A stretch of 64,000 bases of DNA. Source: Eubacteriales bacterium. GTDB lineage: Bacteria > Bacillota > Clostridia > Oscillospirales > CAG-272. How positions within the stretch are numbered: the stretch's first letter is position 1; every line of letters begins with the position of its first letter. The stretch is taken from the NCBI GenBank assembly GCA_045543375.1, contig JAZQMI010000119.1, positions 5,236-69,235 of the forward strand, given 5' to 3'. Under the pieces are notes generated by a model. That model made no database searches. It worked only from the letters and a program-made list of their open reading frames with translations, and had not been told where the DNA came from. This document shows, piece by piece, positions 1 to 64,000 of the stretch. The translations under genes were made by a program, and so were the position numbers.

Positions 1-816
1 GACACAGATAAGAGATAGCCCATTGCGCTCGGCCGTGACCGACACACAAAAGCCCGCCTTGGACGTCGATCCCGTTTTGAGCCCCGTCGCGCCGCGATAA
101 AAACGAACGAGGCGATTGGTATTGGTCAGCCCGAATGCGCCGCCGCGAATGGTGTCCATCCAGATCGAGCTGTATTTAAGAATGTCCTTGTGCTCGATCA
201 GCGCGCGCGACATGAGTGCTATGTCCATGGCCGAGGTCAAATGATTTTGCGCCGTGTCATCGAGGCCCGTGACGTTTTCAAAGTGTGTGTTGGTCATGCC
301 AAGCTCGGAGGCGCGCTTGTTCATCTGCTCCACAAACGAGGATACGTCACCCGACACGAATTCGGCAAGTGCCACGGCGGCGTCGTTGGCCGAGCTGATG
401 ACAACGCTTTTGAGCATATCCTCGACCGTCATGCTCTCACCGACCTTGAGGTAGATTTGCGAGCCGCCCATGCTTGCAGCCTGCTCGCTGGCGGTGACCA
501 TATCGGTCATGGCGAACTTACCCGCCTCCATTGCCTCCATGACAAGCAGCAGCGTCATGATCTTGGTTACGGACGCCGGCGGGAGTGCCTCGTTGGCATT
601 TTGCTCGTACAGCACCGCTCCCGTGGTCGCTTCCATGAGAACGGCACTCTGACATTCAAGCGACAAGCTGCCGCTCTCTGCTTGCATAGAAAGCGACATC
701 TGATACTCGCTATCCGGTGCGGCGACACATGCAGAAGCGAAACAGTTGACGACCATCAACGCCGTCAAAAGCAGCAGCACGACGCGACGGAAATGCGCTC
801 GGATCGTGTTTGGCAT
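1..816 (-). CDS. D-alanyl-D-alanine carboxypeptidase (peptidase S11, PBP5-type); C-terminus lies beyond the left edge
   Basis: Absent from the ORF track because it runs off the window. My minus-strand translation from ATG 816 (GGAGG about 9 nt upstream) gives a signal peptide, then SVTK (SxxK), SSAND (SxN) and KTGST (KTG) motifs. The frame stays open to base 1. Confidence 0.85.
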   Translation of the reverse strand, partial: MPNTIRAHFRRVVLLLLTALMVVNCFASACVAAPDSEYQMSLSMQAESGSLSLECQSAVLMEATTGAVLYEQNANEALPPASVTKIMTLLLVMEAMEAGKFAMTDMVTASEQAASMGGSQIYLKVGESMTVEDMLKSVVISSANDAAVALAEFVSGDVSSFVEQMNKRASELGMTNTHFENVTGLDDTAQNHLTSAMDIALMSRALIEHKDILKYSSIWMDTIRGGAFGLTNTNRLVRFYRGATGLKTGSTSKAGFCVSVTAERNGLSLICV

Positions 817-839
817 ATCAAAGTCCTCCTTATATCATA

Positions 840-1805
840 TCAAAGCAGTAGCGGTGCTTCGAACAGCATTTGACGGAGCGCGGCATAAATGCAGAAATAC
901 TGTTCGGCCGGCAGCGGATTTTCCCCTTTGCCGCATTCCACGGTGAACGAGGGAAGACCCAACGTGCGGATGCACCAGTCGGTCAGCCCGCCATACGCCG
1001 CCATGCCCTCGGGCTTGGCAAGCGCATACCCGCAAAGTCTGGACAGCGCCTTCGCCATCGCAGCCGAGCGCGGTGTGACCTCCTCTCCGCTCGTGTAATA
1101 GATTTCCTCGCCCTGCGTGTGCAGCGTCAGAACCGCATGAACGCTCTCGCGGTGAAAGCGAATGAAATTGCAAAGATAGCCCACCTCAGGCTCGGATTCG
1201 GGACACTCGCCACTATATCTGGTCGGACCGCCGCCGCAAATTCCGTTTTCCCGCTCCAACGCTTTGTATTCAAGATAACCCGCGTCGTAGTTGTGATTGA
1301 GATCAACGCCGCGGGCGTTGGCTTGCCAATGCGAATAATCCGGATGATGGGGATTCATTCGTTCAAGTCGCCCCAAAAGCGGATTATCTTCACGCACGCC
1401 CTCCAGCACGTAAGAAACGCCGTCGGGATTGAGCATGGGGATGACAATAATGCGACGCTCTTTGAACAGATAGGGAAGATGTACGTTGTAAATGCGCCGT
1501 CCGTCGCGGTACGCCTCGGCGTATTCGTTGATAAAGCGAAGCAGTAGCACCGACGTGATCCATTCCATCGCATGATGCGTTCCAATATAAAGAAACGTTT
1601 TTTTGCCCTCGCCGAGTGTGACCATGGGGATCGCACGGCCAAGAACGCTCTCTCCGAGCGTGCCGAATTCCAGAAACGGATACCGCTCGGCAAAGCAGGA
1701 AAGATAGGCGGTCATGCGTTCAGCCGTCAAGGGAAGAGGGTAGTCGAGAATGCTTTTTGAGGTGTCAAAAGGCAAAAAGCCCGCTGCGTTGCTGGGATAG
1801 TTCAT
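840..1805 (-). CDS. M14-family zinc carboxypeptidase (gamma-D-glutamyl-meso-DAP peptidase-like)
   Basis: 321-aa ORF with a GTHHAMEW (HxxE) zinc site, NPDG and a DLNHNY block typical of M14. It sits 24 nt upstream of the DD-carboxypeptidase gene, so the two probably form an operon. Confidence 0.8.
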   Translation of the reverse strand: MNYPSNAAGFLPFDTSKSILDYPLPLTAERMTAYLSCFAERYPFLEFGTLGESVLGRAIPMVTLGEGKKTFLYIGTHHAMEWITSVLLLRFINEYAEAYRDGRRIYNVHLPYLFKERRIIVIPMLNPDGVSYVLEGVREDNPLLGRLERMNPHHPDYSHWQANARGVDLNHNYDAGYLEYKALERENGICGGGPTRYSGECPESEPEVGYLCNFIRFHRESVHAVLTLHTQGEEIYYTSGEEVTPRSAAMAKALSRLCGYALAKPEGMAAYGGLTDWCIRTLGLPSFTVECGKGENPLPAEQYFCIYAALRQMLFEAPLLL

Positions 1806-1964
1806 AGTCCGTCAAGCTCCTTTTTCCATTGTTTTACCATATGAATATGAAGTGAAACGCAAAAAAAGTACGCACGTCTTTGAATAATTCACAAAAAGCG
1901 CTTTCTTTTCGCGACAAAATGTGATATACTGAATACAACTTGATTGACCAAAGGAATGAAAAAT

Positions 1965-2717
1965 ATGAAGTCATTATCGCCCTTGACCCGCCGAATGCTG
2001 ACATATACCGTGAGCATAGCGATCTTGTTTGGAATTTATGTTGCGCTGATCCTGCTCAGTGATCAGCTTTCTTCCAATATCATATACGCGCATACCATGC
2101 TCGGCGAGCTGACCGAGTGGGGGTATCTCGCTGCCGAGCTGTTGGCACTCATCTTGACCTACGCTTGTCTGCTGTACACCCTCTTCACCCACGGACATTG
2201 GGGAGCGCTTCGCATCGTTGCTGTGTACGTAGCGGTCACGCTCATTCGTCACGCGGCGATGTTATGGCTTGGCTACAGCGAGCTCTGGGCGGAAACCGTT
2301 AATTTGTTACCCGAGCTTGCGCAGCTCGGCGCTGTCTACGTTGCATGTACGTCGTGCGTCCAAGCGTTTGACCGTCAATATGCCGTCATGCAGCATGGTG
2401 CGCACACACTTGGCCGCCCGTGCGCCGAGCGCGAGGCATTGGTATATCCTTGCGTGAAACAGCCGCTCAAAGCCGATCCCATCAAGCGCGCTGCCGCCGC
2501 GAGCGTCACGATACTCATCGCCGTCCGCGTGTTTGGCCGTTTGATTTTCGATTTTAACTACGGCGCGCCTGCTGATCTTATCGACGGACTGTGGATGCTG
2601 CTGTATTACAGTGTGGACGTTCTGATCGGCGTTGGCGCATATTGTTTGATGTTGGGTATCGTTCGTATCCTGTCAAAGCAACAGAGATTATTTGAAAAAA
2701 TTTTAAAAACCACTTGA
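1965..2717 (+). CDS. hypothetical polytopic membrane protein
   Basis: The ORF 1944..2717 has several hydrophobic helices. I prefer ATG 1965 because AAGGA lies about 9 nt upstream. No family was recognised. Confidence 0.55.
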   Translation: MKSLSPLTRRMLTYTVSIAILFGIYVALILLSDQLSSNIIYAHTMLGELTEWGYLAAELLALILTYACLLYTLFTHGHWGALRIVAVYVAVTLIRHAAMLWLGYSELWAETVNLLPELAQLGAVYVACTSCVQAFDRQYAVMQHGAHTLGRPCAEREALVYPCVKQPLKADPIKRAAAASVTILIAVRVFGRLIFDFNYGAPADLIDGLWMLLYYSVDVLIGVGAYCLMLGIVRILSKQQRLFEKILKTT

Positions 2718-2742
2718 CATTTGTCAAATAGGGGAGTATAAT
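2714..2742 (+). promoter_or_regulatory. sigma-A type promoter (TTGACA-17-TATAAT) driving the TPP riboswitch and thiT
   Basis: TTGACA at 2714-2719 and TATAAT at 2737-2742 with a 17-nt spacer, read directly from the sequence. Confidence 0.75.
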
Positions 2743-2764
2743 ACACTCACATCAAAACCGCATA

Positions 2765-2850
2765 AAAACGGGGGTGCTGAGCAATCGGCTGAGATGAGGC
2801 GCAAGCCTTGAACCCTTAACCTGATACGGATAATGCCGGCGTAGGGAGAT
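2765..2850 (+). promoter_or_regulatory. TPP (THI-box) riboswitch aptamer
   Basis: Contains GGGGTGC...GGCTGAGA...ACCCTTAACCTGATACGGATAATGCCGGCGTAGGGAG, which matches the conserved CUGAGA and ACCUGAUCUGGAUAAUGCCAGCGUAGGGA cores. It lies upstream of a thiamine transporter gene. Confidence 0.9.
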
Positions 2851-2901
2851 TTTTTAGTGCATTGCTTGCCATGGAAAGCAGAACACAGAACAAAAATGCT
2901 A

Positions 2902-2932
2902 CCGCACGGAGTTTTCGTGCGGATTATTTTTT
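2902..2932 (+). terminator. intrinsic terminator serving as the TPP riboswitch expression platform
   Basis: CCGCACG / CGTGCGG stem with a 7-nt loop followed by ATTATTTTTT. It sits between the aptamer and the thiT ribosome-binding site. Confidence 0.7.
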
Positions 2933-2949
2933 GGAGGTAAAAGAAAGCC

Positions 2950-3627
2950 ATGAAACAAGCAAGCAAGCTCACAACCGTTCGCCGACTGACCGTGTCGGCC
3001 ATGATGGTCGCTCTGTCTACCGTCATTTCGTTCATCTGCTCACTCATTCCCGTGCCGCCCTTCAATTTTCCGTTCGGCGGCGGCATCACCATCGCGGGCA
3101 TGCTGCCCGTCGTGCTCGTTGCGTATCTGTATGGCACGCGATGGGGACTGCTCACGGGCTTCGCTTATTCACTCATTCAAATGCTGCTCGGCCATTCGAC
3201 AGTCAGCACATTGTTCCTTCCCGTCGAGGAGGGAGGAATGCAGCTCGGGGCGGCGTTGCTCATTTGCTTCATTGACTATATCCTTGCTTATACGATGCTG
3301 GGACTTGGCGGTCTGTTCCGTCGCCAAGGCTCGGCGGTCAAGGGATTGGTGCTCGGCTGCGTTGTAGCACTCGGTGCGCGCTACCTCTGCCACGTCGTGT
3401 CGGGAACGATCTTCTACGGCGCGTGGGCGGAATGGTTCTTCACGCTGGACGGAATATACGAGCTGATGGGAAAGGCAGTCCTTGACCGTTTTAGCGGCAA
3501 CGCGCTCGCGCTGATTTATTCCGCTGTTTATAACGGCTGCTACATGATCCCTGAAATGATCATCACACCTCTTGCTGCGCTTGTCGTATTGCGCATTCCC
3601 GCCGTTCGCAAGGGCGTGCAGCAATAA
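2950..3627 (+). CDS. thiT: ECF-transporter S component for thiamine (ThiT)
   Basis: 225-aa six-helix membrane ORF directly downstream of the TPP riboswitch. GGAGG lies upstream of the ATG. The sequence resembles ThiT-family S components. Confidence 0.8.
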   Translation: MKQASKLTTVRRLTVSAMMVALSTVISFICSLIPVPPFNFPFGGGITIAGMLPVVLVAYLYGTRWGLLTGFAYSLIQMLLGHSTVSTLFLPVEEGGMQLGAALLICFIDYILAYTMLGLGGLFRRQGSAVKGLVLGCVVALGARYLCHVVSGTIFYGAWAEWFFTLDGIYELMGKAVLDRFSGNALALIYSAVYNGCYMIPEMIITPLAALVVLRIPAVRKGVQQ

Positions 3628-3639
3628 AATCAAATATAA

Positions 3640-3674
3640 GCTCCGCCGAACGTACTGCTCGGCGGAGCTTTTTT
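3640..3674 (+). terminator. intrinsic terminator after thiT
   Basis: GCTCCGCCGA / TCGGCGGAGC stem followed by TTTTTT. Confidence 0.85.
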
Positions 3675-3790
3675 GTGAGCAAAAAGCACAAAAAAGTATT
3701 TGACAAATTGGGCAAAGTGTTGTATACTATATCCACTACCCATTTTTTGCGTGAATGGTTGCAATGGAATTATGGTTGATGGAGGGAACT

Positions 3791-4549
3791 ATGCCCCGAT
3801 TTTTTATCAAACCGCAACAGATTGAGAATGATTTCGTCCGGATTACGGGCGACGACGCTCACCATATCGCGCGCTCCCTTCGCATGGCGGTCGGCGAGCG
3901 CATCACCGTGTGCGACGGTCAAAAGGAGCACGAATGCGAGATATTGGAATTTGATCAGGACAAGTGCGTGAGTGCCAAAATCCTCGCAAGCGAGCCGTTG
4001 CGTGGCGAGCCTCCTTATTCGGTTACGCTGTTTCAGGCGCTGCCCAAGGGTGATAAGCTGGATATGATCATACAAAAGGCCGTCGAATGCGGTGCTTGTC
4101 GCATTGTTCCGTTTGAGAGCGAGCATTGCGTGGTGCGTATGCGCCCCGACGCCGAGCAGCGCAAGACCGAGCGCCGCGAGCGCATCGCGTTGGAGGCAGC
4201 TAAGCAATGCGGGAGAGGTTATCTGCCGACAGTCAGCCAGACGGTATCCTTTGACTCTATGCTGCAACAAGCAGCCAAAACCGACGTTGTGCTGTTCTGC
4301 TACGAGGGTGAGGGAACCGCATCCTTGCGCGCCTTGTTGCAAGACTTGCGTGACGGAGGTAAGCTCCCCCGTGACCGCCGCCCCGAAATTTCGGTTGTCA
4401 TCGGTAGCGAGGGCGGCTTTTCGCCGAAAGAGGCCGAGGCAGCAGTGAAATCGGGCTTTTGCATGGTCGGACTTGGCTCTCGTATACTTCGCACAGAAAC
4501 AGCATCTTGCTTTGTTTTGAGCAATTTGGTATACGAATTTGAGCTTTAG
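3791..4549 (+). CDS. rsmE: 16S rRNA (uracil1498-N3)-methyltransferase RsmE
   Basis: The MPRFFI... N-terminus, PUA-like N-domain and C-terminal GPEGGF-like SEGGFSPKE / LG.RILR.ETA motifs are characteristic of RsmE. Start taken at ATG 3791 with GGAGGG upstream. A TTGACA-17-TATACT promoter lies at 3700-3728. Confidence 0.88.
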   Translation: MPRFFIKPQQIENDFVRITGDDAHHIARSLRMAVGERITVCDGQKEHECEILEFDQDKCVSAKILASEPLRGEPPYSVTLFQALPKGDKLDMIIQKAVECGACRIVPFESEHCVVRMRPDAEQRKTERRERIALEAAKQCGRGYLPTVSQTVSFDSMLQQAAKTDVVLFCYEGEGTASLRALLQDLRDGGKLPRDRRPEISVVIGSEGGFSPKEAEAAVKSGFCMVGLGSRILRTETASCFVLSNLVYEFEL

Positions 4550-4710
4550 TCAATATGCCCATATGGATTTAATATAAAATCCACAAAAAAAACTTCAAAA
4601 AATTATAAAAAAAATCAAAAACCCTATTGAAAAATCACAAAAAATAGTGTAGAATATAGGATAGTATATACAAACGCAATCCCAACTTTTGCATCAGGAG
4701 TGTTAAAATT

Positions 4711-5796
4711 ATGTCTAACAGATTGTTCCAAAGCGTCATTCACCAAATGAAGGATGCGGTGGACCGCGTCATCGGTGTCATTGATGAGAACGGTGTCATC
4801 ATTTCCTGTTCCGAGCTGACCAAGATCGGTGAGATTCGTCAAGGCGTTCGCGATGAGCTGGCATACACGAACGAGATCGTCATCAACAACGGCTATACTT
4901 ACCGTCCTATCGGCGGAAACAACAAGCCCGAGTACATCGTTTTCGTTGAAGGTGAGGATAAGGTTGCCGAAAAGACGTCCAAGCTGCTCTCCATTTCGCT
5001 GAGCAATATCAAGAATCTCTATGATGAGAAGTATGATAAGGGCTCTTTCATCAAAAATATCATTTTGGACAACATCCTGCCCAGCGATATTTATATTAAG
5101 AGCAAGGAGCTTCATTTTAACACCGAGGAGATGCGCATCGTCTTTTTGATCAAGTTCTTCGGCAAGACGGACATGATGCCTTTCGAGATGTTGCAGAACA
5201 TGTTCCCGGATAAGACCAAGGATTACGTTATCAGCGCCGGCGAGCGTGACATCGTTCTGGTGAAGGACGTCAAGGCAGGTATTGATTCCAAGGAGATCGA
5301 AAAGATCGCCACCAACATCGCGGATACGTTGAGCACCGAGTTCTACACCAAGGTTTCCATCGGTATCTCGACCGTCGTTGACAACATCAAGGATCTGGCG
5401 CGCGCATACAAGGAAGCACAGATCGCACTTGAGGTTGGCAAGGTATTTGAAACCGAGAAGAACATCATCAATTATGAAAACCTCGGCATCGGTCGTCTGA
5501 TCTATCAGTTGCCGACTACGCTGTGCGAGATGTTCTTGCAAGAGGTCTTCAAGAAGGGAAGCCTTGAATCGCTTGACCGTGAAACGCTGATGACCATTCA
5601 GTGTTTCTTTGAGAACAATCTGAACGTTTCCGAAACCTCGCGTAAGCTGTTCGTCCACCGTAACACGCTGGTCTACCGCCTGGAGAAGATCCGCAAGCTG
5701 ACGGGTCTTGACCTGCGCGAGTTTGAGCACGCCATCACCTTTAAGGTGGCGCTCATGGTCAAAAAGTATCTGGACACCAAGTCTTCTAAATTCTGA
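4711..5796 (+). CDS. PucR/CdaR-family transcriptional regulator
   Basis: 361-aa ORF with a C-terminal helix-turn-helix ...NVSETSRKLFVHRNTLVYRLEKIRKLTGLDL... typical of PucR C-terminal domains. Confidence 0.75.
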   Translation: MSNRLFQSVIHQMKDAVDRVIGVIDENGVIISCSELTKIGEIRQGVRDELAYTNEIVINNGYTYRPIGGNNKPEYIVFVEGEDKVAEKTSKLLSISLSNIKNLYDEKYDKGSFIKNIILDNILPSDIYIKSKELHFNTEEMRIVFLIKFFGKTDMMPFEMLQNMFPDKTKDYVISAGERDIVLVKDVKAGIDSKEIEKIATNIADTLSTEFYTKVSIGISTVVDNIKDLARAYKEAQIALEVGKVFETEKNIINYENLGIGRLIYQLPTTLCEMFLQEVFKKGSLESLDRETLMTIQCFFENNLNVSETSRKLFVHRNTLVYRLEKIRKLTGLDLREFEHAITFKVALMVKKYLDTKSSKF

Positions 5797-5927
5797 TCGT
5801 TTGACAATTGACGGCGCCGGCGCAAACAACCCGTTTGCGCCGGTCGCTTGCCGCCCGTGCGGCTTATGAGTGTCAGTTAAGCTTTGCACTTTCAGAAACC
5901 ACGATTTTGCAGAGAGGTATCAAATTC

Positions 5928-7595
5928 ATGGTTCAATTCATATTTTTTGTTGACGGTCTTGGACACAACGCAGATGAAACTGCCGTGATCGAGGCTGCCA
6001 AGCAAGTTTTCCCGCAAGCGGAGATCAAGCTCGACGCGATGACCTCCTCGATGACGATTACCACGTCACAAGAGGAAGGTACGGATCAGACGTTTGCTCG
6101 CCTTTCCGATGCACTTGCTACACTCGGCTGTACGCTCAAGCTGCCGCCGAGCAGCGTGACTGTCCGGCAGACGCCTGTTGTGTCGAGCAAAAAGGATTCG
6201 CCACGTCAAAAAAAGAAGCGTCGCATTCCTTGGGGGGCGTTCATCGCAAGTACGTGTGCGCTGCTGATCCTCGCAATTCTTACCACTTACACGCTCACCG
6301 CAGCTCAATTCGGTCAAAAGCTGAAAGAACTGCAGGATGAATTCTTCGCGTTGCAGGAGGAGGCAGGAAATCAGGCCGATCAAGAGCCGGAAATCCCCTC
6401 TGCGGAACAGCCCATTTTCCCGGAACTTGAGGTTTTCGACTTCCTGTTTGATCAATACGCCATTGAGGATATCGATCAAGAGGCTCTGATGGAGGCTGTG
6501 CTCAAGGCCTACGCTATCGGCACCGGCGATATTTATGCCGAGTACTATACTGCCGAAGAATTCGAGGCCATGATGCAAGAAGATCAGGGCAATATGGAGG
6601 GAATCGGCGTCAGTGTGACCAACGACATTGTCTTGGTGAACGGTCTTTCTTATCAAGTGCTGACGGTCATCAGCGTCTTCCGCGACTCTCCAGCGCTGAA
6701 TGCAGGCGTTCGCGTTGGCGATCATATTTATACCGTAACGGATGCAGACGGCGTTTCTCATACTGTTGAGGAGTTGGGATACGACGGCGCAATCTCGTGC
6801 GTACGCGGTATATCCGGAACCAATGCGGAATTTTCCGCCCTGCGTAAATCGTCCGACGGCGGGTATCAAGCCGTTACCTTTTCCATTACGCGTGCCCCGA
6901 TTACAACAGAAACCGTTACGTCGCATGTATTAGCTTCCGATCCGAGCATCGGTATTCTGAAGATCTCGCAGTTCGATTTGACCACGCCCGGTCAATTTTG
7001 CGCCAATATGGACGCGCTGATTGAGGCGGGCTGTACCAAGTTTATCTTTGATGTTCGCTACAATCCGGGTGGATTGCTCATTTCGATCGAGGCTGTGCTC
7101 AGCACGTTGCTCAATGAGGGCGACGTCATGATCTCGACCGTCTATAAGGACGGCTCGGAAGAAACGGACGTTGTCAAGCCTGTCAGCTATTCGGGCGTAT
7201 ACAACACCTGCTCCGTGGCTCCCGAGGATATCGGGAAATACAAAGGTTATGAGTTTGCCGTGCTGACCAACGAATATACTGCCAGTGCTGCCGAGCTGTT
7301 TTCCGCGAACATCCGCGACTACGAGCTTGGAACACTCGTCGGCGTTACCACCTACGGTAAAGGCTGTATGCAAACGACGTTCGATCTGTCCTATTTCGGA
7401 TATGAGGGTGCGCTCAAGCTGACCACCGCGTGGTATCAACCGCCCTGCGGTGAAAATTATCATGGTGTGGGTATCGAACCTCACATCCCCGTTGAAACCG
7501 ATCTTGCTCTGATCGAACAGTACGGAAATATTTATCTGATCCCCGACGATGAAGATCCGCAAATCCATGCGGCCATCGAAGCACTCAATCAATAA
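5928..7595 (+). CDS. S41-family C-terminal processing peptidase with N-terminal cytoplasmic domain, TM helix and coiled segment
   Basis: Has a PDZ-like SPA..AG....D block and the S41 core ...NEYTASAAELF...GTLVGVTTYGKG... Start placed at ATG 5928 (AGAGAGG upstream) rather than the track start 5808. Confidence 0.8.
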   Translation: MVQFIFFVDGLGHNADETAVIEAAKQVFPQAEIKLDAMTSSMTITTSQEEGTDQTFARLSDALATLGCTLKLPPSSVTVRQTPVVSSKKDSPRQKKKRRIPWGAFIASTCALLILAILTTYTLTAAQFGQKLKELQDEFFALQEEAGNQADQEPEIPSAEQPIFPELEVFDFLFDQYAIEDIDQEALMEAVLKAYAIGTGDIYAEYYTAEEFEAMMQEDQGNMEGIGVSVTNDIVLVNGLSYQVLTVISVFRDSPALNAGVRVGDHIYTVTDADGVSHTVEELGYDGAISCVRGISGTNAEFSALRKSSDGGYQAVTFSITRAPITTETVTSHVLASDPSIGILKISQFDLTTPGQFCANMDALIEAGCTKFIFDVRYNPGGLLISIEAVLSTLLNEGDVMISTVYKDGSEETDVVKPVSYSGVYNTCSVAPEDIGKYKGYEFAVLTNEYTASAAELFSANIRDYELGTLVGVTTYGKGCMQTTFDLSYFGYEGALKLTTAWYQPPCGENYHGVGIEPHIPVETDLALIEQYGNIYLIPDDEDPQIHAAIEALNQ

Positions 7596-7627
7596 AAACA
7601 TTTTAAGATATAAAGAGGAGAACAATT

Positions 7628-8113
7628 ATGGCAACCAAAAAGCAAATGCTGTACACCCCCGACGGCTACAAGGAGCTGGTAGAGGAGCTTAATTATCTGA
7701 AGACCGTCCGCCGTGAGGAGATCAAAAATGATATCGCCGTAGCCCGTTCGTTCGGTGACTTGTCCGAGAACGCTGAGTACGATGAGGCAAGAAACGAGCA
7801 GGCAAGAACCGAGGCTCGTATCAAGGAGCTTGAGGAGCTGATCGAAAACGCCGTTGTCGTTGATGAAACCGAGATCGACACCTCGGTCATCAGCCTTGGC
7901 TCGGTCGTTCGCGTCCGCGATGAGGACGACGGTGAGGAGATCGAATACTCGCTCGTTGGTTCTAACGAGGCCAACCCCCTGATCGGCAAGATTTCGGATC
8001 AGTCGCCCATCGGCAAGAGCTTGATGGGTGCCAAGGAGGGCGCTGTTCTTCGCATTGATGCCCCTGCAGGTGTGATCACGCTGAAGGTGCTGAGCGTCAG
8101 CCGCTCGAAATAA
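7628..8113 (+). CDS. greA: transcription elongation factor GreA
   Basis: 161 aa containing ...RSFGDLSENAEYDEARNEQA..., the GreA acidic finger, and a C-terminal SPIGK.L.G motif. Confidence 0.95.
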   Translation: MATKKQMLYTPDGYKELVEELNYLKTVRREEIKNDIAVARSFGDLSENAEYDEARNEQARTEARIKELEELIENAVVVDETEIDTSVISLGSVVRVRDEDDGEEIEYSLVGSNEANPLIGKISDQSPIGKSLMGAKEGAVLRIDAPAGVITLKVLSVSRSK

Positions 8114-8123
8114 TCGGCATCAA

Positions 8124-8162
8124 GGGCGAGGTGACTTTTCACACCTCGCCCTTGACTTTTTT
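8124..8162 (+). terminator. intrinsic terminator after greA
   Basis: GGGCGAGGTG / CACCTCGCCC stem followed by a T-rich tract. Confidence 0.7.
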
Positions 8163-8176
8163 AAGGAGGAACTTCC

Positions 8177-8890
8177 ATGCAGCAAGATCCCAAGCTTTCG
8201 GGTGGCGATATCCGTCTTGATGAGGATAACAAATTTTTAAAATGGCTGGATAATTACTGGTATCATTACAAATGGCATACCATCATCATAGGCTTTTTTG
8301 CCCTGATGATACTGTTTACCTTGCGTCAATGCGTAAGTCAATCCACGCACGATATGGTCGTCGCTTATTGCGGCCCGACCGAGTTTTTGAGCGAGCAGAC
8401 AGAGGGAATGCGAAACGCACTTGAAGACGTGCTGCCCGAGGACTTTGACGGCGACGGTGAAAAATACGTGGAGTTGATCCGCTATCTGTATTACTCCGAG
8501 GAGGAGATCGAAGCGGAAAAAGCACTGCATGATGACAAATGGACCGTTACACCGGCATACATCAATCAACAACTTTCCGACTTTCGGGATTTCGTCCACC
8601 TATCCATTGCAGCCAATGAGTGTTCGGTCTACTTTATCAGTCCGTCCGTGTACGAATTCTTTACGACCAACCCGTTCCGTCCGCTCTCCGAGGTGCTGGA
8701 CAGCGTACCGAGCTCGGCCAACGACGCGCATACCGTCCGATTGGGCGATACGGCATTTTATGCCAACGATATCAGACTTCAGCAAATCCTTCCGGCGGAT
8801 ACGCTCGTCTGCTTGCTCGCGTCCAATCGTCCCAACGATAAGGATTATCAGAATTCTATCGCAATGTTCCGCGCCATCGTCGCTGAATAA
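8177..8890 (+). CDS. hypothetical membrane-anchored protein
   Basis: 237-aa ORF with AGGAGG upstream and a single N-terminal TM helix (IIIGFFALMILFTL). No family was recognised. Confidence 0.6.
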   Translation: MQQDPKLSGGDIRLDEDNKFLKWLDNYWYHYKWHTIIIGFFALMILFTLRQCVSQSTHDMVVAYCGPTEFLSEQTEGMRNALEDVLPEDFDGDGEKYVELIRYLYYSEEEIEAEKALHDDKWTVTPAYINQQLSDFRDFVHLSIAANECSVYFISPSVYEFFTTNPFRPLSEVLDSVPSSANDAHTVRLGDTAFYANDIRLQQILPADTLVCLLASNRPNDKDYQNSIAMFRAIVAE

Positions 8891-8894
8891 CACA

Positions 8895-8930
8895 AAAGCC
8901 AAAACGCTTCATGCGTTTTGGCTTTTTATT
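8895..8930. terminator. bidirectional intrinsic terminator between convergent genes
   Basis: AAAGCCAAAACGC / GCGTTTTGGCTTT stem flanked by A and T runs. It overlaps the 3' end of the minus-strand glycosylase gene. Confidence 0.75.
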
Positions 8931-9394
8931 TTACCCCAGGCTTCGACCAGACGTTGCAGCGACCACGTGGCATTGGCGGGACTGGTGGAGGGAAGAAGGA
9001 TGGCTTTGCGCCCCACGGTCGGCAAGATCAGACGGTTATAATATTTTTCCGCCGTTGTTCCGTTAACAAATATGGCGGTGATGGGAGCCTGCTCCAAAAG
9101 TGATGCAATATCGTTGACTTTGACGTTTCGCATGCTGGAGTCGGAGGAGCCTTGAATGTCGCACGAGGCAACAACGTCCCATAGTGCGATACCATGGCGT
9201 AACAGCAGATCCTTCTTTTGCTCGATCGTGCGCGGTACAGACTCGCCGCATACATCGGATATCACTTTCCAAAAGCGATTTTGCGGATGTCCGTAGAAAA
9301 AACCTTGCTCGCGCGAGCGGACGGAAGGAAAGCTTCCTAAAATCAACACGGTAGAACGGTGATCGTAAATGGGCGAAATGGAATGAATGGGCAT
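8909..9394 (-). CDS. uracil-DNA glycosylase superfamily protein (DNA-deoxyinosine / mismatch glycosylase type)
   Basis: 161 aa with LILGSFPS..S......FY.HP.N.FW near the N-terminus and a C-terminal LPSTSPAN motif, both typical of this UDG family. Confidence 0.75.
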   Translation of the reverse strand: MPIHSISPIYDHRSTVLILGSFPSVRSREQGFFYGHPQNRFWKVISDVCGESVPRTIEQKKDLLLRHGIALWDVVASCDIQGSSDSSMRNVKVNDIASLLEQAPITAIFVNGTTAEKYYNRLILPTVGRKAILLPSTSPANATWSLQRLVEAWGKIKSQNA

Positions 9395-9591
9395 GGTCTA
9401 CTCCTTGAAATAAAATGGCGGGAAAGCGGTGCGTATGAAAAGAAATGGAATTACGTTCGCGAAGAGTGCGCTGTTTGTCTTACGATTGTTTCGTCGGACG
9501 ACATAATCGGCAAGTTTTTTTGTGATCGCCGTGATAGGATAAGAGTGTGCCGGGGTGCACAAATCACGACAAAACGAAAGGAGTGACTGAT

Positions 9592-10386
9592 ATGACAGTC
9601 AAACAAAACAAGCGTATCTTTTGGTACGTCGCGCTCGGCTTTATTTGCGTGGCAACGGTTGTCCTGTGTCTGACTTCCTGCCGTCTGTACGGCTCTTATT
9701 CCGCAAACGATGCCGAAAAGGATAACAGTACGCCATCCACGCAAGAGGATGCATATGAGGCTAAGATCCTTTACTACGAGGCGCAGCTCCAAAGCCTTTC
9801 TTCCCAACTTAACGACATGGAGCAGCAGATGTATCTGCTGCGCGAGGACTGCCTGAACGGTTTGCGTACGTTGGAACAGCGCATCACGGAAAGCAACGGC
9901 GTAGAAACGGAGCAACTGCCCGAGGAGCCTGCCGGTGACGAGGTGATCGATACGGGCACCGCGCCGGAAACGCCACCCGCGCAGGACGCCACCGCCGATG
10001 AGCAGGGAACGACGGGCGAGGTGCGCGAGTATACTTATGAATTGAAAAACAATTTTGCCATTCTGACCTCATACAAGGGAAGTGCCGACCACGTCGTCGT
10101 CCCCGGCGCAGTAGATGGATACCTTGTTATCGCACTGGCCGACCGTACCTTCGCGGAATCGTCCGTACGCACTGTTCAACTGCCCGAAACGATCGAAAGC
10201 ATCGGCTGGTTCACCTTTTACGGATGCGAAAATCTCGAAAAAGTAACGCTGCCCGCCAAGCTTTCGTCCATCGGCTATGCCTCGTTTGACGGCTGCGCGT
10301 CTACGCTGTGTCTATACGTGCATGAGGGTTCATATGCCGAAAGGTTTGCCAACAGCTTTGGCCTTAACTGTCAGCAAGTGCCTTAA
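9592..10386 (+). CDS. membrane-anchored leucine-rich-repeat (BspA-type) protein
   Basis: Start at ATG 9592 with AAAGGAG upstream. It has an N-terminal TM helix, a coiled segment and an acidic linker. The C-terminus carries BspA-like LRR units (...IGWFTFYGCENLEKVTLP..LSSIGYASFDGC...). Confidence 0.7.
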   Translation: MTVKQNKRIFWYVALGFICVATVVLCLTSCRLYGSYSANDAEKDNSTPSTQEDAYEAKILYYEAQLQSLSSQLNDMEQQMYLLREDCLNGLRTLEQRITESNGVETEQLPEEPAGDEVIDTGTAPETPPAQDATADEQGTTGEVREYTYELKNNFAILTSYKGSADHVVVPGAVDGYLVIALADRTFAESSVRTVQLPETIESIGWFTFYGCENLEKVTLPAKLSSIGYASFDGCASTLCLYVHEGSYAERFANSFGLNCQQVP

Positions 10387-10458
10387 AAGAACAAACAGCC
10401 CCGTATCCAACAAAGGTTGAATGCGGGGCATATTTGTTATTCAAATAATCGTTTCAGA

Positions 10459-13083
10459 TTATTTCTTCAGAGCAGCCTGAGCGGCAGCCAGTCTTGCGAT
10501 CGGCACGCGGAAGGGCGAGCAGGACACGTAGTCCAGACCCAGCGTGTGGCAGAACTCAACGGACGTGGGATCGCCACCGTGCTCACCGCAGATACCGATG
10601 TGCAGCTTGGAGTTGTTAGCGCGGCCATCCTTGCAAGCCATGTTCATCAGCTTGCCAACACCGGTCTGGTCGAGCTTTGCGAAGGGATCGTTCTCGAAGA
10701 TCTTAGCGTCGTAGTAAGCGCCAAGGAACTTGCCTGCGTCATCGCGGGAGAAGCCGTAGGTCATCTGCGTCAGGTCGTTGGTACCGAAGCAGAAGAAGTC
10801 AGCGTTCTGTGCGATCTCGTCAGCGGTCAGGCATGCACGAGGAATCTCGATCATGGTACCAACCTCATACTTCAGATCAACACCGGCAGCGGCGATCTCA
10901 GCGTCAGCGGTTGCAACCACAACGGACTTGACGTACTTCAGCTCCTTCACGTCGCCAACAAGGGGAATCATGATCTCGGGAACCATGTTCCAGTCAGCGT
11001 GAGCCTTCTGAACGTTGATAGCAGCGCGGATGACAGCCTTGGTCTGCATAGCTGCGATCTCGGGGTAGGTGACAGCCAGACGGCAGCCACGGTGACCCAT
11101 CATGGGGTTGAACTCATGCAGAGAAGCGATGATAGCCTTGATGTCCTCAACCGTCTTACCCTGTGCCTTAGCAAGAGCTGCGATGTCCTCCTCAGTGGTA
11201 GGAACGAACTCGTGCAGAGGGGGATCCAGGAAACGGATGCAAACGGGCGTGCCCTCAAGAGCCTCGTACAGCTTCTCGAAGTCACCCTGCTGATAGGGCA
11301 GGATCTTGTCAAGAGCGACCTCGCGCTCCTCGGCAGTGTCAGCGCAGATCATCTCGCGGAATGCAGCGATTCTGTCAGCCTCGAAGAACATGTGCTCGGT
11401 ACGGCACAGACCGATACCCTCAGCGCCCAGCTCGCGAGCCTTCTTAGCGTCGGTAGGCGTATCAGCATTGGTGCGGACCTTCAGCGTGCGGAACTCGACA
11501 GCCCAGCCCATGATGGTGCCGAAGTTGCCCGAGATCTCAGCGTCAACGGTAGGAATGATGCCGTCGTAGATAGCACCGGTAGAACCGTCGATGGAGATGT
11601 AGTCACCCTCAACGAAGGTCTTGCCTGCCAGCGTGAACTTCTTGTTTTCCTCGTCCATGGCGATGTCGCCACAGCCGGAAACGCAGCACTTACCCATACC
11701 GCGGGCAACGACGGCTGCGTGAGAGGTCATACCACCGCGGACGGTCAGGATACCCTGAGCGGCCTTCATACCGGTGATGTCCTCAGGAGAGGTCTCAAGA
11801 CGAACCAGAACGACCTTCTTACCGGCGTTCTTCCAAGCCTCAGCGTCCTCAGCGGAGAAGACGATCTGACCGCAAGCAGCACCGGGGGATGCACCCAGAC
11901 CGCGACCCATGGGCGTAGCAGCCTTCAGAGCCTTAGCGTCGAACTGGGGATGCAGCAGCGTGTCAAGGTTACGAGGATCGATCATAAGAACGGCCTCTTC
12001 CTTGGTCTTGTGGCCCTCGGCAACGAGGTCAACGGCGATCTGCAGAGCTGCGGGAGCGGTTCTCTTACCGTTACGGGTCTGGAGCATATAGAGCTTCTCA
12101 TTCTCGATGGTGAACTCCATATCCTGCATGTCGTGATAGTGGTTCTCAAGGATCTCGCAGACCTTCTGGAACTGCTCGAAGGCAGCGGGGAACTTGTTGG
12201 CCATCTCAGCGATGGGCATAGGCGTACGAACACCTGCAACAACGTCCTCACCCTGAGCGTTGGTCAGGAACTCACCCATGAGCTTCTTCTCACCGGTAGC
12301 GGGGTCACGGGTAAATGCAACGCCGGTACCGCAGTTGTCACCCATGTTACCGAATGCCATTGCCTGTACGTTAACGGCAGTACCCCAAGAGTAGGGAATG
12401 TCGTTGTCTCGGCGATAAACGTTTGCACGAGGGTTGTCCCAAGAACGGAAGACGGCCTTAACGGCACCGATGAGCTGCTCCTTGGGATCGGTGGGGAAGT
12501 CCTGACCGATCTTTGCCTTGTACTCAGCCTTGAACTGGTTAGCCAGCTCCTTGAGATCCTCGGCAGTCAGCTCGACGTCCTGCTTGACGCCCTTTTCTTC
12601 CTTCATCTTGTCGATGAGCTCCTCGAAGTACTTCTTACCGACCTCCATAACGACGTCGGAGTACATCTGGATAAATCTACGGTAGCAGTCGTAAGCCCAA
12701 CGAGCATTGCCGGACTTCTTGGCCATGACCTCAACGACCTCTTCGTTCAGACCGAGGTTGAGGATGGTATCCATCTTACCGGGCATCGAAGCGCGAGCAC
12801 CGGAACGAACGGAATCGAGAAGGGGGTTCTCGAGGTCACCGAACTTTTTGCCGGTAACGCCTTCCATCTTAACGATGTACTCCATGATTTCAGCCATGAT
12901 CTCGTCGTTGATCTGACGGCCGTCCTCATAGTACTGGGTGCAGGCTTCGGTAGAAATCGTGAAGCCCTGGGGAACAGGAAGACCGATGTTGGTCATCTCT
13001 GCAAGGTTGGCTCCCTTACCACCAAGGATCTCACGCATGTTAGCGTTACCCTCGGAGAAGAGATAGCAATACTTTTTTGCCAT
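10459..13083 (-). CDS. ppdK: pyruvate, phosphate dikinase
   Basis: 874 aa with full-length resemblance to PPDK (GGKGANLAEM, the phospho-His loop GGMTSHAAVVARG, and the C-terminal PEP-utilising TIM-barrel motif ...SCSPFRVP.ARLAAAQAA). Confidence 0.97.
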   Translation of the reverse strand: MAKKYCYLFSEGNANMREILGGKGANLAEMTNIGLPVPQGFTISTEACTQYYEDGRQINDEIMAEIMEYIVKMEGVTGKKFGDLENPLLDSVRSGARASMPGKMDTILNLGLNEEVVEVMAKKSGNARWAYDCYRRFIQMYSDVVMEVGKKYFEELIDKMKEEKGVKQDVELTAEDLKELANQFKAEYKAKIGQDFPTDPKEQLIGAVKAVFRSWDNPRANVYRRDNDIPYSWGTAVNVQAMAFGNMGDNCGTGVAFTRDPATGEKKLMGEFLTNAQGEDVVAGVRTPMPIAEMANKFPAAFEQFQKVCEILENHYHDMQDMEFTIENEKLYMLQTRNGKRTAPAALQIAVDLVAEGHKTKEEAVLMIDPRNLDTLLHPQFDAKALKAATPMGRGLGASPGAACGQIVFSAEDAEAWKNAGKKVVLVRLETSPEDITGMKAAQGILTVRGGMTSHAAVVARGMGKCCVSGCGDIAMDEENKKFTLAGKTFVEGDYISIDGSTGAIYDGIIPTVDAEISGNFGTIMGWAVEFRTLKVRTNADTPTDAKKARELGAEGIGLCRTEHMFFEADRIAAFREMICADTAEEREVALDKILPYQQGDFEKLYEALEGTPVCIRFLDPPLHEFVPTTEEDIAALAKAQGKTVEDIKAIIASLHEFNPMMGHRGCRLAVTYPEIAAMQTKAVIRAAINVQKAHADWNMVPEIMIPLVGDVKELKYVKSVVVATADAEIAAAGVDLKYEVGTMIEIPRACLTADEIAQNADFFCFGTNDLTQMTYGFSRDDAGKFLGAYYDAKIFENDPFAKLDQTGVGKLMNMACKDGRANNSKLHIGICGEHGGDPTSVEFCHTLGLDYVSCSPFRVPIARLAAAQAALKK

Positions 13084-13403
13084 TGGGTTTATCCTCCATA
13101 AAAATAAAATTGGAAACTATGCTATTTGCGACTGCTTCAACGCGGAAACACGCCAAAAAAAGCCCGAATGCGGACTTTTTCTCAATCGCACTCGATATTA
13201 TACCACAAAATCCCACTTTTGAAAAGGGAAATGATAACTTTTTGTCATGATAAATTGTAAACTTATTGTGAACAAATGGAAACACTCAGCGAGCGGCGAA
13301 ATAAAATGGATAAGATGTGAAAAAAGCATTTGACAAGACATGCCGTTTCATATATAATATATCTGTTAATCAATTAGCACCGTTGAGTGAGAGAGGAGCC
13401 CGT

Positions 13404-14096
13404 ATGCCCGATTCCGATTGGTTGATCGTTTTAACTGACTATATCGCGCTGGTGTCCACCGCCATTACCGGAACCATCGTCGCCATTGATCGGCGATTGG
13501 ATATGATCGGCGTGTGGTTTTTGGCACTGATCTCATCCTTCGGCGGTGGCGTTTTGCGCGACGTGCTCCTGGGAGAAACGCCCCCTCGCTTTTTTACGCA
13601 TTATCATTGGCTGTTACTTGTGACGGCCGTGTCGCTTGCAATCTTTCTCACCGCGCGCTTCTGGCGCGGCTGGTGGAAGCCAAGCGTCCGAGCGTATACC
13701 GATAAGATCAACAACGTGCTGGACGCCGTGGGTCTTGCTGCTTTTACGATGTCGGGCGTTCAACTGGCGTGTGCAGCAGGACACCAAAGCAATCCGTTTC
13801 TATGCGTTTTCATGGGAACCATCACAGCCATCGGCGGCGGTGTTCTGCGCGACATTTCGGTCATGCAAACGCCCAGCGTGTTGCGCAAAAGAGTTTATGC
13901 CGTTGCATCCATACTGGGCGGCGTTCTGTATTGGGCATTGATGCATGCGGGACTTGCCGACGAGCTGTCGTGGATCGTGTCCATGCTCGTCATCATCGCC
14001 GTGCGCATCTGTGCCACCGTCTTCCGTTGGAATATGCCCAGCGTCCCCATTCCGGAAGAGCAAATCGAACAAGAAAAGGAACCGAGTAAGAAATGA
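13404..14096 (+). CDS. trimeric intracellular cation channel (TRIC/UPF0126) family membrane protein
   Basis: Two internal repeats each carry a glycine-rich G.GGG.LRD motif (SSFGGGVLRDV and TAIGGGVLRDI). Start at ATG 13404 with GAGAGGAG upstream. A TTGACA...TATAAT promoter lies just upstream. Confidence 0.8.
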   Translation: MPDSDWLIVLTDYIALVSTAITGTIVAIDRRLDMIGVWFLALISSFGGGVLRDVLLGETPPRFFTHYHWLLLVTAVSLAIFLTARFWRGWWKPSVRAYTDKINNVLDAVGLAAFTMSGVQLACAAGHQSNPFLCVFMGTITAIGGGVLRDISVMQTPSVLRKRVYAVASILGGVLYWALMHAGLADELSWIVSMLVIIAVRICATVFRWNMPSVPIPEEQIEQEKEPSKK

Positions 14097-14725
14097 CCGA
14101 TATATTTGCATTGTTTAAAAAAATATCGCAGGTGAGCGCCACGCCGCCTGCGCCCATCACACATTTGATCGTAGGGCTTGGCAATCCGGGCGATAAATAT
14201 CATCTGACCCGCCACAACGCCGGCTTTTTGATGATGGATTATTTGGCACAACGGTTGAACGTCAAAATCGACCGTTCCAAGTTCAAGGCGTTGACTGCCG
14301 AGGCAACGGTGGGCGGCAAGCGTGTGCTGCTCATGAAGCCGCAGACCTTTATGAACGCATCGGGCGAGGCCGTGCAGGCCGCCGCTGCGTTCTATAAAAT
14401 ACCGATGGAGCACGTTCTGGTCTTTTCGGACGACATTTCCTTGGACGTCGGACGTATTCGCGTGCGCCGCAAGGGAAGTGACGGCGGTCAACGAGGTCTG
14501 CGCAGTATCATTCGCATCATGAATACAGACGATTTTCCTCGTATTCGCTTTGGCGTGGGAGAAAAGCCGCACCCTGATTACGATCTCGCCGACTGGGTGC
14601 TGTCCGAATTCAGTAAAGCAGAGCAGGAGCAGCTATTTGCCTCGTTTGAGAAGGCGTACGACGGCATGCTGCGCGTGTTGGACGGTGATATCGACGGCGC
14701 AATGCAGCTTTGTAACGGAAAGTGA
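14093..14725 (+). CDS. pth: peptidyl-tRNA hydrolase
   Basis: GLGNPG..Y..TRHN.GF motif present. The start overlaps the upstream stop by 4 nt (ATGA). Confidence 0.93.
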   Translation: MTDIFALFKKISQVSATPPAPITHLIVGLGNPGDKYHLTRHNAGFLMMDYLAQRLNVKIDRSKFKALTAEATVGGKRVLLMKPQTFMNASGEAVQAAAAFYKIPMEHVLVFSDDISLDVGRIRVRRKGSDGGQRGLRSIIRIMNTDDFPRIRFGVGEKPHPDYDLADWVLSEFSKAEQEQLFASFEKAYDGMLRVLDGDIDGAMQLCNGK

Positions 14726-14734
14726 TAGGGTGAT

Positions 14735-17700
14735 ATGAAGCATATATTGACCGATACCATCCGCGCGGACAAGGAATACGGTCAGCTCCTTGAAACGGTC
14801 GGTAAGCAATTCAAGGCCAACAAGCCCTTGCCCGTTCTCGTCAACGGACTTTGCGAGGGCGGCGTGGACGCCTTGCTGGTATCCATGCTGGAGGATCTGC
14901 CGGGCGGCAGCCCCGCCTTGATCGTTTGCGCCGAAGAAAAGGACTGCGTCCGTCTTGCGGATACGCTGTCGCGGTTTGGTAAAAAAAGCGCCTTTTTTAT
15001 CGGGCGTGATTTCACGTTTTATAATATTACTGCCTCCCATGAGTATGAACATGAGAGGCTTAACGTGTTGTTTGGACTGCAAAACCGGGCACTCGACGTT
15101 GTGCTGACCACGCCCGACGCGGCACTTGGCTATACCATCCCGCCCGAGCGGCTCAAAAAGGCGGTGGTCTGCCTTGATTTTGACAGTCGCGTTGATTTGA
15201 AGGAGCTGACGGAAAGTCTTGTGTCCGCCGGCTACGTGCGTACCGATATGGTAGACGGCAAGGGACAATTCGCCGTGCGCGGTGGTATCGTGGATATCTA
15301 CCCGCCCAACGGTCACTATACCGACGAGGACGGCGGTGAGCTCGACGGCTCGATGGCATTGCGTATTGAGCTGTTCGGCGATGAGATCGACCGCATGGGT
15401 TTGTTCGACGTGGATTCCCAGCGCATTCACACCTCGGTCATGTGGGTCGAGCTGCCTCCGGCACGCGAGGTGCTGTTGAATGATGAAGTACGCGGCGCTT
15501 TGAAGAAAGCGCTGTCAGCACAGCTTCGTGCCACGCACGACGAATCGGTCGAGCAAGAGCTCATCAAGGAAGCCGCCAAGGTAGAGGAAAGCAGACAAAC
15601 GGGCGGAGATATTCCGTTCGCGGATAAATATATCTCGCTGATATATCCCGAAAAAAACAGCCTTTTGGATTATTTTCCCGAACGCAGCCCACTGTTTCTG
15701 ATCGGAACTAATAATATTTACGAGCGCATCAAAGCGAGCGAGTGGCACCGCAATCAGACGATCGAGGAGTTGCTCACAGGTGGCACCATTGCACCGAAAT
15801 ACACCGAGTATTCCAAGCCGAATGCAACGTTTGATGCTTTCCTTGAAAAGCAGGTGACGCTGCACGTAGACTCCATGTCGTATGGACTTTCGGGCAAGCG
15901 TCTGGCCGGTATGTTCGGCTTCCGTTCCAAGCACATGATCTCCTACGGTGACAATTTCCCGTTGCTTGAGGAGGACTTGAACAGTTATCTGTCGCGCGGG
16001 TATCGCGTTATTTTGCTTGCGGAAAATGAAATGTCGGCAAGAAATTTGCACGGGCTGCTGCAAGATAAGGGGCTTACCGTCACGCTCTCGGTGAACGGAG
16101 ATGCATCACTCGATGCACTTGCCAAGGGAAGCGCCGTCGTCATGTGGCATCATTACCTGTACGGCTTTGAATTGGTCACACCGCGCATCGCCGTGCTCTC
16201 AACCAACCCCGACACCAGGCGCGGCAGTCTTGCCACGAGCGGTAAGATCAAGAGCAGAAAGAAAAAGGCGAACGCATCACAGGCTATACTGTCGTACGCC
16301 GACCTTGGGATCGGTGATTTTGTCGTTCATGAAAATTACGGTATCGGGCGCTACACGGGCATTGAAACCATGACCGTGGCCGGCGTCACGCGCGATTATA
16401 TTGGCATCCAGTATGCCGGTAGCGATAAGCTGTTTTTGCCGACCGAGCAGCTCGACAAGGTGTCCAAATACATCGGTTCGCACGCCGATGACGGCATGGT
16501 CAAGCTGTCCAAATTCAGCGGTGATAGTTGGAATAAAGCCAAAGCACGCGCGCGCGCCTCGGTTAAGGATATCGCCAAGGACCTGATCAAATTATATGCC
16601 GAACGCGAGCGCCGTCCCGGCTTCGCATTTCCTGCCGATGACGAATTCCAACGCAGCTTCGAGGCGGCATTTGAATATGAGGAAACCGAAGGACAGTTAC
16701 GCGCGGCCGATGACGTCAAGCATGATATGATGTCTTCCGTGCCTATGGACCGCTTGCTTTGCGGTGACGTTGGCTTTGGTAAGACCGAGGTAGCACTTCG
16801 CGCAGCCTACAAGGCTGTGCTTGGCGGTAAGCAGGTCGCAGTTCTCGTTCCTACGACCATTCTCGCACTTCAGCACTATCAGACGTTTACCAGCCGCATG
16901 AGAGCCTTTGGCGTCAACGTGGACATGATCTCGCGTTTCCGCACGGCAAAAGAGCAACAGCTTACGCTGCGCAAGCTGCGCCGCGGCGAAGTAGACGTGC
17001 TGATCGGCACGCACCGTCTGATCGGCAAGGATATCGAGTTCCGTGATCTTGGACTGCTCATCGTCGACGAGGAGCAGCGCTTTGGCGTGGCACAAAAAGA
17101 AAAGCTCAAGCAGTTAGCGGGCAATGTGGACGTGCTGACGCTTTCGGCAACGCCCATCCCGCGAACGTTGAACATGGCCATGGGTGGCCTGCGCGATATC
17201 TCGGTGCTCGACGAAGCGCCTGGCGACCGACTGCCCGTGCAGACCTACGTGCTTGAGGATGATGATCTCATCATTCAGGAGGCCATTCGTCGCGAGCTGC
17301 GCAGAGGCGGTCAGGTGTTTTATCTGCACAACATCGTTGATACCATCGACGATCTTGCCGCCAAGCTTTCGCGCGAGATCCCCGAGGCGCGCATCACGGT
17401 TGCGCACGGCAAAATGGATAAGGACGCGCTTGAGGGCATCTGGGAAAAAATGCTCGGTGGCGAAATTGATATTCTCGTTTGCACGACCATCATTGAAACG
17501 GGTGTTGACGTTGCCAATGCCAACACGCTGATCGTGGATAACGCCCACCGCTTGGGACTGTCGCAGCTTCATCAGCTTCGCGGTCGCGTCGGACGCTCGT
17601 CACGCCGCGCCTATGCATACTTCACCTATCCGAAATTCCGCGCGCTTCCCGAGATCGCACAAAAACGTCTGGAAGCGATCCGCGATTACGCCGAGTTTGG

Positions 17701-18319
17701 CGCAGGCTTCAAAATCGCACTTCGCGATATGGAAATCCGCGGTGCGGGAAATTTGCTCGGTACCGAGCAGCACGGTCACATGGATGCCGTGGGTTACGAT
17801 TTGTTCATCAAGCTGCTCAACGAGGCTGTGCTGACCGAAAAGGGAGAGGCACCCAAGCCGCAAGCTGAATGTACCGTCACACTCGATTTTGACGCCTATA
17901 TTCCGGATTCCTACGTGCGTTATCCGACGCAACGAATGGAAATGTATAAAAAGATTGCCATGATCGAAAACGAGCAAGACCGCGATGATATTCTGGATGA
18001 GATGCTCGACCGCTACGGTGATATTCCGCGCGCGTCTGAAAATCTTTTGAACATTGCGCTCATACGCGCTACCGGTAAGAGATGCGGCATCAAGCAGATC
18101 CGTCAATCGGGTGCCGATATCCAGATATATCCCGAAGCCATTGATTTTGACGTCTGGACGGACGTGTCCGAGGCTGTGCCGGGACGCTTGCGCATGGCAA
18201 TGAGCGGCGAGCCGCATCTGAATTTCAAATGCAAATCGGGCGAGAATGCGCTGACGCTCGTTTATAAAATGTTCGTAGAGTACGAAAAGATCGCCAAGGC
18301 GTATCAAGTGCAAGAGTAA
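14735..18319 (+). CDS. mfd: transcription-repair coupling factor Mfd
   Basis: 1194 aa with a UvrB-homology N-terminus, an RNAP-interacting domain (GDFVVHENYGIGRY), SF2 motifs (GDVGFGKTEVA, DEEQRFG) and a TRG motif. Confidence 0.97.
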   Translation: MKHILTDTIRADKEYGQLLETVGKQFKANKPLPVLVNGLCEGGVDALLVSMLEDLPGGSPALIVCAEEKDCVRLADTLSRFGKKSAFFIGRDFTFYNITASHEYEHERLNVLFGLQNRALDVVLTTPDAALGYTIPPERLKKAVVCLDFDSRVDLKELTESLVSAGYVRTDMVDGKGQFAVRGGIVDIYPPNGHYTDEDGGELDGSMALRIELFGDEIDRMGLFDVDSQRIHTSVMWVELPPAREVLLNDEVRGALKKALSAQLRATHDESVEQELIKEAAKVEESRQTGGDIPFADKYISLIYPEKNSLLDYFPERSPLFLIGTNNIYERIKASEWHRNQTIEELLTGGTIAPKYTEYSKPNATFDAFLEKQVTLHVDSMSYGLSGKRLAGMFGFRSKHMISYGDNFPLLEEDLNSYLSRGYRVILLAENEMSARNLHGLLQDKGLTVTLSVNGDASLDALAKGSAVVMWHHYLYGFELVTPRIAVLSTNPDTRRGSLATSGKIKSRKKKANASQAILSYADLGIGDFVVHENYGIGRYTGIETMTVAGVTRDYIGIQYAGSDKLFLPTEQLDKVSKYIGSHADDGMVKLSKFSGDSWNKAKARARASVKDIAKDLIKLYAERERRPGFAFPADDEFQRSFEAAFEYEETEGQLRAADDVKHDMMSSVPMDRLLCGDVGFGKTEVALRAAYKAVLGGKQVAVLVPTTILALQHYQTFTSRMRAFGVNVDMISRFRTAKEQQLTLRKLRRGEVDVLIGTHRLIGKDIEFRDLGLLIVDEEQRFGVAQKEKLKQLAGNVDVLTLSATPIPRTLNMAMGGLRDISVLDEAPGDRLPVQTYVLEDDDLIIQEAIRRELRRGGQVFYLHNIVDTIDDLAAKLSREIPEARITVAHGKMDKDALEGIWEKMLGGEIDILVCTTIIETGVDVANANTLIVDNAHRLGLSQLHQLRGRVGRSSRRAYAYFTYPKFRALPEIAQKRLEAIRDYAEFGAGFKIALRDMEIRGAGNLLGTEQHGHMDAVGYDLFIKLLNEAVLTEKGEAPKPQAECTVTLDFDAYIPDSYVRYPTQRMEMYKKIAMIENEQDRDDILDEMLDRYGDIPRASENLLNIALIRATGKRCGIKQIRQSGADIQIYPEAIDFDVWTDVSEAVPGRLRMAMSGEPHLNFKCKSGENALTLVYKMFVEYEKIAKAYQVQE

Positions 18320-18339
18320 AGAAAGGAAGAACAAAGGAT

Positions 18340-19623
18340 ATGAAAAAACAAATCACTCGGCTGATGAGCGTTTTGCTCTGCCTTGCTATGCTTATGATGT
18401 GCCTCGCCTCGTGTGCATCATCGCCCAAGGTCGTTATGTCGATCGGAAAGCAAGAGCTGACGCTCAATATGTACGAGCTGTTGCTCTCGCGCATGAAGGG
18501 TACGCTCGAATACAACGGCTATCCGACCGACGAGGATACGTTCTGGCAACAGATCATCAGCACCAAAGGACAGACATACGATGCTTATTTTTGCGAAAGC
18601 GTGCGCGACGAGGCAAAAAAAATGCTCGTACAACTGTACCTGTACGAAGAAGTTTACGGACTGACGCTGCCGCAAAAGCAACTGACTGCCGTTGACGAAT
18701 TTATCAATGACGTACTCACACTCAATTTTGACGGTTCCAAGTCCGATTTCAACGGATATCTTTCGAACTTTGGCGTCAATATGACCATGCTGCGCGAAAA
18801 TTATATCATGGAGGAAAAGATCGACCATTTAGGGACGTACATCTCATCCATTACTTCAGATGCCGCGCGCGAGCAGTACTATACCGAAAATTACGCCTGC
18901 TTCCGTCAGATCCTTCTGCCGTTATATGAATACTGCTATGTGACCGATGACAACGGTGACACCGTTTATTATCGCGAAAACAGCGATAAAATCTATTATG
19001 ACACCACAGCCAACACCCGCACCGATGACGGCGGGAATACGATCAAGGACGAAAACGGTGACGTCGTATATTTCACCGACGACGGCCGCATTGCTTACAA
19101 CACCGAAAAGGGCATCAAACGCGGACTTGACGAGGACAACGACGGATACGTGGATTACAAAGAACTGGATGCCGATATGAAGACCGTGATCACCGATCGT
19201 GCCAATTCCTTGCCGACGCTGATCGAAAGCGGCGATTTTACCACATTTGAGGAATATGGCGAACAATGGTCGTCGGATGACGTGTGGAACACCTACCCCG
19301 ACGGCATATACGTCAATTTGAATAAGGCATATCAGATCAATTACATGGACGATATTCAGACCAAGCTCGCCGACATGAAGGTGGGCGATACGGCGCTTAT
19401 TCGTTCGGAAAATGCTTATCATTTCATTATGAAATATGAGCTTGCTGCGCAAGGATATGCCGACAAGAGCAACGCAGATTGGTTCGATACCTTCGAGGAC
19501 GAGGTGATCGGCAGTATTCTGGACACGATGTGCGAGGAATATCTGGATAAGGTAACGGTAAACGGCGATGCATTGGCACAGGCCAGAGGCATGAAGGAGA
19601 TCGGAGCCAACACGGAGTATTGA
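18340..19623 (+). CDS. lipoprotein, possibly a SurA-N/PrsA-like chaperone without a recognisable PPIase core
   Basis: Signal peptide with lipobox LASC|A. It occupies the position downstream of mfd where Firmicutes often carry prsA-like genes. No FKBP or parvulin motif was seen. Confidence 0.6.
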   Translation: MKKQITRLMSVLLCLAMLMMCLASCASSPKVVMSIGKQELTLNMYELLLSRMKGTLEYNGYPTDEDTFWQQIISTKGQTYDAYFCESVRDEAKKMLVQLYLYEEVYGLTLPQKQLTAVDEFINDVLTLNFDGSKSDFNGYLSNFGVNMTMLRENYIMEEKIDHLGTYISSITSDAAREQYYTENYACFRQILLPLYEYCYVTDDNGDTVYYRENSDKIYYDTTANTRTDDGGNTIKDENGDVVYFTDDGRIAYNTEKGIKRGLDEDNDGYVDYKELDADMKTVITDRANSLPTLIESGDFTTFEEYGEQWSSDDVWNTYPDGIYVNLNKAYQINYMDDIQTKLADMKVGDTALIRSENAYHFIMKYELAAQGYADKSNADWFDTFEDEVIGSILDTMCEEYLDKVTVNGDALAQARGMKEIGANTEY

Positions 19624-19631
19624 TATCGGAT

Positions 19632-20327
19632 ATGAATAAACTCTTCAAACATTCTTTTGCTGACCTCACACACTTTGAACGTTGGCTTTGGCTCGCTTCC
19701 GTCGCCGTCATAACGATCTGCACCCTGCTGTCACCGGACGGGGATATTCTTTCGCTGATCACATCGCTGATCGGTGTGACAGCGCTCATTTTTATTGCCA
19801 AGGGGCATGTGCTCGGGCAAGCGCTGATCGTTGTTTTCGCACTTCTTTACGGCATAATATCATTCAGCTTTCGCTATTACGGCGAGATGATCACCTACGT
19901 TTGCATGAGCGCACCCATGGCAATCGTATCTATGGTCCAGTGGCTGAAAAATCCGTATGGGGAAGGCAAAGAAGTCAAGGTTGCGCGACTGAATGCAAAA
20001 AAACTCACTCTTTTGGTGATCGGCACCGTGGCTGTAACCATCATATTCTACTTTGTGCTGGGAGCTTTGAATACAGCCAATCTTATCGTCAGTACGCTGT
20101 CGGTCACCACAAGCTTTTTTGCCGCCACGCTGACCGCCATGAGGAGCCCGTATTATGCCATTGGATATGCCGTCAACGACGTTGTTCTGATCGCACTTTG
20201 GGTCATGGCATGCTTTTCGGATATTTCGTATCTTGCTATGGTCATTTGCTTTGTGGTCTTTCTCGTCAACGATATTTACGGCTACGTTAGTTGGAGAAGA
20301 ATGGAAAAACGGCAGCAGCATCATTGA
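19632..20327 (+). CDS. pnuC: nicotinamide riboside transporter PnuC family
   Basis: A membrane protein of about 230 aa with PnuC-like helices and a conserved Trp-containing segment (VQWLKNPYG). ATG 19632 is preferred over TTG 19620. Confidence 0.7.
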   Translation: MNKLFKHSFADLTHFERWLWLASVAVITICTLLSPDGDILSLITSLIGVTALIFIAKGHVLGQALIVVFALLYGIISFSFRYYGEMITYVCMSAPMAIVSMVQWLKNPYGEGKEVKVARLNAKKLTLLVIGTVAVTIIFYFVLGALNTANLIVSTLSVTTSFFAATLTAMRSPYYAIGYAVNDVVLIALWVMACFSDISYLAMVICFVVFLVNDIYGYVSWRRMEKRQQHH

Positions 20328-20372
20328 TTGCTTCGCCGTTTTGCAAAAAACGAAAAAAATCGGGCATACTAC

Positions 20373-20401
20373 TTGACAAAACCAATAAAACCAGATATAA
20401 T
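20373..20401 (+). promoter_or_regulatory. sigma-A type promoter (TTGACA-17-TATAAT) for the lysine riboswitch and dapA operon
   Basis: TTGACA at 20373-20378 and TATAAT at 20396-20401 with a 17-nt spacer. Confidence 0.75.
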
Positions 20402-20409
20402 GATAAAAA

Positions 20410-20580
20410 ATGATAGAGGCGCGCGTGACAAGACTACCTCCTGTGCCAAGCTTTCGCAAAGTGTTGCAGGTGGAAAAGGGGATCGCGCCGAAGGGAGCTT
20501 GGGCGAAAAGTTACCCTGGTAACTCGGACAACATCCGTTTTACTGTCGCACATTGCGGAGAGCTATCGAACAAACTTCCG
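20410..20580 (+). promoter_or_regulatory. lysine riboswitch (L-box)
   Basis: The 5' AGAGGCGC, the central GAAAAGGGGATCGCGCCGAAGG and the 3' ACTGTCGCA...GGAGAGCTA blocks match conserved L-box elements. It sits upstream of dapA-dapB-lysA. The expression platform was not resolved confidently. Confidence 0.85.
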
Positions 20581-20681
20581 GGCGCTTTTTTGCGCGCGCC
20601 GGGAGCTTTCGGTGGCCGATTCGTAAGGATTGGCTCTATTTTTTTGTAAACAAATGACAGAATAACGAAAGGAAACACATC

Positions 20682-21569
20682 ATGAAGACCCAAACGATTT
20701 TTGAAGGAGCTGCTACCGCGCTCGTTACCCCTTTGACCCAAGAAGGCATTGACTATACTGCTTTTGGCAAGCTGATCGATTGGCAGATCGAGAGCGGTAT
20801 CGATGCGCTCGTCATCTGCGGAACGACGGGCGAAGGATCTACGCTGACTGACGAAGAGCACCGCGAGGCCATTCGCTTTGCTGTCGAGCGTGCCAATAAG
20901 AGAGTTCCCATCATCGCAGGAACGGGCTCGAATGATACGGATTACGCCGTCGACCTGACCCGCTATTCCTATGAGGTCGGCGCCGACGCATCGTTGGTTG
21001 TTACGCCATATTACAATAAGGCAACGCAAAAGGGACTTGTACGCATGTACGAAATGATCGCCGATGCGGCCGATATGCCCATGATCCTTTACAACGTGCC
21101 TTCCCGCACGGGTGTGAGCATCGAGCCCAAGACCTATTTAGCGCTTGCCGATCACCCCAACATTGCCGCCATTAAAGAGGCAAACGGCAACATTTCCAAA
21201 ATCATGGAAACGGTTGCACTGGTCGGCGACAAGCTGGATATTTATTCGGGCAACGATGACCAGATCGTTCCCATCATGGCTGTTGGCGGCAAGGGCGTTA
21301 TTTCGGTGCTGTCCAATCTGATCCCCACGCAGACGAGCGAAATGTGTCATGCTATTCTTAAAGGTGATCTCAAGCGCGGCATGGAGCTTCAGACCAAATA
21401 TCTGGCGCTTATCAACGCGCTGTTTTGCGAGGTCAATCCCATTCCCGTCAAGGCAGCTATGGCTGCCATGGGCTTTTGCGAGGACTATCTCCGCTTGCCG
21501 CTCACGCCCATGGAAGACGAACACCGCGCCGTACTGCTTGGCTTGATGAAAGAGCACGGCTTGATTTGA
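20682..21569 (+). CDS. dapA: 4-hydroxy-tetrahydrodipicolinate synthase
   Basis: 295 aa with the GTTGE motif, YNVP.RT, and family-wide similarity. Confidence 0.95.
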   Translation: MKTQTIFEGAATALVTPLTQEGIDYTAFGKLIDWQIESGIDALVICGTTGEGSTLTDEEHREAIRFAVERANKRVPIIAGTGSNDTDYAVDLTRYSYEVGADASLVVTPYYNKATQKGLVRMYEMIADAADMPMILYNVPSRTGVSIEPKTYLALADHPNIAAIKEANGNISKIMETVALVGDKLDIYSGNDDQIVPIMAVGGKGVISVLSNLIPTQTSEMCHAILKGDLKRGMELQTKYLALINALFCEVNPIPVKAAMAAMGFCEDYLRLPLTPMEDEHRAVLLGLMKEHGLI

Positions 21570-21579
21570 GAGGTATCAA

Positions 21580-22320
21580 ATGAGAGTAATTGTAAACGGT
21601 GCTTCGGGCCGCATGGGCAAGGAGCTGATTGCCTCGATTACATCGGGGTATTGCGGTGCTGAACTGGCAGCAGCAGTCGATATCACACTGCCCGAGTGCG
21701 ACTGCCCGTGTTATACGTCACTTGCTGACGTCACCGAAAACGCAGATGTTTTGATCGATTTTTCACATCACAATGCAACGGACAAGGTGCTCGCCTTTGC
21801 TCTTGATCGCAAAATGCCCACCGTTATCGCCACCACGGGACAGACGGAGGAGGAAAAGGCTGCCATTGAAGACGCATCCCGTAAAATTCCGCTCTTCTAT
21901 TCGGGTAATATGTCGATCGGTATTGCTTTGCTCGTCACGCTTGTCAAGACCGCCATTCAGGTGTTTCCCGACGCGGACGTTGAGATCGTTGAAACGCATC
22001 ACAATCAAAAGCTGGACGTGCCGAGCGGTACGGCACTCATGATTGCCAAGGGCATCGAAAACGTCCGACAAAATACAACTTTCTGCATCGGAAGACATGA
22101 GAACGGCAAACGCCCCGCAGGCGAGGTCGGCATTCATTCCATTCGCATGGGCAAGGTCGTCGGCATTCATGAGGTCATCATCAATACAGGCTCGCAAACG
22201 CTGACGCTTAAGCACGAGGCACATAGCCGCGCACTGTTTGCCGAGGGTGCACTCAAGGCCGCCGAGTATTTGCGTGACCAAACGGCGGGACTTTATTCGG
22301 TAGGAGATCTGTTTGTATGA
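21580..22320 (+). CDS. dapB: 4-hydroxy-tetrahydrodipicolinate reductase
   Basis: N-terminal GASGRMG Rossmann motif and the E.HH..K.D.PSGTA catalytic block. Confidence 0.93.
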   Translation: MRVIVNGASGRMGKELIASITSGYCGAELAAAVDITLPECDCPCYTSLADVTENADVLIDFSHHNATDKVLAFALDRKMPTVIATTGQTEEEKAAIEDASRKIPLFYSGNMSIGIALLVTLVKTAIQVFPDADVEIVETHHNQKLDVPSGTALMIAKGIENVRQNTTFCIGRHENGKRPAGEVGIHSIRMGKVVGIHEVIINTGSQTLTLKHEAHSRALFAEGALKAAEYLRDQTAGLYSVGDLFV

Positions 22321-23639
22321 GAGTACTTTCCGAGAATAAAACGATGATTTGTGATAACGTTACCGTCAATGCCGCCGGACACGTGTGCTTTGCGGGTGTC
22401 GATACGACCGTTCTTGCGCAAAAATACGCAACGCCGCTGTACCTGCTGGATGAAAATAAAATCCGTGAAAAGTGCCGCATCTATCAGGACGCCATGAAGG
22501 CGTCCTTCGGTGCTGATGCGCTGCCGCTTTATGCAGGAAAAGCCTTGTGCATCAAGGATATTTATCGCATCATGCGCGAGGAGGGAATGGGAATCGACGT
22601 CGTTTCCTCGGGTGAGATCTTTACCGCCGCTTGCGGTGGTTTCCCCATGGAGCGTGCTTATTTCCACGGCAATAATAAGACGGATGCGGATATTTCCTAT
22701 GCCATGGAAAACGGCGTCGGGTACTTCGTTTGTGACAACGAGGAGGAGCTGTTTGCCATCGAGCGAGAGGCAACTGCTCGCGGTATCACGCAGAGAATTT
22801 TGATCCGCGTCGCTCCAGGTATCGATCCGCATACGCACAAAGCCATATCCACCGGCAGCGTGGATTCCAAATTTGGCGCAGCTATTGAAACAGGACAAGC
22901 TCTTGCACTCGTTGCTCTGGCACTCAAGCAACCGCACATCTTGTTTGAAGGCATCCATTGCCATATCGGCTCACAGATTTTCGAAACGCAGCCCTTTATC
23001 GACGCGGCGGCTATTATGGTCGATTTTGCAGCGACAATACGCGACGAGCTTGACTATACGCTGCGTGAGATCAACCTGGGCGGTGGCATGGGCGTGCCGT
23101 ATCTGCCCGAGCATGAGCACATCGATTACGCTAAAAATATTGATGAGATCGCTCGTGCCATGCGCGATCGTTGTGACGAGTGCCACTTCCCAATGCCGTG
23201 CGTTCGCATGGAGCCGGGGCGCAGCATCGTTGCCGATGCCGGCATGACGCTGTATACCGTCGGAACGCTCAAAAGCATTCCGGGCTTCCGTAATTACGTT
23301 TCGATCGACGGCGGTATGCCCGATAATCCGCGTTATGCGCTTTATCAGTCGCCTTATACCGTTCTGATGGCTAACCGCGCCAACGATGATTGTGATACCG
23401 TTTGTACCGTAGCAGGGCGCTGCTGCGAGAGCGGCGACCTGGTGCAAGAGGGTGTGGCGCTCCCCAAGCCGCAGCGCGGCGATCTGCTTGCCGTCCTGAC
23501 AACGGGCGCCTACAATTACGCTATGGCCTCTAACTACAACCGCATTCCGCGTCCCGCCATGGTCATGCTGAGTGACGGAGAGGATCGTCTGATCCTGCGC
23601 AGAGAAACATTTGAGGATCTGATTAAAAACGAACTATAA
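22317..23639 (+). CDS. lysA: diaminopimelate decarboxylase
   Basis: 440 aa, PLP fold-III decarboxylase (HCHIGSQ, GGG.GV.Y, CESGD). It overlaps the dapB stop by 4 nt. Confidence 0.93.
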   Translation: MRVLSENKTMICDNVTVNAAGHVCFAGVDTTVLAQKYATPLYLLDENKIREKCRIYQDAMKASFGADALPLYAGKALCIKDIYRIMREEGMGIDVVSSGEIFTAACGGFPMERAYFHGNNKTDADISYAMENGVGYFVCDNEEELFAIEREATARGITQRILIRVAPGIDPHTHKAISTGSVDSKFGAAIETGQALALVALALKQPHILFEGIHCHIGSQIFETQPFIDAAAIMVDFAATIRDELDYTLREINLGGGMGVPYLPEHEHIDYAKNIDEIARAMRDRCDECHFPMPCVRMEPGRSIVADAGMTLYTVGTLKSIPGFRNYVSIDGGMPDNPRYALYQSPYTVLMANRANDDCDTVCTVAGRCCESGDLVQEGVALPKPQRGDLLAVLTTGAYNYAMASNYNRIPRPAMVMLSDGEDRLILRRETFEDLIKNEL

Positions 23640-23677
23640 CAGAAAAGCAGAGCACTCAAACAGTGCTCGGCTTTTTA

Positions 23678-24643
23678 TCATATATTCTTCAATCCGTTGA
23701 CCGCTACGGTCAGCGCGGCGTAGTCGCCGATCTTCTCACCCAGCGAGGAGGGAAGCACGCGCAGTGCTTGCGCCGTTCCCGGAAGTGCCTCACGATGAAT
23801 GGTGCGCCACATAGTATCGTCAATGAATTGATGCGCTCGCATATATACACCGCCGGCAACCACCAGTTCGGGGTTGAGCACGTCGGCCAGCACGGCAAGC
23901 ACACGTCCGAATTGCTCGCCAACCTCTGCAAAGATAGACAACGAGAGCTCATCGCCGTTGGCGGCTGCAATGCTGACATCCTTGGCCGTGATCTTTGCCA
24001 CGTCGCTTGCATTAGCGGCTAAAATCGTTGTTTTTCCCGACTGCAACTGTTCCATCAGGCGCGTTCTGGCAAGCTGTGCGATGCCGTTGCCGCTGCAAAA
24101 GCCCTCGGCAGAGCCGCTTTTGCCATAGCCAACGGGACCGTGCGCTTCCAGCCGCATATGACCGATCTCACCCGCGAAATTCGTTGTGCCCGTATAAAGC
24201 TTACCATTCAGGATCAACCCCGCACCAAGCCCCGTGCCAAAGGTCATGAAGACCATGTGCTCGCAGCCGCGGCCTGCACCAAACGTCCATTCGGCAAGCG
24301 CGCCTGCGTCGGCATCGTTGCAAAGAAACGTCGGTACGCCAAATTCCTCGGATATCAACTGCACGACCGGAATGCGATCCCAGCCTATCAGATTGGGCGG
24401 CGAGAGGATCACGCCACGCTTGCTGTCAAGGGGACCTCCGCAAGAGATGCCAATAGCATCCGGCGCACCGCAACCGTGCTTGCTGCAAAGATCGGACAGC
24501 GTCTTTTTAAGCCGTTCAATGGTAGCATCCGGCGTATTGAGTGTAGGGAACTCCACGCGCTCGATCACGCGCAGATCGTGCTCAAGCTGCTCGCCCAAAA
24601 GGACGGCACATTTCGTTCCGCCGATATCAAGTCCTGCGATCAT
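23678..24643 (-). CDS. ROK-family sugar kinase
   Basis: N-terminal DIGGTK ATP motif. Start at ATG 24643 overlaps the upstream SIS gene stop by 4 nt. ROK signature ...GEIGHM.... Confidence 0.85.
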   Translation of the reverse strand: MIAGLDIGGTKCAVLLGEQLEHDLRVIERVEFPTLNTPDATIERLKKTLSDLCSKHGCGAPDAIGISCGGPLDSKRGVILSPPNLIGWDRIPVVQLISEEFGVPTFLCNDADAGALAEWTFGAGRGCEHMVFMTFGTGLGAGLILNGKLYTGTTNFAGEIGHMRLEAHGPVGYGKSGSAEGFCSGNGIAQLARTRLMEQLQSGKTTILAANASDVAKITAKDVSIAAANGDELSLSIFAEVGEQFGRVLAVLADVLNPELVVAGGVYMRAHQFIDDTMWRTIHREALPGTAQALRVLPSSLGEKIGDYAALTVAVNGLKNI

Positions 24644-25278
24644 GTCAATTCCTCCTCCACGGCGGCACATACGATGTGATACAGCACGATGTGATCCTGC
24701 TGAACCAAATAGGTTTCCTGTTCGACGCTGCGCAGCGTGAGATCGGCAATGCCTGCCATCTTTCCACCACTCTTGCCCGTCATGGCAATGGTGCTGCCAC
24801 CCTTGAACGAGGCGATCTTCATGGCGCGCTGCACAGGCACGGAATTGCCCGAGGTGGAAATACCGATCAGAATATCACCGGGCTGAATATAGGCGTTGGC
24901 CTGCTGCGCATAGACATATTCGCCGCCAAGATCGTTGATAATGGCGGTCATGATCGCCGTTCCGCCGACCAGACTGTGTGCGGGGAAGCCTACCTGGATG
25001 TGATCAAGCAGAGCGGCATCGTCGGGATATGCAGCGGCAAAGCGCGCCTTGTCCGCATCGGAAACGTAACGCATTTTACGGAACGCTTTAACGAACTCGC
25101 CAACGATATGCTCGGCATCCGATGCGCTACCTCCGTTGCCGCAAATATACAAATGGTGCCCCTCTGCGAAGCAGCGACAAATGCGCTCGGTCGCATCAAT
25201 CAGGCTTTGGCGCTCGCCAAGCAACGTGGGATTTTTGGCAAGCATTTCGTCAATCAGGGCAGTCGTACTTACTTTCAT
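24640..25278 (-). CDS. SIS-domain sugar-phosphate isomerase (GmhA / phosphoheptose-isomerase-like)
   Basis: CGNGGSASDAEH and ISTSGNS motifs are typical of GmhA-type SIS domains. Confidence 0.8.
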   Translation of the reverse strand: MKVSTTALIDEMLAKNPTLLGERQSLIDATERICRCFAEGHHLYICGNGGSASDAEHIVGEFVKAFRKMRYVSDADKARFAAAYPDDAALLDHIQVGFPAHSLVGGTAIMTAIINDLGGEYVYAQQANAYIQPGDILIGISTSGNSVPVQRAMKIASFKGGSTIAMTGKSGGKMAGIADLTLRSVEQETYLVQQDHIVLYHIVCAAVEEELT

Positions 25279-26219
25279 GGTGTTTCTCCTTGGTCTTCAT
25301 TTTCCTTGCGATAAGGGGCAATCATATAACGGTCAATCACGGGGTAGACAGCGTATGCGATCATAAAACCGATTGCGGCAAAAGCGTATAGCAACGGGAC
25401 GATCAGCGTGATGATACCCTCGGGCATAAACATGACCATCAGGAACAGGTGTAATGCAACAAGGACAACGACGCCGAGCATGGCCATCAGATTTCGCTTG
25501 ATGCCGAGCGCAGAGAAGATCAGCGCGTTCTTGAGCATTTTGCGGATGTTCATGTCAAAGGTGATCAGCATCATGTAAATGTAGGGGCGCATGATGATAT
25601 ACAACACCGTAATGGCGGTCAGCACCCAAAACATCACGTCCGTCCAGAAGGCTCCGACTGTGCGCGAATAGTAAACGATATCGACCGACAATGCAATGAT
25701 AGCGGCACTGTCGAGCAGGCCGAACAAAAAGCCTTGCTTGAAATTTCGCTTGATGCCGTAGAAATAGTCGCTGAAAACGAACACGGCGTCACCGCGCACA
25801 AGCCCTCGCAACACATAAAAGGAACCGACCGATTGCCAGCCGAGCGTCAGGATAAGGAACAGCGCGCACGCGCCAATGATCCAATAAGCGGCAGGACTGA
25901 AAACGGGAATACTGAGCGGAAGTGCCGACATGGTCATCTCCAGGTGCGAGGCCGCATCGGGTGCGATCAGTGAGGTGCCGTACAGCGGTGCAAAAATGGG
26001 CGTTGTCTGGGATGGTGTCATCGGCGTCGTCACAAAGGCGATGACGGCGATCGCGATGGGTGCGACCTGAAACAGCATCAAAAGGTTCAAGCTAAGCAGA
26101 TGGGAGAATTTTCTGGCAAACTGCTTGAAAAAGTTTTTGAACGTGGGGCGAAGATCCTCGCCCTTTTCTACGCCTTTTCCGTCGCGACTTCTGAATTTAA
26201 AAATGGATTGATAACGCAA
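25275..26219 (-). CDS. YesL/DUF624-like polytopic membrane protein
   Basis: A multi-helix membrane ORF. A TTG start at 26219 preceded by AAGGAG fits better than the track ATG at 26282. The family call is from memory of DUF624 topology. Confidence 0.55.
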   Translation of the reverse strand: MRYQSIFKFRSRDGKGVEKGEDLRPTFKNFFKQFARKFSHLLSLNLLMLFQVAPIAIAVIAFVTTPMTPSQTTPIFAPLYGTSLIAPDAASHLEMTMSALPLSIPVFSPAAYWIIGACALFLILTLGWQSVGSFYVLRGLVRGDAVFVFSDYFYGIKRNFKQGFLFGLLDSAAIIALSVDIVYYSRTVGAFWTDVMFWVLTAITVLYIIMRPYIYMMLITFDMNIRKMLKNALIFSALGIKRNLMAMLGVVVLVALHLFLMVMFMPEGIITLIVPLLYAFAAIGFMIAYAVYPVIDRYMIAPYRKENEDQGETP

Positions 26220-26319
26220 GAGGATTTCTCCTTTTCTCTGAGAATATAGTCTAATATTAGCACATTTGAAGAAAAAAAGCAAGGGGAAAGTAAATTATTC
26301 ACGCACAAACGCAGGAATA

Positions 26320-27114
26320 TTAACTTTTTACTCCGTTTTGGCGCAGCACCTCAAACGCGAGCACCGAGGTTGCTGATGCGGTGGACAGCGAGCCGCGAAA
26401 TTCGCGACCGTAATCAATGCGAACAATCTGGTCTGCCGTGTCAAGGAGTGCACGCGAAATGCCGCGTTTTTCGCCGCCGACGACAAGCAAAAGCGGTCGG
26501 CTCATATCCGCCTCGTAAAGCGAAACGGAATCACGGATACCTGCGCAAACGACACGATACGAGCGCGCCTTCAACCATGCGGCAGCTTGCTCACTCTCAC
26601 ATTCTGCCATGGGGAGCAGCTCGGACGCGCCGGCAGAGGAGCGTGCCACGACGCTTGCAGCGCTCATCCAGTTGCGCGGCGACAGTATCACGCCGTCAGC
26701 ACCGGCAGCATACAGTGAACGAAGCGCGTAGCCGAAATTATACGGATCCTCTATGCCTTCAAGTATAGCAAAGAATCCGTCCGGCTTGCGCCAAACGGCA
26801 TCATGCTCCAAAGCATCCTGAAGTTGAGCAATCGGACGTTCGGTGCAAGAGGCCACAATGCCGCCGTGTGTGGTACCGTTTGTCATGTCATCGATCGTTT
26901 GTGCATTGGTCAAGGTGACGGAAAAGCCAAGCTCGGAGCAAACGGCACGCAAAAATCCCAGTTCCTTTGCCTTGACGCGCATTTTTTGTTCGTCAACGAA
27001 CACCTCAAGAATGCGGCGTCTGTTCACACCCGTGCGAATTCCGCCGATCAGTGCGGAAATGGAGGTCATGCCCTCCAGATATATTTGATCTTGCTTGTTA
27101 TCCATAGCATCCAT
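26320..27114 (-). CDS. TrmH/SpoU-family RNA 2'-O-methyltransferase (RlmB-like)
   Basis: Has the N-terminal substrate-binding domain (IYLEG....ALI), the SpoU motifs ...LEGIEDPYNFGYALRS... and a C-terminal trefoil-knot block ...SLSTASATSVLAFE. Confidence 0.85.
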   Translation of the reverse strand: MDAMDNKQDQIYLEGMTSISALIGGIRTGVNRRRILEVFVDEQKMRVKAKELGFLRAVCSELGFSVTLTNAQTIDDMTNGTTHGGIVASCTERPIAQLQDALEHDAVWRKPDGFFAILEGIEDPYNFGYALRSLYAAGADGVILSPRNWMSAASVVARSSAGASELLPMAECESEQAAAWLKARSYRVVCAGIRDSVSLYEADMSRPLLLVVGGEKRGISRALLDTADQIVRIDYGREFRGSLSTASATSVLAFEVLRQNGVKS

Positions 27115-27238
27115 ACCAACCGTTCATTTAAAATAAAGCCGTATCAAGGCATATCAATGTCGTGCGATACATATATTATAGCAGTACATACGAAAAAAAT
27201 CAATACAAAACGGCAACAAAAGGAGTCGTAGGCTGCAT

Positions 27239-27511
27239 ATGATGTATATTTCGTCCGGCAAAGAGCGCTGCGTCGTGCTCGGCACGTATCTGGTAGAGAA
27301 CCGCGCCACCGTCCGTGCAACGGCAAAGCAATTCAAGATCAGCAAAAGTACCGTACATAAAGACGTTACGCAAACACTTCGTCACGTCAGCCCGGCGCTG
27401 TTTGAGCAGGTGCAATCCGTTTTGGAGAAAAACAAAGACGAGCGGCATCTGCGCGGCGGGGAAGCAACCAAGAAAAAATACAGGCAATTACAGGAACGTT
27501 CGCATGGATAA
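27239..27511 (+). CDS. spoIIID: sporulation transcriptional regulator SpoIIID
   Basis: 90 aa containing ...TVRATAKQFKISKSTVHKDVT...RHLRGGEATKKKY, which closely parallels B. subtilis SpoIIID. Confidence 0.93.
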   Translation: MMYISSGKERCVVLGTYLVENRATVRATAKQFKISKSTVHKDVTQTLRHVSPALFEQVQSVLEKNKDERHLRGGEATKKKYRQLQERSHG

Positions 27512-27581
27512 AGTAAGGCTTGCTACACAGCAAGCCTTTTTGTTTGAACACTACTGACGCTTCTCGCCCTGATGAAGCAAA

Positions 27582-27613
27582 AGTGCCATACGCCCAAGGC
27601 GTGTGGCACTTTT
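27582..27613. terminator. bidirectional intrinsic terminator
   Basis: 13-bp stem AGTGCCATACGCC / GGCGTGTGGCACT with a 3-nt loop. It is flanked by AAAA on the left and TTT on the right. Confidence 0.8.
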
Positions 27614-27639
27614 GGTGGGCCATCAGGGACTCGAGCCCC
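27613..27639 (-). pseudogene. orphan tRNA 3'-end fragment (acceptor 3' strand, T-arm and CCA), a direct repeat of 27787-27813
   Basis: TGGTGGGCCATCAGGGACTCGAGCCCC versus TGGTGGGCCATCAGGGACTCGAACCCC in the intact tRNA gives 26 of 27 identical. No D-arm or anticodon arm lies upstream. Confidence 0.8.
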
Positions 27640-27746
27640 AGCGTGCGGTGTAAAGGGCGGTAAGCGTTTATGCAACATATCGCACGCAATGCAATATGGC
27701 GGCTTGGCAGCCTCCATATTGCGGGGTTCGATCCATTTAGCTTCAT

Positions 27747-27781
27747 GAATAAAAGAGCGACCACCTGCAGGTGATCGCTCT
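27747..27781 (-). terminator. intrinsic terminator immediately downstream of the tRNA gene
   Basis: AGAGCGATCACC / GGTGGTCGCTCT stem (one mismatch) with a TGCA loop, followed on the minus strand by TTTTATT. Confidence 0.75.
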
Positions 27782-27786
27782 TTTAT

Positions 27787-27863
27787 TGGTGGGCCATCAG
27801 GGACTCGAACCCCGGACCAACCGGTTATGAGCCGGTAGCTCTGACCAACTGAGCTAATGGCCC
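27787..27863 (-). tRNA. tRNA with CAT anticodon; elongator Met or, more likely, lysidine-type tRNA-Ile2
   Basis: The reverse complement folds as a 77-nt cloverleaf with encoded CCA. The acceptor stem is GGGCCAT/ATGGCCC, the D arm GCTC-AGTTGGTCA-GAGC and the anticodon stem-loop ACCGG-CTCATAA-CCGGT. The variable loop is TGGTC and the T arm CGGGG-TTCGAGT-CCCTG. C4-G69 and C5-G68 plus the TGGTC variable loop resemble Ile2(CAU). Confidence 0.93.
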
Positions 27864-27883
27864 GCTTTCGCGGATACCTTGAT

Positions 27884-27912
27884 ATTATAGCAAGAAGTTG
27901 CAAGAAAGTCAA
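27884..27912 (-). promoter_or_regulatory. promoter for the tRNA gene (TTGACT-17-TATAAT)
   Basis: On the minus strand TTGACT is at 27912-27907 and TATAAT at 27889-27884, with a 17-nt spacer. Confidence 0.7.
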
Positions 27913-28007
27913 GACGTATCGACGATTTTATTTGAAATTTTGTTGCAATCAGCGGCGTGTTGTGATAAAATATACGCATATATACGGTAATTCGTACGGA
28001 GGCTTTT

Positions 28008-29711
28008 ATGCTTTGGTTGTATATTTTGATTGGCGCGCTGCTTTTTACGCTTGTCACCGCAGCAATATGCTTTTATTTTACGTTTTATTCGCGCAAAAGA
28101 AAACCGCTTGGCGAGGACGAATTTGAATTTCCGCAGGGTAGGATATACGAGCCGTACCATGAGGATATGATGAAATGGATGCGCGAGATACGCAGCATGC
28201 CGCATGAAGACGTTTCCATTATCTCGTTTGACGGTTTGACCTTACGCGGCAAATATTATGAATACAAGAAGGACGCTCCGCTTGAAATTTTGTTTCACGG
28301 TTATCGCGGAACGGCAGAGCGCGATCTGTGCGGTGCGGTGCGTCGTTGCTTTGCGCTTGGTCGAAGCGCTTTGATTGTCGAGCAGCGAGCGGCAGGAGCG
28401 AGCGATGGTCACGTGATCTCCTTTGGCATCAACGAGCACCGAGATTGCCTTGACTGGGTCAATTTCTGCATCGAACACTTTGGCGATGACGTCCGGATTA
28501 TCATCACGGGCATTTCTATGGGCGCGACGACCGTTCTTCTTGCGGCCGGCGACGACCATCTTCCTCCCAACGTGATCGGCGCATTGGCGGATTGCGGCTT
28601 CAGCTCAGCCAAGGAGATCATTCAAAAGGTGATCCGGCAGATCCATCTGCCCGTATTCCCAACCTACGCGCTTATCCGCCTTGGCGGCCGTTTGTTTGGC
28701 GGCTTTGATATTGAGCAAAGATCTGCGCTCGAGGCCATGCACTCTTGCCGCATTCCCGTCATCTTTTTTCACGGCGATAGCGACGACTTCGTGCCGTGTG
28801 ACATGAGCGTTCGCATGTTCGAGGCCTGCGCGTCGGAGCATAAAAAGCTTGTGAAAGTCCCGGGAGCAGGGCACGGAGTGGCGTATATCATTGATAAGGG
28901 AAGCTACATACAAAACGTCAAGGAGTTTGACGCGGAGTGTGAAGTGCCAGCGACGCTCAGCACTAAAAAGTGCCCGAACTCTTCTGAAAAACAACCTTCT
29001 ATAAGTGTGAAAGATGTTGCTAAGCATATCACCCCTTTTTTTAAAGAAAACGGATTTACTAAAAATGGAAATTACTTTTTTAAATTGGACGGGTGTTGCC
29101 TGTTTATTGTTTCTTTTGAACCTTGCTCTGAGATAAGACCGGGTTTCTTTGTTTATCCGTTATTTTATCCTTTTGAATTTAAAGCTCTTGAATTTGGAAG
29201 CCATATTTATTGTTACAGAAACTGTGGAGTTAAGGATTTGAACAGAAAATGCAGTCAATCCGAATTTAAAGGTTGGATTTCTCGATTGGAAGCCGTTTTG
29301 AAAAATGATGTGTTCGTACACTTTGAAAAAATAAATTCATTGCCAAAACTGGAGGAATTCCTCAATTGCGGTTATATGTTTGTTCGCAGATATTGGAATA
29401 ACACCACTCCCGATAGTTATTTCGCGCTTAAAGCATACACTGATTTTTTATGTGATAAAAAAGAAAGAATGCAAAAAAGCATTGAACAAGGAATTTATCA
29501 TATCAATGATTTTCCTACTTCCGAGCATATAAAGAAGGAACGTCGGGACAAGTTGGATGTTCTGATAGATATGATTGAGAAACCTGATGAAGAAAAAAGA
29601 AATTTTGTTGATGGTATTGTGAAAAATACACTGTATGAATGTTTAGGAAAAAACTGGGAGAGCCTGATAAAAGATGCCGTGACTTTTCCAGTTGATTTCA
29701 CTAATGCTTGA
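28008..29711 (+). CDS. membrane-anchored alpha/beta hydrolase fused to an AT-rich C-terminal domain of unknown function
   Basis: 567-aa ORF with an N-terminal TM helix, the nucleophile elbow GISMG, and later D and H (GAGHG) residues. From about codon 320 the composition drops sharply and the sequence (...HITPFFKENGFTKNGNYFFK...) no longer resembles hydrolases. Confidence 0.8.
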   Translation: MLWLYILIGALLFTLVTAAICFYFTFYSRKRKPLGEDEFEFPQGRIYEPYHEDMMKWMREIRSMPHEDVSIISFDGLTLRGKYYEYKKDAPLEILFHGYRGTAERDLCGAVRRCFALGRSALIVEQRAAGASDGHVISFGINEHRDCLDWVNFCIEHFGDDVRIIITGISMGATTVLLAAGDDHLPPNVIGALADCGFSSAKEIIQKVIRQIHLPVFPTYALIRLGGRLFGGFDIEQRSALEAMHSCRIPVIFFHGDSDDFVPCDMSVRMFEACASEHKKLVKVPGAGHGVAYIIDKGSYIQNVKEFDAECEVPATLSTKKCPNSSEKQPSISVKDVAKHITPFFKENGFTKNGNYFFKLDGCCLFIVSFEPCSEIRPGFFVYPLFYPFEFKALEFGSHIYCYRNCGVKDLNRKCSQSEFKGWISRLEAVLKNDVFVHFEKINSLPKLEEFLNCGYMFVRRYWNNTTPDSYFALKAYTDFLCDKKERMQKSIEQGIYHINDFPTSEHIKKERRDKLDVLIDMIEKPDEEKRNFVDGIVKNTLYECLGKNWESLIKDAVTFPVDFTNA

Positions 29712-29717
29712 AACAAT

Positions 29718-29750
29718 AAAAAAGCCGCACCTTTTGGAGCGGCTTTTTTT
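29718..29750. terminator. bidirectional intrinsic terminator
   Basis: AAAAAGCCGC ... GCGGCTTTTTTT hairpin between convergent genes. Confidence 0.8.
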
Positions 29751-29763
29751 AATATTGATCACT

Positions 29764-31374
29764 TCACAGCGAAATACCGGTAATACCTTTTTCCTTTTGA
29801 TGCTCAACAAATTCCTCGTAGGTACCATGGAAATCCTGCCAGCCGTCGGGGCGCAACTCAATGATGCGGTTGGCGACCGTATTGACGATCTCATAGTCGT
29901 GCGAGGAGAAGAGAATGTTGCCCTTGAAGTCCGAAAGGCCGTTATTGACGGCGGTGATCGATTCAAGGTCAAGGTGGTTGGTCGGCTGATCGAGGATCAG
30001 CGCATTGGAGCCGAACAGCATCATACGCGAGAACATGCAGCGCACCTTCTCACCACCCGAGAGCACCTGCACCTGCTTGAACACGCTTTCGTTGGAGAAG
30101 AGCATTCTGCCAAGGAAATTGCGAAGATAAGACTCGGTCTGGTCGGAGGAATACCGGCGCATCCAGTCGATGATGCTATCCTCACAGCCCTCAAAATATT
30201 CGGTGTTATCGCGCGGAAAGTAGGACTTAGTGATGCTCACGCCCCACTTGAATTCACCGCCGGAGGGCTCGATCTCCTCCATGAGAATACGGAACAGCGC
30301 AGTAATGGAGCGGTCGTTGCCGACAAAGGCGATTTTGTCGTTTTTGCCGACCATAAACGAAAGATTTTCAAACAGCACCTCGCCATCAACCGTGGCAGAC
30401 AGATTTTTGACCGTCAAAATATCCTTGCCGGGCTCGCGGTCCATATCAAAGCCGATGAAAGGATAGCGGCGAGAGGAGGCGGGCAGCTCGTAAACAGTCA
30501 GCTTTTCAAGCAGATTGCGGCGGCTGGTCGCCTGACGCGCTTTGGATTTGTTGGCAGAGAAACGTGAAATAAAGGCTTGCAGCTCGCGAATCTTTTCCTC
30601 ATTACGTTTGTTCTGTTGCTTGATCACGCGCTGCACGAGCTGGCTGGATTCATACCAGAATTCGTAGTTACCCACGTACATTTTGATGCCGCCGTAGTCG
30701 ATATCTACGATGTTGGTGCACACATCGTTGAGGAAGTGACGGTCATGCGATACGACCAGCACGGTACCCTCGTAATCCGCAAGAAAGTCCTCAAGCCACA
30801 TGACCGCGTCCAGGTCAAGACCGTTCGTCGGCTCGTCAAGCAATATAATACCGGGGCGGCCGAACAGCGCTTGTGCCAGCAGCACCTTGACCTTCTCACC
30901 CTCAGTCAACTGATCCATGGTCTGCCAGAGCACCTCCTCGGAAAGTCCCAAGCCCTGAATCAGACGCGACACCTCGGATTCCGCTTCCCAACCGTTAAGC
31001 TCGGCGAATTCCGCCTCCAGTTCAGAAGCACGGACACCGTCTTCGTCCGAAAAGTCCTCCTTTTCGTAGAGCGCATCTTTTTCTTTCATAATCTCATAAA
31101 GGCGCGCGTTGCCCATGATAACCGTGTCAAGCACGGTATACTCCTCAAAAGCATAGTGATCCTGACGCAACACGGACATTCTCTCGTCCTCGGGAATATA
31201 GATCTCACCCGTTGAGGGCTCAAGCTCACCGCAGAGCAGCTTGAGAAAAGTAGACTTGCCGGCACCGTTGGCACCGATAACGCCGTAGCAGTTGCCCGGC
31301 GTGAATTTCAGGTCAACGTCCTTGAACAACTGTTGACCGCCAAAATGAAAGCTGAGATTGGAAACGGTAATCAT
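29764..31374 (-). CDS. ABC-F family ATPase (YbiT-like translation factor type)
   Basis: 536 aa with two ABC cassettes (GANGAGKST; LSGGE; second cassette LSGGEKVR) and no TM domain. The N-terminus parallels E. coli YbiT. Confidence 0.88.
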   Translation of the reverse strand: MITVSNLSFHFGGQQLFKDVDLKFTPGNCYGVIGANGAGKSTFLKLLCGELEPSTGEIYIPEDERMSVLRQDHYAFEEYTVLDTVIMGNARLYEIMKEKDALYEKEDFSDEDGVRASELEAEFAELNGWEAESEVSRLIQGLGLSEEVLWQTMDQLTEGEKVKVLLAQALFGRPGIILLDEPTNGLDLDAVMWLEDFLADYEGTVLVVSHDRHFLNDVCTNIVDIDYGGIKMYVGNYEFWYESSQLVQRVIKQQNKRNEEKIRELQAFISRFSANKSKARQATSRRNLLEKLTVYELPASSRRYPFIGFDMDREPGKDILTVKNLSATVDGEVLFENLSFMVGKNDKIAFVGNDRSITALFRILMEEIEPSGGEFKWGVSITKSYFPRDNTEYFEGCEDSIIDWMRRYSSDQTESYLRNFLGRMLFSNESVFKQVQVLSGGEKVRCMFSRMMLFGSNALILDQPTNHLDLESITAVNNGLSDFKGNILFSSHDYEIVNTVANRIIELRPDGWQDFHGTYEEFVEHQKEKGITGISL

Positions 31375-31487
31375 GTAAACTCCTTGTTTTTTATATTTTT
31401 GATGATATCATTGACCGATTTCGACTTGAAAAGTCACGGCCTTTATGATAGAATAGATACATAGAATATTTGAAAGGGGAAACGCAC

Positions 31488-32765
31488 ATGCGTACGCTCG
31501 GTATTGATATAGGAACCACCAAGATCGCGGCCGCCTCGGTCGATCTTCTCACGGGGGAGGTGCGCCCTTGCGGCACGTGTGCAACACCAACGCTGCCACC
31601 GTCCTTTGAGGGCGAGCATATTCAGGATGCCGTCAAGATCGTTCGTATCGTAAAGCGGATGATAGACGAGTGCATAAACGATGACGTATGTGCCATCGGA
31701 CTGTCCGGTCAGATGCACGGTATTGTTTATCTGGACGCCAAGGGACAAGTTCTCAGCCCGCTTTATACCTGGCAGGACACGCGCGGCACAGCCAATGCAA
31801 AAGTACTTGGCATCAGCACCGGCTACGGACATGCCACGCACGCCTATAACGCTGAGCACGGACTTGTACCCGACGACGCCGTGGGCTACGCAACCATCGC
31901 AGATGCCGTTTGTACGGCGCTGTGTGGCAGCACTGCGCCCGTTTTGCATGCAAGCAATGCGGCGTCGCTCGGTTGCTTTGATATTGACAAAAGCCGCTTT
32001 ACCAAATTACTCAAAGAGGATTATCCTTATGAGATTGAAAGCGGTTACCGCATTGCGGGCACATATTGCGGCATTCCGGTAGCCATCGGTATCGGCGATA
32101 ATCAAGCGTCGGTGCTTGGCGGCGGCTGCTGCGTAGGTGACATGCTGATCAATATCGGAACAGGCTCGCAGGTTTCCGTGCTTTCCGACCAATGTGTAAC
32201 AGGCGAGGGCATTGAGGTGCGTCCCGGATTTGACGGTAACTATTTGCTGGTCGGTGCCGCCCTGTGCGGTGGACGAGCCTACGCTATGCTGCACGATTTC
32301 TTTTGTGACGTAGTCGAAATGGCTACGGGCGAGCGCCCTCGAGATCTGTATGCGGTAATGAACCGTTATCAGCAAAATGCCACTGATGCCTCGCTTCGCT
32401 TTGACAATGCTTTTTGCGGTACGCGGCAAAATCCTGCGCAGCGCGGCAGCATTCGCGGCATCAGCATTGATAATTTCACGCCTCGCGAATTTTGTCTTGG
32501 TATATTGGAGGGCATTGTTGGCGAGCTCGCAGAGTTGGCTTTTTCTATCGGGACTCCCGTGAACAATTTGGTCGGAGCGGGGAATGCGCTTCGCAAAAAT
32601 CCGCTGTTACAGCAGCTTTGTGAAAAGCGATTCGGTATACCCCTCCGAACGCCCGGATACCGTGAAGAGGCGGCAGTCGGTGCAGCGCTCTACGCTGCTA
32701 TCAGTTCAAAGGCCTTGCCTTGCCTTGACGATGCGGTCACCATGATCAAAGCCCAAAAGCCTTGA
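31488..32765 (+). CDS. FGGY-family carbohydrate kinase (sedoheptulokinase/xylulokinase-like)
   Basis: GIDIGTTK N-terminal motif, a GQMHG block and FGGY C-terminal domain features. Start at ATG 31488 with AAAGGGGA upstream. Confidence 0.75.
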   Translation: MRTLGIDIGTTKIAAASVDLLTGEVRPCGTCATPTLPPSFEGEHIQDAVKIVRIVKRMIDECINDDVCAIGLSGQMHGIVYLDAKGQVLSPLYTWQDTRGTANAKVLGISTGYGHATHAYNAEHGLVPDDAVGYATIADAVCTALCGSTAPVLHASNAASLGCFDIDKSRFTKLLKEDYPYEIESGYRIAGTYCGIPVAIGIGDNQASVLGGGCCVGDMLINIGTGSQVSVLSDQCVTGEGIEVRPGFDGNYLLVGAALCGGRAYAMLHDFFCDVVEMATGERPRDLYAVMNRYQQNATDASLRFDNAFCGTRQNPAQRGSIRGISIDNFTPREFCLGILEGIVGELAELAFSIGTPVNNLVGAGNALRKNPLLQQLCEKRFGIPLRTPGYREEAAVGAALYAAISSKALPCLDDAVTMIKAQKP

Positions 32766-32971
32766 TAGGCAAAACAACGTTATCATACCATAAAATGCGC
32801 CAAATGTCAACCATTTCTTGCATAGTAAAATTCATACAATGAGCAGCGAAAATGGAATGTTTTTATGTATTTTAAGAAGATACGGAAACTTTTCTCGAAT
32901 GTAATTGCTTTTTGTCGAGAATTGTGGTATAATCGTCTTGATAAATTATGACGAACGAAAGGGAATATGTC

Positions 32972-34387
32972 ATGAAGCCTTTTATGAATCAAGAGTTTTT
33001 ACTCGACACGCCGGTGGCATCGTGCCTGTATCACGACTACGCCGAGCCGCTGCCTATCATCGACTATCACTGTCACCTCTCGCCCGCGGAGATCGCCCAG
33101 GATAAGTCCTTTACCAATATCACCGAGGCATGGCTGTACGGTGACCATTACAAGTGGCGCGGTATGCGCTCGTGCGGCATTGACGAGAAATACATCACAG
33201 GGGACGCTTCCGACTATGAGAAGTTCCGCGCCTATTGCTCGGCCATGCCCAAACTCGCCGGCAACCCGCTGTACCATTGGAGCCACCTGGAACTTCGCCG
33301 CTATTTCGACTGCGATCTGTTGCTCAACGAGAAAAACTGCGACGAGATCTGGCGCATCACGTCTGAAAAATTTGCCAAGGGCGGCATGAGTGCACGTGCG
33401 CTCATGGTCAAGTCGGGCGTTAAACTCGTTTGCACGACCGACGATCCCGCCGACACGCTGGAATATCACAAGGCACTTGCCGACGAGGGCTTTGAAGTCA
33501 AGGTCCTTCCCGCCTTCCGCCCCGATAAGAGCATGAATATTGAGCGTCGCGGCATCGTTGAATATCTCAAAAAGTTAGGTGCATCCGAGGGAATTGAGAT
33601 CAACGACCTTGCATCCTTGCAGGCCGCGCTCCGCCACTCGCTCGACCGTTTCTGCGCGCTGGGCTGCCGTACGGCCGACCACGGCATGGACAACTACGTC
33701 CGCTTCGCCGTTCCCAACGAATACGCTGCAGATCAGATCCTCAAAAAGGCTCTCGCCAGCGACGGCGCCGACGTGACCGAAGACGAGCTGTCGCTCTACC
33801 AGACGCAGATGAACCGTTTCCTGGGTCAGGAATACAAAAAGCGCGATATGGTACTCCAGCTTCATTTTGGCGTACTGCGTAACCCCAATAAGACTATGTT
33901 TGAAAAGCTCGGTCCCGACGCGGGATACGATACCATTCACGGTCAGAACTGCATCGCATCGCTCGCGGGGCTTTTGAACTATCTCAATGGTCGTGACGCT
34001 CTGCCGCGCACCATTCTGTATTCGATCAATCCTTGCGACAACGAGGCCGTCGGTACGCTGTGCGGCAGCTTCTGTTCGAATTCGGACGGACTCCCCACCG
34101 TCGTGCAGGGAAGTGCTTGGTGGTTCAACGACAATATCGACGGCATGGACGCCCAGATGCGCTCCTACGCCAACCTCGCCGGCCTTGGTAACTTCCTTGG
34201 TATGCTGACCGACTCGCGCAGCTTTATGTCTTATCCTCGCCACGAGTATTTCCGCCGCATTCTTTGCCGTCTGGTCGGCGAATGGGTAGAAAAGGGTCTT
34301 GTTCCCGACGACGAGGAATTGCTCTCCTCGCTGATCGCAAACATTTGCTATCACAACGCTAATCGCTATTTCCATTTTGATATTTAA
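32972..34387 (+). CDS. uxaC: glucuronate isomerase
   Basis: The F..E.FLL....A..LY......PIIDYHCHL N-terminus and WWFND block are characteristic of UxaC. Confidence 0.93.
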   Translation: MKPFMNQEFLLDTPVASCLYHDYAEPLPIIDYHCHLSPAEIAQDKSFTNITEAWLYGDHYKWRGMRSCGIDEKYITGDASDYEKFRAYCSAMPKLAGNPLYHWSHLELRRYFDCDLLLNEKNCDEIWRITSEKFAKGGMSARALMVKSGVKLVCTTDDPADTLEYHKALADEGFEVKVLPAFRPDKSMNIERRGIVEYLKKLGASEGIEINDLASLQAALRHSLDRFCALGCRTADHGMDNYVRFAVPNEYAADQILKKALASDGADVTEDELSLYQTQMNRFLGQEYKKRDMVLQLHFGVLRNPNKTMFEKLGPDAGYDTIHGQNCIASLAGLLNYLNGRDALPRTILYSINPCDNEAVGTLCGSFCSNSDGLPTVVQGSAWWFNDNIDGMDAQMRSYANLAGLGNFLGMLTDSRSFMSYPRHEYFRRILCRLVGEWVEKGLVPDDEELLSSLIANICYHNANRYFHFDI

Positions 34388-34395
34388 TGAAAAGG

Positions 34396-34429
34396 ACCGC
34401 CGGGCTGAATTCAGCTCGGCGGTTTTTTA
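34396..34429 (+). terminator. intrinsic terminator after uxaC
   Basis: ACCGCCGGGCTGAA / TTCAGCTCGGCGGT stem followed by TTTTTT. Confidence 0.85.
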
Positions 34430-35461
34430 TTCTTCGTCTTGTGGTCGTGCAACCTCGGGCAGCGGCTTTGCCTTGCTTGCCAAGGGATTCATTTCCATTG
34501 CACTTTGCATATGCGCATCGCTGACGTGGGTGTAGATCTGCGTGGTGTTGAGCTGTTCATGGCCGAGAATATCCTTGAGCACGCGCACGTCCACCTTGCC
34601 CGATTGATACATGAGCGTCGCAGCCGTATGGCGCAGCTTGTGGACCGAATAGCGTTTGGCTTCAAGACCCGCCATGGTAAGATACTTATAAACGATATGC
34701 TGCACCGTTTTGACGCTGATTTGCTCATCGCGATTCGAAAGGAACAGCGCGCGCGTTTTTACGTGGGCATATTCAGGACCGGTTCGTTCCATAATGAGGG
34801 GAACCAGTACGGCGCGACAGGCCTCGTTTAGATAAACAATACGTTCCTTGTTTCCTTTACCGACGACACGCATGGAGCGCAGCTCGGGGTCAAGATCACT
34901 CAGCTTGATGCCGACCAATTCGGATACACGCATGCCGCAGTTCAGAAACAGCGTCAGCATAGCGTAGTCGCGCACGCGGTTTCTGGATTGCGTATCGTTG
35001 CGCACGCTCTCCAAGAGGGCAATGCTTTCTCCCAGGGTTAGAAACTTGGGGAGAGCCTTTTTTTGTTTGGGGGATTCAATGTTTTGAACGGGATTATTGT
35101 CAATATAATTGCGTTTGTTGACAAGATATTTGTAGAGCCCCTTGATGGAGGAGAGCTTGCGCGCTTTTGCGGCAGATTGATTGAGGCGCGTATTGCCCGT
35201 ATACATGAGAAAATCGTATATCTGGGCGGTCGTGATTTTGGATATGCGCCCAAGGTCCATCACGCGAACGTCAATCTCGGTGAATTCCTTCGATTGAGGA
35301 TCAATACCTCGCTCCTTGGCCAGTAAATAGCGAAAGAAGGTGCGAAGATCAAGTAAATATTCATCGACCGTCTTGGCAGAACAACCTTGAATGCCCAGCT
35401 TATATGAAGCGAATTCCTGAACAACGTCCGAAAATTCTGAAACCGATATTTCTTGTCCCAT
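34427..35461 (-). CDS. tyrosine site-specific recombinase (XerC/XerD/integrase family)
   Basis: Has a SAM-like N-domain (..TVDEYLLDLRTFFRYL..) and the catalytic set R (GMRVSEL), K, H..R (HKLRHTAAT), H (LGHEQL) and Y (TQIYTH). Start at ATG 35461 with GGAGGTG upstream. A TTGAAA-17-TATAAT promoter lies upstream. Confidence 0.88.
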   Translation of the reverse strand: MGQEISVSEFSDVVQEFASYKLGIQGCSAKTVDEYLLDLRTFFRYLLAKERGIDPQSKEFTEIDVRVMDLGRISKITTAQIYDFLMYTGNTRLNQSAAKARKLSSIKGLYKYLVNKRNYIDNNPVQNIESPKQKKALPKFLTLGESIALLESVRNDTQSRNRVRDYAMLTLFLNCGMRVSELVGIKLSDLDPELRSMRVVGKGNKERIVYLNEACRAVLVPLIMERTGPEYAHVKTRALFLSNRDEQISVKTVQHIVYKYLTMAGLEAKRYSVHKLRHTAATLMYQSGKVDVRVLKDILGHEQLNTTQIYTHVSDAHMQSAMEMNPLASKAKPLPEVARPQDEE

Positions 35462-35545
35462 ATGACACCTCCTATACAATTTCCTATATTATACACCTTT
35501 TGATACAAAATTTCAATCCCTTTGTAACAAATATTCAAGCGCGAG

Positions 35546-38101
35546 GTGGCCAACTATCGCCAAATTGAGAAAATCTTGCAGAGCGCGACACCCAAGCAGC
35601 GCGCGACCATGATAAAGCAGAACGGCCTTGACGGTGCGTTTGATGCAGATGGCTCTCTGAGGGCCGAGAAGCTGCGCGAATTGGGTGAGAATGTCATAGA
35701 TGGGCAAACGGACACCCAAGGGGAGAACGCGCAAGGAGAGGGCATCAGCGCGGCTGAGAGCGTGCAATTCCGCTTTAAGGATGGACAAGAGAGCAAGAGT
35801 CAAGATTTGGTGGACTTCTATCAATCGGTGCTCTCTATGAAGGACAACGCCGCCAAGAACAAACGCAAGAAAAAAATTGGCGTGGTAACGCAGGAGCACG
35901 CGACGCTTGTTTCTGATCTGATAAAAAAAGAAACCGGAAAGACGATCGATCTTTCCGATTACGAAATATGGATCAACGGCAGCGCGGTCAACCATATCGA
36001 GGATCGACACGGTAAGAACGGTGCGGCTGACAAGTCTATGGCGGACATGGATAATGTCGCGCGTATTCCGTGGGCGCTTGACAATGCAACGAGCGGCGAA
36101 GTGCTCAAAAAGGATGACGGAAATCTGGATTTGGACTACAACTATAAAAATAGTGATGGTTCACCATCTGTCAAAGTTCGCATCAGCAAGGAAGTAGATA
36201 ATGGGTTGCTCTTTGTTGCGGAATGTGTTCCGGATACGAATGAGAAAAAACTACATATTTTGAGTGCATATATGCAACAAAAAAGCAGTGAGGGTCAAGA
36301 GTTGACACATAAGACACAAAGTCCTCCGCAACCTACGTCCGAAACGGTACTTGACAGCAACACTGCTACTAATAGTATACCACAAAATCCGGATTTGTCA
36401 ACCGCCTCGGGTGAAAAATCCTCCGGAAATTCTAAACTCGGCTTCGCCGAGTTTGACCACCGCTTTATGAGCCCCGATTTGTGGCGCAGAGAGGGTGAGG
36501 TGGATGCCGACCTGAAAGCAATCAGCAAGCGGAGCGGGACGCAGGCGCGGGTATTCTCGGACGAGCTTTCCGAGGGTGCCAAAAAGAATTACCGCAAAAC
36601 AAAAAAGGCCCTGAACGTATTGAATGCGTTGGGCGGCAATGAGGTATCACTCGTGATCACCGAGCCGAGCGACACATACAAGGGCGGTCTTGTGAACGGT
36701 CGTACCATTTACATGCCTGCCGATCAGCTGGAGAGCGGTGACTGGGCTGGAACGCTGGTGCATGAGTTTACTCACTTCGAGGAGGGGACGAAGGAATACT
36801 CCGAGATGATGGACTATCTGCAATCGGATGATATCCTCGTGGACGACGGCAAGGGCGGTCGTGCCATCTTGCGCGACGTGGCCGAGAAGGCGGTGCAGGG
36901 CAAGGACTATGGCTTTGATGCTGAGGCGCTTCGCCAGATCGTTGACAAGGCGGACGCCGGAGAGCAGCTCACGGCCGAGGAGGCCAAGGCTTTGCGTGCG
37001 TATACCTCGGAGGTGACGGCGCACGAAACCGAGATCATGCTGGGCAACGAGGGCTTTATCGATCGCATCGTGCGGCAGAACGGCACGGCGGCCGAGCGCC
37101 TTGTGGGCAAGCTGCTATCTCTTGACAAAGCTTTCTCCAAAATGGGCGACAAGCAGGCCAAGGCTCAGCGCGACAAGATCCGCGAGGCCGAGCGGCTTTA
37201 TCTCAAGGCGGCAACTGCTGCGGGCAACGGAAGCATTCGCAAGATGATCCTTTCGCAAGTTCCTGAGTTGGAGGATGAGGAAGTGCAGTTGGCAAGAAAA
37301 GAAAGCAAGGAGAACCAAGGTTTAACCATTGACAACTACACCGAAGAGGACTATAATAATTACGGATGGGTAAGGGCAAACGATGTCCTAACAGCAGGTC
37401 AAATGAAAAATTTTGAGGCAAGGTTTGCAAAGGTAAAAAGCAAGCAGCTCAAAACTTACAAATCCAAGCAGGGCGAGTATATGATACCTGTGAGCGATAT
37501 ATATGATTATGAATCCGAAGGAATTGAAAACGTAATCGTATATGCTAAAGGGGAAATAGATAGTCCAATTGTAACGAGAATTTTAGAAATTGACCTTGAT
37601 AACGAAACGGATCTTGATAAAGAAAGGAGAAAAATATATGATGCTGAGCGGAGAGGAATACAGCCGCCGTCTGGAAACCTTTTCAGATTCCACCATTCAA
37701 CTGATTATGGATATAGACAGTATGGGCAAGGAACAGGCACTGAAAACATCGGAAATAACAGCGAATCCAGCGTTGAGCGAGGACGAGGTAGTAAAGCGTC
37801 TGCTCGACTTAAAGGTTTCCATGTAAATGAGAACGGAAGCACAACATACTACCGTGCTGATGGAAGTGAGGAAGTAAAATTTTCCTTGAAAGAAAGAGCT
37901 GATGCTGCAAAACAGCAGATGTCTGATGATTTCTCCGATCTGCTCGCCTCTGCCGGTATTGAGGGCGAGGCTTTGGAGATTCGCGGTGATCTGGCCGAGC
38001 TTTACCGCATAGCCAATGAAACGGACGGGGATGGAGCTTTTAAGCGAGGCTTAAGAGATAGCAAAACCGGACGAGAATTTCTCGTCCGCGTTTTTATTTA
38101 A
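35546..38101 (+). CDS. large 'polyvalent'-type protein with a barnase/EndoU/RelE-like nuclease-type block, a zincin HExxH metallopeptidase block and uncharacterised C-terminal modules
   Basis: 851-aa ORF starting at GTG 35546 without a convincing ribosome-binding site. NHIEDRHG is at 35990-36013 within a compact alpha+beta-looking segment. LVHEFTHFEEG (HExxH) is at 36761-36775. Base composition is mosaic, about 60% GC in the middle and about 32% GC around 37500. Confidence 0.65.
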   Translation: MANYRQIEKILQSATPKQRATMIKQNGLDGAFDADGSLRAEKLRELGENVIDGQTDTQGENAQGEGISAAESVQFRFKDGQESKSQDLVDFYQSVLSMKDNAAKNKRKKKIGVVTQEHATLVSDLIKKETGKTIDLSDYEIWINGSAVNHIEDRHGKNGAADKSMADMDNVARIPWALDNATSGEVLKKDDGNLDLDYNYKNSDGSPSVKVRISKEVDNGLLFVAECVPDTNEKKLHILSAYMQQKSSEGQELTHKTQSPPQPTSETVLDSNTATNSIPQNPDLSTASGEKSSGNSKLGFAEFDHRFMSPDLWRREGEVDADLKAISKRSGTQARVFSDELSEGAKKNYRKTKKALNVLNALGGNEVSLVITEPSDTYKGGLVNGRTIYMPADQLESGDWAGTLVHEFTHFEEGTKEYSEMMDYLQSDDILVDDGKGGRAILRDVAEKAVQGKDYGFDAEALRQIVDKADAGEQLTAEEAKALRAYTSEVTAHETEIMLGNEGFIDRIVRQNGTAAERLVGKLLSLDKAFSKMGDKQAKAQRDKIREAERLYLKAATAAGNGSIRKMILSQVPELEDEEVQLARKESKENQGLTIDNYTEEDYNNYGWVRANDVLTAGQMKNFEARFAKVKSKQLKTYKSKQGEYMIPVSDIYDYESEGIENVIVYAKGEIDSPIVTRILEIDLDNETDLDKERRKIYDAERRGIQPPSGNLFRFHHSTDYGYRQYGQGTGTENIGNNSESSVERGRGSKASARLKGFHVNENGSTTYYRADGSEEVKFSLKERADAAKQQMSDDFSDLLASAGIEGEALEIRGDLAELYRIANETDGDGAFKRGLRDSKTGREFLVRVFI

Positions 38102-38859
38102 ACTTCAATCGTCATACCATCCTCGGCGCGTATGACCTCGTGTGGATAGGCTGCCTGCGCAGCGGCCGTACAGCCCTCCGGGTCGGCGAGCATATCGCGC
38201 CCGTGATGGTAAAAGACCAATCGGCGGGGACGAGGCGAACGTTCGGCCAGATAAGCAGCAGAGCGAGCAGGCGTGTGATGCCCATTCTCCATGAGCAGCA
38301 GGTCACAATCCAGCCAGGGCTCAAGCTCGGAAATATCTCCTACGTCGCCGGAAAGCACCACGGTCTTGCCTTCCGCTTCGATGCGATAGGAAAACGCGTG
38401 CCAAGGCGCTTGAATTTCGCGCATGTGTGTGTTATGCAGTGCGGTGACGCGAAGAACACCGTCGTCGTAGAGCAGGCCGTCGTCAACGCCGCAAGCCTCG
38501 ATATAGGAAACGGCACGCGGATTACTATACTGATTCAGCATAGCGGCAGCCTCAATGGGTAGTTGCGAAGGCGAGAAAATTTTGATAGGGGATTCAACTT
38601 TTTTTCCATAACGCGCGCAAAGCTTATTGATTTCATACAAAAGATAGGGAAGTCCACCTGTGTGATCGATATGTGGATGCGTGATAAACAGGGCAGTCAA
38701 CCGCGTCAGGTCAAAGCCCATCAAATGCGCCGTATAACCGCAACTGTCACCGGCATCAAATTGATACAGCTTGTTGCCCACTTCAAGCATGAGCGCTGTA
38801 TGTCTGCGTCCGGACATGGCCTCGGTGCCCGAGCAGCTTCCTAAAATCGTAAAACGCAT
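38098..38859 (-). CDS. MBL-fold metallo-hydrolase
   Basis: HPHIDHTGG (HxHxDH) motif. Start at ATG 38859 with AAGGAGG upstream. Confidence 0.85.
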   Translation of the reverse strand: MRFTILGSCSGTEAMSGRRHTALMLEVGNKLYQFDAGDSCGYTAHLMGFDLTRLTALFITHPHIDHTGGLPYLLYEINKLCARYGKKVESPIKIFSPSQLPIEAAAMLNQYSNPRAVSYIEACGVDDGLLYDDGVLRVTALHNTHMREIQAPWHAFSYRIEAEGKTVVLSGDVGDISELEPWLDCDLLLMENGHHTPARSAAYLAERSPRPRRLVFYHHGRDMLADPEGCTAAAQAAYPHEVIRAEDGMTIEV

Positions 38860-39040
38860 AATTTGTGCCTCCTTACTTTTCTGCACAAATTATAACATAC
38901 CGCCAAGGAATTGTCAACATCGGGCGCAAATGTTGATTTTTTAGTGGATAAAATGTAAACATTTTGGGAATACGGTTGAAAAGCTTCGCTTTTTCCTATA
39001 TAATAAATGCAGAAAATATCATGATACGGGGTATACCATC

Positions 39041-39616
39041 ATGTGGAAATTTATTAAAGAGTATTCATACGACGCAGTTAAAATGTTCGTAACACAGTGC
39101 GCAATCTCGCTGTTCGGCTTGGTGCTGGTTTTGGCATCCGGTTTGGCTAAAAACGACACGCTGTCGCTTCTGAGCAGCATTGGCGCGATTTTGTTCTATC
39201 TGTTTTTGCTGTATACAACGGTTTGGGATATGGGCGCCAAGGACTCCATTTCGGTAGAATATGGCCATAAGCAAGCCATGCCGCTCAAGGGGCTTTATAT
39301 TTCCCTGATCGCCAATTCTATCAACTTTTTACTTGCCATTGGCATTCTGCTCGGTCTTCTGCTGTCAGACATTTCATTTTTCAGCACGCTGGGTGGAATC
39401 TCCAAAACGGTTGATATTCTGATCCAAAGCATGTATGCCGGTCTGCTCAAGCTCCAGATCACTCCCGGCGTTCCCCTCAATTCGCTGGCATTCGTTTATT
39501 TTCTGACGCCGTTGCCCGCCATGGGTATTTCTTACCTTGGTTATTGGATGGGGTCGAAAAACATCAGAATTCTCGGTCCGATCAGTGCGCCAACCAACAA
39601 AAAAGGCAAGAATTAA
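39041..39616 (+). CDS. hypothetical polytopic membrane protein
   Basis: 191-aa ORF with about 5 hydrophobic helices. A TTGAAA-17-TATAAT promoter lies upstream and a terminator at 39625-39650 downstream. Confidence 0.6.
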   Translation: MWKFIKEYSYDAVKMFVTQCAISLFGLVLVLASGLAKNDTLSLLSSIGAILFYLFLLYTTVWDMGAKDSISVEYGHKQAMPLKGLYISLIANSINFLLAIGILLGLLLSDISFFSTLGGISKTVDILIQSMYAGLLKLQITPGVPLNSLAFVYFLTPLPAMGISYLGYWMGSKNIRILGPISAPTNKKGKN

Positions 39617-39624
39617 CGTGAATT

Positions 39625-39650
39625 AAAGCCCTGCATCGCAGGGCTTTTTT
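39625..39650 (+). terminator. intrinsic terminator
   Basis: AAGCCCTGC / GCAGGGCTT stem followed by TTTTTT. Confidence 0.85.
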
Positions 39651-39687
39651 GTTTACAAAAGGTTTTCAATTTTATTCTCAATATCAC

Positions 39688-39716
39688 TTGACAATACATC
39701 GCAGAAGGGGTATAAT
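39688..39716 (+). promoter_or_regulatory. sigma-A type promoter (TTGACA-17-TATAAT) for htpG
   Basis: TTGACA at 39688-39693 and TATAAT at 39711-39716. Confidence 0.75.
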
Positions 39717-39725
39717 AATAGAAAA

Positions 39726-39752
39726 TTAGCACTCAGGGCAAAAGAGTGCCAG
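39726..39752 (+). promoter_or_regulatory. CIRCE operator (HrcA binding site)
   Basis: TTAGCACTC-N9-GAGTGCCAG compared with the consensus TTAGCACTC-N9-GAGTGCTAA. The left arm matches 9 of 9 and the right arm 6 of 9. It lies between the -10 box and the htpG ribosome-binding site. Confidence 0.8.
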
Positions 39753-39771
39753 CTCAAAAAGGAGAATTATC

Positions 39772-41670
39772 ATGGCAAAAAAGCAATTCAAGACCGAATC
39801 GAAAAAGCTGCTTGATATGATGATCAATTCTATATATACGCACAAAGAGATCTTTCTGCGCGAGTTGATCTCCAACGCCAGCGATGCACTGGACAAGTTG
39901 TATTTCCGTTCGTTGACAGATGACACCGTCACGCTCTCTCGAGAAGATTATGCCATCACACTGTCCGTCAACGAAAAGGAGAGAACACTGACCATTGCAG
40001 ACAACGGCTGCGGTATGACGCTTGCCGAGCTGGAAAACAATCTCGGAACAATCGCCAAGAGTGGCTCGTTTGATTTCAAACGCGAGCACGGCGACGCTAC
40101 CGAGTCCGAGCAGAGCGTAGATATCATCGGTCAATTTGGCGTTGGCTTTTATTCTGCCTTTATGGTGGCAGACAAGATCACGGTCGAAAGCCGCGCATAC
40201 GGTGCCGACGAGGCATATCGCTGGCAATCCTCGGGCGCGGACGGCTATACCGTCGAGCCTTGCGACAAGACCGATGCAGGCACGATCATTACGCTTTTGC
40301 TGAAGGCAGATACCGAAGACGAAAAGTACGGTGAATTCCTTTCTGAGCACAAGCTGCGTGCCTTGATCCGTAAGTATTCCGATTATATTCGCTATCCCAT
40401 CAAAATGGAGGTAACGACGAGCCGTCCCAAAGAGGGAAGTGAGAGCGAATATGAAAGTGTTAAGGAGCTTCAAACGCTCAATAGTATGGTGCCCTTGTGG
40501 AAAAAGAGCCCGTCCGAGGTATCGCGCGAGGAGTACGACGGCTTTTACCGCGATAAATTCTTTGATTTTGAAGCACCCGCCAAAGTGATTCACGTGCGTG
40601 CCGAGGGCTTGACAAGCTATGAAGCACTCATGTATATCCCGTCGCACGCACCGTATAACTATTACACAACCGATTATAAGCGCGGTTTGCAGCTATACTC
40701 CAGCGGTGTTATGATCATGGAGCATTGCGAGGACCTCATCCCGGATTATTTCGGTTTCGTCAAGGGATTGGTCGACAGTGCAGATCTTTCCTTGAACATC
40801 TCGCGTGAAATGCTTCAGCACGACAGACAGCTCAAGGCAATGGCCAAGGCGATTGAGAAGCGTATTCGCACCGAGCTTGAAAAAATGCTGCAAAGTGATC
40901 GAGAGGCCTATGAGAAGTTCTTTGATGCATTTGGCTTGCAGTTGAAATACGGCCTTTATGCCGATTACGGTGCCCACAAGGACGAGCTGCGCGACCTGGT
41001 CCTGTTCAGAAGTGGCGCCGAGCGCAAGCTTGTGTCGCTCAAGGAATACACCGACCGCATGAAGAGCGAGCAAAAGGCGATCTACTACGCTTGCGGCGAA
41101 ACGGCAGACCGCATTGCCATGCTGCCGCAGGTATCTGCCGTCGAGGCGCACGGTTTCGAAGTTTTGTATCTGACCGACGATATCGACGAATTTGCGCTCA
41201 AAATGTTGGGTGAATACCAAGGCAAGTCGTTTGCCAACGTCTGCACCGAGCAGCTTGATATTACCTCGGATGAGCAAAAAGAACAGATCAAAAAACAAAA
41301 CGAGGATGCCGGGGAGCTGCTTTCGTTTATGAAAGATACGCTGGGAGATGCCGTTGTAGCCGTTCGTCTGGTTGGAACGCTCAAAGAGCACCCGGTCAGC
41401 CTTTCCACCGAGGGTGAGATTACGCTGGAAATGGAAAAAGTGCTCAATAAAATGCCGGGCGCAGATATTGGTAAGGCCAAGGCATCGCTGGTGCTCGAGA
41501 TCAACGCCGAGCACGCAATTGCCAAGAGATTGCAAGAACTGTTTGTTACCGATCGTGAGCAGGTAGGGAATTACACCAAAATTCTGTACGCACAAGCAAG
41601 ACTGATCAGCGGCTTGAATGTTGATAATCCATCCGAGCTCAGTGAGCTGATCTGCGGATTGATGTATTAA
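39772..41670 (+). CDS. htpG: molecular chaperone HtpG (Hsp90)
   Basis: 632 aa with the N-terminal ...IYTHKEIFLRELISNASDALDK... GHKL ATPase signature and full-length Hsp90 similarity. Confidence 0.96.
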   Translation: MAKKQFKTESKKLLDMMINSIYTHKEIFLRELISNASDALDKLYFRSLTDDTVTLSREDYAITLSVNEKERTLTIADNGCGMTLAELENNLGTIAKSGSFDFKREHGDATESEQSVDIIGQFGVGFYSAFMVADKITVESRAYGADEAYRWQSSGADGYTVEPCDKTDAGTIITLLLKADTEDEKYGEFLSEHKLRALIRKYSDYIRYPIKMEVTTSRPKEGSESEYESVKELQTLNSMVPLWKKSPSEVSREEYDGFYRDKFFDFEAPAKVIHVRAEGLTSYEALMYIPSHAPYNYYTTDYKRGLQLYSSGVMIMEHCEDLIPDYFGFVKGLVDSADLSLNISREMLQHDRQLKAMAKAIEKRIRTELEKMLQSDREAYEKFFDAFGLQLKYGLYADYGAHKDELRDLVLFRSGAERKLVSLKEYTDRMKSEQKAIYYACGETADRIAMLPQVSAVEAHGFEVLYLTDDIDEFALKMLGEYQGKSFANVCTEQLDITSDEQKEQIKKQNEDAGELLSFMKDTLGDAVVAVRLVGTLKEHPVSLSTEGEITLEMEKVLNKMPGADIGKAKASLVLEINAEHAIAKRLQELFVTDREQVGNYTKILYAQARLISGLNVDNPSELSELICGLMY

Positions 41671-41674
41671 AACA

Positions 41675-41717
41675 AAAAAACACCGGCAGGACATCGCGGT
41701 CTTGTCGGTGTTTTTTA
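41675..41717 (+). terminator. intrinsic terminator after htpG
   Basis: ACACCGGCAGGAC...GTCTTGTCGGTGT imperfect stem followed by TTTTTT. Confidence 0.7.
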
Positions 41718-41867
41718 TCTATGATCGGCGCGAACCAAAGATCTTGCCGAAGAGAATACCCACTGTTCTGAAATACATATAATTATACAAAATGCAAATT
41801 TTGTATAATTTAGGGAATGGGAAACAAGGAAGATGTACGGGTTTTCTGAATTTCGGGCCACGAACAG

Positions 41868-43211
41868 CTATATATCGCCTTCGACTGCAATTCCGAGCTC
41901 GCGCAGACAGTCAAAGAAATTTGGAAAGCTTTTGCGCACGGCGTGTGCGTCTGTGATACATCCGTCGCCGACCATGCTGCACAAAACGGCCAAACTCATG
42001 ACGATACGATGATCGTTATGACCGCACAGTTCTTCTGTCGGCGCATGAATTGCTTGCCGGGCATCTCCCGGTAAAATCATGACCCAGCCTCCACACGACG
42101 TACCGTCGCCCAGCGCCGCCAATTCGGCGATATCCGTTTTGTATACGGTTGCGTCATCAGAGGTCACGACAACGGCGCCGAATTTACGCAATTCTGTGGC
42201 CATAGCCGCAATACGATCACTTTCCTTCAGCCGCAGACGTGCAGTATGCGTAAATATGGCACCACGACATAATGTCGCAGCAGCAAATAGAATGGGACCA
42301 AGATCAGGACAATCTTCCAAGGGAAAAATTGGTAATTCCCCGCTGTTTTTTACCATTTTCTGTAAAAAATCAGTGCTTATGCTGTCGCCTTGAATAATGT
42401 CGCTTTTGGGAGGATTACACACCTTGACAGATGCTCCTAACGCCCGCATCGCATAGAAAAAGGCGGCGCCGGAGGCATCTCCGTCTACACACATATCGAC
42501 CGAGTGATAGACTTGATTTCCCGGAATTTTTATGCAGCGTTCATTTTCCCAAAATGCTTTGACGCCAAAGCGTTTCATCACCGCCATCGTCATATCAATA
42601 TACGATCTGCTTTCCGGTGCTTGTCGCATCTCGATTGTACTGTCACCCGCAAGAAGCGGCAGCACAAAGAGCAGTCCTGTGACAAACTGACTGCTGATTT
42701 TTCCGGACAGGCGAAACGTTCCTGCCAAAAGAATGCATCCGCCACCGATTTCCAGTGATGTTTCGCTTTTTGAAAGCGAACGGTTGGCAAACAGCTCGTC
42801 ATAATCGGACAGCGGGCGTTCAAACAATCGAGCACTTCCCTGCAAACGGATGCTGTTTGGCGAAAGGAGGCAAAGCGGCAGCATAAAACGAAGTGTACTG
42901 CCACTCTCTCGACAAAGAAGTGTAGTTCCCTCTTGATCCCATTGTCCATGGCAGCCCTTGACAGACACTTGTCGGCAACGCTCGTCCGACGGGTCTTTTT
43001 TTATTTCAAAAGAAACGCCCAGTGCGCTAAGACAATCCAACGTCGCATCGATATCCTCATTGTATGGGACACCCGATATCACGCTTGTCGTGCCGTTGTC
43101 GGCTAATGCGGCGCAAATCAATGCGCGGTGTGCAATGCTTTTGGACGTGGGAACGTAAACGGAACCGCAAGGCTGGCTCTTGCGAACCGTTACGGTATCA
43201 TGACGTGTCAT
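41868..43211 (-). CDS. aroA: 3-phosphoshikimate 1-carboxyvinyltransferase (EPSP synthase)
   Basis: 447 aa with PTSKSIAHRALI near the N-terminus and a later HNDHRIVMSLAV block. It is the last gene of the aro operon. Confidence 0.92.
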   Translation of the reverse strand: MTRHDTVTVRKSQPCGSVYVPTSKSIAHRALICAALADNGTTSVISGVPYNEDIDATLDCLSALGVSFEIKKDPSDERCRQVSVKGCHGQWDQEGTTLLCRESGSTLRFMLPLCLLSPNSIRLQGSARLFERPLSDYDELFANRSLSKSETSLEIGGGCILLAGTFRLSGKISSQFVTGLLFVLPLLAGDSTIEMRQAPESRSYIDMTMAVMKRFGVKAFWENERCIKIPGNQVYHSVDMCVDGDASGAAFFYAMRALGASVKVCNPPKSDIIQGDSISTDFLQKMVKNSGELPIFPLEDCPDLGPILFAAATLCRGAIFTHTARLRLKESDRIAAMATELRKFGAVVVTSDDATVYKTDIAELAALGDGTSCGGWVMILPGDARQAIHAPTEELCGHNDHRIVMSLAVLCSMVGDGCITDAHAVRKSFPNFFDCLRELGIAVEGDI

Positions 43212-43212
43212 A

Positions 43213-43653
43213 TCAGAACTCCTTCAAGTGTGCAAGCAAAAGATCCATAGCTTCCAAATATCCATCCGTTCCATGACCTTTGACCGTGGCAATGCACGCG
43301 GCGCGAATATAACTGATGCTACGGAACTGCTCGCGCGTATCGGGATCGGAAATATGGATCTCCACGGCAGGAATACGGGTCGCTTTGAGCGCGTCAAGCA
43401 GCGCGATGCTCGTATGAGTGTAGGCGCCGGGATTGATCACAATGCCGTCCATACCGTCAAAATAGGCCTTTTGAATGGCATCCACCAAAGCTCCTTCGTG
43501 ATTGGATTGTACAAATTCCACGCTCGTGTTGCGTGCTTTGGCATGAGTGCTGATCTTTTGCAACAGCGTTTCATACGTTTCTTTGCCGTAAATATCCGGC
43601 TCGCGCACGCCGAGCATGTTCAAATTCGGACCGTTGATAACCAGAATTTTCAT
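43213..43653 (-). CDS. aroQ: type II 3-dehydroquinate dehydratase
   Basis: MKILVINGPNLNMLG.REP.IYG N-terminus with a later HISN-like HISDP block. The start at 43653 makes a 146-aa protein; the track ORF start at 43845 is rejected. Confidence 0.93.
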   Translation of the reverse strand: MKILVINGPNLNMLGVREPDIYGKETYETLLQKISTHAKARNTSVEFVQSNHEGALVDAIQKAYFDGMDGIVINPGAYTHTSIALLDALKATRIPAVEIHISDPDTREQFRSISYIRAACIATVKGHGTDGYLEAMDLLLAHLKEF

Positions 43654-43654
43654 A

Positions 43655-44983
43655 TTATATCCTCGCGTTATCCATGATTTTTTGTGCGGTTGATTGGGGC
43701 GGTTCGTTGTCGTCAACAGACAAATGGACATCCGCAGCCGAGCAATAGATTTCATATCGCTCCAAATAGCGTTGGCGCAGCAGCTCAGAATCTGCCGACA
43801 AGGGACGGTCCGGCGTTGCTTGCAGGGATTCAAGTGTACGATCAAGGAAATACAGCAGACCGTTTCGCTTCAACCGCTTGACGTTTTGTGCATCAAGAAC
43901 GGCGCCCCCACCGGTAGCAATAATCACGCCACTCATTGGCGCGATTTTGTCACGAATGATCTCCGATTCTATTTTGCGAAAAGCAGCTTCGCCGTGCTGC
44001 ATAATGATTGCAGCCGGTGTCATGCCGACAGCCTTGGTAATCTCCTCATCGGTGTCAATCAGCTCCCTGCCAAGCATCTTCGACAGCAGTTGGCCGACGG
44101 TTGTTTTGCCGCAACCAGGCATGCCGATCAGCACGATATTTTGCTTTTGATGTTGCAATGCATTGGTGATGTGCTCAATAATCTGACCGTTCACGCTACA
44201 ATCCAAGAAGCGCTCCGTAGCAGCCGCAGCCTGGGCAACCAACATGGCAAGCCCTCCCACAGCGGGGATTTTAAGCTCTTTTGCGGCCATGATGAGCTTC
44301 GTGCGCAACGGGTGATAGATGGCATCAAATACGCCGCAAAGTCCCTTAAAATCGCGCAAAGACAGATTGTTGGGCAGCGGGCATGCTTCGTCATTTGGAA
44401 ACATGCCAACCGGCGTTGTGTTGATGATGATTTCGGCATCGGTATGCAGGCAAAGCTCGTCATAAGTCAAGCAACCGTCTTGCTTTTGACGAGAAACCTT
44501 GAGGATCTCTCGCGCACCCATGTGCTTTGCCACGACGTATGCCGTTTTAGACGTTCCGCCGGTGCCAAAGATCAGTACCTTTTTGCCATTCAAATCAACA
44601 CCGCTTGACGCGATAAGATAATTCATGCCGTAAAAATCGGTGTTATCACCTATCAATCGCCCGTCACAGTTGACGATCGTGTTGACGGCACCGATCTCGC
44701 GCGCGACGTCGGTCAGCTCATCCAGATGCGGAATGACCGCTTGCTTATACGGAATGGTCACATTGATGCCACGAAAGCCTTTACGCTCAAAAAAATCCGA
44801 GAGCTCGTCGGGACGCAGTTCTTGAAGCGTGTAATGATAGCATGGCTCCGTCGCATGTTGATCGGCCAAGGCCAACCCGAGAAGATGATGGATCTCACCC
44901 GAAAAGCTGTGGCCGAGATGTTCAGCAATGCAGCCATATTCGGTTATTGTTCCCATGTAATTCATGACGGTCGGTCCTTCCAA
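43655..44983 (-). CDS. aroE/aroK: bifunctional shikimate dehydrogenase / shikimate kinase fusion
   Basis: The N-terminal roughly 280 aa resemble AroE (SFS...H, NVT.P.K, GTGG Rossmann). The C-terminal roughly 160 aa resemble AroK (GMPGCGKTTVG Walker A, DTDE). Confidence 0.88.
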   Translation of the reverse strand: MEGPTVMNYMGTITEYGCIAEHLGHSFSGEIHHLLGLALADQHATEPCYHYTLQELRPDELSDFFERKGFRGINVTIPYKQAVIPHLDELTDVAREIGAVNTIVNCDGRLIGDNTDFYGMNYLIASSGVDLNGKKVLIFGTGGTSKTAYVVAKHMGAREILKVSRQKQDGCLTYDELCLHTDAEIIINTTPVGMFPNDEACPLPNNLSLRDFKGLCGVFDAIYHPLRTKLIMAAKELKIPAVGGLAMLVAQAAAATERFLDCSVNGQIIEHITNALQHQKQNIVLIGMPGCGKTTVGQLLSKMLGRELIDTDEEITKAVGMTPAAIIMQHGEAAFRKIESEIIRDKIAPMSGVIIATGGGAVLDAQNVKRLKRNGLLYFLDRTLESLQATPDRPLSADSELLRQRYLERYEIYCSAADVHLSVDDNEPPQSTAQKIMDNARI

Positions 44984-46077
44984 AAGCCTTCGGTACCGTA
45001 ACGCTGTGTCAGCAAATCAGCAAGAACGAGTGCGCATACGCTGTCTACCACAACACGTGCACGGTGAACGATACACGGATCGTGTCTTCCCTTTCCGGGA
45101 TACTCAACATTTTCATTTTTAATAAAATCTACCGTGCGCTGCGTCTTGACAATGGAGGGCGTCGGTTTGATAGCACAGCGCAACACAAGCGGCATGCCGT
45201 TGGAAATTCCACCGTTGATGCCACCGTTGTTGTTGGTTTCGGTCACAATCTGACCGTCCACAGCGCGCAAAGCGTCGTTAGCCTCACTTCCGCGCATGTC
45301 GGCAAGCGCAAATCCCGCGCCAAACTCTACGCCCTTGACAGCAGGAACAGAGAAAAGCGCGTGAGAAAGCATGCTCTCAAGGCTGTCAAACCACGGTTCG
45401 CCAAGTCCTGCAGGCAGCCCGACCACAGCACATTCCAGTACGCCGCCGACGCTATCGCCATCCAATCTTGCCTGCTCGATGGCCTGCATCATTTGCTCGC
45501 CCGCCAACTCGTTCAGAACAGAAAATTGTTTATCTTCAAGCGTCTTCAACTGCGCGCGGAGTTCCGAAGTATTTGTATCAAAAGCGGCATCTGCGATACC
45601 TGCGCATTTTGCAATATGCGTACCAATGTCGATCCCTTTTGCGCGAAGCGCGGGAATGACAAGCGCTCCGGCTGCCACCAATGCGGCAGTAATGCGACCG
45701 CTGAAGTGACCGCCCCCACGTCCATCCTGGGCCCCGTGATATTTGCATTCGGCCGTGTAGTCCGCATGTCCTGGACGTGCGATGCTTACGGTATAATCCT
45801 CGCTTCGCGTGTCCGTGTTGGGAATGAGAATGCAAATAGGTGTGCCCGTCGTTCGTCCGTGGTATACGCCACTGACGATCTGAAATTCATCCTGCTCACG
45901 TCTGGCCGTAGAGATGCTTCCGACCGGACGGCGGAGCGTCAATTGATGTCGAATGAACGCTTCGTCAACGGCAAGTCCCGGAGCAAGTCCGTCGATGACG
46001 GCACCAATCTGTGCGCCGTGGCTTTCTCCGAATATGGTGACGCTGACAGCATTTCCAAGTGTATTTTTCATTCTCAT
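44962..46077 (-). CDS. aroC: chorismate synthase
   Basis: GESHG, RPGHAD and the GRHDPC-like GKGRHDPCIV signature are present. Confidence 0.95.
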   Translation of the reverse strand: MRMKNTLGNAVSVTIFGESHGAQIGAVIDGLAPGLAVDEAFIRHQLTLRRPVGSISTARREQDEFQIVSGVYHGRTTGTPICILIPNTDTRSEDYTVSIARPGHADYTAECKYHGAQDGRGGGHFSGRITAALVAAGALVIPALRAKGIDIGTHIAKCAGIADAAFDTNTSELRAQLKTLEDKQFSVLNELAGEQMMQAIEQARLDGDSVGGVLECAVVGLPAGLGEPWFDSLESMLSHALFSVPAVKGVEFGAGFALADMRGSEANDALRAVDGQIVTETNNNGGINGGISNGMPLVLRCAIKPTPSIVKTQRTVDFIKNENVEYPGKGRHDPCIVHRARVVVDSVCALVLADLLTQRYGTEGFWKDRPS

Positions 46078-46083
46078 GCTCCT

Positions 46084-47163
46084 TCATTTACTTGCAGCAC
46101 CGTGCAGCAATTGCATGAGCTGCTCAGGCGTTTTCTTTTGTATTTCAAACGTTCCGATATGGTTGACGTATACGGCATTGATATCATTTCCTGCCGCTTT
46201 TTTGTCGTGTTTGAGGGCTTCCAACAGCTCATCATCCGACGGCAAATACTCGAGCTTGTAGGGCAAATAGTTTTGTTTGAGCACTCGTGCCAGACGGGTG
46301 CGAACATCGTAATCGCACATAGGCAGCATACCAAGCGCAACGCATTCGCCGTGATAACGCTCATCAAGACCGCTACAACTCTCGATTGCATGCCCCAGCG
46401 TGTGTCCGAAATTGAGCACGCGGCGAAGTCCGCCTTCTCTTTCGTCCTGCTCTACAACGTTGATTTTAATGCGCAAAGCTCCTATAATGAAATGATCTAT
46501 TTCGCTCGAGAGCCCTGTGTCATCAGAGAAAAGGCTGGCGGCTTCCATTTGTTCAAACAACGTTTCATCGCACGTCATTGCCATTTTGATAATCTCTGCC
46601 ATTCCGTCCGCGATGCGTCGGCGGGGTAAGGTGTTGAGCGTACAAGGGTCGATCACAACAGCTTTGGGTTGCCAGAAGGCTCCGATCATATTTTTATATC
46701 CGTTCAGATTAACTGCGGTCTTGCCACCGACGGAAGCATCGACTTGTGAGAGCAGCGTTGTGGGAATATTGTAAAAATCAATGCCGCGCATATAGATGGC
46801 TGCGGCAAAGCCTGCGAGATCGGTCACAACGCCGCCACCGACCGCAACAATAGCATCCTGACGGTCAAAATGAAGTGACAGAAGATCGTCGAGCAGCTTG
46901 CGCAAATTGTCAAAATTCTTATTTATTTCGCCTTGCGGAAAGCAGAAAATCAGCGACGCCTCAAGCTGATCGGCAACTGTTTGCACGTATTGTTCGGGAA
47001 CACCGCTGTCGGTGACGATACACACGCGACGCCCGTTCAGCGGCAAAAGCTTGGACAGCCCGGCAAGAGCTCCTCTCTCAACGTAAATGGGATAGCTTGT
47101 GGCGTTGGTGTTGACGGTTAAAGTCATGTCAACGCTCCTTTCTGTTTTATCACTCGGTAACAT
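46084..47163 (-). CDS. aroB: 3-dehydroquinate synthase
   Basis: GGGVVTDLAGFAA and the metal-site block FGHT.GHAIE are present. Confidence 0.93.
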   Translation of the reverse strand: MLPSDKTERSVDMTLTVNTNATSYPIYVERGALAGLSKLLPLNGRRVCIVTDSGVPEQYVQTVADQLEASLIFCFPQGEINKNFDNLRKLLDDLLSLHFDRQDAIVAVGGGVVTDLAGFAAAIYMRGIDFYNIPTTLLSQVDASVGGKTAVNLNGYKNMIGAFWQPKAVVIDPCTLNTLPRRRIADGMAEIIKMAMTCDETLFEQMEAASLFSDDTGLSSEIDHFIIGALRIKINVVEQDEREGGLRRVLNFGHTLGHAIESCSGLDERYHGECVALGMLPMCDYDVRTRLARVLKQNYLPYKLEYLPSDDELLEALKHDKKAAGNDINAVYVNHIGTFEIQKKTPEQLMQLLHGAASK

Positions 47164-48271
47164 CCGGTGTGTTCAATCTCAACTCATTCTCATACGAACC
47201 GAGTACGCGGACGGTTTCGCAGACTTGCTTTAAATCCTCGAGCATTTTCTTTCCGTTTTCATCAAACAGATTTCCTTCGCCCTCGGCAAAGAAATAATAC
47301 GACCAGTTGCTCTTTTTCGTCGGACGGCTCTTGAGCGCACGCAAATTAAATCCCGTTTCTCCGATCACGTCAATCGCCTTACCCAGTGCACCTGCTTGAT
47401 GTCGCACAGTGAAAAGCAGAAGAAACCGGCCGTCGCGTTTTTGCGGCTGGCGCATCACGCGAGAAAAGACGGCAAAGCGCGTTGTGTTGGCGTTGTCGCT
47501 GCCGATGTTAGAGGCCAAGACCGAAAGTCCGTAGCGCTGTGCTGCTTCTCTCGTTCCGATGGCTGCGACACTCATATTCCCGGCTTGTGCAACAGCTTGG
47601 GCAGCGGCTGCGGTATTGACGGCCTCTTGGGTTTCCCATCCGTTTTCGCGCAGATAAGGAGCGCATTGCGAAAGAGCCTGCGGATGACTGAGGACGGTTT
47701 TCACATCGCTCAGTGTAGCCCCCGGAACGCCAAGCAGGTTTTGTTCAATTTCAAGTTCATAGATGCCCGTTACGAACAACGATCCTGCATATGCCAGATC
47801 GAGTACCTGCGCCACGTCGCCGCCAATGCTGTTTTCAATAGGCAATACAGCGCATTCACATTCGCCATCCTCGACCGCCTTGTATGCCGCATCGAAATCG
47901 GCGCAAGGAATGAGCGCGGCATCCGGAAAGATCGACTTGGCTGCTTGTTCGGCAAAAGCACCGGGCACGCCGCTGTACGCGATTTTCTCGCCCTCCAACA
48001 AGCGATGCTGGTAACGGCGAGATATGGCCATGGTCGACTTCAAAAAGGAAACGTAATACGAACGTAACTCCTCGTCTTCGATCAGCGCCGAATTGCGGGA
48101 AACGACCTCGCGTTCGCGCTCGGCGTCATAAACGGGCAAGCCGTGGCTCTTTTTGTATTCGGCAACTGCCTGCGCTGCGCGGAAGCGGCGACAGAACAGC
48201 TCTGCCATCCGGCGATCGACCTCATTGATTTCAGCACGAGCCTCTATGAGCAAATTGTCCTTTGGTTGCAT
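47150..48271 (-). CDS. pheA: bifunctional chorismate mutase / prephenate dehydratase (P-protein) with ACT domain
   Basis: N-terminal AroQ-type chorismate mutase helices, a prephenate dehydratase core (..PIENS..G.V.., TRF) and a C-terminal ACT domain. Confidence 0.9.
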   Translation of the reverse strand: MQPKDNLLIEARAEINEVDRRMAELFCRRFRAAQAVAEYKKSHGLPVYDAEREREVVSRNSALIEDEELRSYYVSFLKSTMAISRRYQHRLLEGEKIAYSGVPGAFAEQAAKSIFPDAALIPCADFDAAYKAVEDGECECAVLPIENSIGGDVAQVLDLAYAGSLFVTGIYELEIEQNLLGVPGATLSDVKTVLSHPQALSQCAPYLRENGWETQEAVNTAAAAQAVAQAGNMSVAAIGTREAAQRYGLSVLASNIGSDNANTTRFAVFSRVMRQPQKRDGRFLLLFTVRHQAGALGKAIDVIGETGFNLRALKSRPTKKSNWSYYFFAEGEGNLFDENGKKMLEDLKQVCETVRVLGSYENELRLNTPDVTE

Positions 48272-48290
48272 GTTATGTTCTCCTCAAAAT

Positions 48291-49328
48291 TTAAAGGATA
48301 TCGGCCATTTCTTTGACGAGCTGCTCCGTCTTTTCCCAGCCAAGGCAAGGGTCAGTGATGGATTGACCCAAACAGTAGCTACCGTCAGAGGCGACCTTTT
48401 GCGTACCGTCGATCAGGTAGCTTTCGATCATGAGTCCCTTGACAAGGCGTTTGAGATCTTCGCTCTGACGGCGACTATGCAGTACGTCTTTGGCGATACG
48501 CGGTTGCTCCGTGTAATTCTTGCCCGAGTTGGCATGGTTGGTATCCACGATCACAGCCGGATTCTTCAAGCACGTCTTTTCGTACAACGCCTGCAATTGG
48601 CGCAGATCCTCATAATGATAGTTCGAACAGTTCGAACCGTCGAATTTGGTGTAACCGCGTAAAATGGCATGGGCGTAAGGGTTGCCTTCACTGACGACCT
48701 CCCATCCACGATACAGGAAGGTATGCGACGTCTGTCCCGCGCGAATGGAATTCATCATGACGCCAAGATCACCGCCCGTCGGGTTTTTCATACCGACCGG
48801 AATATCAAGACCGCTGGCGGTCAGTCTGTGCTGCTGATCCTCGACCGAGCGTGCGCCGACGGCGACGTAGGACAGAAGATCCGACAGATAACGGTGATTT
48901 TCAGGATACAGCATTTCGTCTGCACAAGAGAAGCCGTAATCGGCAAGCGCGGTTCTGTGCAGCTCACGAATGGACACGATTCCCTTGAGCATATCCTCGT
49001 GCGCGGCCGGGTCGGGCTGATGCAGCATGCCCTTATAGCCCTCGCCCGTGGTACGCGGCTTGTTGGTATAAATGCGAGGAATGATAAGGATCTTATCCTC
49101 AACCTCATTTTGAAGCAATCTCAATTTGGAAATATATTCAAGCACGGGCTCGCGCGCATCGGCCGAGCAAGGACCGATCACAAGAATGAGCTTGTCTGAT
49201 TCTCCGGTGAAAATGCGGCGAATCTCTTCATCTCTTGATGCTTTGATGGCGGCCATTTCCGGTGTAACGGGGTATTCCTTTTTTATTTCCTGGGGAATGG
49301 GAAGCTTGCGCAAGAAATTCATATTCAT
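48291..49328 (-). CDS. aroG: 3-deoxy-7-phosphoheptulonate (DAHP) synthase, class I AroF/G/H type
   Basis: Collinear similarity to E. coli AroG (VIGPCS, KPRTT, GARS.E.Q.HR..ASG, D.NHANS, ITD.C.GWE). Confidence 0.88.
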   Translation of the reverse strand: MNMNFLRKLPIPQEIKKEYPVTPEMAAIKASRDEEIRRIFTGESDKLILVIGPCSADAREPVLEYISKLRLLQNEVEDKILIIPRIYTNKPRTTGEGYKGMLHQPDPAAHEDMLKGIVSIRELHRTALADYGFSCADEMLYPENHRYLSDLLSYVAVGARSVEDQQHRLTASGLDIPVGMKNPTGGDLGVMMNSIRAGQTSHTFLYRGWEVVSEGNPYAHAILRGYTKFDGSNCSNYHYEDLRQLQALYEKTCLKNPAVIVDTNHANSGKNYTEQPRIAKDVLHSRRQSEDLKRLVKGLMIESYLIDGTQKVASDGSYCLGQSITDPCLGWEKTEQLVKEMADIL

Positions 49329-49358
49329 AACAGTTTTCTCCGATCATTTTATAGAGTT

Positions 49359-50276
49359 TTATTGTTTATCGAATCCGATACGGCGCTGTGTCGAGGTACG
49401 CATCATGGTGCGCATACGCTCGGCATCGCCACTTGCCAATGCGTTACGCATGGCGCCAAATCGCTCGGCGAACAGATCCATTTGTTCGAGCAGCGCGTCG
49501 CGATTGGACAGAAAAAGTTCCGTCCACATGGTGTCGTTAATTTTCGCAATTCGTGTCAGATCACGGAAGGAATCTCCCGTCAGCCTTGCCAAACGAGCGA
49601 GGTCGGTATGGGAATCTTGCTCTCTTCCCTCTCCTGCGCAACACATCAGCGATACCGCGATGGCGTGTGTCAACTGCGATAAGTAAGCAATCATTCGGTC
49701 GTGCTCTTCGATCGAGAGTCGTGTGATACGACCGAAGCCCAACAGACGACCGAGCTGCTCACACACAAGAATAGCTTCAGACGTATTTTTCAAGGTGGGA
49801 ACGACCAGATAATTGGCATCTCGGAACATATCGGGTGTGGCGGCGCGGTAAACATCAAGCGCGCCATTGCCCATGAGTTCCTTTCCCGCCATCGGGTGCG
49901 CCGAAATAAACTCAACGCCCGGTGGAAGTAAGTTTTGCACCTCATCGACCACGCAGCCCTTGACACCCGTAACATCGGTCAACAAAGTGCCCTCGTGTAT
50001 CAAATGACCGTTTTGCTTGATCCATTCAACCATAACGGCGGGATACAAGCCAAATATAATAATGTCAGCTTGCCCGATCAATTGCGCATTGACCTGCGTG
50101 TCGCCCTCGGCAATTGTACCGTCAGCCAATGCTGCGTCGACAACCTCTCGCGAAAGCGTAATGCCCAACACGCGATACCCCTTTTGCGCGAGCGCTTTAG
50201 CATAGGCGGTGCCTATCAGGCCCATGCCTACGATCAGAACTGTACAATCGGGGATCAGCTTTGGAAATCGTTTCAT
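49359..50276 (-). CDS. tyrA: prephenate dehydrogenase
   Basis: IVGMGLIGTAYA Rossmann motif and a HPMAG block. Start at ATG 50276 with AAAGGAGAG upstream. It is the first gene of the aro operon. Confidence 0.9.
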   Translation of the reverse strand: MKRFPKLIPDCTVLIVGMGLIGTAYAKALAQKGYRVLGITLSREVVDAALADGTIAEGDTQVNAQLIGQADIIIFGLYPAVMVEWIKQNGHLIHEGTLLTDVTGVKGCVVDEVQNLLPPGVEFISAHPMAGKELMGNGALDVYRAATPDMFRDANYLVVPTLKNTSEAILVCEQLGRLLGFGRITRLSIEEHDRMIAYLSQLTHAIAVSLMCCAGEGREQDSHTDLARLARLTGDSFRDLTRIAKINDTMWTELFLSNRDALLEQMDLFAERFGAMRNALASGDAERMRTMMRTSTQRRIGFDKQ

Positions 50277-50299
50277 TTTCAACTCTCCTTTGACATAAA

Positions 50300-50337
50300 T
50301 ATCAAAAGAGCGGTTTTGCACGTGCAAAACCGCTCCT
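50300..50337 (-). terminator. intrinsic terminator (candidate attenuator) in the aro operon leader
   Basis: Perfect palindromic stem GAGCGGTTTTGCAC/GTGCAAAACCGCTC (50308-50335) followed on the minus strand by TTTTGATATTT. Its stem ends about 19 nt before the tyrA ribosome-binding site. Confidence 0.85.
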
Positions 50338-50369
50338 TATCATCTTCTCTTGATGTGGAATGCAAACAC

Positions 50370-50597
50370 TTATGCGCTCATTGCTGCATAAGAAGTTTTT
50401 GTTTTGCGCGGCATATAAAATTGGTTCAAATAAAATCGATAGGTGCAATACGAATAATAGGCATACGCAAAAAAGGACACTGCATAGGCAGTATCCGCAT
50501 AGTTATCATTGGTGCTGACAATTCCGGCAACGCGCGCAGACAAAGCCGACGAATCCGTCGGTTCTACGTTCAGCATACGGCTAGCATTGCTTTGCAT
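50370..50597 (-). CDS. 75-codon Tyr/Phe-rich upstream ORF (candidate leader peptide for attenuation control)
   Basis: Internal ATG 50597 of the track ORF 50370..50771, preceded by GAAAGGTG. The peptide is MQSNASRMLNVEPTDSSALSARVAGIVSTNDNYADTAYAVSFFAYAYYSYCTYRFYLNQFYMPRKTKTSYAAMSA, with 10 Tyr, 4 Phe and no Trp. Confidence 0.5.
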   Translation of the reverse strand: MQSNASRMLNVEPTDSSALSARVAGIVSTNDNYADTAYAVSFFAYAYYSYCTYRFYLNQFYMPRKTKTSYAAMSA

Positions 50598-50633
50598 AAC
50601 GGTCAAACACCTTTCTTGTGAAACTATGAAAAT

Positions 50634-50662
50634 AGTATACACGATTTCTTTCGTTTTTTCAA
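50634..50662 (-). promoter_or_regulatory. promoter (TTGAAA-17-TATACT) for the leader ORF and aro operon
   Basis: On the minus strand TTGAAA is at 50662-50657 and TATACT at 50639-50634, with a 17-nt spacer. Confidence 0.65.
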
Positions 50663-50889
50663 TAGTAATATACACCAAAATAGCAAGAACGAAATGTAAT
50701 ATTTTGTTGTTTTTCACTATTTTCTTGACGCAGTAAATTTTGCACGTGTTTGAATTGGTCAAAATATCCAATTTTCCATTTCAAAAGCAAGCAAAAGTAC
50801 CAAACTTATCTTAGCTTTGGCAAATCCCCTTTTCAAATGATGAAATTTATGCTACAATAATAGCAATGAAAGAAAAGGAGGCTATTCCC

Positions 50890-51312
50890 ATGGCTATCAA
50901 AATGCGCGTGCTTTACGCGACCAGCAAAAAGAAAATGATCAATATTGCAAATTACATCAAGCAGAAATACGAGCTCACCCAGAATTCTGTGGACTGTGTT
51001 CCCCCTGCTTATTCCTGCGACAAAGAGCGCATCGTTGTTTTGGCATGCGCCGGTAAGAACGACGTTGAAGATGCTCTGCGCCGTTTCTGCATCGAGCTGA
51101 CCAAGGATCGCGCTGCCAACGTAGCGCTCCTGATCGACGGTACGCCGACGTATGCCGACAATATCAAGGCAATTTTGAAGAACGCCGGTACCAACGTGCT
51201 TGAGGACGTGATGTACATCAAGTGCGGTCTGTTCGGCTCGGCTGTCAAGCCCGAAGAACAGGCGGCAATCGTTGATTGGCTGGATAACAAGGTCATTTGC
51301 AATTTGAAGTAA
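50890..51312 (+). CDS. hypothetical protein (flavodoxin-like fold suspected only)
   Basis: ATG 50890 preceded by AAAGGAGG; about 140 aa. No family was confidently recognised. Confidence 0.6.
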   Translation: MAIKMRVLYATSKKKMINIANYIKQKYELTQNSVDCVPPAYSCDKERIVVLACAGKNDVEDALRRFCIELTKDRAANVALLIDGTPTYADNIKAILKNAGTNVLEDVMYIKCGLFGSAVKPEEQAAIVDWLDNKVICNLK

Positions 51313-51317
51313 TGAAG

Positions 51318-51349
51318 AGGTACGGAAGAATTCCCTTCCGTACCTTTTA
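51318..51349. terminator. intrinsic terminator
   Basis: AGGTACGGAAG / CTTCCGTACCT stem with a 6-nt loop, followed by TTTTAC. Confidence 0.8.
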
Positions 51350-51351
51350 CT

Positions 51352-51725
51352 TTATAACGTTACGTCAAAATATAAAATCGTGTGTCTGTTATGCTCAACC
51401 ACCAACCGAATGTGTCCGTCCTCATAAAAGCCGTCGGAATAATGATACGTTCCCGGAAAATCCGTCAATCTTATTTTACTTGCCCAGCTATTCATATCAT
51501 CGTCTGAAATCCAAAGCTCAAGTGGATAACGCCTCGTTTGGCTGGGTGTATGCAGAGGAGAGTGCTGACGCGGGATCAAGGTTCTTCCGTCGGTCGTCTG
51601 TATTGCTGCGCGGATGAAAGTGAATTCGGAAAAGAACGGAGGATGGCCTCCCCATGTAAAACCGTTGTCTTTGCCATGGAGAACATGCACTCTGTTTTCA
51701 TCACACGGCTCTCGAGTACCGTCAC
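51352..51725 (-). pseudogene. 3' remnant of a BNR/Asp-box (sialidase-like beta-propeller) gene
   Basis: The reading frame opens just after an in-frame TAA (51726-51728) and has no plausible start or ribosome-binding site. It contains Asp-box-like KDNGFTW and SDDDMNSW and only about 125 codons, whereas such proteins normally have more than 330 aa. Confidence 0.6.
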
Positions 51726-51853
51726 ATTAGCATACGCACAAAAGCTCTCCGTTTGCTACTCGCCCCATCAGCAACTCGCAAGCGAGTGTGCTGGTGTGGA
51801 TCTCTTTTTGATCGTTATCTGTTTTTCCATTTTTTTATCTCATTTCAAAGCGA

Positions 51854-51890
51854 AACGGACAACGCCATATACAAAATGGCGTTGTCCGTT
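51854..51890 (-). terminator. hairpin terminator downstream of prs
   Basis: 15-bp stem AACGGACAACGCCAT / ATGGCGTTGTCCGTT. The U-tract on the minus strand is weak (TTCGCTTTG). Confidence 0.6.
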
Positions 51891-51898
51891 ACTGCGTA

Positions 51899-53065
51899 TC
51901 AGTTCGTCTTCTTATCGTTCAGATTTGCCTTGTGCTTATCCAGCAGCGTATGGATGCGCTTGACGGGATCGAGCAGACCGCTGATGGTGCGGTCGTGGTT
52001 GAGCGTGTCAATCAGGTAGGCCACGTACTTGCACATGTTGACCTCGCAGTACCAAGGCTTGTCGGTCAGGCCGGGGCGATGGTAGACCAGGTTGGTCGTA
52101 AAGATCTTATCAATCACGCCGTCCTCGTATGCCTTATCAAACTTATCAAATCCCTCGGTAAACAGACCAAAGGTGGCAAAGTTGAAGATGCGCTTGGCAC
52201 CCTTTTCCTTGAGCTGAAGTGCTACGTCAATGAGCGATTCGCCGGATGCGATCATGTCATCAACGATGATCACGTCCTTACCCTTAACGCTTCTGCCAAG
52301 ATACTCGTGAGCCTCGATGGGGTTACGTCCGTTGATGACAACCGAATAGTTGCGGCGCTTGTAGAACATACCGATATCCAGACCCAGCACCGAAGAATAG
52401 TACATCGAGCGCTGCATAGCTCCCTCGTCGGGCGAGATCATCATCAGATGCTCCTTTTCGAGCTCGATGTCGGGATAGGCACGGACTAGTGCCTTGATCA
52501 TCTGATAGGTGGGCATGATATTGTCAAAACCGTTAAGAGGCACAGCATTGCAAATACGGGCATCGTGAGCATCGAAGGTCAGGATATCGGATACGCCCAT
52601 ATGAACAAGCTCTTGCAGCATCAATGCACAGTCAAGCGACTCGCGAGAAGAACGCTTGTGCTGACGGCCCTCATAGAGCATGGGCATAATGACAGTAATG
52701 CGTCTTGCCTTGCCGGCGATCGCTGCGATGATGCGCTTCAGATCGGCATAATGATCGTCGGGACTCATAGGAATCGTCTGTCCGTACATTTTATAGGTCA
52801 CGCCGTAATTGAAGATGTCACAGATGATATAGACGTCGTTACCGCGCATGGAGGAATAAAGCATTCCCTTTGCTTCGCCCGTTCCGAAACGGGGACAATC
52901 AACGCGGGCGAGATAGGTTTCTTCACTATCGTGTCTGCGCCATTCTCTCAGATAATAATCGACTTGTTTGGCAAACTCCTCGCATCCCTTCATGCAAATG
53001 ACGCTTAACTGTGCATATACTTCTTCCTTCATAACGCGTGCCCTCTCTTCGTCATATATTGTCAC
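51899..53065 (-). CDS. prs: ribose-phosphate pyrophosphokinase (long form)
   Basis: The PRPP-binding loop VIIVDDMIASGESL and the flexible-loop region ...YEGRQHKR... are present, with overall Prs layout. It has longer N- and C-terminal extensions than canonical Prs. Confidence 0.8.
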   Translation of the reverse strand: MTIYDEERARVMKEEVYAQLSVICMKGCEEFAKQVDYYLREWRRHDSEETYLARVDCPRFGTGEAKGMLYSSMRGNDVYIICDIFNYGVTYKMYGQTIPMSPDDHYADLKRIIAAIAGKARRITVIMPMLYEGRQHKRSSRESLDCALMLQELVHMGVSDILTFDAHDARICNAVPLNGFDNIMPTYQMIKALVRAYPDIELEKEHLMMISPDEGAMQRSMYYSSVLGLDIGMFYKRRNYSVVINGRNPIEAHEYLGRSVKGKDVIIVDDMIASGESLIDVALQLKEKGAKRIFNFATFGLFTEGFDKFDKAYEDGVIDKIFTTNLVYHRPGLTDKPWYCEVNMCKYVAYLIDTLNHDRTISGLLDPVKRIHTLLDKHKANLNDKKTN

Positions 53066-53142
53066 GTATTCTCGGACTGTGCCGATCTTTACCTGACAAT
53101 TATATCATACCTTACCTGAAAAGTAAATACCTTCTTGAAAAT

Positions 53143-53385
53143 TTATTTCATATCTTCAAGTATATCATCGAGCGTGCACGGCGTGACCTTGCCGCGTCGG
53201 ATCATTTGATATAATTCGAATGCCCGTTTGCGATTCTGACACGGAAGTCGTCTGATGCTTTGTTCTTTCCCGAACCGGACTTGAACATAATATACCCATT
53301 CTCCGTCGTTCATCTTCATGTGCAAAAGACGGTAACGCACCGTACGCGAGTGCGTGGGTTTTAGCGTGAGATTTAAGGTTGTCAT
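53143..53385 (-). CDS. hypothetical small protein (80 aa)
   Basis: ATG preceded by AGGAGAA, with a TGTTATAAT extended -10 box upstream. No family was recognised. Confidence 0.55.
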   Translation of the reverse strand: MTTLNLTLKPTHSRTVRYRLLHMKMNDGEWVYYVQVRFGKEQSIRRLPCQNRKRAFELYQMIRRGKVTPCTLDDILEDMK

Positions 53386-53796
53386 AGTTTTCTCCTATTG
53401 CTGAAAAAGTGGTTGGCGTGGGGGGATACGCCGCAAAACTATTATAACACAAGTTCTATTGCTGCTTTTTTGTACCTTTACCGACCGTTTTTGTTCGTTT
53501 TGCTGCATAAATTCGGCAAAATAACGTATCAAAGGTTCGACGGGAAACAACAACGCCCATCATACTCCTATCATTCGACAAAATACCACGCGTATTTTTC
53601 GCCTTCGTTCACCAATTGTTTACATTTGGGGCTGTTATTCCTCGTCGTGCGCGGCTGCTTTTTCATGCCGTTCCAATATTTGATGTGTGGACTTTTCTTG
53701 CTGTATATGGTATAATTGAATTAAGATATCGGACGGTTCGCAAAAAAAGTGTTTAAAAAATTTTTTCTTGTAAAAATAACGAAGGCGGTATACATA

Positions 53797-54057
53797 ATGA
53801 CAAAAATTCTCGAATATTTTCGTGCACTCCGACACATCAGCGACATTTCTGCTCTGGTTTTGAAATCGGGTATGTTTTTCGTTTGTCTGCAGGCGGCGGT
53901 CTTGACCATCGAGGTCCACGATATGATACAGCACAATCCTCTCCTCGTCCCACTATACTATCCCCCGTTGCTCGAATACGTGGCGCTACCCTTTGTGATC
54001 GTTGTAGCAGGTGCGCTTTTGTTCGACGCTTTGGAAAGAGAAAAAGCAGACCGCTGA
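53797..54057 (+). CDS. hypothetical small membrane protein (86 aa, two TM helices)
   Basis: Internal ATG 53797 of the track ORF 53749..54057, with GAAGGCGG upstream. It has two hydrophobic segments. Confidence 0.45.
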   Translation: MTKILEYFRALRHISDISALVLKSGMFFVCLQAAVLTIEVHDMIQHNPLLVPLYYPPLLEYVALPFVIVVAGALLFDALEREKADR

Positions 54058-54076
54058 AGCGGTCTGCTTTTTTATT
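54042..54076. terminator. bidirectional intrinsic terminator closing the helicase operon
   Basis: AAGCAGACCGC / GCGGTCTGCTT stem with a TGAA loop, flanked by AAAAA and TTTTTT. Confidence 0.88.
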
Positions 54077-56364
54077 TATTCTTCCATTTCCCACTGCATC
54101 ACGCGTTCGACGAGCTCGTCTGCGCGCAGGCGATCGGTTGCATAGGCGCGGCGCAGCAGCTCAACGGGGATACAGTCGTCATACTTTTCGAACACGGGAA
54201 TTTCACCGTGCTCAACCAAAGACATGCAGTCAATTCCCTCTCCCCTTACCTTGTCGGCAAGACGCCCAAGCCATGCGCGCGAATCGGGCTCGGTCATTTT
54301 GAAGGTCATATAGTTACACCCCTCAAACTCGATTGAGGACACCCCAAGCTCGCTTGCATGCTGCTTCAGATACTTTCGGCAGGTGCGGAACGAGCGCGTG
54401 CCAAGCCAAGGGAATAAGCACCAGCTATAGCCTCCAAGGTGCACAAGCGAATGGCGAAGCATGCCTGTGTTTCTCGCCACGTGACGGGCGTTTTCAAGGC
54501 GCTCGCGCGCATTTTCCATGAGATAAGGATAAACGGTATCCTCCTCCAGAACGCGGCGCATACGCTCAAGGATCTTGGTGTGGATCTCGCCGTAGTCGCC
54601 CGGCCAGGAAACCTCCATTTTACCGAGCACACTTTTGACGTAGATCAGCTTATGCGCAATATCAAGCTCCTCGACCTCCCACACGCGCCCTGCCAGCGCA
54701 AAACGGTCGCCCACGGGCGGCGGCGTGGTGATGGTACCGATCTCGTCCGAGCCGCAGCGGACAGTATAATCCTCGCTGTCCTTGAAGACGGCGTAAAACT
54801 TGAAGCTTTTGATCAGGCGCTCCCCGCGCAAGCCCACGATAAGACCCTTTTCCTCTGCCATTTCCAAGTACTCTTGCTGTACCATGGAAACGAGCAGCGT
54901 GCGATAATCCTCTTTGCTGACGGCGCTGAACGGCGGCAGCGTAAGAATTCGTTCAGCCAGGCGTTTCGGGGACAGTTCGCCCGATGCGGCGAGCATGCTC
55001 AGCGTTTGGTGGAATAAAAGGCTCATGGGCATCTGTCTGATGCTTGGCGGCTCGATGAAGCGTTCCTCAATATAAAGCTGAATAATAGCGATCGCACGCA
55101 AAAGCTCCCACGGGATCAGTTGCGGCAGCGGTGTGTTAGGCAGCGCATCCTCCTCACGGAAGACCATCATCATCTCGGGCGGCTGCCCGCGGCGTCCCGA
55201 GCGACCAAGACGCTGCAAAAAGGACGAAACCGAGGTCGGCGCTTGACTTTGCAGCACACGCTCCAGCCGTCCGATATCAATGCCGAGCTCCATGGTGACC
55301 GTTGCGCAGGTGACCGCCATACGCTCCTCGTCCTTCATGCTCATCTCGGCCTCCTCGCGAATGGCGGCCGACAGATTTCCGTGGTGAATAAGGAATACGT
55401 CGGGCTCGCCGCGCGCGGCGGCGATCTGACGGAAGGTGGCCGTCAGATATTCCGTTTCCTCGCGAGAATTGGAAAATACGAGGGACTTGCAATCCTTGAC
55501 ACAGTCATACATATATTCATAGCCTGCATCAAGCTTAGCCACGGCATCGGGAGATTTCACCTTGCCCTCGGCTGCCTGCTTCATCTGTTGCGCGGGACGG
55601 TTGACAGCATCGTGCGTCTGGTTCGCTTTGGCATTCTGAATATAAAAATGTTCCAGTCCAAGTCGCCAACGGATCGTCCCTTGCGAAAATACGGGAACGT
55701 CCACCTCGATCAGAGAGCCTCCTGCTAACCATGCGGCGGCAAGTCCCGCATCACCGACCGTTGCAGAAAGTCCGATGCGGCGCGGCTCATGACCGATAAG
55801 GCGCGACAGTCGTGTCATCTGACAAATGATCTGATTTCCTCGATCACTGCCAGTCAGGGTATGAATCTCGTCTACGACGATATAGCGTAAATCAGAAAAC
55901 AATCGCACGATATCGTTGGAACGGTTCATGAGCATGGATTCAAGCGATTCGGGCGTGATCTGCAAAATCCCTTTAGGATTTTCGAGCAGCTTGCGCTTGT
56001 GCGAGGCGGCGACGTCGCCGTGCCAATGCGTGACAGCGATGCCCGTCTGTTCAAGCAACTCATCCATACGGGAAAACTGATCGTTGATCAAGCTTTTGAG
56101 CGGTGCGATATATAGGGCTCCGATACTGTGCGGAGGATTCTCCCACAAATCGGCAAGAATGGGAAAAAAGACTGCTTCGGTCTTGCCGCTGGCCGTCGAT
56201 GAAGTCAACAGCAAATGGTGATCGCTGTCAAACAGCGTTCGCGCCGCCGCGATCTGCACGGCGCGCAAAGAATCCCATGAGTGTCGATAAATAAATTCGC
56301 GAATAAAGTCGGGGAACCGCTCGAAAATCAGCTCAGCTTCCCTTCCGACGTCAAGCTCTTGCAT
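54076..56364 (-). CDS. sngC: SF2 DEAD/DEAH-box helicase, Lhr/BrxHI-like (Shango SngC-like)
   Basis: 762 aa with motif I TASGKTEA, motif II VVDEIH, motif III LSATVGD, motif VI QRLGRSGRRG and a long C-terminal extension. The symbol is assigned by operon context only. Confidence 0.8.
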   Translation of the reverse strand: MQELDVGREAELIFERFPDFIREFIYRHSWDSLRAVQIAAARTLFDSDHHLLLTSSTASGKTEAVFFPILADLWENPPHSIGALYIAPLKSLINDQFSRMDELLEQTGIAVTHWHGDVAASHKRKLLENPKGILQITPESLESMLMNRSNDIVRLFSDLRYIVVDEIHTLTGSDRGNQIICQMTRLSRLIGHEPRRIGLSATVGDAGLAAAWLAGGSLIEVDVPVFSQGTIRWRLGLEHFYIQNAKANQTHDAVNRPAQQMKQAAEGKVKSPDAVAKLDAGYEYMYDCVKDCKSLVFSNSREETEYLTATFRQIAAARGEPDVFLIHHGNLSAAIREEAEMSMKDEERMAVTCATVTMELGIDIGRLERVLQSQAPTSVSSFLQRLGRSGRRGQPPEMMMVFREEDALPNTPLPQLIPWELLRAIAIIQLYIEERFIEPPSIRQMPMSLLFHQTLSMLAASGELSPKRLAERILTLPPFSAVSKEDYRTLLVSMVQQEYLEMAEEKGLIVGLRGERLIKSFKFYAVFKDSEDYTVRCGSDEIGTITTPPPVGDRFALAGRVWEVEELDIAHKLIYVKSVLGKMEVSWPGDYGEIHTKILERMRRVLEEDTVYPYLMENARERLENARHVARNTGMLRHSLVHLGGYSWCLFPWLGTRSFRTCRKYLKQHASELGVSSIEFEGCNYMTFKMTEPDSRAWLGRLADKVRGEGIDCMSLVEHGEIPVFEKYDDCIPVELLRRAYATDRLRADELVERVMQWEMEE

Positions 56365-56388
56365 CAGGATACCTCCTTTGCCCGTTGA

Positions 56389-57795
56389 TCAAAATTCAAT
56401 GTCCTGCGGTCTGAAATTGATCTTGGCAGAACCGTTCGCCGCTTGTGCGGCCAGATGTTCAACCTCTTGCTCCTCCTCAATCTGCTGATCCGTTTTGAGC
56501 GTAACGGCGCTGCCGATCACGTCCTCAAAGCGCGCGTCGGCGTTTTGCATCAGAATGTGCAGAACAGTCATATAGTCACGCAGCATTTCACGCGGCGTGA
56601 TCATGCTGTCCGCGCCCGCACGGGATAGACACAGCTTCAAAAAGCTTTGCATCTGCTCCATGGTGATGCGCGGCTCCCAGTCGTAGCACTGGGCGTGCAG
56701 ATGTGTGATACGCACGATCAAGGCCAGCAATTCGTCGTCACTCAAGCGGCGCAGACGAATGACGGGGCCAATCAGATTCTTATAGCCCTCGGCAGAAAAA
56801 CGACTGTCGCAAAGACGGCTGCGCAGCGCCTCATAGCTGAACAGCCCTCGACGGTTGTCCTCAAGGAATTGAGGAGTACCGCCCAGAATCAGTTCAAGTC
56901 CGGGAGCGCGTCCTTGCAGCGTATCGTTGAACATCGAAAGGATCTTCTCATAATTGTTCTCACGGCTGATTCGATGTGCGATCTTGTAAAGGTTGACGCA
57001 TTCGTCGATAAAGACGACCAGCCCGCGATACCCCATCAGGCGAACGAGTGCCGCCCAGAGCTTAAGAAAATCGTACCAGTTATCATCGTCAATCACAACA
57101 GATACGGCAAAACCAAGTGCTGCGCGTGCCTCCGTCTTGTTGGCGAATTCGCCGCGCAGCCAACGAAGGCAGGCACTCTTTTTCTGCTCGGCGGCCCATT
57201 CGTCCTGCTCGTTCCACGCTTCAAAATATGCCGTGATGACCTTGGAAAAGTCAAAGCCGCCAACGAAAAATTCCATTTCGCGCAGCTTTTCAAAAACCAG
57301 AGATCGAAGCCGCGCACTGAAATTCGGTGCATCGGGCGTAATACCCTCCTCCATCAACTCGGATTGCAGCGCGGTCAGCCAGCGCGCAAGAATTTTCGGC
57401 AGCGCGGCACCGTCGGGTGAAGATTTGGAGGCGAGATTTTTCATCAGTTCGCGGTAGGTTGCCACACCGCTGCCACCGCTGCCGTAAAGGCGGCGTTCGG
57501 GTGACAGATCGGCGTCAGCCGTTACGAAATCGCGCTCAAGCGCATAACCGCGAACGAGCTGCATCAGAAAGCTTTTGCCGCTACCGTAGCGACCGATGAG
57601 AAAGCGCATGCCGCCTCCTCCCTCACTGACCGATTCCAGATCGGTCAGAAATGCGCCGATCTCATCGTTGCGACCGATGGCGATATAAGGCGCACCCGCG
57701 CGCGGTACGACACCGGCAGACACGGACGAGAGCAGCGAGCTCAATATACGCTTTGGAACGCGTTGCAGCGTGGAATTGTTTTGAGATTCAGTCAT
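56389..57795 (-). CDS. sngB: P-loop ATPase of the DUF2791 / BrxD type (Shango SngB-like)
   Basis: 468 aa with Walker A GRYGSGKSF and Walker B LVVFIDE. The overall layout recalls BREX BrxD / DUF2791 proteins. The family call is from memory. Confidence 0.7.
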   Translation of the reverse strand: MTESQNNSTLQRVPKRILSSLLSSVSAGVVPRAGAPYIAIGRNDEIGAFLTDLESVSEGGGGMRFLIGRYGSGKSFLMQLVRGYALERDFVTADADLSPERRLYGSGGSGVATYRELMKNLASKSSPDGAALPKILARWLTALQSELMEEGITPDAPNFSARLRSLVFEKLREMEFFVGGFDFSKVITAYFEAWNEQDEWAAEQKKSACLRWLRGEFANKTEARAALGFAVSVVIDDDNWYDFLKLWAALVRLMGYRGLVVFIDECVNLYKIAHRISRENNYEKILSMFNDTLQGRAPGLELILGGTPQFLEDNRRGLFSYEALRSRLCDSRFSAEGYKNLIGPVIRLRRLSDDELLALIVRITHLHAQCYDWEPRITMEQMQSFLKLCLSRAGADSMITPREMLRDYMTVLHILMQNADARFEDVIGSAVTLKTDQQIEEEQEVEHLAAQAANGSAKINFRPQDIEF

Positions 57796-57810
57796 GTGAC
57801 GTGCTCCTCC

Positions 57811-58608
57811 TTACCATTTGTGACCGCAATGATGATACGGTGTACCGACAAATCCGATTTGAGTGAAATCCTCGGGGTTGTGGCGAATGATATAGTCGAT
57901 ATAAGAGGCAAACATTTTGGCCGTGATGAGATATCCCGCCGCGTTGAGATGCCCGCCCAGATAGAAGTGTTTGCGGAACTCCTCGTCATAGACGGGACCG
58001 TATTTGCCGAGATCAATCACGTAGGTGTATTCAAAGAGTGCCGCGATCTCGTGCATAAGTTCTCCGTGACGGACGGTATGCGCAGTTCTTTGCGCGTCCG
58101 CTCCCCCCTCGCGAGGGCGACCGACGAGAAAAATGCGCGCTTTGGGCTGCATTTGCTTGAGCTTGCACAAAATGCGTCCCAAATATCCGGCATAAGTGTT
58201 GGCATTATTTTCGGGATGCTCAAGGTCAATATCATTGACACTGCCTGTTTCGATCTGCTTGGCATCGTTGACACCGAGCGCAACAATATACGCCTGGCAA
58301 GCATTCTCCGCCTTCCAGCAGCCGCATTCCTCGCCGTAGCTGTCCCAAAACCACTTGGCGGTCATGCCTCCGCGTGAAAAATTGATGGCACGGCTGCCTG
58401 ACATTCGAGCCAGATACTGTCCCCAGGAATATTCGTAATAGTCGTGAAAGCCTCTGTTACCGTCCTCATCGAGCGATTCGTGCTCGCCTGAGGCAAGACT
58501 GTCGCCAATACAGCCGATGGTGCGGAAGATGGCACAAAAGCCACCGTCGCTGACCATGCGGTCAAGCGGCTTTTCGTTTATATCTGAATAAAATTCACGG
58601 ATGTTCAT
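57811..58608 (-). CDS. SGNH/GDSL-family hydrolase (esterase)
   Basis: Block I IGDSLASG, block II-like FSRGG, block III GVND and block V GGHLN are present. The preferred start is ATG 58608 with GAGGTG upstream; the track start 58659 would overlap the upstream gene by 41 nt. Confidence 0.8.
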   Translation of the reverse strand: MNIREFYSDINEKPLDRMVSDGGFCAIFRTIGCIGDSLASGEHESLDEDGNRGFHDYYEYSWGQYLARMSGSRAINFSRGGMTAKWFWDSYGEECGCWKAENACQAYIVALGVNDAKQIETGSVNDIDLEHPENNANTYAGYLGRILCKLKQMQPKARIFLVGRPREGGADAQRTAHTVRHGELMHEIAALFEYTYVIDLGKYGPVYDEEFRKHFYLGGHLNAAGYLITAKMFASYIDYIIRHNPEDFTQIGFVGTPYHHCGHKW

Positions 58609-58618
58609 TCTCTTCACC

Positions 58619-60286
58619 TCACGGATTGTTTTGAAAGGCATCTTGGATTTGCTGCTCATAATCCTCTATCAGGACGTATCCTCCGCCGTCACCCTCTTGC
58701 AAAATGATATCGCCGAAGGCGTCTGCCGCTACTTCGTTGATACGCTCGGCCAGGGCGTCGATCAGCACGCCTTGGCTGCGTGCAATATCACGTTGTTTGG
58801 CAGCGTTAGCATCGCATACGGCGGCAAGAAATTCGCGGTAGGGCTGCAATGCGTCCGTCCAGTCATCGCCTCGTTCAAAGGCTTGGGGCGGCTGCTGCGG
58901 CACTTGAATTTTCAGCTCAACTACCGGTGTGCTGTCCTCGAACGCCTCAATCAACTGCTCGGTAACCGACCAGGACGAGCGCTCGATCTCGGCGGCATGC
59001 TCGGGCGACAGCTCGGTGGTAGGAAGATCGTATAGTGCCTCATAATCAGGGCGTTGTACTTGCTGAAATGCGGAGCTTTTGTGCGAAGGCAATGCTTGCA
59101 TAAAGTATTCATCAAGAACAGTCTTGATCTCGTCGGGCAAGCCGTAGATGGTAAGCTTTGATTTGCTGCCAAAATAGGCGCGCAGCTTATTTTCCGAATA
59201 CTTGAGAATATCGGTGATCAGAAAACGCAGCTCGTGTGAACGTGTAAACGAGCAGTAGTCCACCTCAATGCGTCGCTTCATGTCCGCCGAACACAACGCG
59301 CCGATGAAGGTATCCCGACTGAGCGTCGCCTTTTGCATTTTGGTGGTTGAAAAAGCAATCTGCTTTTGTTCAAGCATGCGTAAAACGGCGGAAAAGGCGC
59401 GTGGAATATGCCTGTCCATCATTTTCTTTTGCTCGTCATTTGCCCGATAGGCCTTACTTTTTCGATAATCGTAATTGGAGCAAAACAGCATATAGACGTC
59501 CGCATCGTGCAACGTATCGTCCCCTGACGGACAAGCGTAAAACTCGCGAAACGAGCTGCTCTCGGTGATCAGTCGCAGATCGTTTGACAAGACATCAATA
59601 GGCGGCGGTAGCTGATGGATCAAGCTGTAATCACAGATCCAGTCCGCCAGATAGCGGTTGAGCAGCGGATAGGTGCTGCGATAATTTTTCCAGATTTCAC
59701 AAAGCGATCGCTGTCCTTCGATCGGCGGAATTTGCTTGGGAAGATTGATGATCTCAAACAAATACAAGAAAATATAGCTATAATCCGTTGGCAGGTAGAT
59801 GCCTGCTCGGGCATTGTCACGCCAGTAGAGATACCACGACAACTGCGCGCGATTCATCTGATCGTATTGCGGCATATAGGAAAAGAACGGCACACTTGGG
59901 CACTCTTTTCCTTTGACGGGAAACATACGTTCTGCCGTGGCGCAAAAGCGCTCGTAAAAGCGAAAGCTCGAACGCCAGCGATACACTCTGATCTCGCGAA
60001 GGAGCGGATGATTGGGAGCGTATACCAGATTCGGCTCGATAGGAGCCCCTTCTGACAGTTCGGTCGGTTCGGAAATATTACGAACCTGCGAGGGCTTGAT
60101 CGGTGCGTCGCTGACCGTGCGTGGATTAGAGGCGGACGGAGGTGCAATTTTGATCTCAACTGCTTCGATTTGCTTTTTCGGAGAGGCGGGGCGAGGCGCA
60201 TTGACAGACTTGGACTTGGGAAGCAGTTGATCAATGTCCCAAAACTCGTCCAATTCTCTGGCACGCTTGTCATTGAAATCACTCAT
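58619..60286 (-). CDS. sngA: TerB-N / TerB-C domain protein (Shango SngA-like)
   Basis: 555 aa. A low-complexity N-terminus is followed by the block ...VPFFSYMPQYDQMNRAQLSWYLYWR.... The acidic C-terminus ...LIDALAERINEVAADAFGDIILQEGDGGGYVLIEDY resembles TerB_N and TerB_C as I remember them. No central TerB four-helix domain is obvious. Confidence 0.6.
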   Translation of the reverse strand: MSDFNDKRARELDEFWDIDQLLPKSKSVNAPRPASPKKQIEAVEIKIAPPSASNPRTVSDAPIKPSQVRNISEPTELSEGAPIEPNLVYAPNHPLLREIRVYRWRSSFRFYERFCATAERMFPVKGKECPSVPFFSYMPQYDQMNRAQLSWYLYWRDNARAGIYLPTDYSYIFLYLFEIINLPKQIPPIEGQRSLCEIWKNYRSTYPLLNRYLADWICDYSLIHQLPPPIDVLSNDLRLITESSSFREFYACPSGDDTLHDADVYMLFCSNYDYRKSKAYRANDEQKKMMDRHIPRAFSAVLRMLEQKQIAFSTTKMQKATLSRDTFIGALCSADMKRRIEVDYCSFTRSHELRFLITDILKYSENKLRAYFGSKSKLTIYGLPDEIKTVLDEYFMQALPSHKSSAFQQVQRPDYEALYDLPTTELSPEHAAEIERSSWSVTEQLIEAFEDSTPVVELKIQVPQQPPQAFERGDDWTDALQPYREFLAAVCDANAAKQRDIARSQGVLIDALAERINEVAADAFGDIILQEGDGGGYVLIEDYEQQIQDAFQNNP

Positions 60287-60319
60287 TTCGGCATCCTCCT
60301 TTCCATTTGGTATCTATAT

Positions 60320-60348
60320 ATTATATCATGCATTTTTTGTCTTGTCAA
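60320..60348 (-). promoter_or_regulatory. consensus sigma-A promoter (TTGACA-17-TATAAT) for the four-gene operon
   Basis: On the minus strand TTGACA is at 60348-60343 and TATAAT at 60325-60320, with a 17-nt spacer. It lies about 30 nt upstream of the GGAGG ribosome-binding site. Confidence 0.75.
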
Positions 60349-60443
60349 TCCGCTTATCATGAATTATGAGTATTTATCTTGACAATTGATGTCATTCCTG
60401 CTATAATTTTTCTATCAAAGTTCTGTATAAGGAGAAAACCATC

Positions 60444-61208
60444 ATGAAAATCACCTTTTTAGGCACAGACACTTGTATTCCCGGTGTTGGAAACGATACC
60501 GCAAGCTATTTGATCAACGACGAGCTTTTGGTAGACGTTGGTTGGAACGTGACGGGAAATCTGCGCCAGGTCGGCGTTGAGGTTTCGTCCGTTCATCATC
60601 TGCTCTTTACGCACATGCACCACGACCACATGATCTCCTTTCCCTCTCTTATCTTCCATTGGACACAGCTGCCTCCCGGCCGTGATGTCAGCCCTCTGAC
60701 CATCTACGGGCCTGACGAAACGCTGGAGCGCGCATTTGAGGGTGTGCTCGCCTTTTTGCAGGCGGATCGTTTTTGGCCCAATCTGAAGAAGCCTACGCTC
60801 ATTCCGCTCAAGGCGCAGGACGAATTCGAAACGGATACACTTCGCATCACCTGCATTCCCAGCGACCACGCCGTTCCGGGGCGCTGCTATCGCATCGTTG
60901 ACAAGCGTGACGGCAAGGTGCTTTGCATGAGCGGCGATACGGCTTACGGTCCTACGCTTGCGCCCTTTTTTAAGGATTGCGATCTGCTCATCCACGAGTT
61001 TTCGGGCGGCATGAGTGAGGTGCGCGGCCTTCCCAGTAAGCACAGTAATGCGATGGATGCCGCAACGGTAGCCAAGGAGGCGAATGCCAAAAAGCTGGCC
61101 ATCGTGCACGGTCCGCTTCACGTTCGTGAAAAGTGTCTGGAGGCTGTCGCCAAGATATACGACGGCGAGCTGATCAGACCGGAACCCCGTATGAGTATTG
61201 AAATTTAA
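60444..61208 (+). CDS. MBL-fold metallo-hydrolase (RNase Z-like)
   Basis: HMHHDH (HxHxDH) motif. A TTGACA-17-TATAAT promoter lies at about 60379-60407. Confidence 0.85.
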   Translation: MKITFLGTDTCIPGVGNDTASYLINDELLVDVGWNVTGNLRQVGVEVSSVHHLLFTHMHHDHMISFPSLIFHWTQLPPGRDVSPLTIYGPDETLERAFEGVLAFLQADRFWPNLKKPTLIPLKAQDEFETDTLRITCIPSDHAVPGRCYRIVDKRDGKVLCMSGDTAYGPTLAPFFKDCDLLIHEFSGGMSEVRGLPSKHSNAMDAATVAKEANAKKLAIVHGPLHVREKCLEAVAKIYDGELIRPEPRMSIEI

Positions 61209-61211
61209 GTC

Positions 61212-61270
61212 GAAAACGACACGGAAATCAGAGATTTTTTTCTTTCCCTCTTGAAATCCGTGTCGTTTTT
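61212..61270 (+). terminator. long-loop hairpin terminator
   Basis: 14-bp stem GAAAACGACACGGA / TCCGTGTCGTTTTC with a loop of about 31 nt, ending in a T run. Confidence 0.55.
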
Positions 61271-61311
61271 CTATATAATATAATCAGCAAGCCAAGAAAC
61301 GAGGTGCATTT

Positions 61312-61566
61312 ATGGATCATTTGCATTCCAACGAACAAATCCCGTCCCCCGAGCAGGCACTTGAAAGCGTCTATTTAGCACTGCAACAAAAGGGTTATAA
61401 TCCCGTCATGCAGATCGTCGGCTATCTGCTGACCGAGGACCCAACCTATATCACCAATCACGAGGGTGCGCGAGCGCTGATCGGTCGCATTGACCGCGAC
61501 GAGCTGCTCAACGAGATCGTACGCTTTTATTTCGAGCAAAAGCATCCCGCGTCCTCGGAGGATTGA
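61312..61566 (+). CDS. ireB: IreB-family regulatory phosphoprotein (UPF0297)
   Basis: 84 aa with the ...GYNPV.QIVGYLL..DP.YIT.H..AR..I...DRDE..E.. pattern typical of IreB/DUF965. Confidence 0.88.
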
Positions 61567-62516
61567 CCGTGCAGCCATTCATTCGTATATATGACCTGCG
61601 CCGAGGAGAATTCTGTGATTTGCCCGATGCGCATTTCGTGCTGGCACTCGGCAATTTTGACGGCGTTCACGCAGCACATATGTCGCTGCTGTTGCGTGCC
61701 GCTCGTCTGGCGCAAGGGTACGGCTTAAAAAGCGCCGCGTGGTGCTTTGACCCGCCGTCTTCTGCCATTCTTCTGCCTTCTCAAAAGCAACTGTGCACAC
61801 TGCAAGAAAAGCTGTCGCTGCTTTCAAATTGCGGACTGGATTACGTATTCTTGGCTGATTTCACAAGCTTGCGCCATCTTTCTCCTTCCGAGTTTATTCT
61901 TGACGTACTGCAAAAGCAGGCGCACGCCGTACGCATCGTCTGCGGCTTTCACTTTCATTTCGGCAAGGGCGGGGTCGGTGATACAACGTTGCTTCAACGG
62001 TTTTTCGGGACCGATTGTGTCGACATTATCCCGCCCGTTTGTATTCCCCTGGGAGGACAGACAGCGGTTATTAGTTCAAGTGCCGTGCGCGCCTCGTTAA
62101 CACAAGGAAATGCTTCGGACGCCGCACGACTATTGGGACGTCCTTACAGCTTGACAGCCCCCGTCGTTCACGGCAAGGCACTCGGTCGCACGCTGGGCTT
62201 CCCTACCGTTAATCAGCAAGTCCCCACAGAAAAATTGATGCCAAAGCAAGGCATTTATGCCACTTGTGTCGATGTGGGCGACGAAGCTTACTTTGGCGTG
62301 ACCAATGTTGGCGTCCGCCCGACGGTCGACGCGGGTGACTCGCTTATCAACTGCGAAACGCACATTCTGGACCTGAATCGCGACTTATACGGACAGACGG
62401 TAACGGTTAAATTCATGCACCGCCTTCGTGACGAGCAGCGTTTTGATTCACTCGATGAGTTGCAGTCTGCGATATCGCAGGACATCGAACATACAAAAGC
62501 ATATTTTGAAAAGTGA
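61563..62516 (+). CDS. ribF: bifunctional riboflavin kinase / FMN adenylyltransferase
   Basis: [10 protein letters not shown] motif with a C-terminal riboflavin kinase domain (G..LG.PT.N, ..THILD). The true start may be GTG 61569, which has GGAGG 8 nt upstream. Confidence 0.9.
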
Positions 62517-62545
62517 GTGTTTGATCTGCCAAACACTCACTTTTC
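62512..62545 (+). terminator. intrinsic terminator after ribF
   Basis: AGTGAGTGTTT / AAACACTCACT stem followed by TTTT. Confidence 0.8.
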
Positions 62546-62619
62546 GTATCGTTACGCCCGAACAACTCCTTGATACGCGCATATTCTGTTACAGAACATG
62601 CACCAAGGAGGATTGCTAT

Positions 62620-63084
62620 ATGAATATCAACAGGCAAAATGCTATGAGCGGCACGGGCTATCTGCTTGTACGCGTCAGCACGGCACAGGGGGCGATTCCC
62701 GTACAAGGAGCAAAGGTGACCGTGCGGGATAACCTCGGTATGGAGGTGCCGGGCTCCAAGGGCTCGGTCATTACCGTCATGACAACCGACCGTGACGGCA
62801 GAACCGAACGTGTGGCACTCGCCGCACCGCCCAAGGGCGATGGATTGTCGCCGGGCGGATCTATCCCGTACGCCACCTACAACATTGACGTAGAAGCTCC
62901 CGGATATTATCGTCAGTTTTTCCATGCCGTTCCCGTCTACGATACCATTACGTCTATCCAGCCTGCGCTGCTCGTCCCAATTGCACAAAGCGGCAATCAA
63001 GACGGAATATCAAGCGACGATACAAATTTTGACTCGTTTGTCAATCCCGCATTGCGCCCACGCAATCAACAGCAAGAGAGGTGA
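62620..63084 (+). CDS. sleC: SleC-like spore cortex-lytic enzyme, N-terminal pre/pro-region as a separate 154-aa ORF
   Basis: ATG 62620 with AAGGAGG upstream. GYLLVRVSTAQGAIPVQGAKVTV... parallels the N-terminal beta-sandwich region of clostridial SleC. It ends at TGA 63082-63084, in frame with the next ORF. Confidence 0.65.
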   Translation: MNINRQNAMSGTGYLLVRVSTAQGAIPVQGAKVTVRDNLGMEVPGSKGSVITVMTTDRDGRTERVALAAPPKGDGLSPGGSIPYATYNIDVEAPGYYRQFFHAVPVYDTITSIQPALLVPIAQSGNQDGISSDDTNFDSFVNPALRPRNQQQER

Positions 63085-63090
63085 CAGAAA

Positions 63091-64000
63091 TTGAATTTTT
63101 CCGCCAATCTTCCCTTCATTCCCGATCGCATTACCGTTCATTTGGGAGCACCAAATAACAGCAGTGCCCCGAACGTGACGCTGCCTTTTATTGATTACAT
63201 TAAAAACGTTGCGTCCAGCGAGATCTATCCCACCTGGCCCGAAGCCGCCTTGCGCGCCAACATATTTGCCCAGATATCCTTTGCCCTCAACCGCATCTAT
63301 ACCGAATATTACCGTTCGCGCGGCTATCCCTTTGACATTACTTCCTCAACGGCGTACGATCAGTATTTTGTCAACGGTCGCGATATTTTTGAAAATATTT
63401 CTCAAATTGTGGATGATATTTTTGATTCTTATCTGCGCCGTCCCGGCAGCGTTGAACCGTTGTTTGCGCAATATTGCGACGGTATCAACGTGACCTGCCC
63501 CGGTGGACTTTCGCAATGGGGGAGCGTCGATCTCGCCGAGGCAGGGCTTGTTCCCTATGAGATTTTGCAACGTTATTACGGCGATGATCTGGAAATCGTT
63601 CGCAACGTGCCCGTCGGCAGCTTTGAAGCCTCTGCGCCACCCGTAGCACTGCGCCTCGGCTCATCAAGTGACGACGTCAGAACGGTGCAGATCCGCCTCA
63701 ACCGCATTTCTGACAATTACCCATCCATTCCCAAGATCGTTGCCGTAGACGGTATTTTTTTGGAGGACACGCAAGCTGCGGTCGAGCAGTTCCAGCGCAT
63801 CTTCGATCTGACGCCCGACGGCATTGTGGGACCCTCCACCTGGTATGCCATTGAGCGCATCTACAACAGCGTCAAGCGGCTCAACGAGCTCAACTCGGAA
63901 GGGCTATCTCTTGAAGAAGTGACCAATCAATATCCCGAGGTGCTTCGGCTGGGCTCGACGGGCATTGGCGTGAGCAATCTGCAATATTTTATCGACTATC
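63091..64000 (+). CDS. sleC: SleC-like spore cortex-lytic enzyme, catalytic domain plus peptidoglycan-binding repeats (3' end beyond window)
   Basis: Absent from the ORF track because it runs off the right edge. A TTG at 63091 is preceded by GAGAGGTG. My translation ...SSAPNVTLPFIDYIKNVASSEIYPTWPEAALRANI...YCDG...QWGS... is collinear with clostridial SleC. It is followed by PG_binding_1-like repeats (GSSSDDVRTVQIRLN...DGIVGPSTW). Confidence 0.75.
   Translation, partial: MNFSANLPFIPDRITVHLGAPNNSSAPNVTLPFIDYIKNVASSEIYPTWPEAALRANIFAQISFALNRIYTEYYRSRGYPFDITSSTAYDQYFVNGRDIFENISQIVDDIFDSYLRRPGSVEPLFAQYCDGINVTCPGGLSQWGSVDLAEAGLVPYEILQRYYGDDLEIVRNVPVGSFEASAPPVALRLGSSSDDVRTVQIRLNRISDNYPSIPKIVAVDGIFLEDTQAAVEQFQRIFDLTPDGIVGPSTWYAIERIYNSVKRLNELNSEGLSLEEVTNQYPEVLRLGSTGIGVSNLQYFIDY

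Follow-up and report, generated by a model that had tools for sequence, protein, structure and literature searches.

What controls transcription of the aromatic amino-acid operon in this uncultured member of the Clostridia, where a Tyr- and Phe-rich ORF stands between the promoter and the first biosynthetic gene? Firmicutes aromatic operons are normally under T-boxes or TRAP, and leader-peptide attenuation is rare there, a rarity attributed to RNA polymerase outrunning ribosomes. We propose that the operon is governed by a ribosome-mediated (leader-peptide) transcription attenuator sensing charged tRNA-Phe and tRNA-Tyr, a reading to which we assign, from sequence comparison, a probability of about three in four. 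The comparative evidence set out below supports a leader ORF that is translated, rich in Phe and Tyr codons and coupled to a switch between terminator and antiterminator.

Operon, promoter and leader

The window (the whole 64-kb stretch of DNA that was analysed) carries on its minus strand an operon of the order tyrA-aroG-pheA-aroB-aroC-aroE/K-aroQ-aroA, running on to aroA at 41868. Pfam matches identify prephenate dehydrogenase, DAHP synthase, CM-PDT, DHQ synthase, chorismate synthase, a shikimate DH/kinase fusion, DHQase II and EPSP synthase; the products are Tyr and Phe, and trp genes are absent from the operon, in agreement with the content (tyrA, pheA, no trp) assigned in a preliminary description of this DNA. 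The features at the upstream end are as follows.

50634..50662, minus strand: sigma-70-type promoter (TTGAAA −35 at 50662-50657, 17-nt spacer, TATACT −10 at 50639-50634)
50608..50615, minus strand: Shine-Dalgarno-like motif GAAAGGTG, preceding the leader ATG by ~12 nt
50370..50597, minus strand: leader ORF, 75 codons plus TAA, with 10 Tyr, 4 Phe and 0 Trp; peptide MQSNASRMLNVEPTDSSALSARVAGIVSTNDNYADTAYAVSFFAYAYYSYCTYRFYLNQFYMPRKTKTSYAAMSA
49359..50276, minus strand: tyrA (prephenate dehydrogenase), first gene of the operon; ATG at 50276, SD AAGGAG at 50290-50285

The promoter, located as TTGAAA-17-TATACT in the preliminary description, is present at these positions with 10/12 matches, and its stretch AAATCGTGTATACT is identical in 13/13 aligned leaders. 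Homologous leaders were gathered from ~9 lineages of uncultured Clostridia, whose tyrA identity is 72-100%. The 75-aa peptide alone as query returned one near-identical match, with more homologues reached only via profile search; tyrA-anchored scans of genome and metagenome contigs gave mostly distant loci that lack the leader, and nhmmer found no second leader copy elsewhere in the 64-kb window or in distant tyrA loci. The leader stays between promoter and operon also in genomes with other neighbouring genes. In most lineages it is adjoined by a divergent gene for a conserved 140-aa protein, which has no PDB, Pfam or NCBIfam match and whose single-sequence AlphaFold model (pLDDT 45) is unusable. 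The L031 clade lacks this gene and retains the leader; a 144-aa ORF in the L031 operon was considered as a relative of the 140-aa gene and ruled out as unrelated.

The ORF and its aromatic codons are kept in frame

Several comparisons show that selection keeps the ORF open and in frame. Indels inside it are all multiples of three (5/5), against 2/12 outside (hypergeometric p ~0.003), and the spacing from ATG to the in-ORF hairpin H2 (described below) takes seven different values, from 95 to 125 nt, all in the same frame. The ORF at 50597-50370, first described together with a plausible ribosome-binding site, is retained with its ATG and SD in every lineage that has the leader, and L029, L031 and L037 carry stronger GGAGG motifs at the equivalent SD position. 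Its length, already remarked on as unusual, is 70-112 codons across relatives, which is atypical for leader-peptide attenuators. Trp codons number zero across the 11 sequenced leaders. Outside the aromatic run the peptide is only ~35% identical where tyrA is 77-81% identical.

The aromatic codons are concentrated in one stretch.

50415..50474, minus strand: sensor run FFAYAYYSYCTYRFYLNQFY, of whose 20 codons 11 specify Phe or Tyr, every one as UUU or UAU; peptide residues 42-61

An exact recount reproduces the composition given earlier (11 aromatic residues in 20; 10 Tyr, 4 Phe and no Trp in the peptide). The in-frame Phe/Tyr count of 11 in the window is greater than in all 2000 shuffles, with the other two frames giving 3 and 3. 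Relatives have 9-16 in-frame Phe and Tyr codons in runs of 18-32 codons, versus 2-6 in the other frames, and the same shuffle test yields p ≤ 0.012, mostly 0/2000. By this comparison the Phe/Tyr codons are selected in frame. Within the run of the tyrA-linked peptides they are interrupted by Arg, Asn, Gln and Lys, and these peptides contain no hydrophobic span. The comparison with related genomes that had been proposed at the outset therefore finds an aromatic run that is frame-specific and conserved, together with a terminator that covaries.

Terminator and candidate antiterminator

Downstream of the run, and partly within it, lie the elements of a possible switch.

50465..50472, minus strand: segment 1 (UUUUGCGU), pairing with segment 2 (GCGCAAAA) in the full-length minimum free energy (MFE) structure
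50390..50411, minus strand: segment 2 (CCGCGCAAAAC...CUUCUU), in the ORF over Pro-Arg-Lys-Thr codons; antiterminator candidate
50305..50338, minus strand: intrinsic terminator formed by segments 3 and 4 (3:4), a 13-bp stem closed by an ACGU loop, dG −22.2 kcal/mol
50295..50304, minus strand: U-rich terminator tail UUUUGAUAUU, reading UUUUGAUAUUUAU

The terminator begins ~33 nt past the leader stop codon. It had been described as a perfect 14-bp stem; the arms are indeed a perfect inverted repeat, which folds as 13 bp closed by the ACGU loop. Over 13 sequences it is 98% paired, with compensatory changes at 4 pairs, a pattern that identifies it, on comparative grounds, as a real RNA helix. The U-tail behind it is poor in L029 and L037. 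In all lineages the ORF ends at or just past segment 2, and a strong terminator always comes next, before the first biosynthetic gene.

Segment 2 repeats part of the terminator 3′ arm and is able to pair with the 5′ arm and the loop. We regard it as a candidate antiterminator because, from clade to clade, the CGYGCAAAA segment in the ORF changes along with that 5′ arm and loop. For transcripts ending before segment 4, the MFE structure joins the terminator 5′ arm to the homologous segment 2 in 10/11 lineages. When the two sides are set in a mini-alignment, 78.8% of cells pair, versus 23-42% when one side is slid, and three columns carry changes in both strands (G-C, A-U, U-A), terminator loop positions included. 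Covariation scores 0.221, versus 0.102 after shuffling (0/500). These mini-alignment figures are biased by the use of complementarity to position segment 2 in the L031/L041 clade, and independent compensatory events are few (~2-3). Segment 2 therefore appears to covary with the terminator 5′ arm and loop. A comparison of folding energies, which the preliminary description had suggested, gives no added weight: the 2:3 duplex in the window has −13.6 kcal/mol, equal to the dinucleotide-shuffle expectation (z = −0.14), and most relatives do no better than shuffles, with only L021, L022 and L019 standing out. As the duplex energy is not significant in the window, the case for the antiterminator rests on positional and covariation evidence.

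The earlier segments UUUUUUGCG (50474-50466) and CGCGCAAAAC (50410-50401) are found as given, and of the classical 1:2 / 2:3 / 3:4 layout built on them the terminator covaries and 2:3 appears to, while 1:2 pairing shows no covariation among the compared leaders. The 7-bp 1:2 helix proposed earlier is plausible in the window clade, where it forms in the full-length MFE structure and has 7-10 pairs, and is weak in other clades (~5 pairs in those of L031 and L037). This pairing matters to the model. In the window clade the segment 2 core lies 29-39 nt upstream of the stop codon, so that a ribosome at the stop would not cover it and the model depends on either close timing or the 1:2 helix; the stop codon of L031 and L037, by contrast, directly adjoins segment 2.

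Hairpins inside the ORF

Two further conserved hairpins inside the ORF, H1 and H2, had been overlooked; another, H3, spans the stop codon.

50546..50561, minus strand: hairpin H1 (CCGACG-GAUU-CGUCGG), in the ORF; its U-rich tail CUUUGUCUG at 50545-50537 is conserved
50475..50496, minus strand: hairpin H2 (GGAUACUGC-CUAU-GCAGUGUCC), in the ORF, dG −13.1 kcal/mol
50469..50474, minus strand: U6 tract immediately 3′ of H2; it supplies the two invariant Phe codons (UUU UUU) with which the aromatic run starts
50369..50392, minus strand: hairpin H3 (CUUAUGC...GCAUAAG), spanning the stop codon and lying within the antiterminator loop

H2 is a 9-bp GC-rich stem, 100% paired in 13 sequences. Two of its pairs are altered on both sides; these compensatory pairs occur in L029, whose peptide has VAS in place of AVS, and they argue that H2 is a real RNA helix. 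H2 followed by TTTTTT is present in all Phe/Tyr-type leaders, the tract being GTTTTT in L037/L038. The combination has the shape of an intrinsic terminator or a pause signal, and it matches the TTNTTT motif of the NusG-dependent pause element, in which an RNA hairpin is followed by TTNTTT in the non-template strand (PMC9226507). H1 is conserved in sequence, with zero compensatory pairs in alignment A3, and is a possible pause element.

The conserved peptide residues coincide for the most part with covarying RNA helices, and the whole leader folds more stably than shuffles (z = −3.6). Strong sequence conservation in blocks of the 5′ 130 nt exceeds what the classical model requires; likewise, a length of 70-112 codons with a conserved 40-codon N-terminal module is neither required nor explained by that model. 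Among other pairings considered, a long-range start-codon pairing predicted by RNAalifold (AUGCA:UGCGU) is weak. An anti-SD pairing of the UUUGUCU tail of H1 with the leader SD fits L029 (ACUUUCC:GGAAAGU) and not the other lineages, and was dropped; so was pairing of the H1 tail CGGUUUUG, which resembles the terminator 5′ arm, with segment 4, for which there is no consistent covariation.

Proposed mechanism

In the attenuator that we propose, transcription would start at the conserved promoter and the 75-codon ORF would be translated. Under shortage of Phe or Tyr the ribosome would stall in the 20-codon run (50474-50415), exactly between segments 1 and 2, separating the two and leaving segment 2 (50411-50390) free for the terminator 5′ arm and loop; the resulting 2:3 pairing would block the 13-bp terminator and let RNA polymerase enter tyrA-aroG-pheA-aroBC-aroE/K-aroQ-aroA. 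With Phe and Tyr plentiful, the ribosome would cross segment 2 to the stop codon, segment 2 would be covered or re-paired with segment 1, and the terminator would then form, ending transcription at ~50300. H2 with U6 is most likely a pause or conditional stop that would let the ribosome catch the polymerase just before the sensor codons, and H1 with its U-rich tail perhaps has the same role. Stalling, the order of folding, pausing at H2 and H1 and the regulatory output are steps of the model that we infer from sequence. In B. subtilis, transcription and translation have been reported to be uncoupled; if this holds in the present host, the mechanism would require strong pausing.

Alternative explanations

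A T-box, the usual device in such operons, was not visible to the preliminary description. Rfam agrees: scanned over the window at the gathering threshold, and over 50200-50950 with the cut-off relaxed to E ≤ 10, it assigns the leader to none of its T-box, riboswitch or leader families, giving only chance matches to the palindromic terminator (for example, mir-19). No AGGGUGGNACCGCG-like T-box sequence occurs in the leader. Control of the terminator might still lie with a trans-acting factor on the 5′ leader RNA (H1, H2 and the conserved single-stranded blocks), such as a TRAP-, PyrR- or LicT-like RNA-binding protein, uncharged tRNA or a small ligand, with the ORF incidental or serving RNA stability only. 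Such a factor would account for conservation of the 5′ 130 nt beyond classical need, for the stability of the whole-leader fold (z = −3.6) and for the divergent 140-aa protein gene beside the leader in most lineages. We nevertheless judge it quite improbable: frame-preserving indels and frame-specific Phe/Tyr enrichment are unexpected for an RNA bound purely by protein or ligand, the L031 clade keeps the leader without the 140-aa gene, no TRAP-like (G/U)AG repeat motifs are seen in the leader, and no Rfam family matches, T-box included. Less probable again is a reading in which H2 and U6 are the main terminator, releasing a ~160-nt small or dual-function RNA, with the downstream terminator as backup and aro expressed via read-through or another promoter. 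The unusually conserved promoter and the intrinsic-terminator shape of H2 (a covarying 9-bp GC-rich hairpin with an invariant U6) would suit it, yet the ORF runs 30-60 in-frame codons past H2 in all lineages, with selected Phe/Tyr codons, no other promoter-like site lies between H2 and tyrA on the minus strand, and in L037/L038 the tract is GUUUUU.

The ORF could alternatively encode a functional small protein co-transcribed with the aro operon, its aromatic or hydrophobic C-terminus kept for a function of its own, such as membrane association, and the terminator acting as a leaky internal or insulating one. N-terminal motifs (QPTxxS[AV]LS[AV]C and D[AT]AxA[VA]S[FV]FA) do persist in ~30 cluster representatives of the wider family, the S-V-L-S block is unchanged in L029 through three synonymous codon changes, and an Ile/Leu/Val-rich 'VF' subtype (9 members) has hydrophobic spans of 25-35 residues that resemble transmembrane helices. 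We consider this reading unlikely all the same. The leader peptide has no Pfam or NCBIfam match, and its identity is ~35% where that of tyrA is ~80%; the conserved residues are mostly those on covarying helices, and at H2 the peptide changes from AVS to VAS with pairing intact. Nor is there support, among the tyrA-linked leaders, for the small aromatic-rich membrane peptide that the preliminary description had offered as its own alternative: these peptides contain no hydrophobic span, Arg, Asn, Gln and Lys break up their aromatic run, and their sequence changes quickly away from the RNA elements. A location that stays the same despite differing neighbours, and an ORF end at or just past segment 2 with a strong terminator always next, likewise speak against a functional small protein.

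A lineage with a different codon run

In one lineage (L037/L038/L039) the aromatic run is lost and the terminator kept, a combination that the preliminary description had counted against attenuation. The first downstream gene there encodes a LivK-type ABC transporter, the run is Ile/Leu/Val-rich (18-21/52) and Phe/Tyr enrichment is absent. In the nearest species-level MAG, the leader lies 5 kb upstream, in front of an inserted liv operon. As the type of run changed together with the first downstream gene, this lineage fits codon-specified sensing and is not a refutation.

A broader and more tentative proposal, which we hold to be possible but on balance doubtful, is that these leaders form a previously undescribed, modular 'long-leader' attenuator family of uncultured Clostridia, with a ~40-codon 5′ module as checkpoint and an exchangeable codon sensor. 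The module's two hairpin-plus-U-tract elements would be a built-in polymerase pause or conditional-termination checkpoint forcing ribosome-polymerase synchrony in a phylum whose polymerase normally runs ahead of the ribosomes, the U6 of the second element being also the first pair of sensor codons. The downstream run would be a swappable sensor, Phe/Tyr-rich before tyrA-aro operons and Ile/Leu/Val-rich before the liv-type transporter. In a bolder variant, the N-terminal peptide (QPTxxSVLSVC...DTAxAVSFFA) may modulate elongation inside the exit tunnel.

Comparison with known systems

The proposed arrangement resembles E. coli pheL-pheA (Rfam Phe_leader) and the trp, his, leu and ilv attenuators of Proteobacteria in placing a translated ORF rich in end-product codons between promoter and terminator, in a terminator and antiterminator that share a strand and in a ribosome stalled at hungry codons that picks the antiterminator. 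It differs from them in having no sequence or covariance-model similarity, in its ORF length (70-112 codons versus 14-32 in classical Proteobacteria attenuators), in the position of the sensor run (between segments 1 and 2 here, inside segment 1 there), in the two amino acids (Phe and Tyr) that would be sensed for a combined tyrA-pheA-shikimate operon, in the conserved 40-codon upstream module with two in-ORF hairpins and in its Clostridia host. A longer precedent is E. coli pyrBI, whose 44-codon leader ORF runs through a single attenuator under UTP-dependent polymerase pausing, with U-rich pause sites upstream. As in pyrBI and rph-pyrE, a terminator-like hairpin and U-tract stand in a translated region and would be suppressible by a close ribosome; unlike in pyrBI, downstream of the in-ORF H2 come the sensor run and another terminator, which is stronger and has a candidate antiterminator, and the signal would be codon-specific stalling. 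Phe, Tyr and Trp T-boxes and TRAP perform the same task, converting aromatic amino-acid or tRNA-charging status into a choice of terminator or antiterminator, but the present leader has no specifier loop, T-box sequence or TRAP triplet repeats and would sense through the translating ribosome.

Precedents in Firmicutes include the Leu-rich attenuator peptide of S. aureus ilv-leu (PMC5794164) and predicted His leaders of the B. cereus group, Peptostreptococcaceae and Erysipelotrichales (PMC9413887, PMC2965389). Together with the Lactococcus Leu/Phe leader in Rfam, these share the phylum, the mechanism class and the replacement of a T-box; they are short, lack a conserved N-terminal module or an intra-ORF hairpin and U-tract, and differ from the leader described here in amino-acid specificity (Phe/Tyr here), operon and sequence, which is unrelated. 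B. subtilis vmlR combines hairpin and TTNTTT NusG-dependent pausing with uORF-dependent attenuation, and in vmlR and tlrB antibiotic-induced stalling on a very short uORF counteracts an intrinsic terminator (PMC9226507). H2 with TTTTTT fits the same pause-hairpin shape, from which we predict pausing here; the presumed signal is amino-acid supply and the ORF is long, unlike in vmlR and tlrB. The mechanism class is thus a known one, and what is new is the unusual length and the conserved 40-codon 5′ module with its two hairpin/U-tract elements.

If the attenuator reading is true, this would be the first described Phe/Tyr-sensing leader-peptide attenuator family for Clostridia, and the unit under its control would be the complete tyrA-pheA-shikimate operon of abundant, uncultured gut and rumen bacteria. 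The long ORF, the in-ORF hairpin/U-tracts and the apparent sensor swap would offer a natural system for attenuation without constitutive transcription-translation coupling, and many of the 70-110 aa 'hypothetical proteins' that precede biosynthetic operons in metagenomes would probably be regulatory leaders.

Results

All of the elements named in the preliminary description of this leader (promoter, SD, ORF, terminator and operon) are present in the window, arranged as listed below, with a neighbouring divergent ORF added in the last row:

50662–50634 (-): promoter TTGAAA-17-TATACT, from sequence
50615–50608 (-): SD-like GAAAGGTG, from sequence
50597–50370 (-): leader ORF with ATG start, 75 codons, from sequence
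50338–50295 (-): terminator, a 13-bp hairpin with ACGU loop and U-rich tail (dG -22.2 kcal/mol)
50276 (-): ATG of tyrA, the gene identified by Pfam
50890–51312 (+): divergent 140-aa ORF adjoining the leader

Pfam gives the gene order after tyrA as aroG, a CM-PDT pheA, aroB, aroC, an aroE/aroK fusion, aroQ and aroA. The leader peptide holds 10 Tyr, 4 Phe and 0 Trp, residues 42–61 reading FFAYAYYSYCTYRFYLNQFY. The terminator stem, described earlier as a perfect 14 bp, is a perfect inverted repeat whose physical fold is 13 bp plus a tetraloop. Rfam (whole window at gathering threshold; 50200–50950 at E <= 10) returned no T-box, riboswitch or curated leader matching the leader, which agrees with the earlier remark that no T-box elements are visible here and places the leader in no curated RNA family. 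Reaching Rfam gathering scores elsewhere are a lysine riboswitch (20406–20573, +), a TPP riboswitch (2760–2864, +) and a tRNA (27790–27863, -). The promoter spacer and -10 region (AAATCGTGTATACT, 50634–50650 (-), containing the palindrome GTATAC) are invariant in 13/13 aligned leaders, the most distant clades included, a conservation that seemingly exceeds the needs of promoter function alone.

As sole query, the 75-aa peptide retrieved only one near-identical match; relatives were therefore reached outward via tyrA homologues and exact-protein look-ups. Homologous leaders occur in ~9 lineages of uncultured Clostridia from gut and rumen metagenomes: L010 (~97% nucleotide identity), L019/L020 and L021 (tyrA 85–86%), L022/L023 (tyrA 81%), L024–L028 (tyrA 79%), L029 (tyrA 77%), a clade of L031–L036 plus L041, and L037/L038/L039. 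The leader is absent from the more distant tyrA loci examined (Erysipelotrichaceae and others), and nhmmer found no second copy in the window. Two leader-bearing contigs (L024:2542–3003 and L025:1073–1534) share an identical tyrA protein (P0007) and identical leader flanks; over the final (3′) third of the leader, which runs from segment 2 (the candidate antiterminator strand) through H3, a hairpin straddling the leader stop codon, they diverge markedly, a pattern suggestive of recombination or of fast turnover in the antiterminator region. Protein P0128 (99 aa, from a 758-nt ENA contig), a member of the family, matches the normal leader peptide as far as AVSFF and continues with an unrelated FILPFISTLGH...; a frameshift at the U-tract, a chimeric assembly or true variation could each account for this.

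Every lineage with the leader keeps its ATG and upstream SD (GGAGG in L029, L031 and L037) and an open frame of 70–112 codons through the same conserved blocks. In alignment A1 of the closer lineages, each of the five indel runs within the ORF (18, 3, 3, 12, 3) has a length divisible by three, as against 2/12 outside it (hypergeometric p ~0.003). The distance from ATG to H2, a hairpin inside the ORF, takes seven values (95, 98, 101, 116, 119, 122 and 125 nt), all in one shared frame. The whole peptide evolves fast, being 34–44% identical where tyrA is 77–81% identical; a kept frame combined with such divergence indicates, at the level of sequence, that selection acts to keep this ORF translated and to hold certain codons in place rather than to preserve a protein fold.

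From the Phe-Phe pair to segment 2, every tyrA-adjacent leader has Phe or Tyr at 9–16 of 18–32 codons, compared with 2–6 for the same nucleotides in the other two frames and a mean of 4–8 in composition-matched shuffles (p <= 0.012, mostly 0/2000). Codons for Ile, Leu and Val are underrepresented in the frame of this sensor run (1–2). In the leaders, Phe and Tyr are encoded almost throughout by UUU and UAU (14/14 codons in the window leader; in the genes of the operon itself, 61% end in U), and the sequenced leaders contain no Trp codon.

Terminator pairing across 13 sequences stands at 98%, and four pairs have changed on both sides (for example, GGGUGGUUUUGC/GCAAAGCCACCC in L029). H2, which the preliminary description did not include, is a conserved 9-bp hairpin (50496–50475 (-), dG -13 kcal/mol), followed directly by a U6 formed by the invariant Phe-Phe codons. 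Pairing in H2 is complete (100%); L029 carries two compensatory pairs, its peptide reading VAS in place of AVS, and pairing kept despite this change marks H2 as an RNA-level element. H2 plus U6 has the shape of an intrinsic terminator or of the hairpin plus TTNTTT NusG-dependent pause signal of Firmicutes (PMC9226507). Upstream, H1 (50561–50546 (-)) and its U-rich tail are conserved in sequence, with no compensatory pairs in leader alignment A3.

Segment 2 (CCGCGCAAAAC...CUUCUU, 50411–50390 (-), Pro-Arg/Cys-Lys codons) in part duplicates the terminator 3′ arm, segment 4. Folded without segment 4, leaders of 10/11 lineages join the terminator 5′ arm (segment 3) and loop to the homologous segment 2 in their MFE; L024 uses an adjacent GCAAGG copy matching its own altered terminator. 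From clade to clade, segment 2 changes along with the top and loop of the terminator.

Segment 2 and its terminator partner by clade
Window clade: CGYGCA with UGCACG
L029: CAUGCA with UGCAUG
L037/L038: CCCAUGCA with UGCAUGGG
L031/L041: CAAUUGCA with UGCAAUUG

With L031 placed by complementarity, 78.8% of cells pair in a 2:3 mini-alignment (23–42% in slid registers) and covariation scores 0.221, compared with 0.102 in shuffles (0/500); three columns change on both sides, amounting to few independent compensatory events. Of the alternative pairings proposed earlier, 1:2 (UUUUGCGU with GCGCAAAA) appears in the window's full-length MFE and 2:3 recurs homologously as described, but 1:2 has no covariation across the compared leaders (7–10 pairs in the window clade, only ~5 elsewhere), and the energy of the 2:3 duplex does not surpass that of dinucleotide shuffles in the window (z = -0.14) and most lineages; it stands out only in L021 (z = -3.8), L022 and L019. 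The stop codon abuts segment 2 in L031 and L037, so a terminating ribosome could mask segment 2 directly there.

L037/L038/L039 share the promoter, 5′ module, H2, segment 2 and terminator of the other leaders; downstream lie genes for a LivK-type binding protein and livHMGF, which together make up a complete LivK-H-M-G-F type ABC transporter between leader and tyrA (L039:2895–9518; livF-to-tyrA gap 15 nt). Its substrate could be branched-chain or aromatic amino acids. In these lineages the run is not Phe/Tyr-enriched (8–9/52, as in other frames) and is rich in Ile/Leu/Val (18–21/52). Between the main terminator and livK there is a third hairpin plus U-run (AAAGAGUGAUCGCACUCUUUUC). Searching 1.8 billion representatives with a profile gave ~30 clusters sharing the N-terminal motifs, of an 'FF' type with Phe/Tyr-rich tails of 24–46 residues (~25 members) and a 'VF' type with Ile/Leu/Val-rich tails of 50–69 residues resembling transmembrane spans (~9 members). 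The swap from Phe/Tyr to Ile/Leu/Val, with genomic context from one VF lineage, supports codon-specified sensing as a reading of these sequences; alternatively, the VF type may be a membrane micro-protein.

The divergent 140-aa ORF adjoins the leader in the window, L010, L019–L026, L029 and L037/L039; the L031 clade lacks it. Pfam, NCBIfam and PDB gave no match to it, and its single-sequence AlphaFold model is poor (pLDDT 45), with a beta-alpha-beta pattern. Intergenic blocks conserved across lineages in A1 (GTTTGAAAAG, AAGTTTGGTGCTTTTGC and AAATTGGATAnTTTGACCAA, ~50700–50850, upstream of the leader promoter) may serve this gene as promoter/operator or control the leader promoter at the DNA level. 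In several lineages the 140-aa gene has an ECF-type sigma factor gene (Sigma70_r2/r4) as its neighbour (L022:1196–1753, L023, L037:121–516 and L039:1942–2337). The L031 clade has, inserted between aroG and pheA, a 144-aa predicted membrane protein without a Pfam match (L031:6656–7090 (+)), unrelated to the 140-aa gene.

Discussion

We consider the leader to be a ribosome-mediated Phe/Tyr attenuator, with a probability of about 0.75. That the ORF encodes a functional small protein is unlikely; that a protein, ligand or tRNA governs antitermination, the ORF being incidental, is rather improbable; and that H2, with its terminator-like shape, ends a small RNA is highly improbable. Frame-preserving indels in the ORF, frame-specific Phe/Tyr selection and the fixed geometry of ORF, segment 2 and terminator are the main arguments against each of the three.

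In its inferred working the leader resembles the classical pheL, trpL, hisL and ilvL attenuators. It is set apart from known attenuators by ORF length (70–112 codons versus 14–32), by specificity for both Phe and Tyr, by a sensor run that lies between segments 1 and 2, and by a conserved 5′ module of 40 codons that contains hairpin/U-tract elements within the ORF. These elements are reminiscent of the E. coli pyrBI leader. They also recall the B. subtilis vmlR pause hairpin plus TTNTTT (PMC9226507). Firmicute leader-peptide attenuators are few; those of like working include the Leu-rich attenuator peptide of S. aureus ilv-leu (PMC5794164) and predicted His leaders (PMC9413887, PMC2965389).

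The Phe/Tyr run occupies exactly the ~60 nt separating segment 1 from segment 2. In the proposed attenuator, shortage of Phe-tRNA or Tyr-tRNA would stall the ribosome in the run, holding segments 1 and 2 apart, and the free segment 2 would capture the emerging terminator 5′ arm, letting polymerase continue into tyrA. If neither Phe nor Tyr is limiting, the ribosome would reach the stop codon, traversing segment 2 on the way; masking of segment 2, or its renewed pairing with segment 1, would allow the terminator to form and transcription to end near 50300. H2 plus U6, perhaps with H1, would hold polymerase back, by a pause or a conditional stop, until the ribosome had caught up, synchronizing the two just ahead of the sensor codons. 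In B. subtilis, polymerase reportedly outruns ribosomes; if it otherwise does so here, such pausing would be a useful device.

Follow-up and report, generated by a model that had tools for sequence, protein, structure and literature searches.

[quoted passage not shown] 2022; Johnson et al. 2023). These papers credit Anantharaman, Iyer and Aravind 2012 with first proposing a role of TerB in phage defence. The system is widespread and its mechanism is uncharacterised, and a true enzymatic accessory would provide a biochemical handle. The 2012 analysis by Anantharaman, Iyer and Aravind is said to have predicted a unit composed of a TerB-N/TerB-C protein, an ATPase and a helicase. A cassette of this kind, with a gene for an SGNH/GDSL hydrolase as its fourth member, lies in the window, the 64,000-nucleotide stretch of DNA from an uncultured gut Clostridia bacterium that was analysed here. 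An earlier note on this DNA had proposed that the cassette is an undescribed four-gene variant of Shango.

Profile searches bore out the Shango identity of the cassette. The first gene, sngA (58619-60286, minus strand), encodes a 555-aa protein, presumed to be the sensor, which matched Pfam TerB_N (2.6e-20) and TerB_C (1.2e-7) and the PADLOC SngA profile (9.9e-57) over profile positions 66-525 of 528. The product of sngB (56389-57795, minus strand; 468 aa) is a P-loop ATPase of the BrxC_BrxD family, formerly DUF2791 (PF10923, 1.5e-151), and scored 545 bits (4e-164) against the PADLOC SngB profile. The product of sngC (54076-56364, minus strand; 762 aa) is an SF2 DEAD/DEAH helicase of the BrxHI/Lhr-like group, with matches to DEAD (3e-28), Helicase_C (1e-13) and, weakly, WH_Lhr, and reached 789 bits (2e-237) against the PADLOC SngC profile. 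The domain assignments made in the earlier note for all three proteins were upheld, including the TerB_N/TerB_C and DUF2791/BrxD matches on which it had staked the proposal, and every motif that it had quoted is readable in the translations (GDSLASG, GVND and GGHLN in the hydrolase; GRYGSGKSF and VVFIDE in the ATPase; ASGKTEA, DEIH, SAT and QRLGRSGRRG in the helicase). Since each protein matched its own PADLOC Sng model best and the Pfam domains concur, the cassette is Shango, a known system that is already detected by existing PADLOC models.

Like the Shango operons of E. coli and P. aeruginosa PA14, the clostridial operon encodes the same three proteins in the same A-B-C order on one strand, and these proteins cover nearly the whole length of the Sng profiles. 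The sole departure from this arrangement is a 798-bp SGNH esterase gene between sngA and sngB. The operon also differs in its location, since it occupies a conserved core position in the chromosome and not a plasmid or a defence hotspot, and its SngB is about 40% identical to that of the enterobacterial plasmid copies. Phage protection is known from the E. coli and P. aeruginosa systems and is predicted for the clostridial version.

The cassette shares components with two other types of system. SngB and SngC of the window are homologous to BrxD and BrxHI of BREX (PADLOC BrxD model, 3.6e-47, 160 bits; BrxHI model, 1.2e-124, 415 bits), and SngC, BrxHI, DruE and DpdJ belong to one helicase clade. 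However, the window proteins score far lower on Brx than on Sng models, and the presence of a TerB_N/TerB_C protein distinguishes the cassette from BREX. Assignment of SngB as a BREX BrxD was rejected, its NCBIfam BREX_BrxD score of 156 bits being below the 350-bit cut-off. No BREX core gene (PglX, PglZ, BrxA/B/C) was found among the five nearest flanking ORFs scanned, which were identified as ribF, ireB, an MBL-fold gene, prs and DUF6514. With the Ter tellurite-resistance systems the cassette has in common the TerB_N and TerB_C domains of SngA. A Ter system was likewise rejected, as the Pfam scan detected no TerB domain proper (PF05099) in SngA at E <= 0.01 and the neighbours examined, which are housekeeping genes, included no ter genes (terZ/A/C/D/E).

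The four minus-strand ORFs, which together span 54076-60286, were all recovered at the coordinates previously reported. They are preceded by a sigma-70/SigA-type promoter, TTGACA-17-TATAAT (60320-60348, minus strand), which matches the consensus at 12/12 positions, carries an extended -10 TG and would drive the operon. An AGGAGG ribosome-binding site lies 8 nt before the ATG of sngA, and the intergenic spacers of 10, 15 and 24 nt each contain a Shine-Dalgarno sequence. An intrinsic terminator hairpin (54040-54073, no strand assigned) is located 3 nt past the sngC stop; in the minus-strand RNA it has a folding energy of -22.6 kcal/mol (z = -5.96; matched by 0/200 shuffles), and UUUUUCUCUUU comes after it. 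Because A and T runs flank this hairpin, the terminator would be usable in both directions, in agreement with the earlier description of it as strong and bidirectional. Collectively, the promoter, terminator, 10-24 nt spacers and ribosome-binding sites predict that the four genes form a single transcription unit.

The additional gene (57811-58608, minus strand) encodes a protein of 265 aa. Its mechanical ORF reaches 58659, and the ATG at 58608 was taken as the true start because it is served by a GAGGTG ribosome-binding site and all homologues begin there. Its identification as an SGNH/GDSL hydrolase was confirmed by a match to Pfam Lipase_GDSL_2 (6e-13; 50 bits vs a 32.9-bit cut-off), by the conserved blocks and by an AF2 model (pLDDT 94.2, pTM 0.92) with an SGNH fold. 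A Foldseek search of this model against the PDB returned 114 matches at E <= 0.001, with SGNH esterases making up nearly all of the best 50; the top matches listed (8ik1, 7e16, 1fxw, 6lfc, 4jj6/3w7v and 2wao) had a probability of 1.00. Scans of the protein with PADLOC and NCBIfam profiles gave no match.

Comparison of 49 esterase-family sequences revealed that S37, G80/G81, G112/N114 and H220 are invariant. The Asp of the block V DxxH motif, which reads LGGH, is missing across the whole subfamily, stand-alone members included. Every lineage retains a full-length ORF, which is intact in at least eight diverged ones (65-90% identity); synonymous sites are saturated (dS > 1.3), and dN/dS is 0.08-0.15 where measurable. 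The position of the gene within cassettes is invariant, with short spacers or ATGA stop/start overlaps. These sequence patterns show an esterase gene that is intact, coupled translationally to the operon and held under purifying selection.

Among characterised enzymes, the esterase resembles Axe2 (the Geobacillus acetyl-xylooligosaccharide esterase), EstL5, E. coli TesA and the CE2 esterases in its SGNH fold and in its GDS Ser, block II Gly, GxND and catalytic His. As in the intracellular Axe2/EstL5 group, no N-terminal signal sequence is obvious in its sequence, and a further likeness to these enzymes is that its stand-alone relatives mostly adjoin carbohydrate genes, among them esterase, glycosidase and kinase genes. 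In contrast to them, it is without the DxxH Asp. It is also only 13-22% identical to these enzymes, with a TM-score of ~0.5 (query-normalised), and therefore represents a distinct, uncharacterised subfamily.

Within Shango the esterase is rare. A neighbourhood survey for an SGNH gene conserved at this position, as the earlier note had suggested, found it in only one of 76 related species-level loci with an intact sngA-sngB junction; in the other 75, sngA and sngB are directly adjacent. The gene was also absent from all four Paenibacillus, Yoonia, Klebsiella and Salmonella plasmid Shango loci, each of which has three genes. The esterase family itself is large, with about 4,800 homologues, and the copies found in cassettes group into a single clade (97% bootstrap) within the stand-alone clostridial esterases. 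All copies of at least 65% identity with readable context lie inside Shango cassettes, and relatives at 57-61% identity were stand-alone in 4/4 cases checked. The neighbours of three of these four are GalK with another GDSL gene, a GtaA-like glycosidase, or a SASA esterase. A fusion to a NUDIX domain occurs in one stand-alone relative and is present on two independent contigs.

In the tree of SngB and SngC, the esterase-holding loci fall within a clade of 11 members (100% bootstrap), five of which are without the gene. Both subclades of this clade (90% each) mix loci with and without the esterase, and esterase-bearing loci were monophyletic in 0/500 bootstrap replicates, which argues for repeated loss. 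The trees, all neighbour-joining, and the chromosomal site shared by the loci with readable flanks thus imply that the esterase would have been gained once and then lost cleanly at least three times, each time leaving sngABC intact; recombination between cassettes could mimic such multiple losses and counts against this inference. Cassette esterases retain all 51 family-invariant residues, and no rate acceleration was seen when their distance to stand-alone members (0.39) was compared with the distance among stand-alone members (0.36). SngA types matching the presence or absence of the esterase were not seen among related loci: the SngA of one esterase-less locus (L009) is 59% identical to that of the window, about as close as the SngAs of esterase-bearing loci (52-61%).

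The chromosomal site of the operon, between ribF-ireB and prs, is conserved, with ribF-ireB and/or prs flanking all loci that have readable flanks. Unrelated co-directional genes, including EutH, PHP, GH39 and arrays of small proteins, occupy the sngB-sngC junction in 11 of 71 sister cassettes in which that junction is intact, and at one further locus (L018) a NAGPA gene adjoins a split sngC. In these gut Clostridia, Shango is a well-expressed core operon, inherited vertically, and unrelated metabolic genes have repeatedly entered its gene junctions. Thus, embedding in a defence operon is by itself insufficient to call a gene a defence component, a practical lesson for defence-system discovery.

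Taken together, the evidence points to a known system with a passenger gene, and the locus is probably a canonical Shango sngABC operon that carries a once-captured esterase as a co-transcribed passenger, not as a subunit. In the ancestor of a small clade, the operon would have captured one copy of a cytoplasmic SGNH esterase, of a kind widespread in Clostridia, between sngA and sngB, and this gene would thereafter have been co-transcribed and translationally coupled with the Shango operon. The enzyme most likely keeps its ancestral job, which may be to remove acyl groups from a small molecule in the cytoplasm, probably a sugar or oligosaccharide that is acetylated, and borrows the operon for expression. 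Shango itself may operate through the fast-evolving SngA as an infection sensor or adaptor, which would engage the BrxD-like SngB and the BrxHI-like SngC to act on phage DNA. The passenger reading is favoured by the rarity of the gene, its single nested clade, its repeated loss and its retained family residues, as well as by the L009 SngA and the EutH, GH39, PHP and NAGPA genes of sister cassettes; the long preservation of an intact esterase at a fixed position under purifying selection counts against it. The same selection across saturated dS, the translationally coupled position between presumed sensor and ATPase, and the confinement of close copies to cassettes of one clade would instead suit a genuine lineage-specific fourth component, for example one that processes an acylated or nucleotide-linked SngA ligand or tunes activation, and the NUDIX fusion suggests that the family may act on a nucleotide-linked substrate. 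Such a component is nevertheless doubtful, given the absence of the gene from 75 of 76 related cassettes, from distant plasmid loci and from five of 11 members of its own clade, the lack of any sequence sign of new function in the cassette copies, the failure of SngA types to track it and the clearly metabolic passengers found in other cassettes. There is also no PADLOC model for it, and among the papers listed by a literature search none named SGNH and Shango together; in line with the earlier note, no description of an SGNH gene in Shango was found. A functional four-gene variant, as first proposed, is weakly supported: the gene is neither widely kept at its position nor independently acquired, and traces to a single capture. 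The earlier note had accepted that the gene would be a passenger if related cassettes never carried it and its closest homologues stood alone, and this largely proved to be so, apart from the one clade that carries it.

No support was found for the suggestion that the esterase couples envelope sensing to the ATPase and helicase, SngA consisting of TerB_N and TerB_C only and the esterase having no obvious signal sequence. Since accessory defence genes come and go as well, the repeated losses are no proof that the esterase is irrelevant, and because the mechanism of Shango is only inferred, a role for it is conceivable on first principles. An accessory role is unlikely all the same, and we regard as similarly tentative its co-option as an optional Shango accessory in this clostridial clade, in which an acylated, possibly nucleotide-linked small molecule would feed SngA sensing; if true, it would offer a first hint, from an enzyme, of what Shango senses or signals with. 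That the ORF is a decaying remnant or inactive pseudo-enzyme, as the missing block V Asp might suggest, is scarcely credible beside the loss of this residue family-wide, the invariance of Ser37, Gly80/81, Asn114 and His220, the full-length ORFs under low dN/dS and the confident AF2 model. It is also improbable that the clostridial operon is a vertically inherited housekeeping DNA-processing module that is not primarily immune, with metabolic inserts reflecting a well-expressed core operon. The conserved core site outside any defence island, a ribF-ireB synteny that persists down to ~70% SngB identity, and the 66-88% identity of SngB and SngC across 80 species-level genomes are consistent with such a module. 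However, the very high Shango-specific scores of SngB and SngC and the phage protection conferred by homologous three-gene units in E. coli and P. aeruginosa argue for defence. SngA is the fastest-evolving gene of the cassette (32-59% identity across relatives), as expected of an arms-race sensor, and sngC has been lost or split in several related loci, a patchiness typical of defence genes.

The earlier note had placed four co-directional genes on the minus strand and described them as a Shango-like cassette, and both claims were confirmed. Open reading frames were present at 58619-60286 (sngA), 57811-58608 (an SGNH/GDSL esterase of 265 residues), 56389-57795 (sngB) and 54076-56364 (sngC), and profile searches placed each product in the proposed family. 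SngA matched Pfam TerB_N (2.6e-20) and TerB_C (1.2e-7), the esterase matched Lipase_GDSL_2 (6.4e-13; 50 bits against a cut-off of 32.9 bits), SngB matched BrxC_BrxD (PF10923, formerly DUF2791; 1.5e-151), and SngC matched DEAD (3e-28) and Helicase_C (1e-13), with a weak match to WH_Lhr. The PADLOC models identified SngA (1e-56), SngB (4e-164, versus just 3.6e-47 for BrxD) and SngC (2e-237, versus 1e-124 for BrxHI). SngB scored 156 bits against the NCBIfam BREX_BrxD equivalog, under the 350-bit cut-off. SngC groups with the helicases BrxHI, DruE and DpdJ. The cassette is thus almost certainly Shango, detectable with existing models. In the literature Shango comprises three genes, which encode a TerB-like protein, an ATPase and a helicase; its activity against phages in E. 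coli and P. aeruginosa is modest, its mechanism was not reported, and membrane surveillance via TerB has been proposed. No model in PADLOC or NCBIfam matched the esterase.

Transcription signals were consistent with a single operon layout. The consensus TTGACA-17-TATAAT promoter claimed upstream of the cassette was found on the minus strand at 60348..60320, with a 12/12 match and an extended -10 TG, and is followed by an AGGAGG sequence 8 nt ahead of the sngA ATG. The intergenic spacers measure 10, 15 and 24 nt, each with a Shine-Dalgarno sequence. The mechanical open reading frame of the esterase extends to 58659; the ATG at 58608 is the true start because it is preceded by a GAGGTG ribosome-binding site, overlapping the sngA stop codon, and because 48 of 48 aligned homologues begin at this residue. 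A terminator hairpin lies at 54040-54073, 3 nt past the sngC stop (minus-strand RNA fold, -22.6 kcal/mol; z = -5.96 versus shuffles), and is followed in the minus-strand RNA by UUUUUCUCUUU. A consensus scan for terminators reported this hairpin on the plus strand only, because its greedy stem took in the U-run. Between the terminator and prs lies an AT-rich stretch (53000-54040, GC 0.42-0.43) without an Rfam match, which contains an 80-residue DUF6514 open reading frame on the minus strand (53143-53385); its counterpart in the related locus L001 holds three small open reading frames of unknown function. No Rfam family matched positions 50000-64000 at the gathering threshold.

In an alignment of 49 esterase family members, S37 (GDS), G80/G81, G112/N114 (GxND) and H220 were invariant, and the Asp of the DxxH motif was absent throughout the subfamily. 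An inactive remnant was rejected as improbable, since the catalytic residues are invariant. The protein lacks an obvious N-terminal signal sequence. Its AlphaFold2 model (pLDDT 94) was matched by Foldseek to the SGNH esterases EstL5, Geobacillus GDSL esterase, PAF-AH, TesA, Axe2 and CE2, which confirmed the fold and pointed to no substrate. Because TM-scores were only about 0.5 and identities 13-22%, the esterase belongs to a distinct, uncharacterised SGNH subfamily. A sequence search of the PDB yielded only a weak match to a generic GDSL protein (4q7q, E = 0.0024). The family comprises about 4,800 homologues, including hundreds of gut Clostridia proteins of about 265 residues that share 57-61% identity with the copy in the window; a scan of metagenome contigs with the esterase returned a single locus, at 52% identity. 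In one stand-alone relative (P0075, 445 aa), encoded on two independent metagenome contigs (L103, 181-1518; L104, 427-1764), the esterase half, which shares 57% identity with the window esterase, is fused to a NUDIX domain, a hint that substrates of the family may be nucleotide-linked.

The prediction that an SGNH gene would be conserved at the same position in Shango neighbourhoods failed. Scanning with SngB at one genome per species recovered 80 loci (SngB 69-87% identical), all from Clostridia/Oscillospiraceae-type gut MAGs. By tblastn with the four window proteins as queries, sngA-sngB-sngC was present in essentially all of these and the esterase in one only (L008). In 75 of the 76 loci with an intact junction, sngA directly abuts sngB without an esterase (median gap between aligned regions, 39 nt), and a search of the window, and of about 8 kb around each of the 80 loci, found no second esterase copy. 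Four distant plasmid loci (Paenibacillus, Yoonia, Klebsiella and Salmonella) were likewise three-gene units.

All family members of at least 65% identity with readable context sit between sngA and sngB: those of L001-L003 (P0005), L004 (P0006), L008 (P0003), L100 (P0002) and L101-L102 (P0007), and P0009 (65% identity) on the 1-kb contigs L098 and L099, which is flanked by the SngA C-terminus and, on L098, also by the SngB N-terminus. The four members checked at 57-61% identity all stand alone, following a galactokinase gene and a further GDSL gene (L005), following a GtaA-like glycosidase gene (L089), starting within the 3' end of a SASA carbohydrate-esterase gene (L091), or lying among unrelated genes (L093). 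The cassette esterases formed one clade (97% bootstrap) nested in the stand-alone family, indicating that the gene was probably captured into the cassette once. No sign of new function was seen in tree distances or invariant residues, since the mean distance from cassette to stand-alone esterases (0.39) is similar to that among stand-alone members (0.36), and the cassette copies retain all 51 family-invariant residues. Recent horizontal insertion was rejected: GC is uniform over the four cassette genes, the esterase (0.53-0.54) matching the rest, and the copies now share only 65-90% identity.

In a neighbour-joining tree of SngB and SngC (1,173 columns; 500 bootstraps, with support computed by a custom script), the window fell in an 11-member clade at 100%, with two subclades at 90% each: one of the window, L001, L101, L008, L100 and L009, and one of L004, L010, L011, L012 and L013, in which L004 was sister to L012/L013 (83%). 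Neither the esterase-bearing loci (window, L001, L101, L008, L100 and L004) nor the esterase-less loci of the clade were monophyletic in any of the 500 replicates. All clade loci with readable flanks share a chromosomal site, with ribF-ireB upstream and/or prs downstream; therefore, inheritance of the cassette is mainly vertical. The simplest history would be one gain of the esterase followed by at least three clean deletions (L009, L010/L011 and L012/L013), each of which left sngA and sngB 21-64 nt apart with a ribosome-binding site between them. Alternatively, cassettes may have recombined with one another in place of repeated deletion. The esterase is optional under either history. No SngA subtype accompanies it, since SngA of the esterase-less L009 is about as close to window SngA (59% identical) as that of the esterase-bearing loci (52-61%).

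The same arrangement, with ribF-ireB upstream and prs downstream, was observed in the window (51899-62516) and in L001, L004, L008-L015, L039, L054, L055, L063 and others, and ribF-ireB synteny persists even at about 70% SngB identity. In these Clostridia the Shango operon occupies a conserved core site, not a defence island, and such vertical, core-like behaviour is unusual for a defence system.

Of 71 intact sngB-sngC junctions, 11 hold extra co-directional, unrelated genes. They encode EutH (L029), a PHP phosphoesterase (L033), a GH39-like glycosidase (L035, L038 and L066) and arrays of small proteins, some of them Gmx_para_CXXCG-like (L045, L056, L060, L064, L076 and L087). Outside this count, EutH follows sngB in L024, where no sngC was detectable in the available sequence, and a NAGPA lipoprotein gene adjoins a split sngC in L018. 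Thus, unrelated genes, most of them metabolic, can enter the junctions of this core operon with its constitutive promoter. The small-protein arrays, found in six species-level loci, could make more interesting candidates for an accessory than the esterase does; the Gmx_para_CXXCG-like proteins are possibly of immunity type. L028, L041 and L082 have sngA and sngB but lack sngC in the 5 kb that follow (in L041, the next gene after sngB encodes a valyl-tRNA synthetase), a sign that the cassette may occasionally decay or become rearranged.

The earlier note had suggested that the locus is an undescribed four-gene variant with the esterase as a functional component. The four-gene arrangement is real, the insertion is lineage-restricted, and no description of Shango with a fourth, SGNH gene was found in the papers and PADLOC models consulted, but the esterase is better read as a passenger that is transcribed with the operon and was captured a single time from a housekeeping family. 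We consider this best-supported reading probable: the gene occurs in 1 of 76 loci, is optional in its own clade and has stand-alone relatives. That it is instead a lineage-specific Shango accessory seems unlikely, although it has stayed intact in every esterase-bearing locus despite saturated dS (>1.3, often not computable), its dN/dS is 0.08-0.15 for the pairs where saturation left it measurable, its start overlaps the sngA stop in L004 (ATGA), and the NUDIX fusion hints at nucleotide-linked substrates. Against this, sister cassettes host other unrelated genes at the sngB-sngC junction. The facts that speak for such a role indicate that the operon stably expresses a functional enzyme, but not that this enzyme collaborates with Shango. 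The locus is chiefly of value as a caution that a gene lying inside a defence operon need not itself serve in defence, and as a case that is cheap to test.

Esterase dN (0.12-0.23) lay between that of SngB/SngC (0.09-0.15) and that of SngA (0.36-0.46). Across the window and the 80 loci, SngA is by far the faster-evolving protein, with identities of 32-59% against 66-88% for SngB and SngC of the same species, which fits a phage-facing role of SngA. SngA would serve as a fast-evolving sensor or adaptor, and SngB and SngC would form an ATPase-helicase motor acting on phage DNA.

Within 60379-61208 on the plus strand, an MBL-fold (Lactamase_B_2) gene with its own perfect TTGACA-17-TATAAT promoter (60379-60407) diverges from the Shango promoter. 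The gene was found only beside the cassettes in the window and in L001-L003 and L008. Among the precomputed Pfam entries of its L001 orthologue is PF23023 Anti-Pycsar_Apyc1, which has the fold of a cyclic-nucleotide phosphodiesterase. On the Yoonia vestfoldensis plasmid pSMR4r-1 (L095), an IS3 transposase splits sngA into separate TerB_N and TerB_C open reading frames, and downstream of the Shango locus lie a DUF4297 'anti-phage-associated' gene and a further gene for an ATPase.
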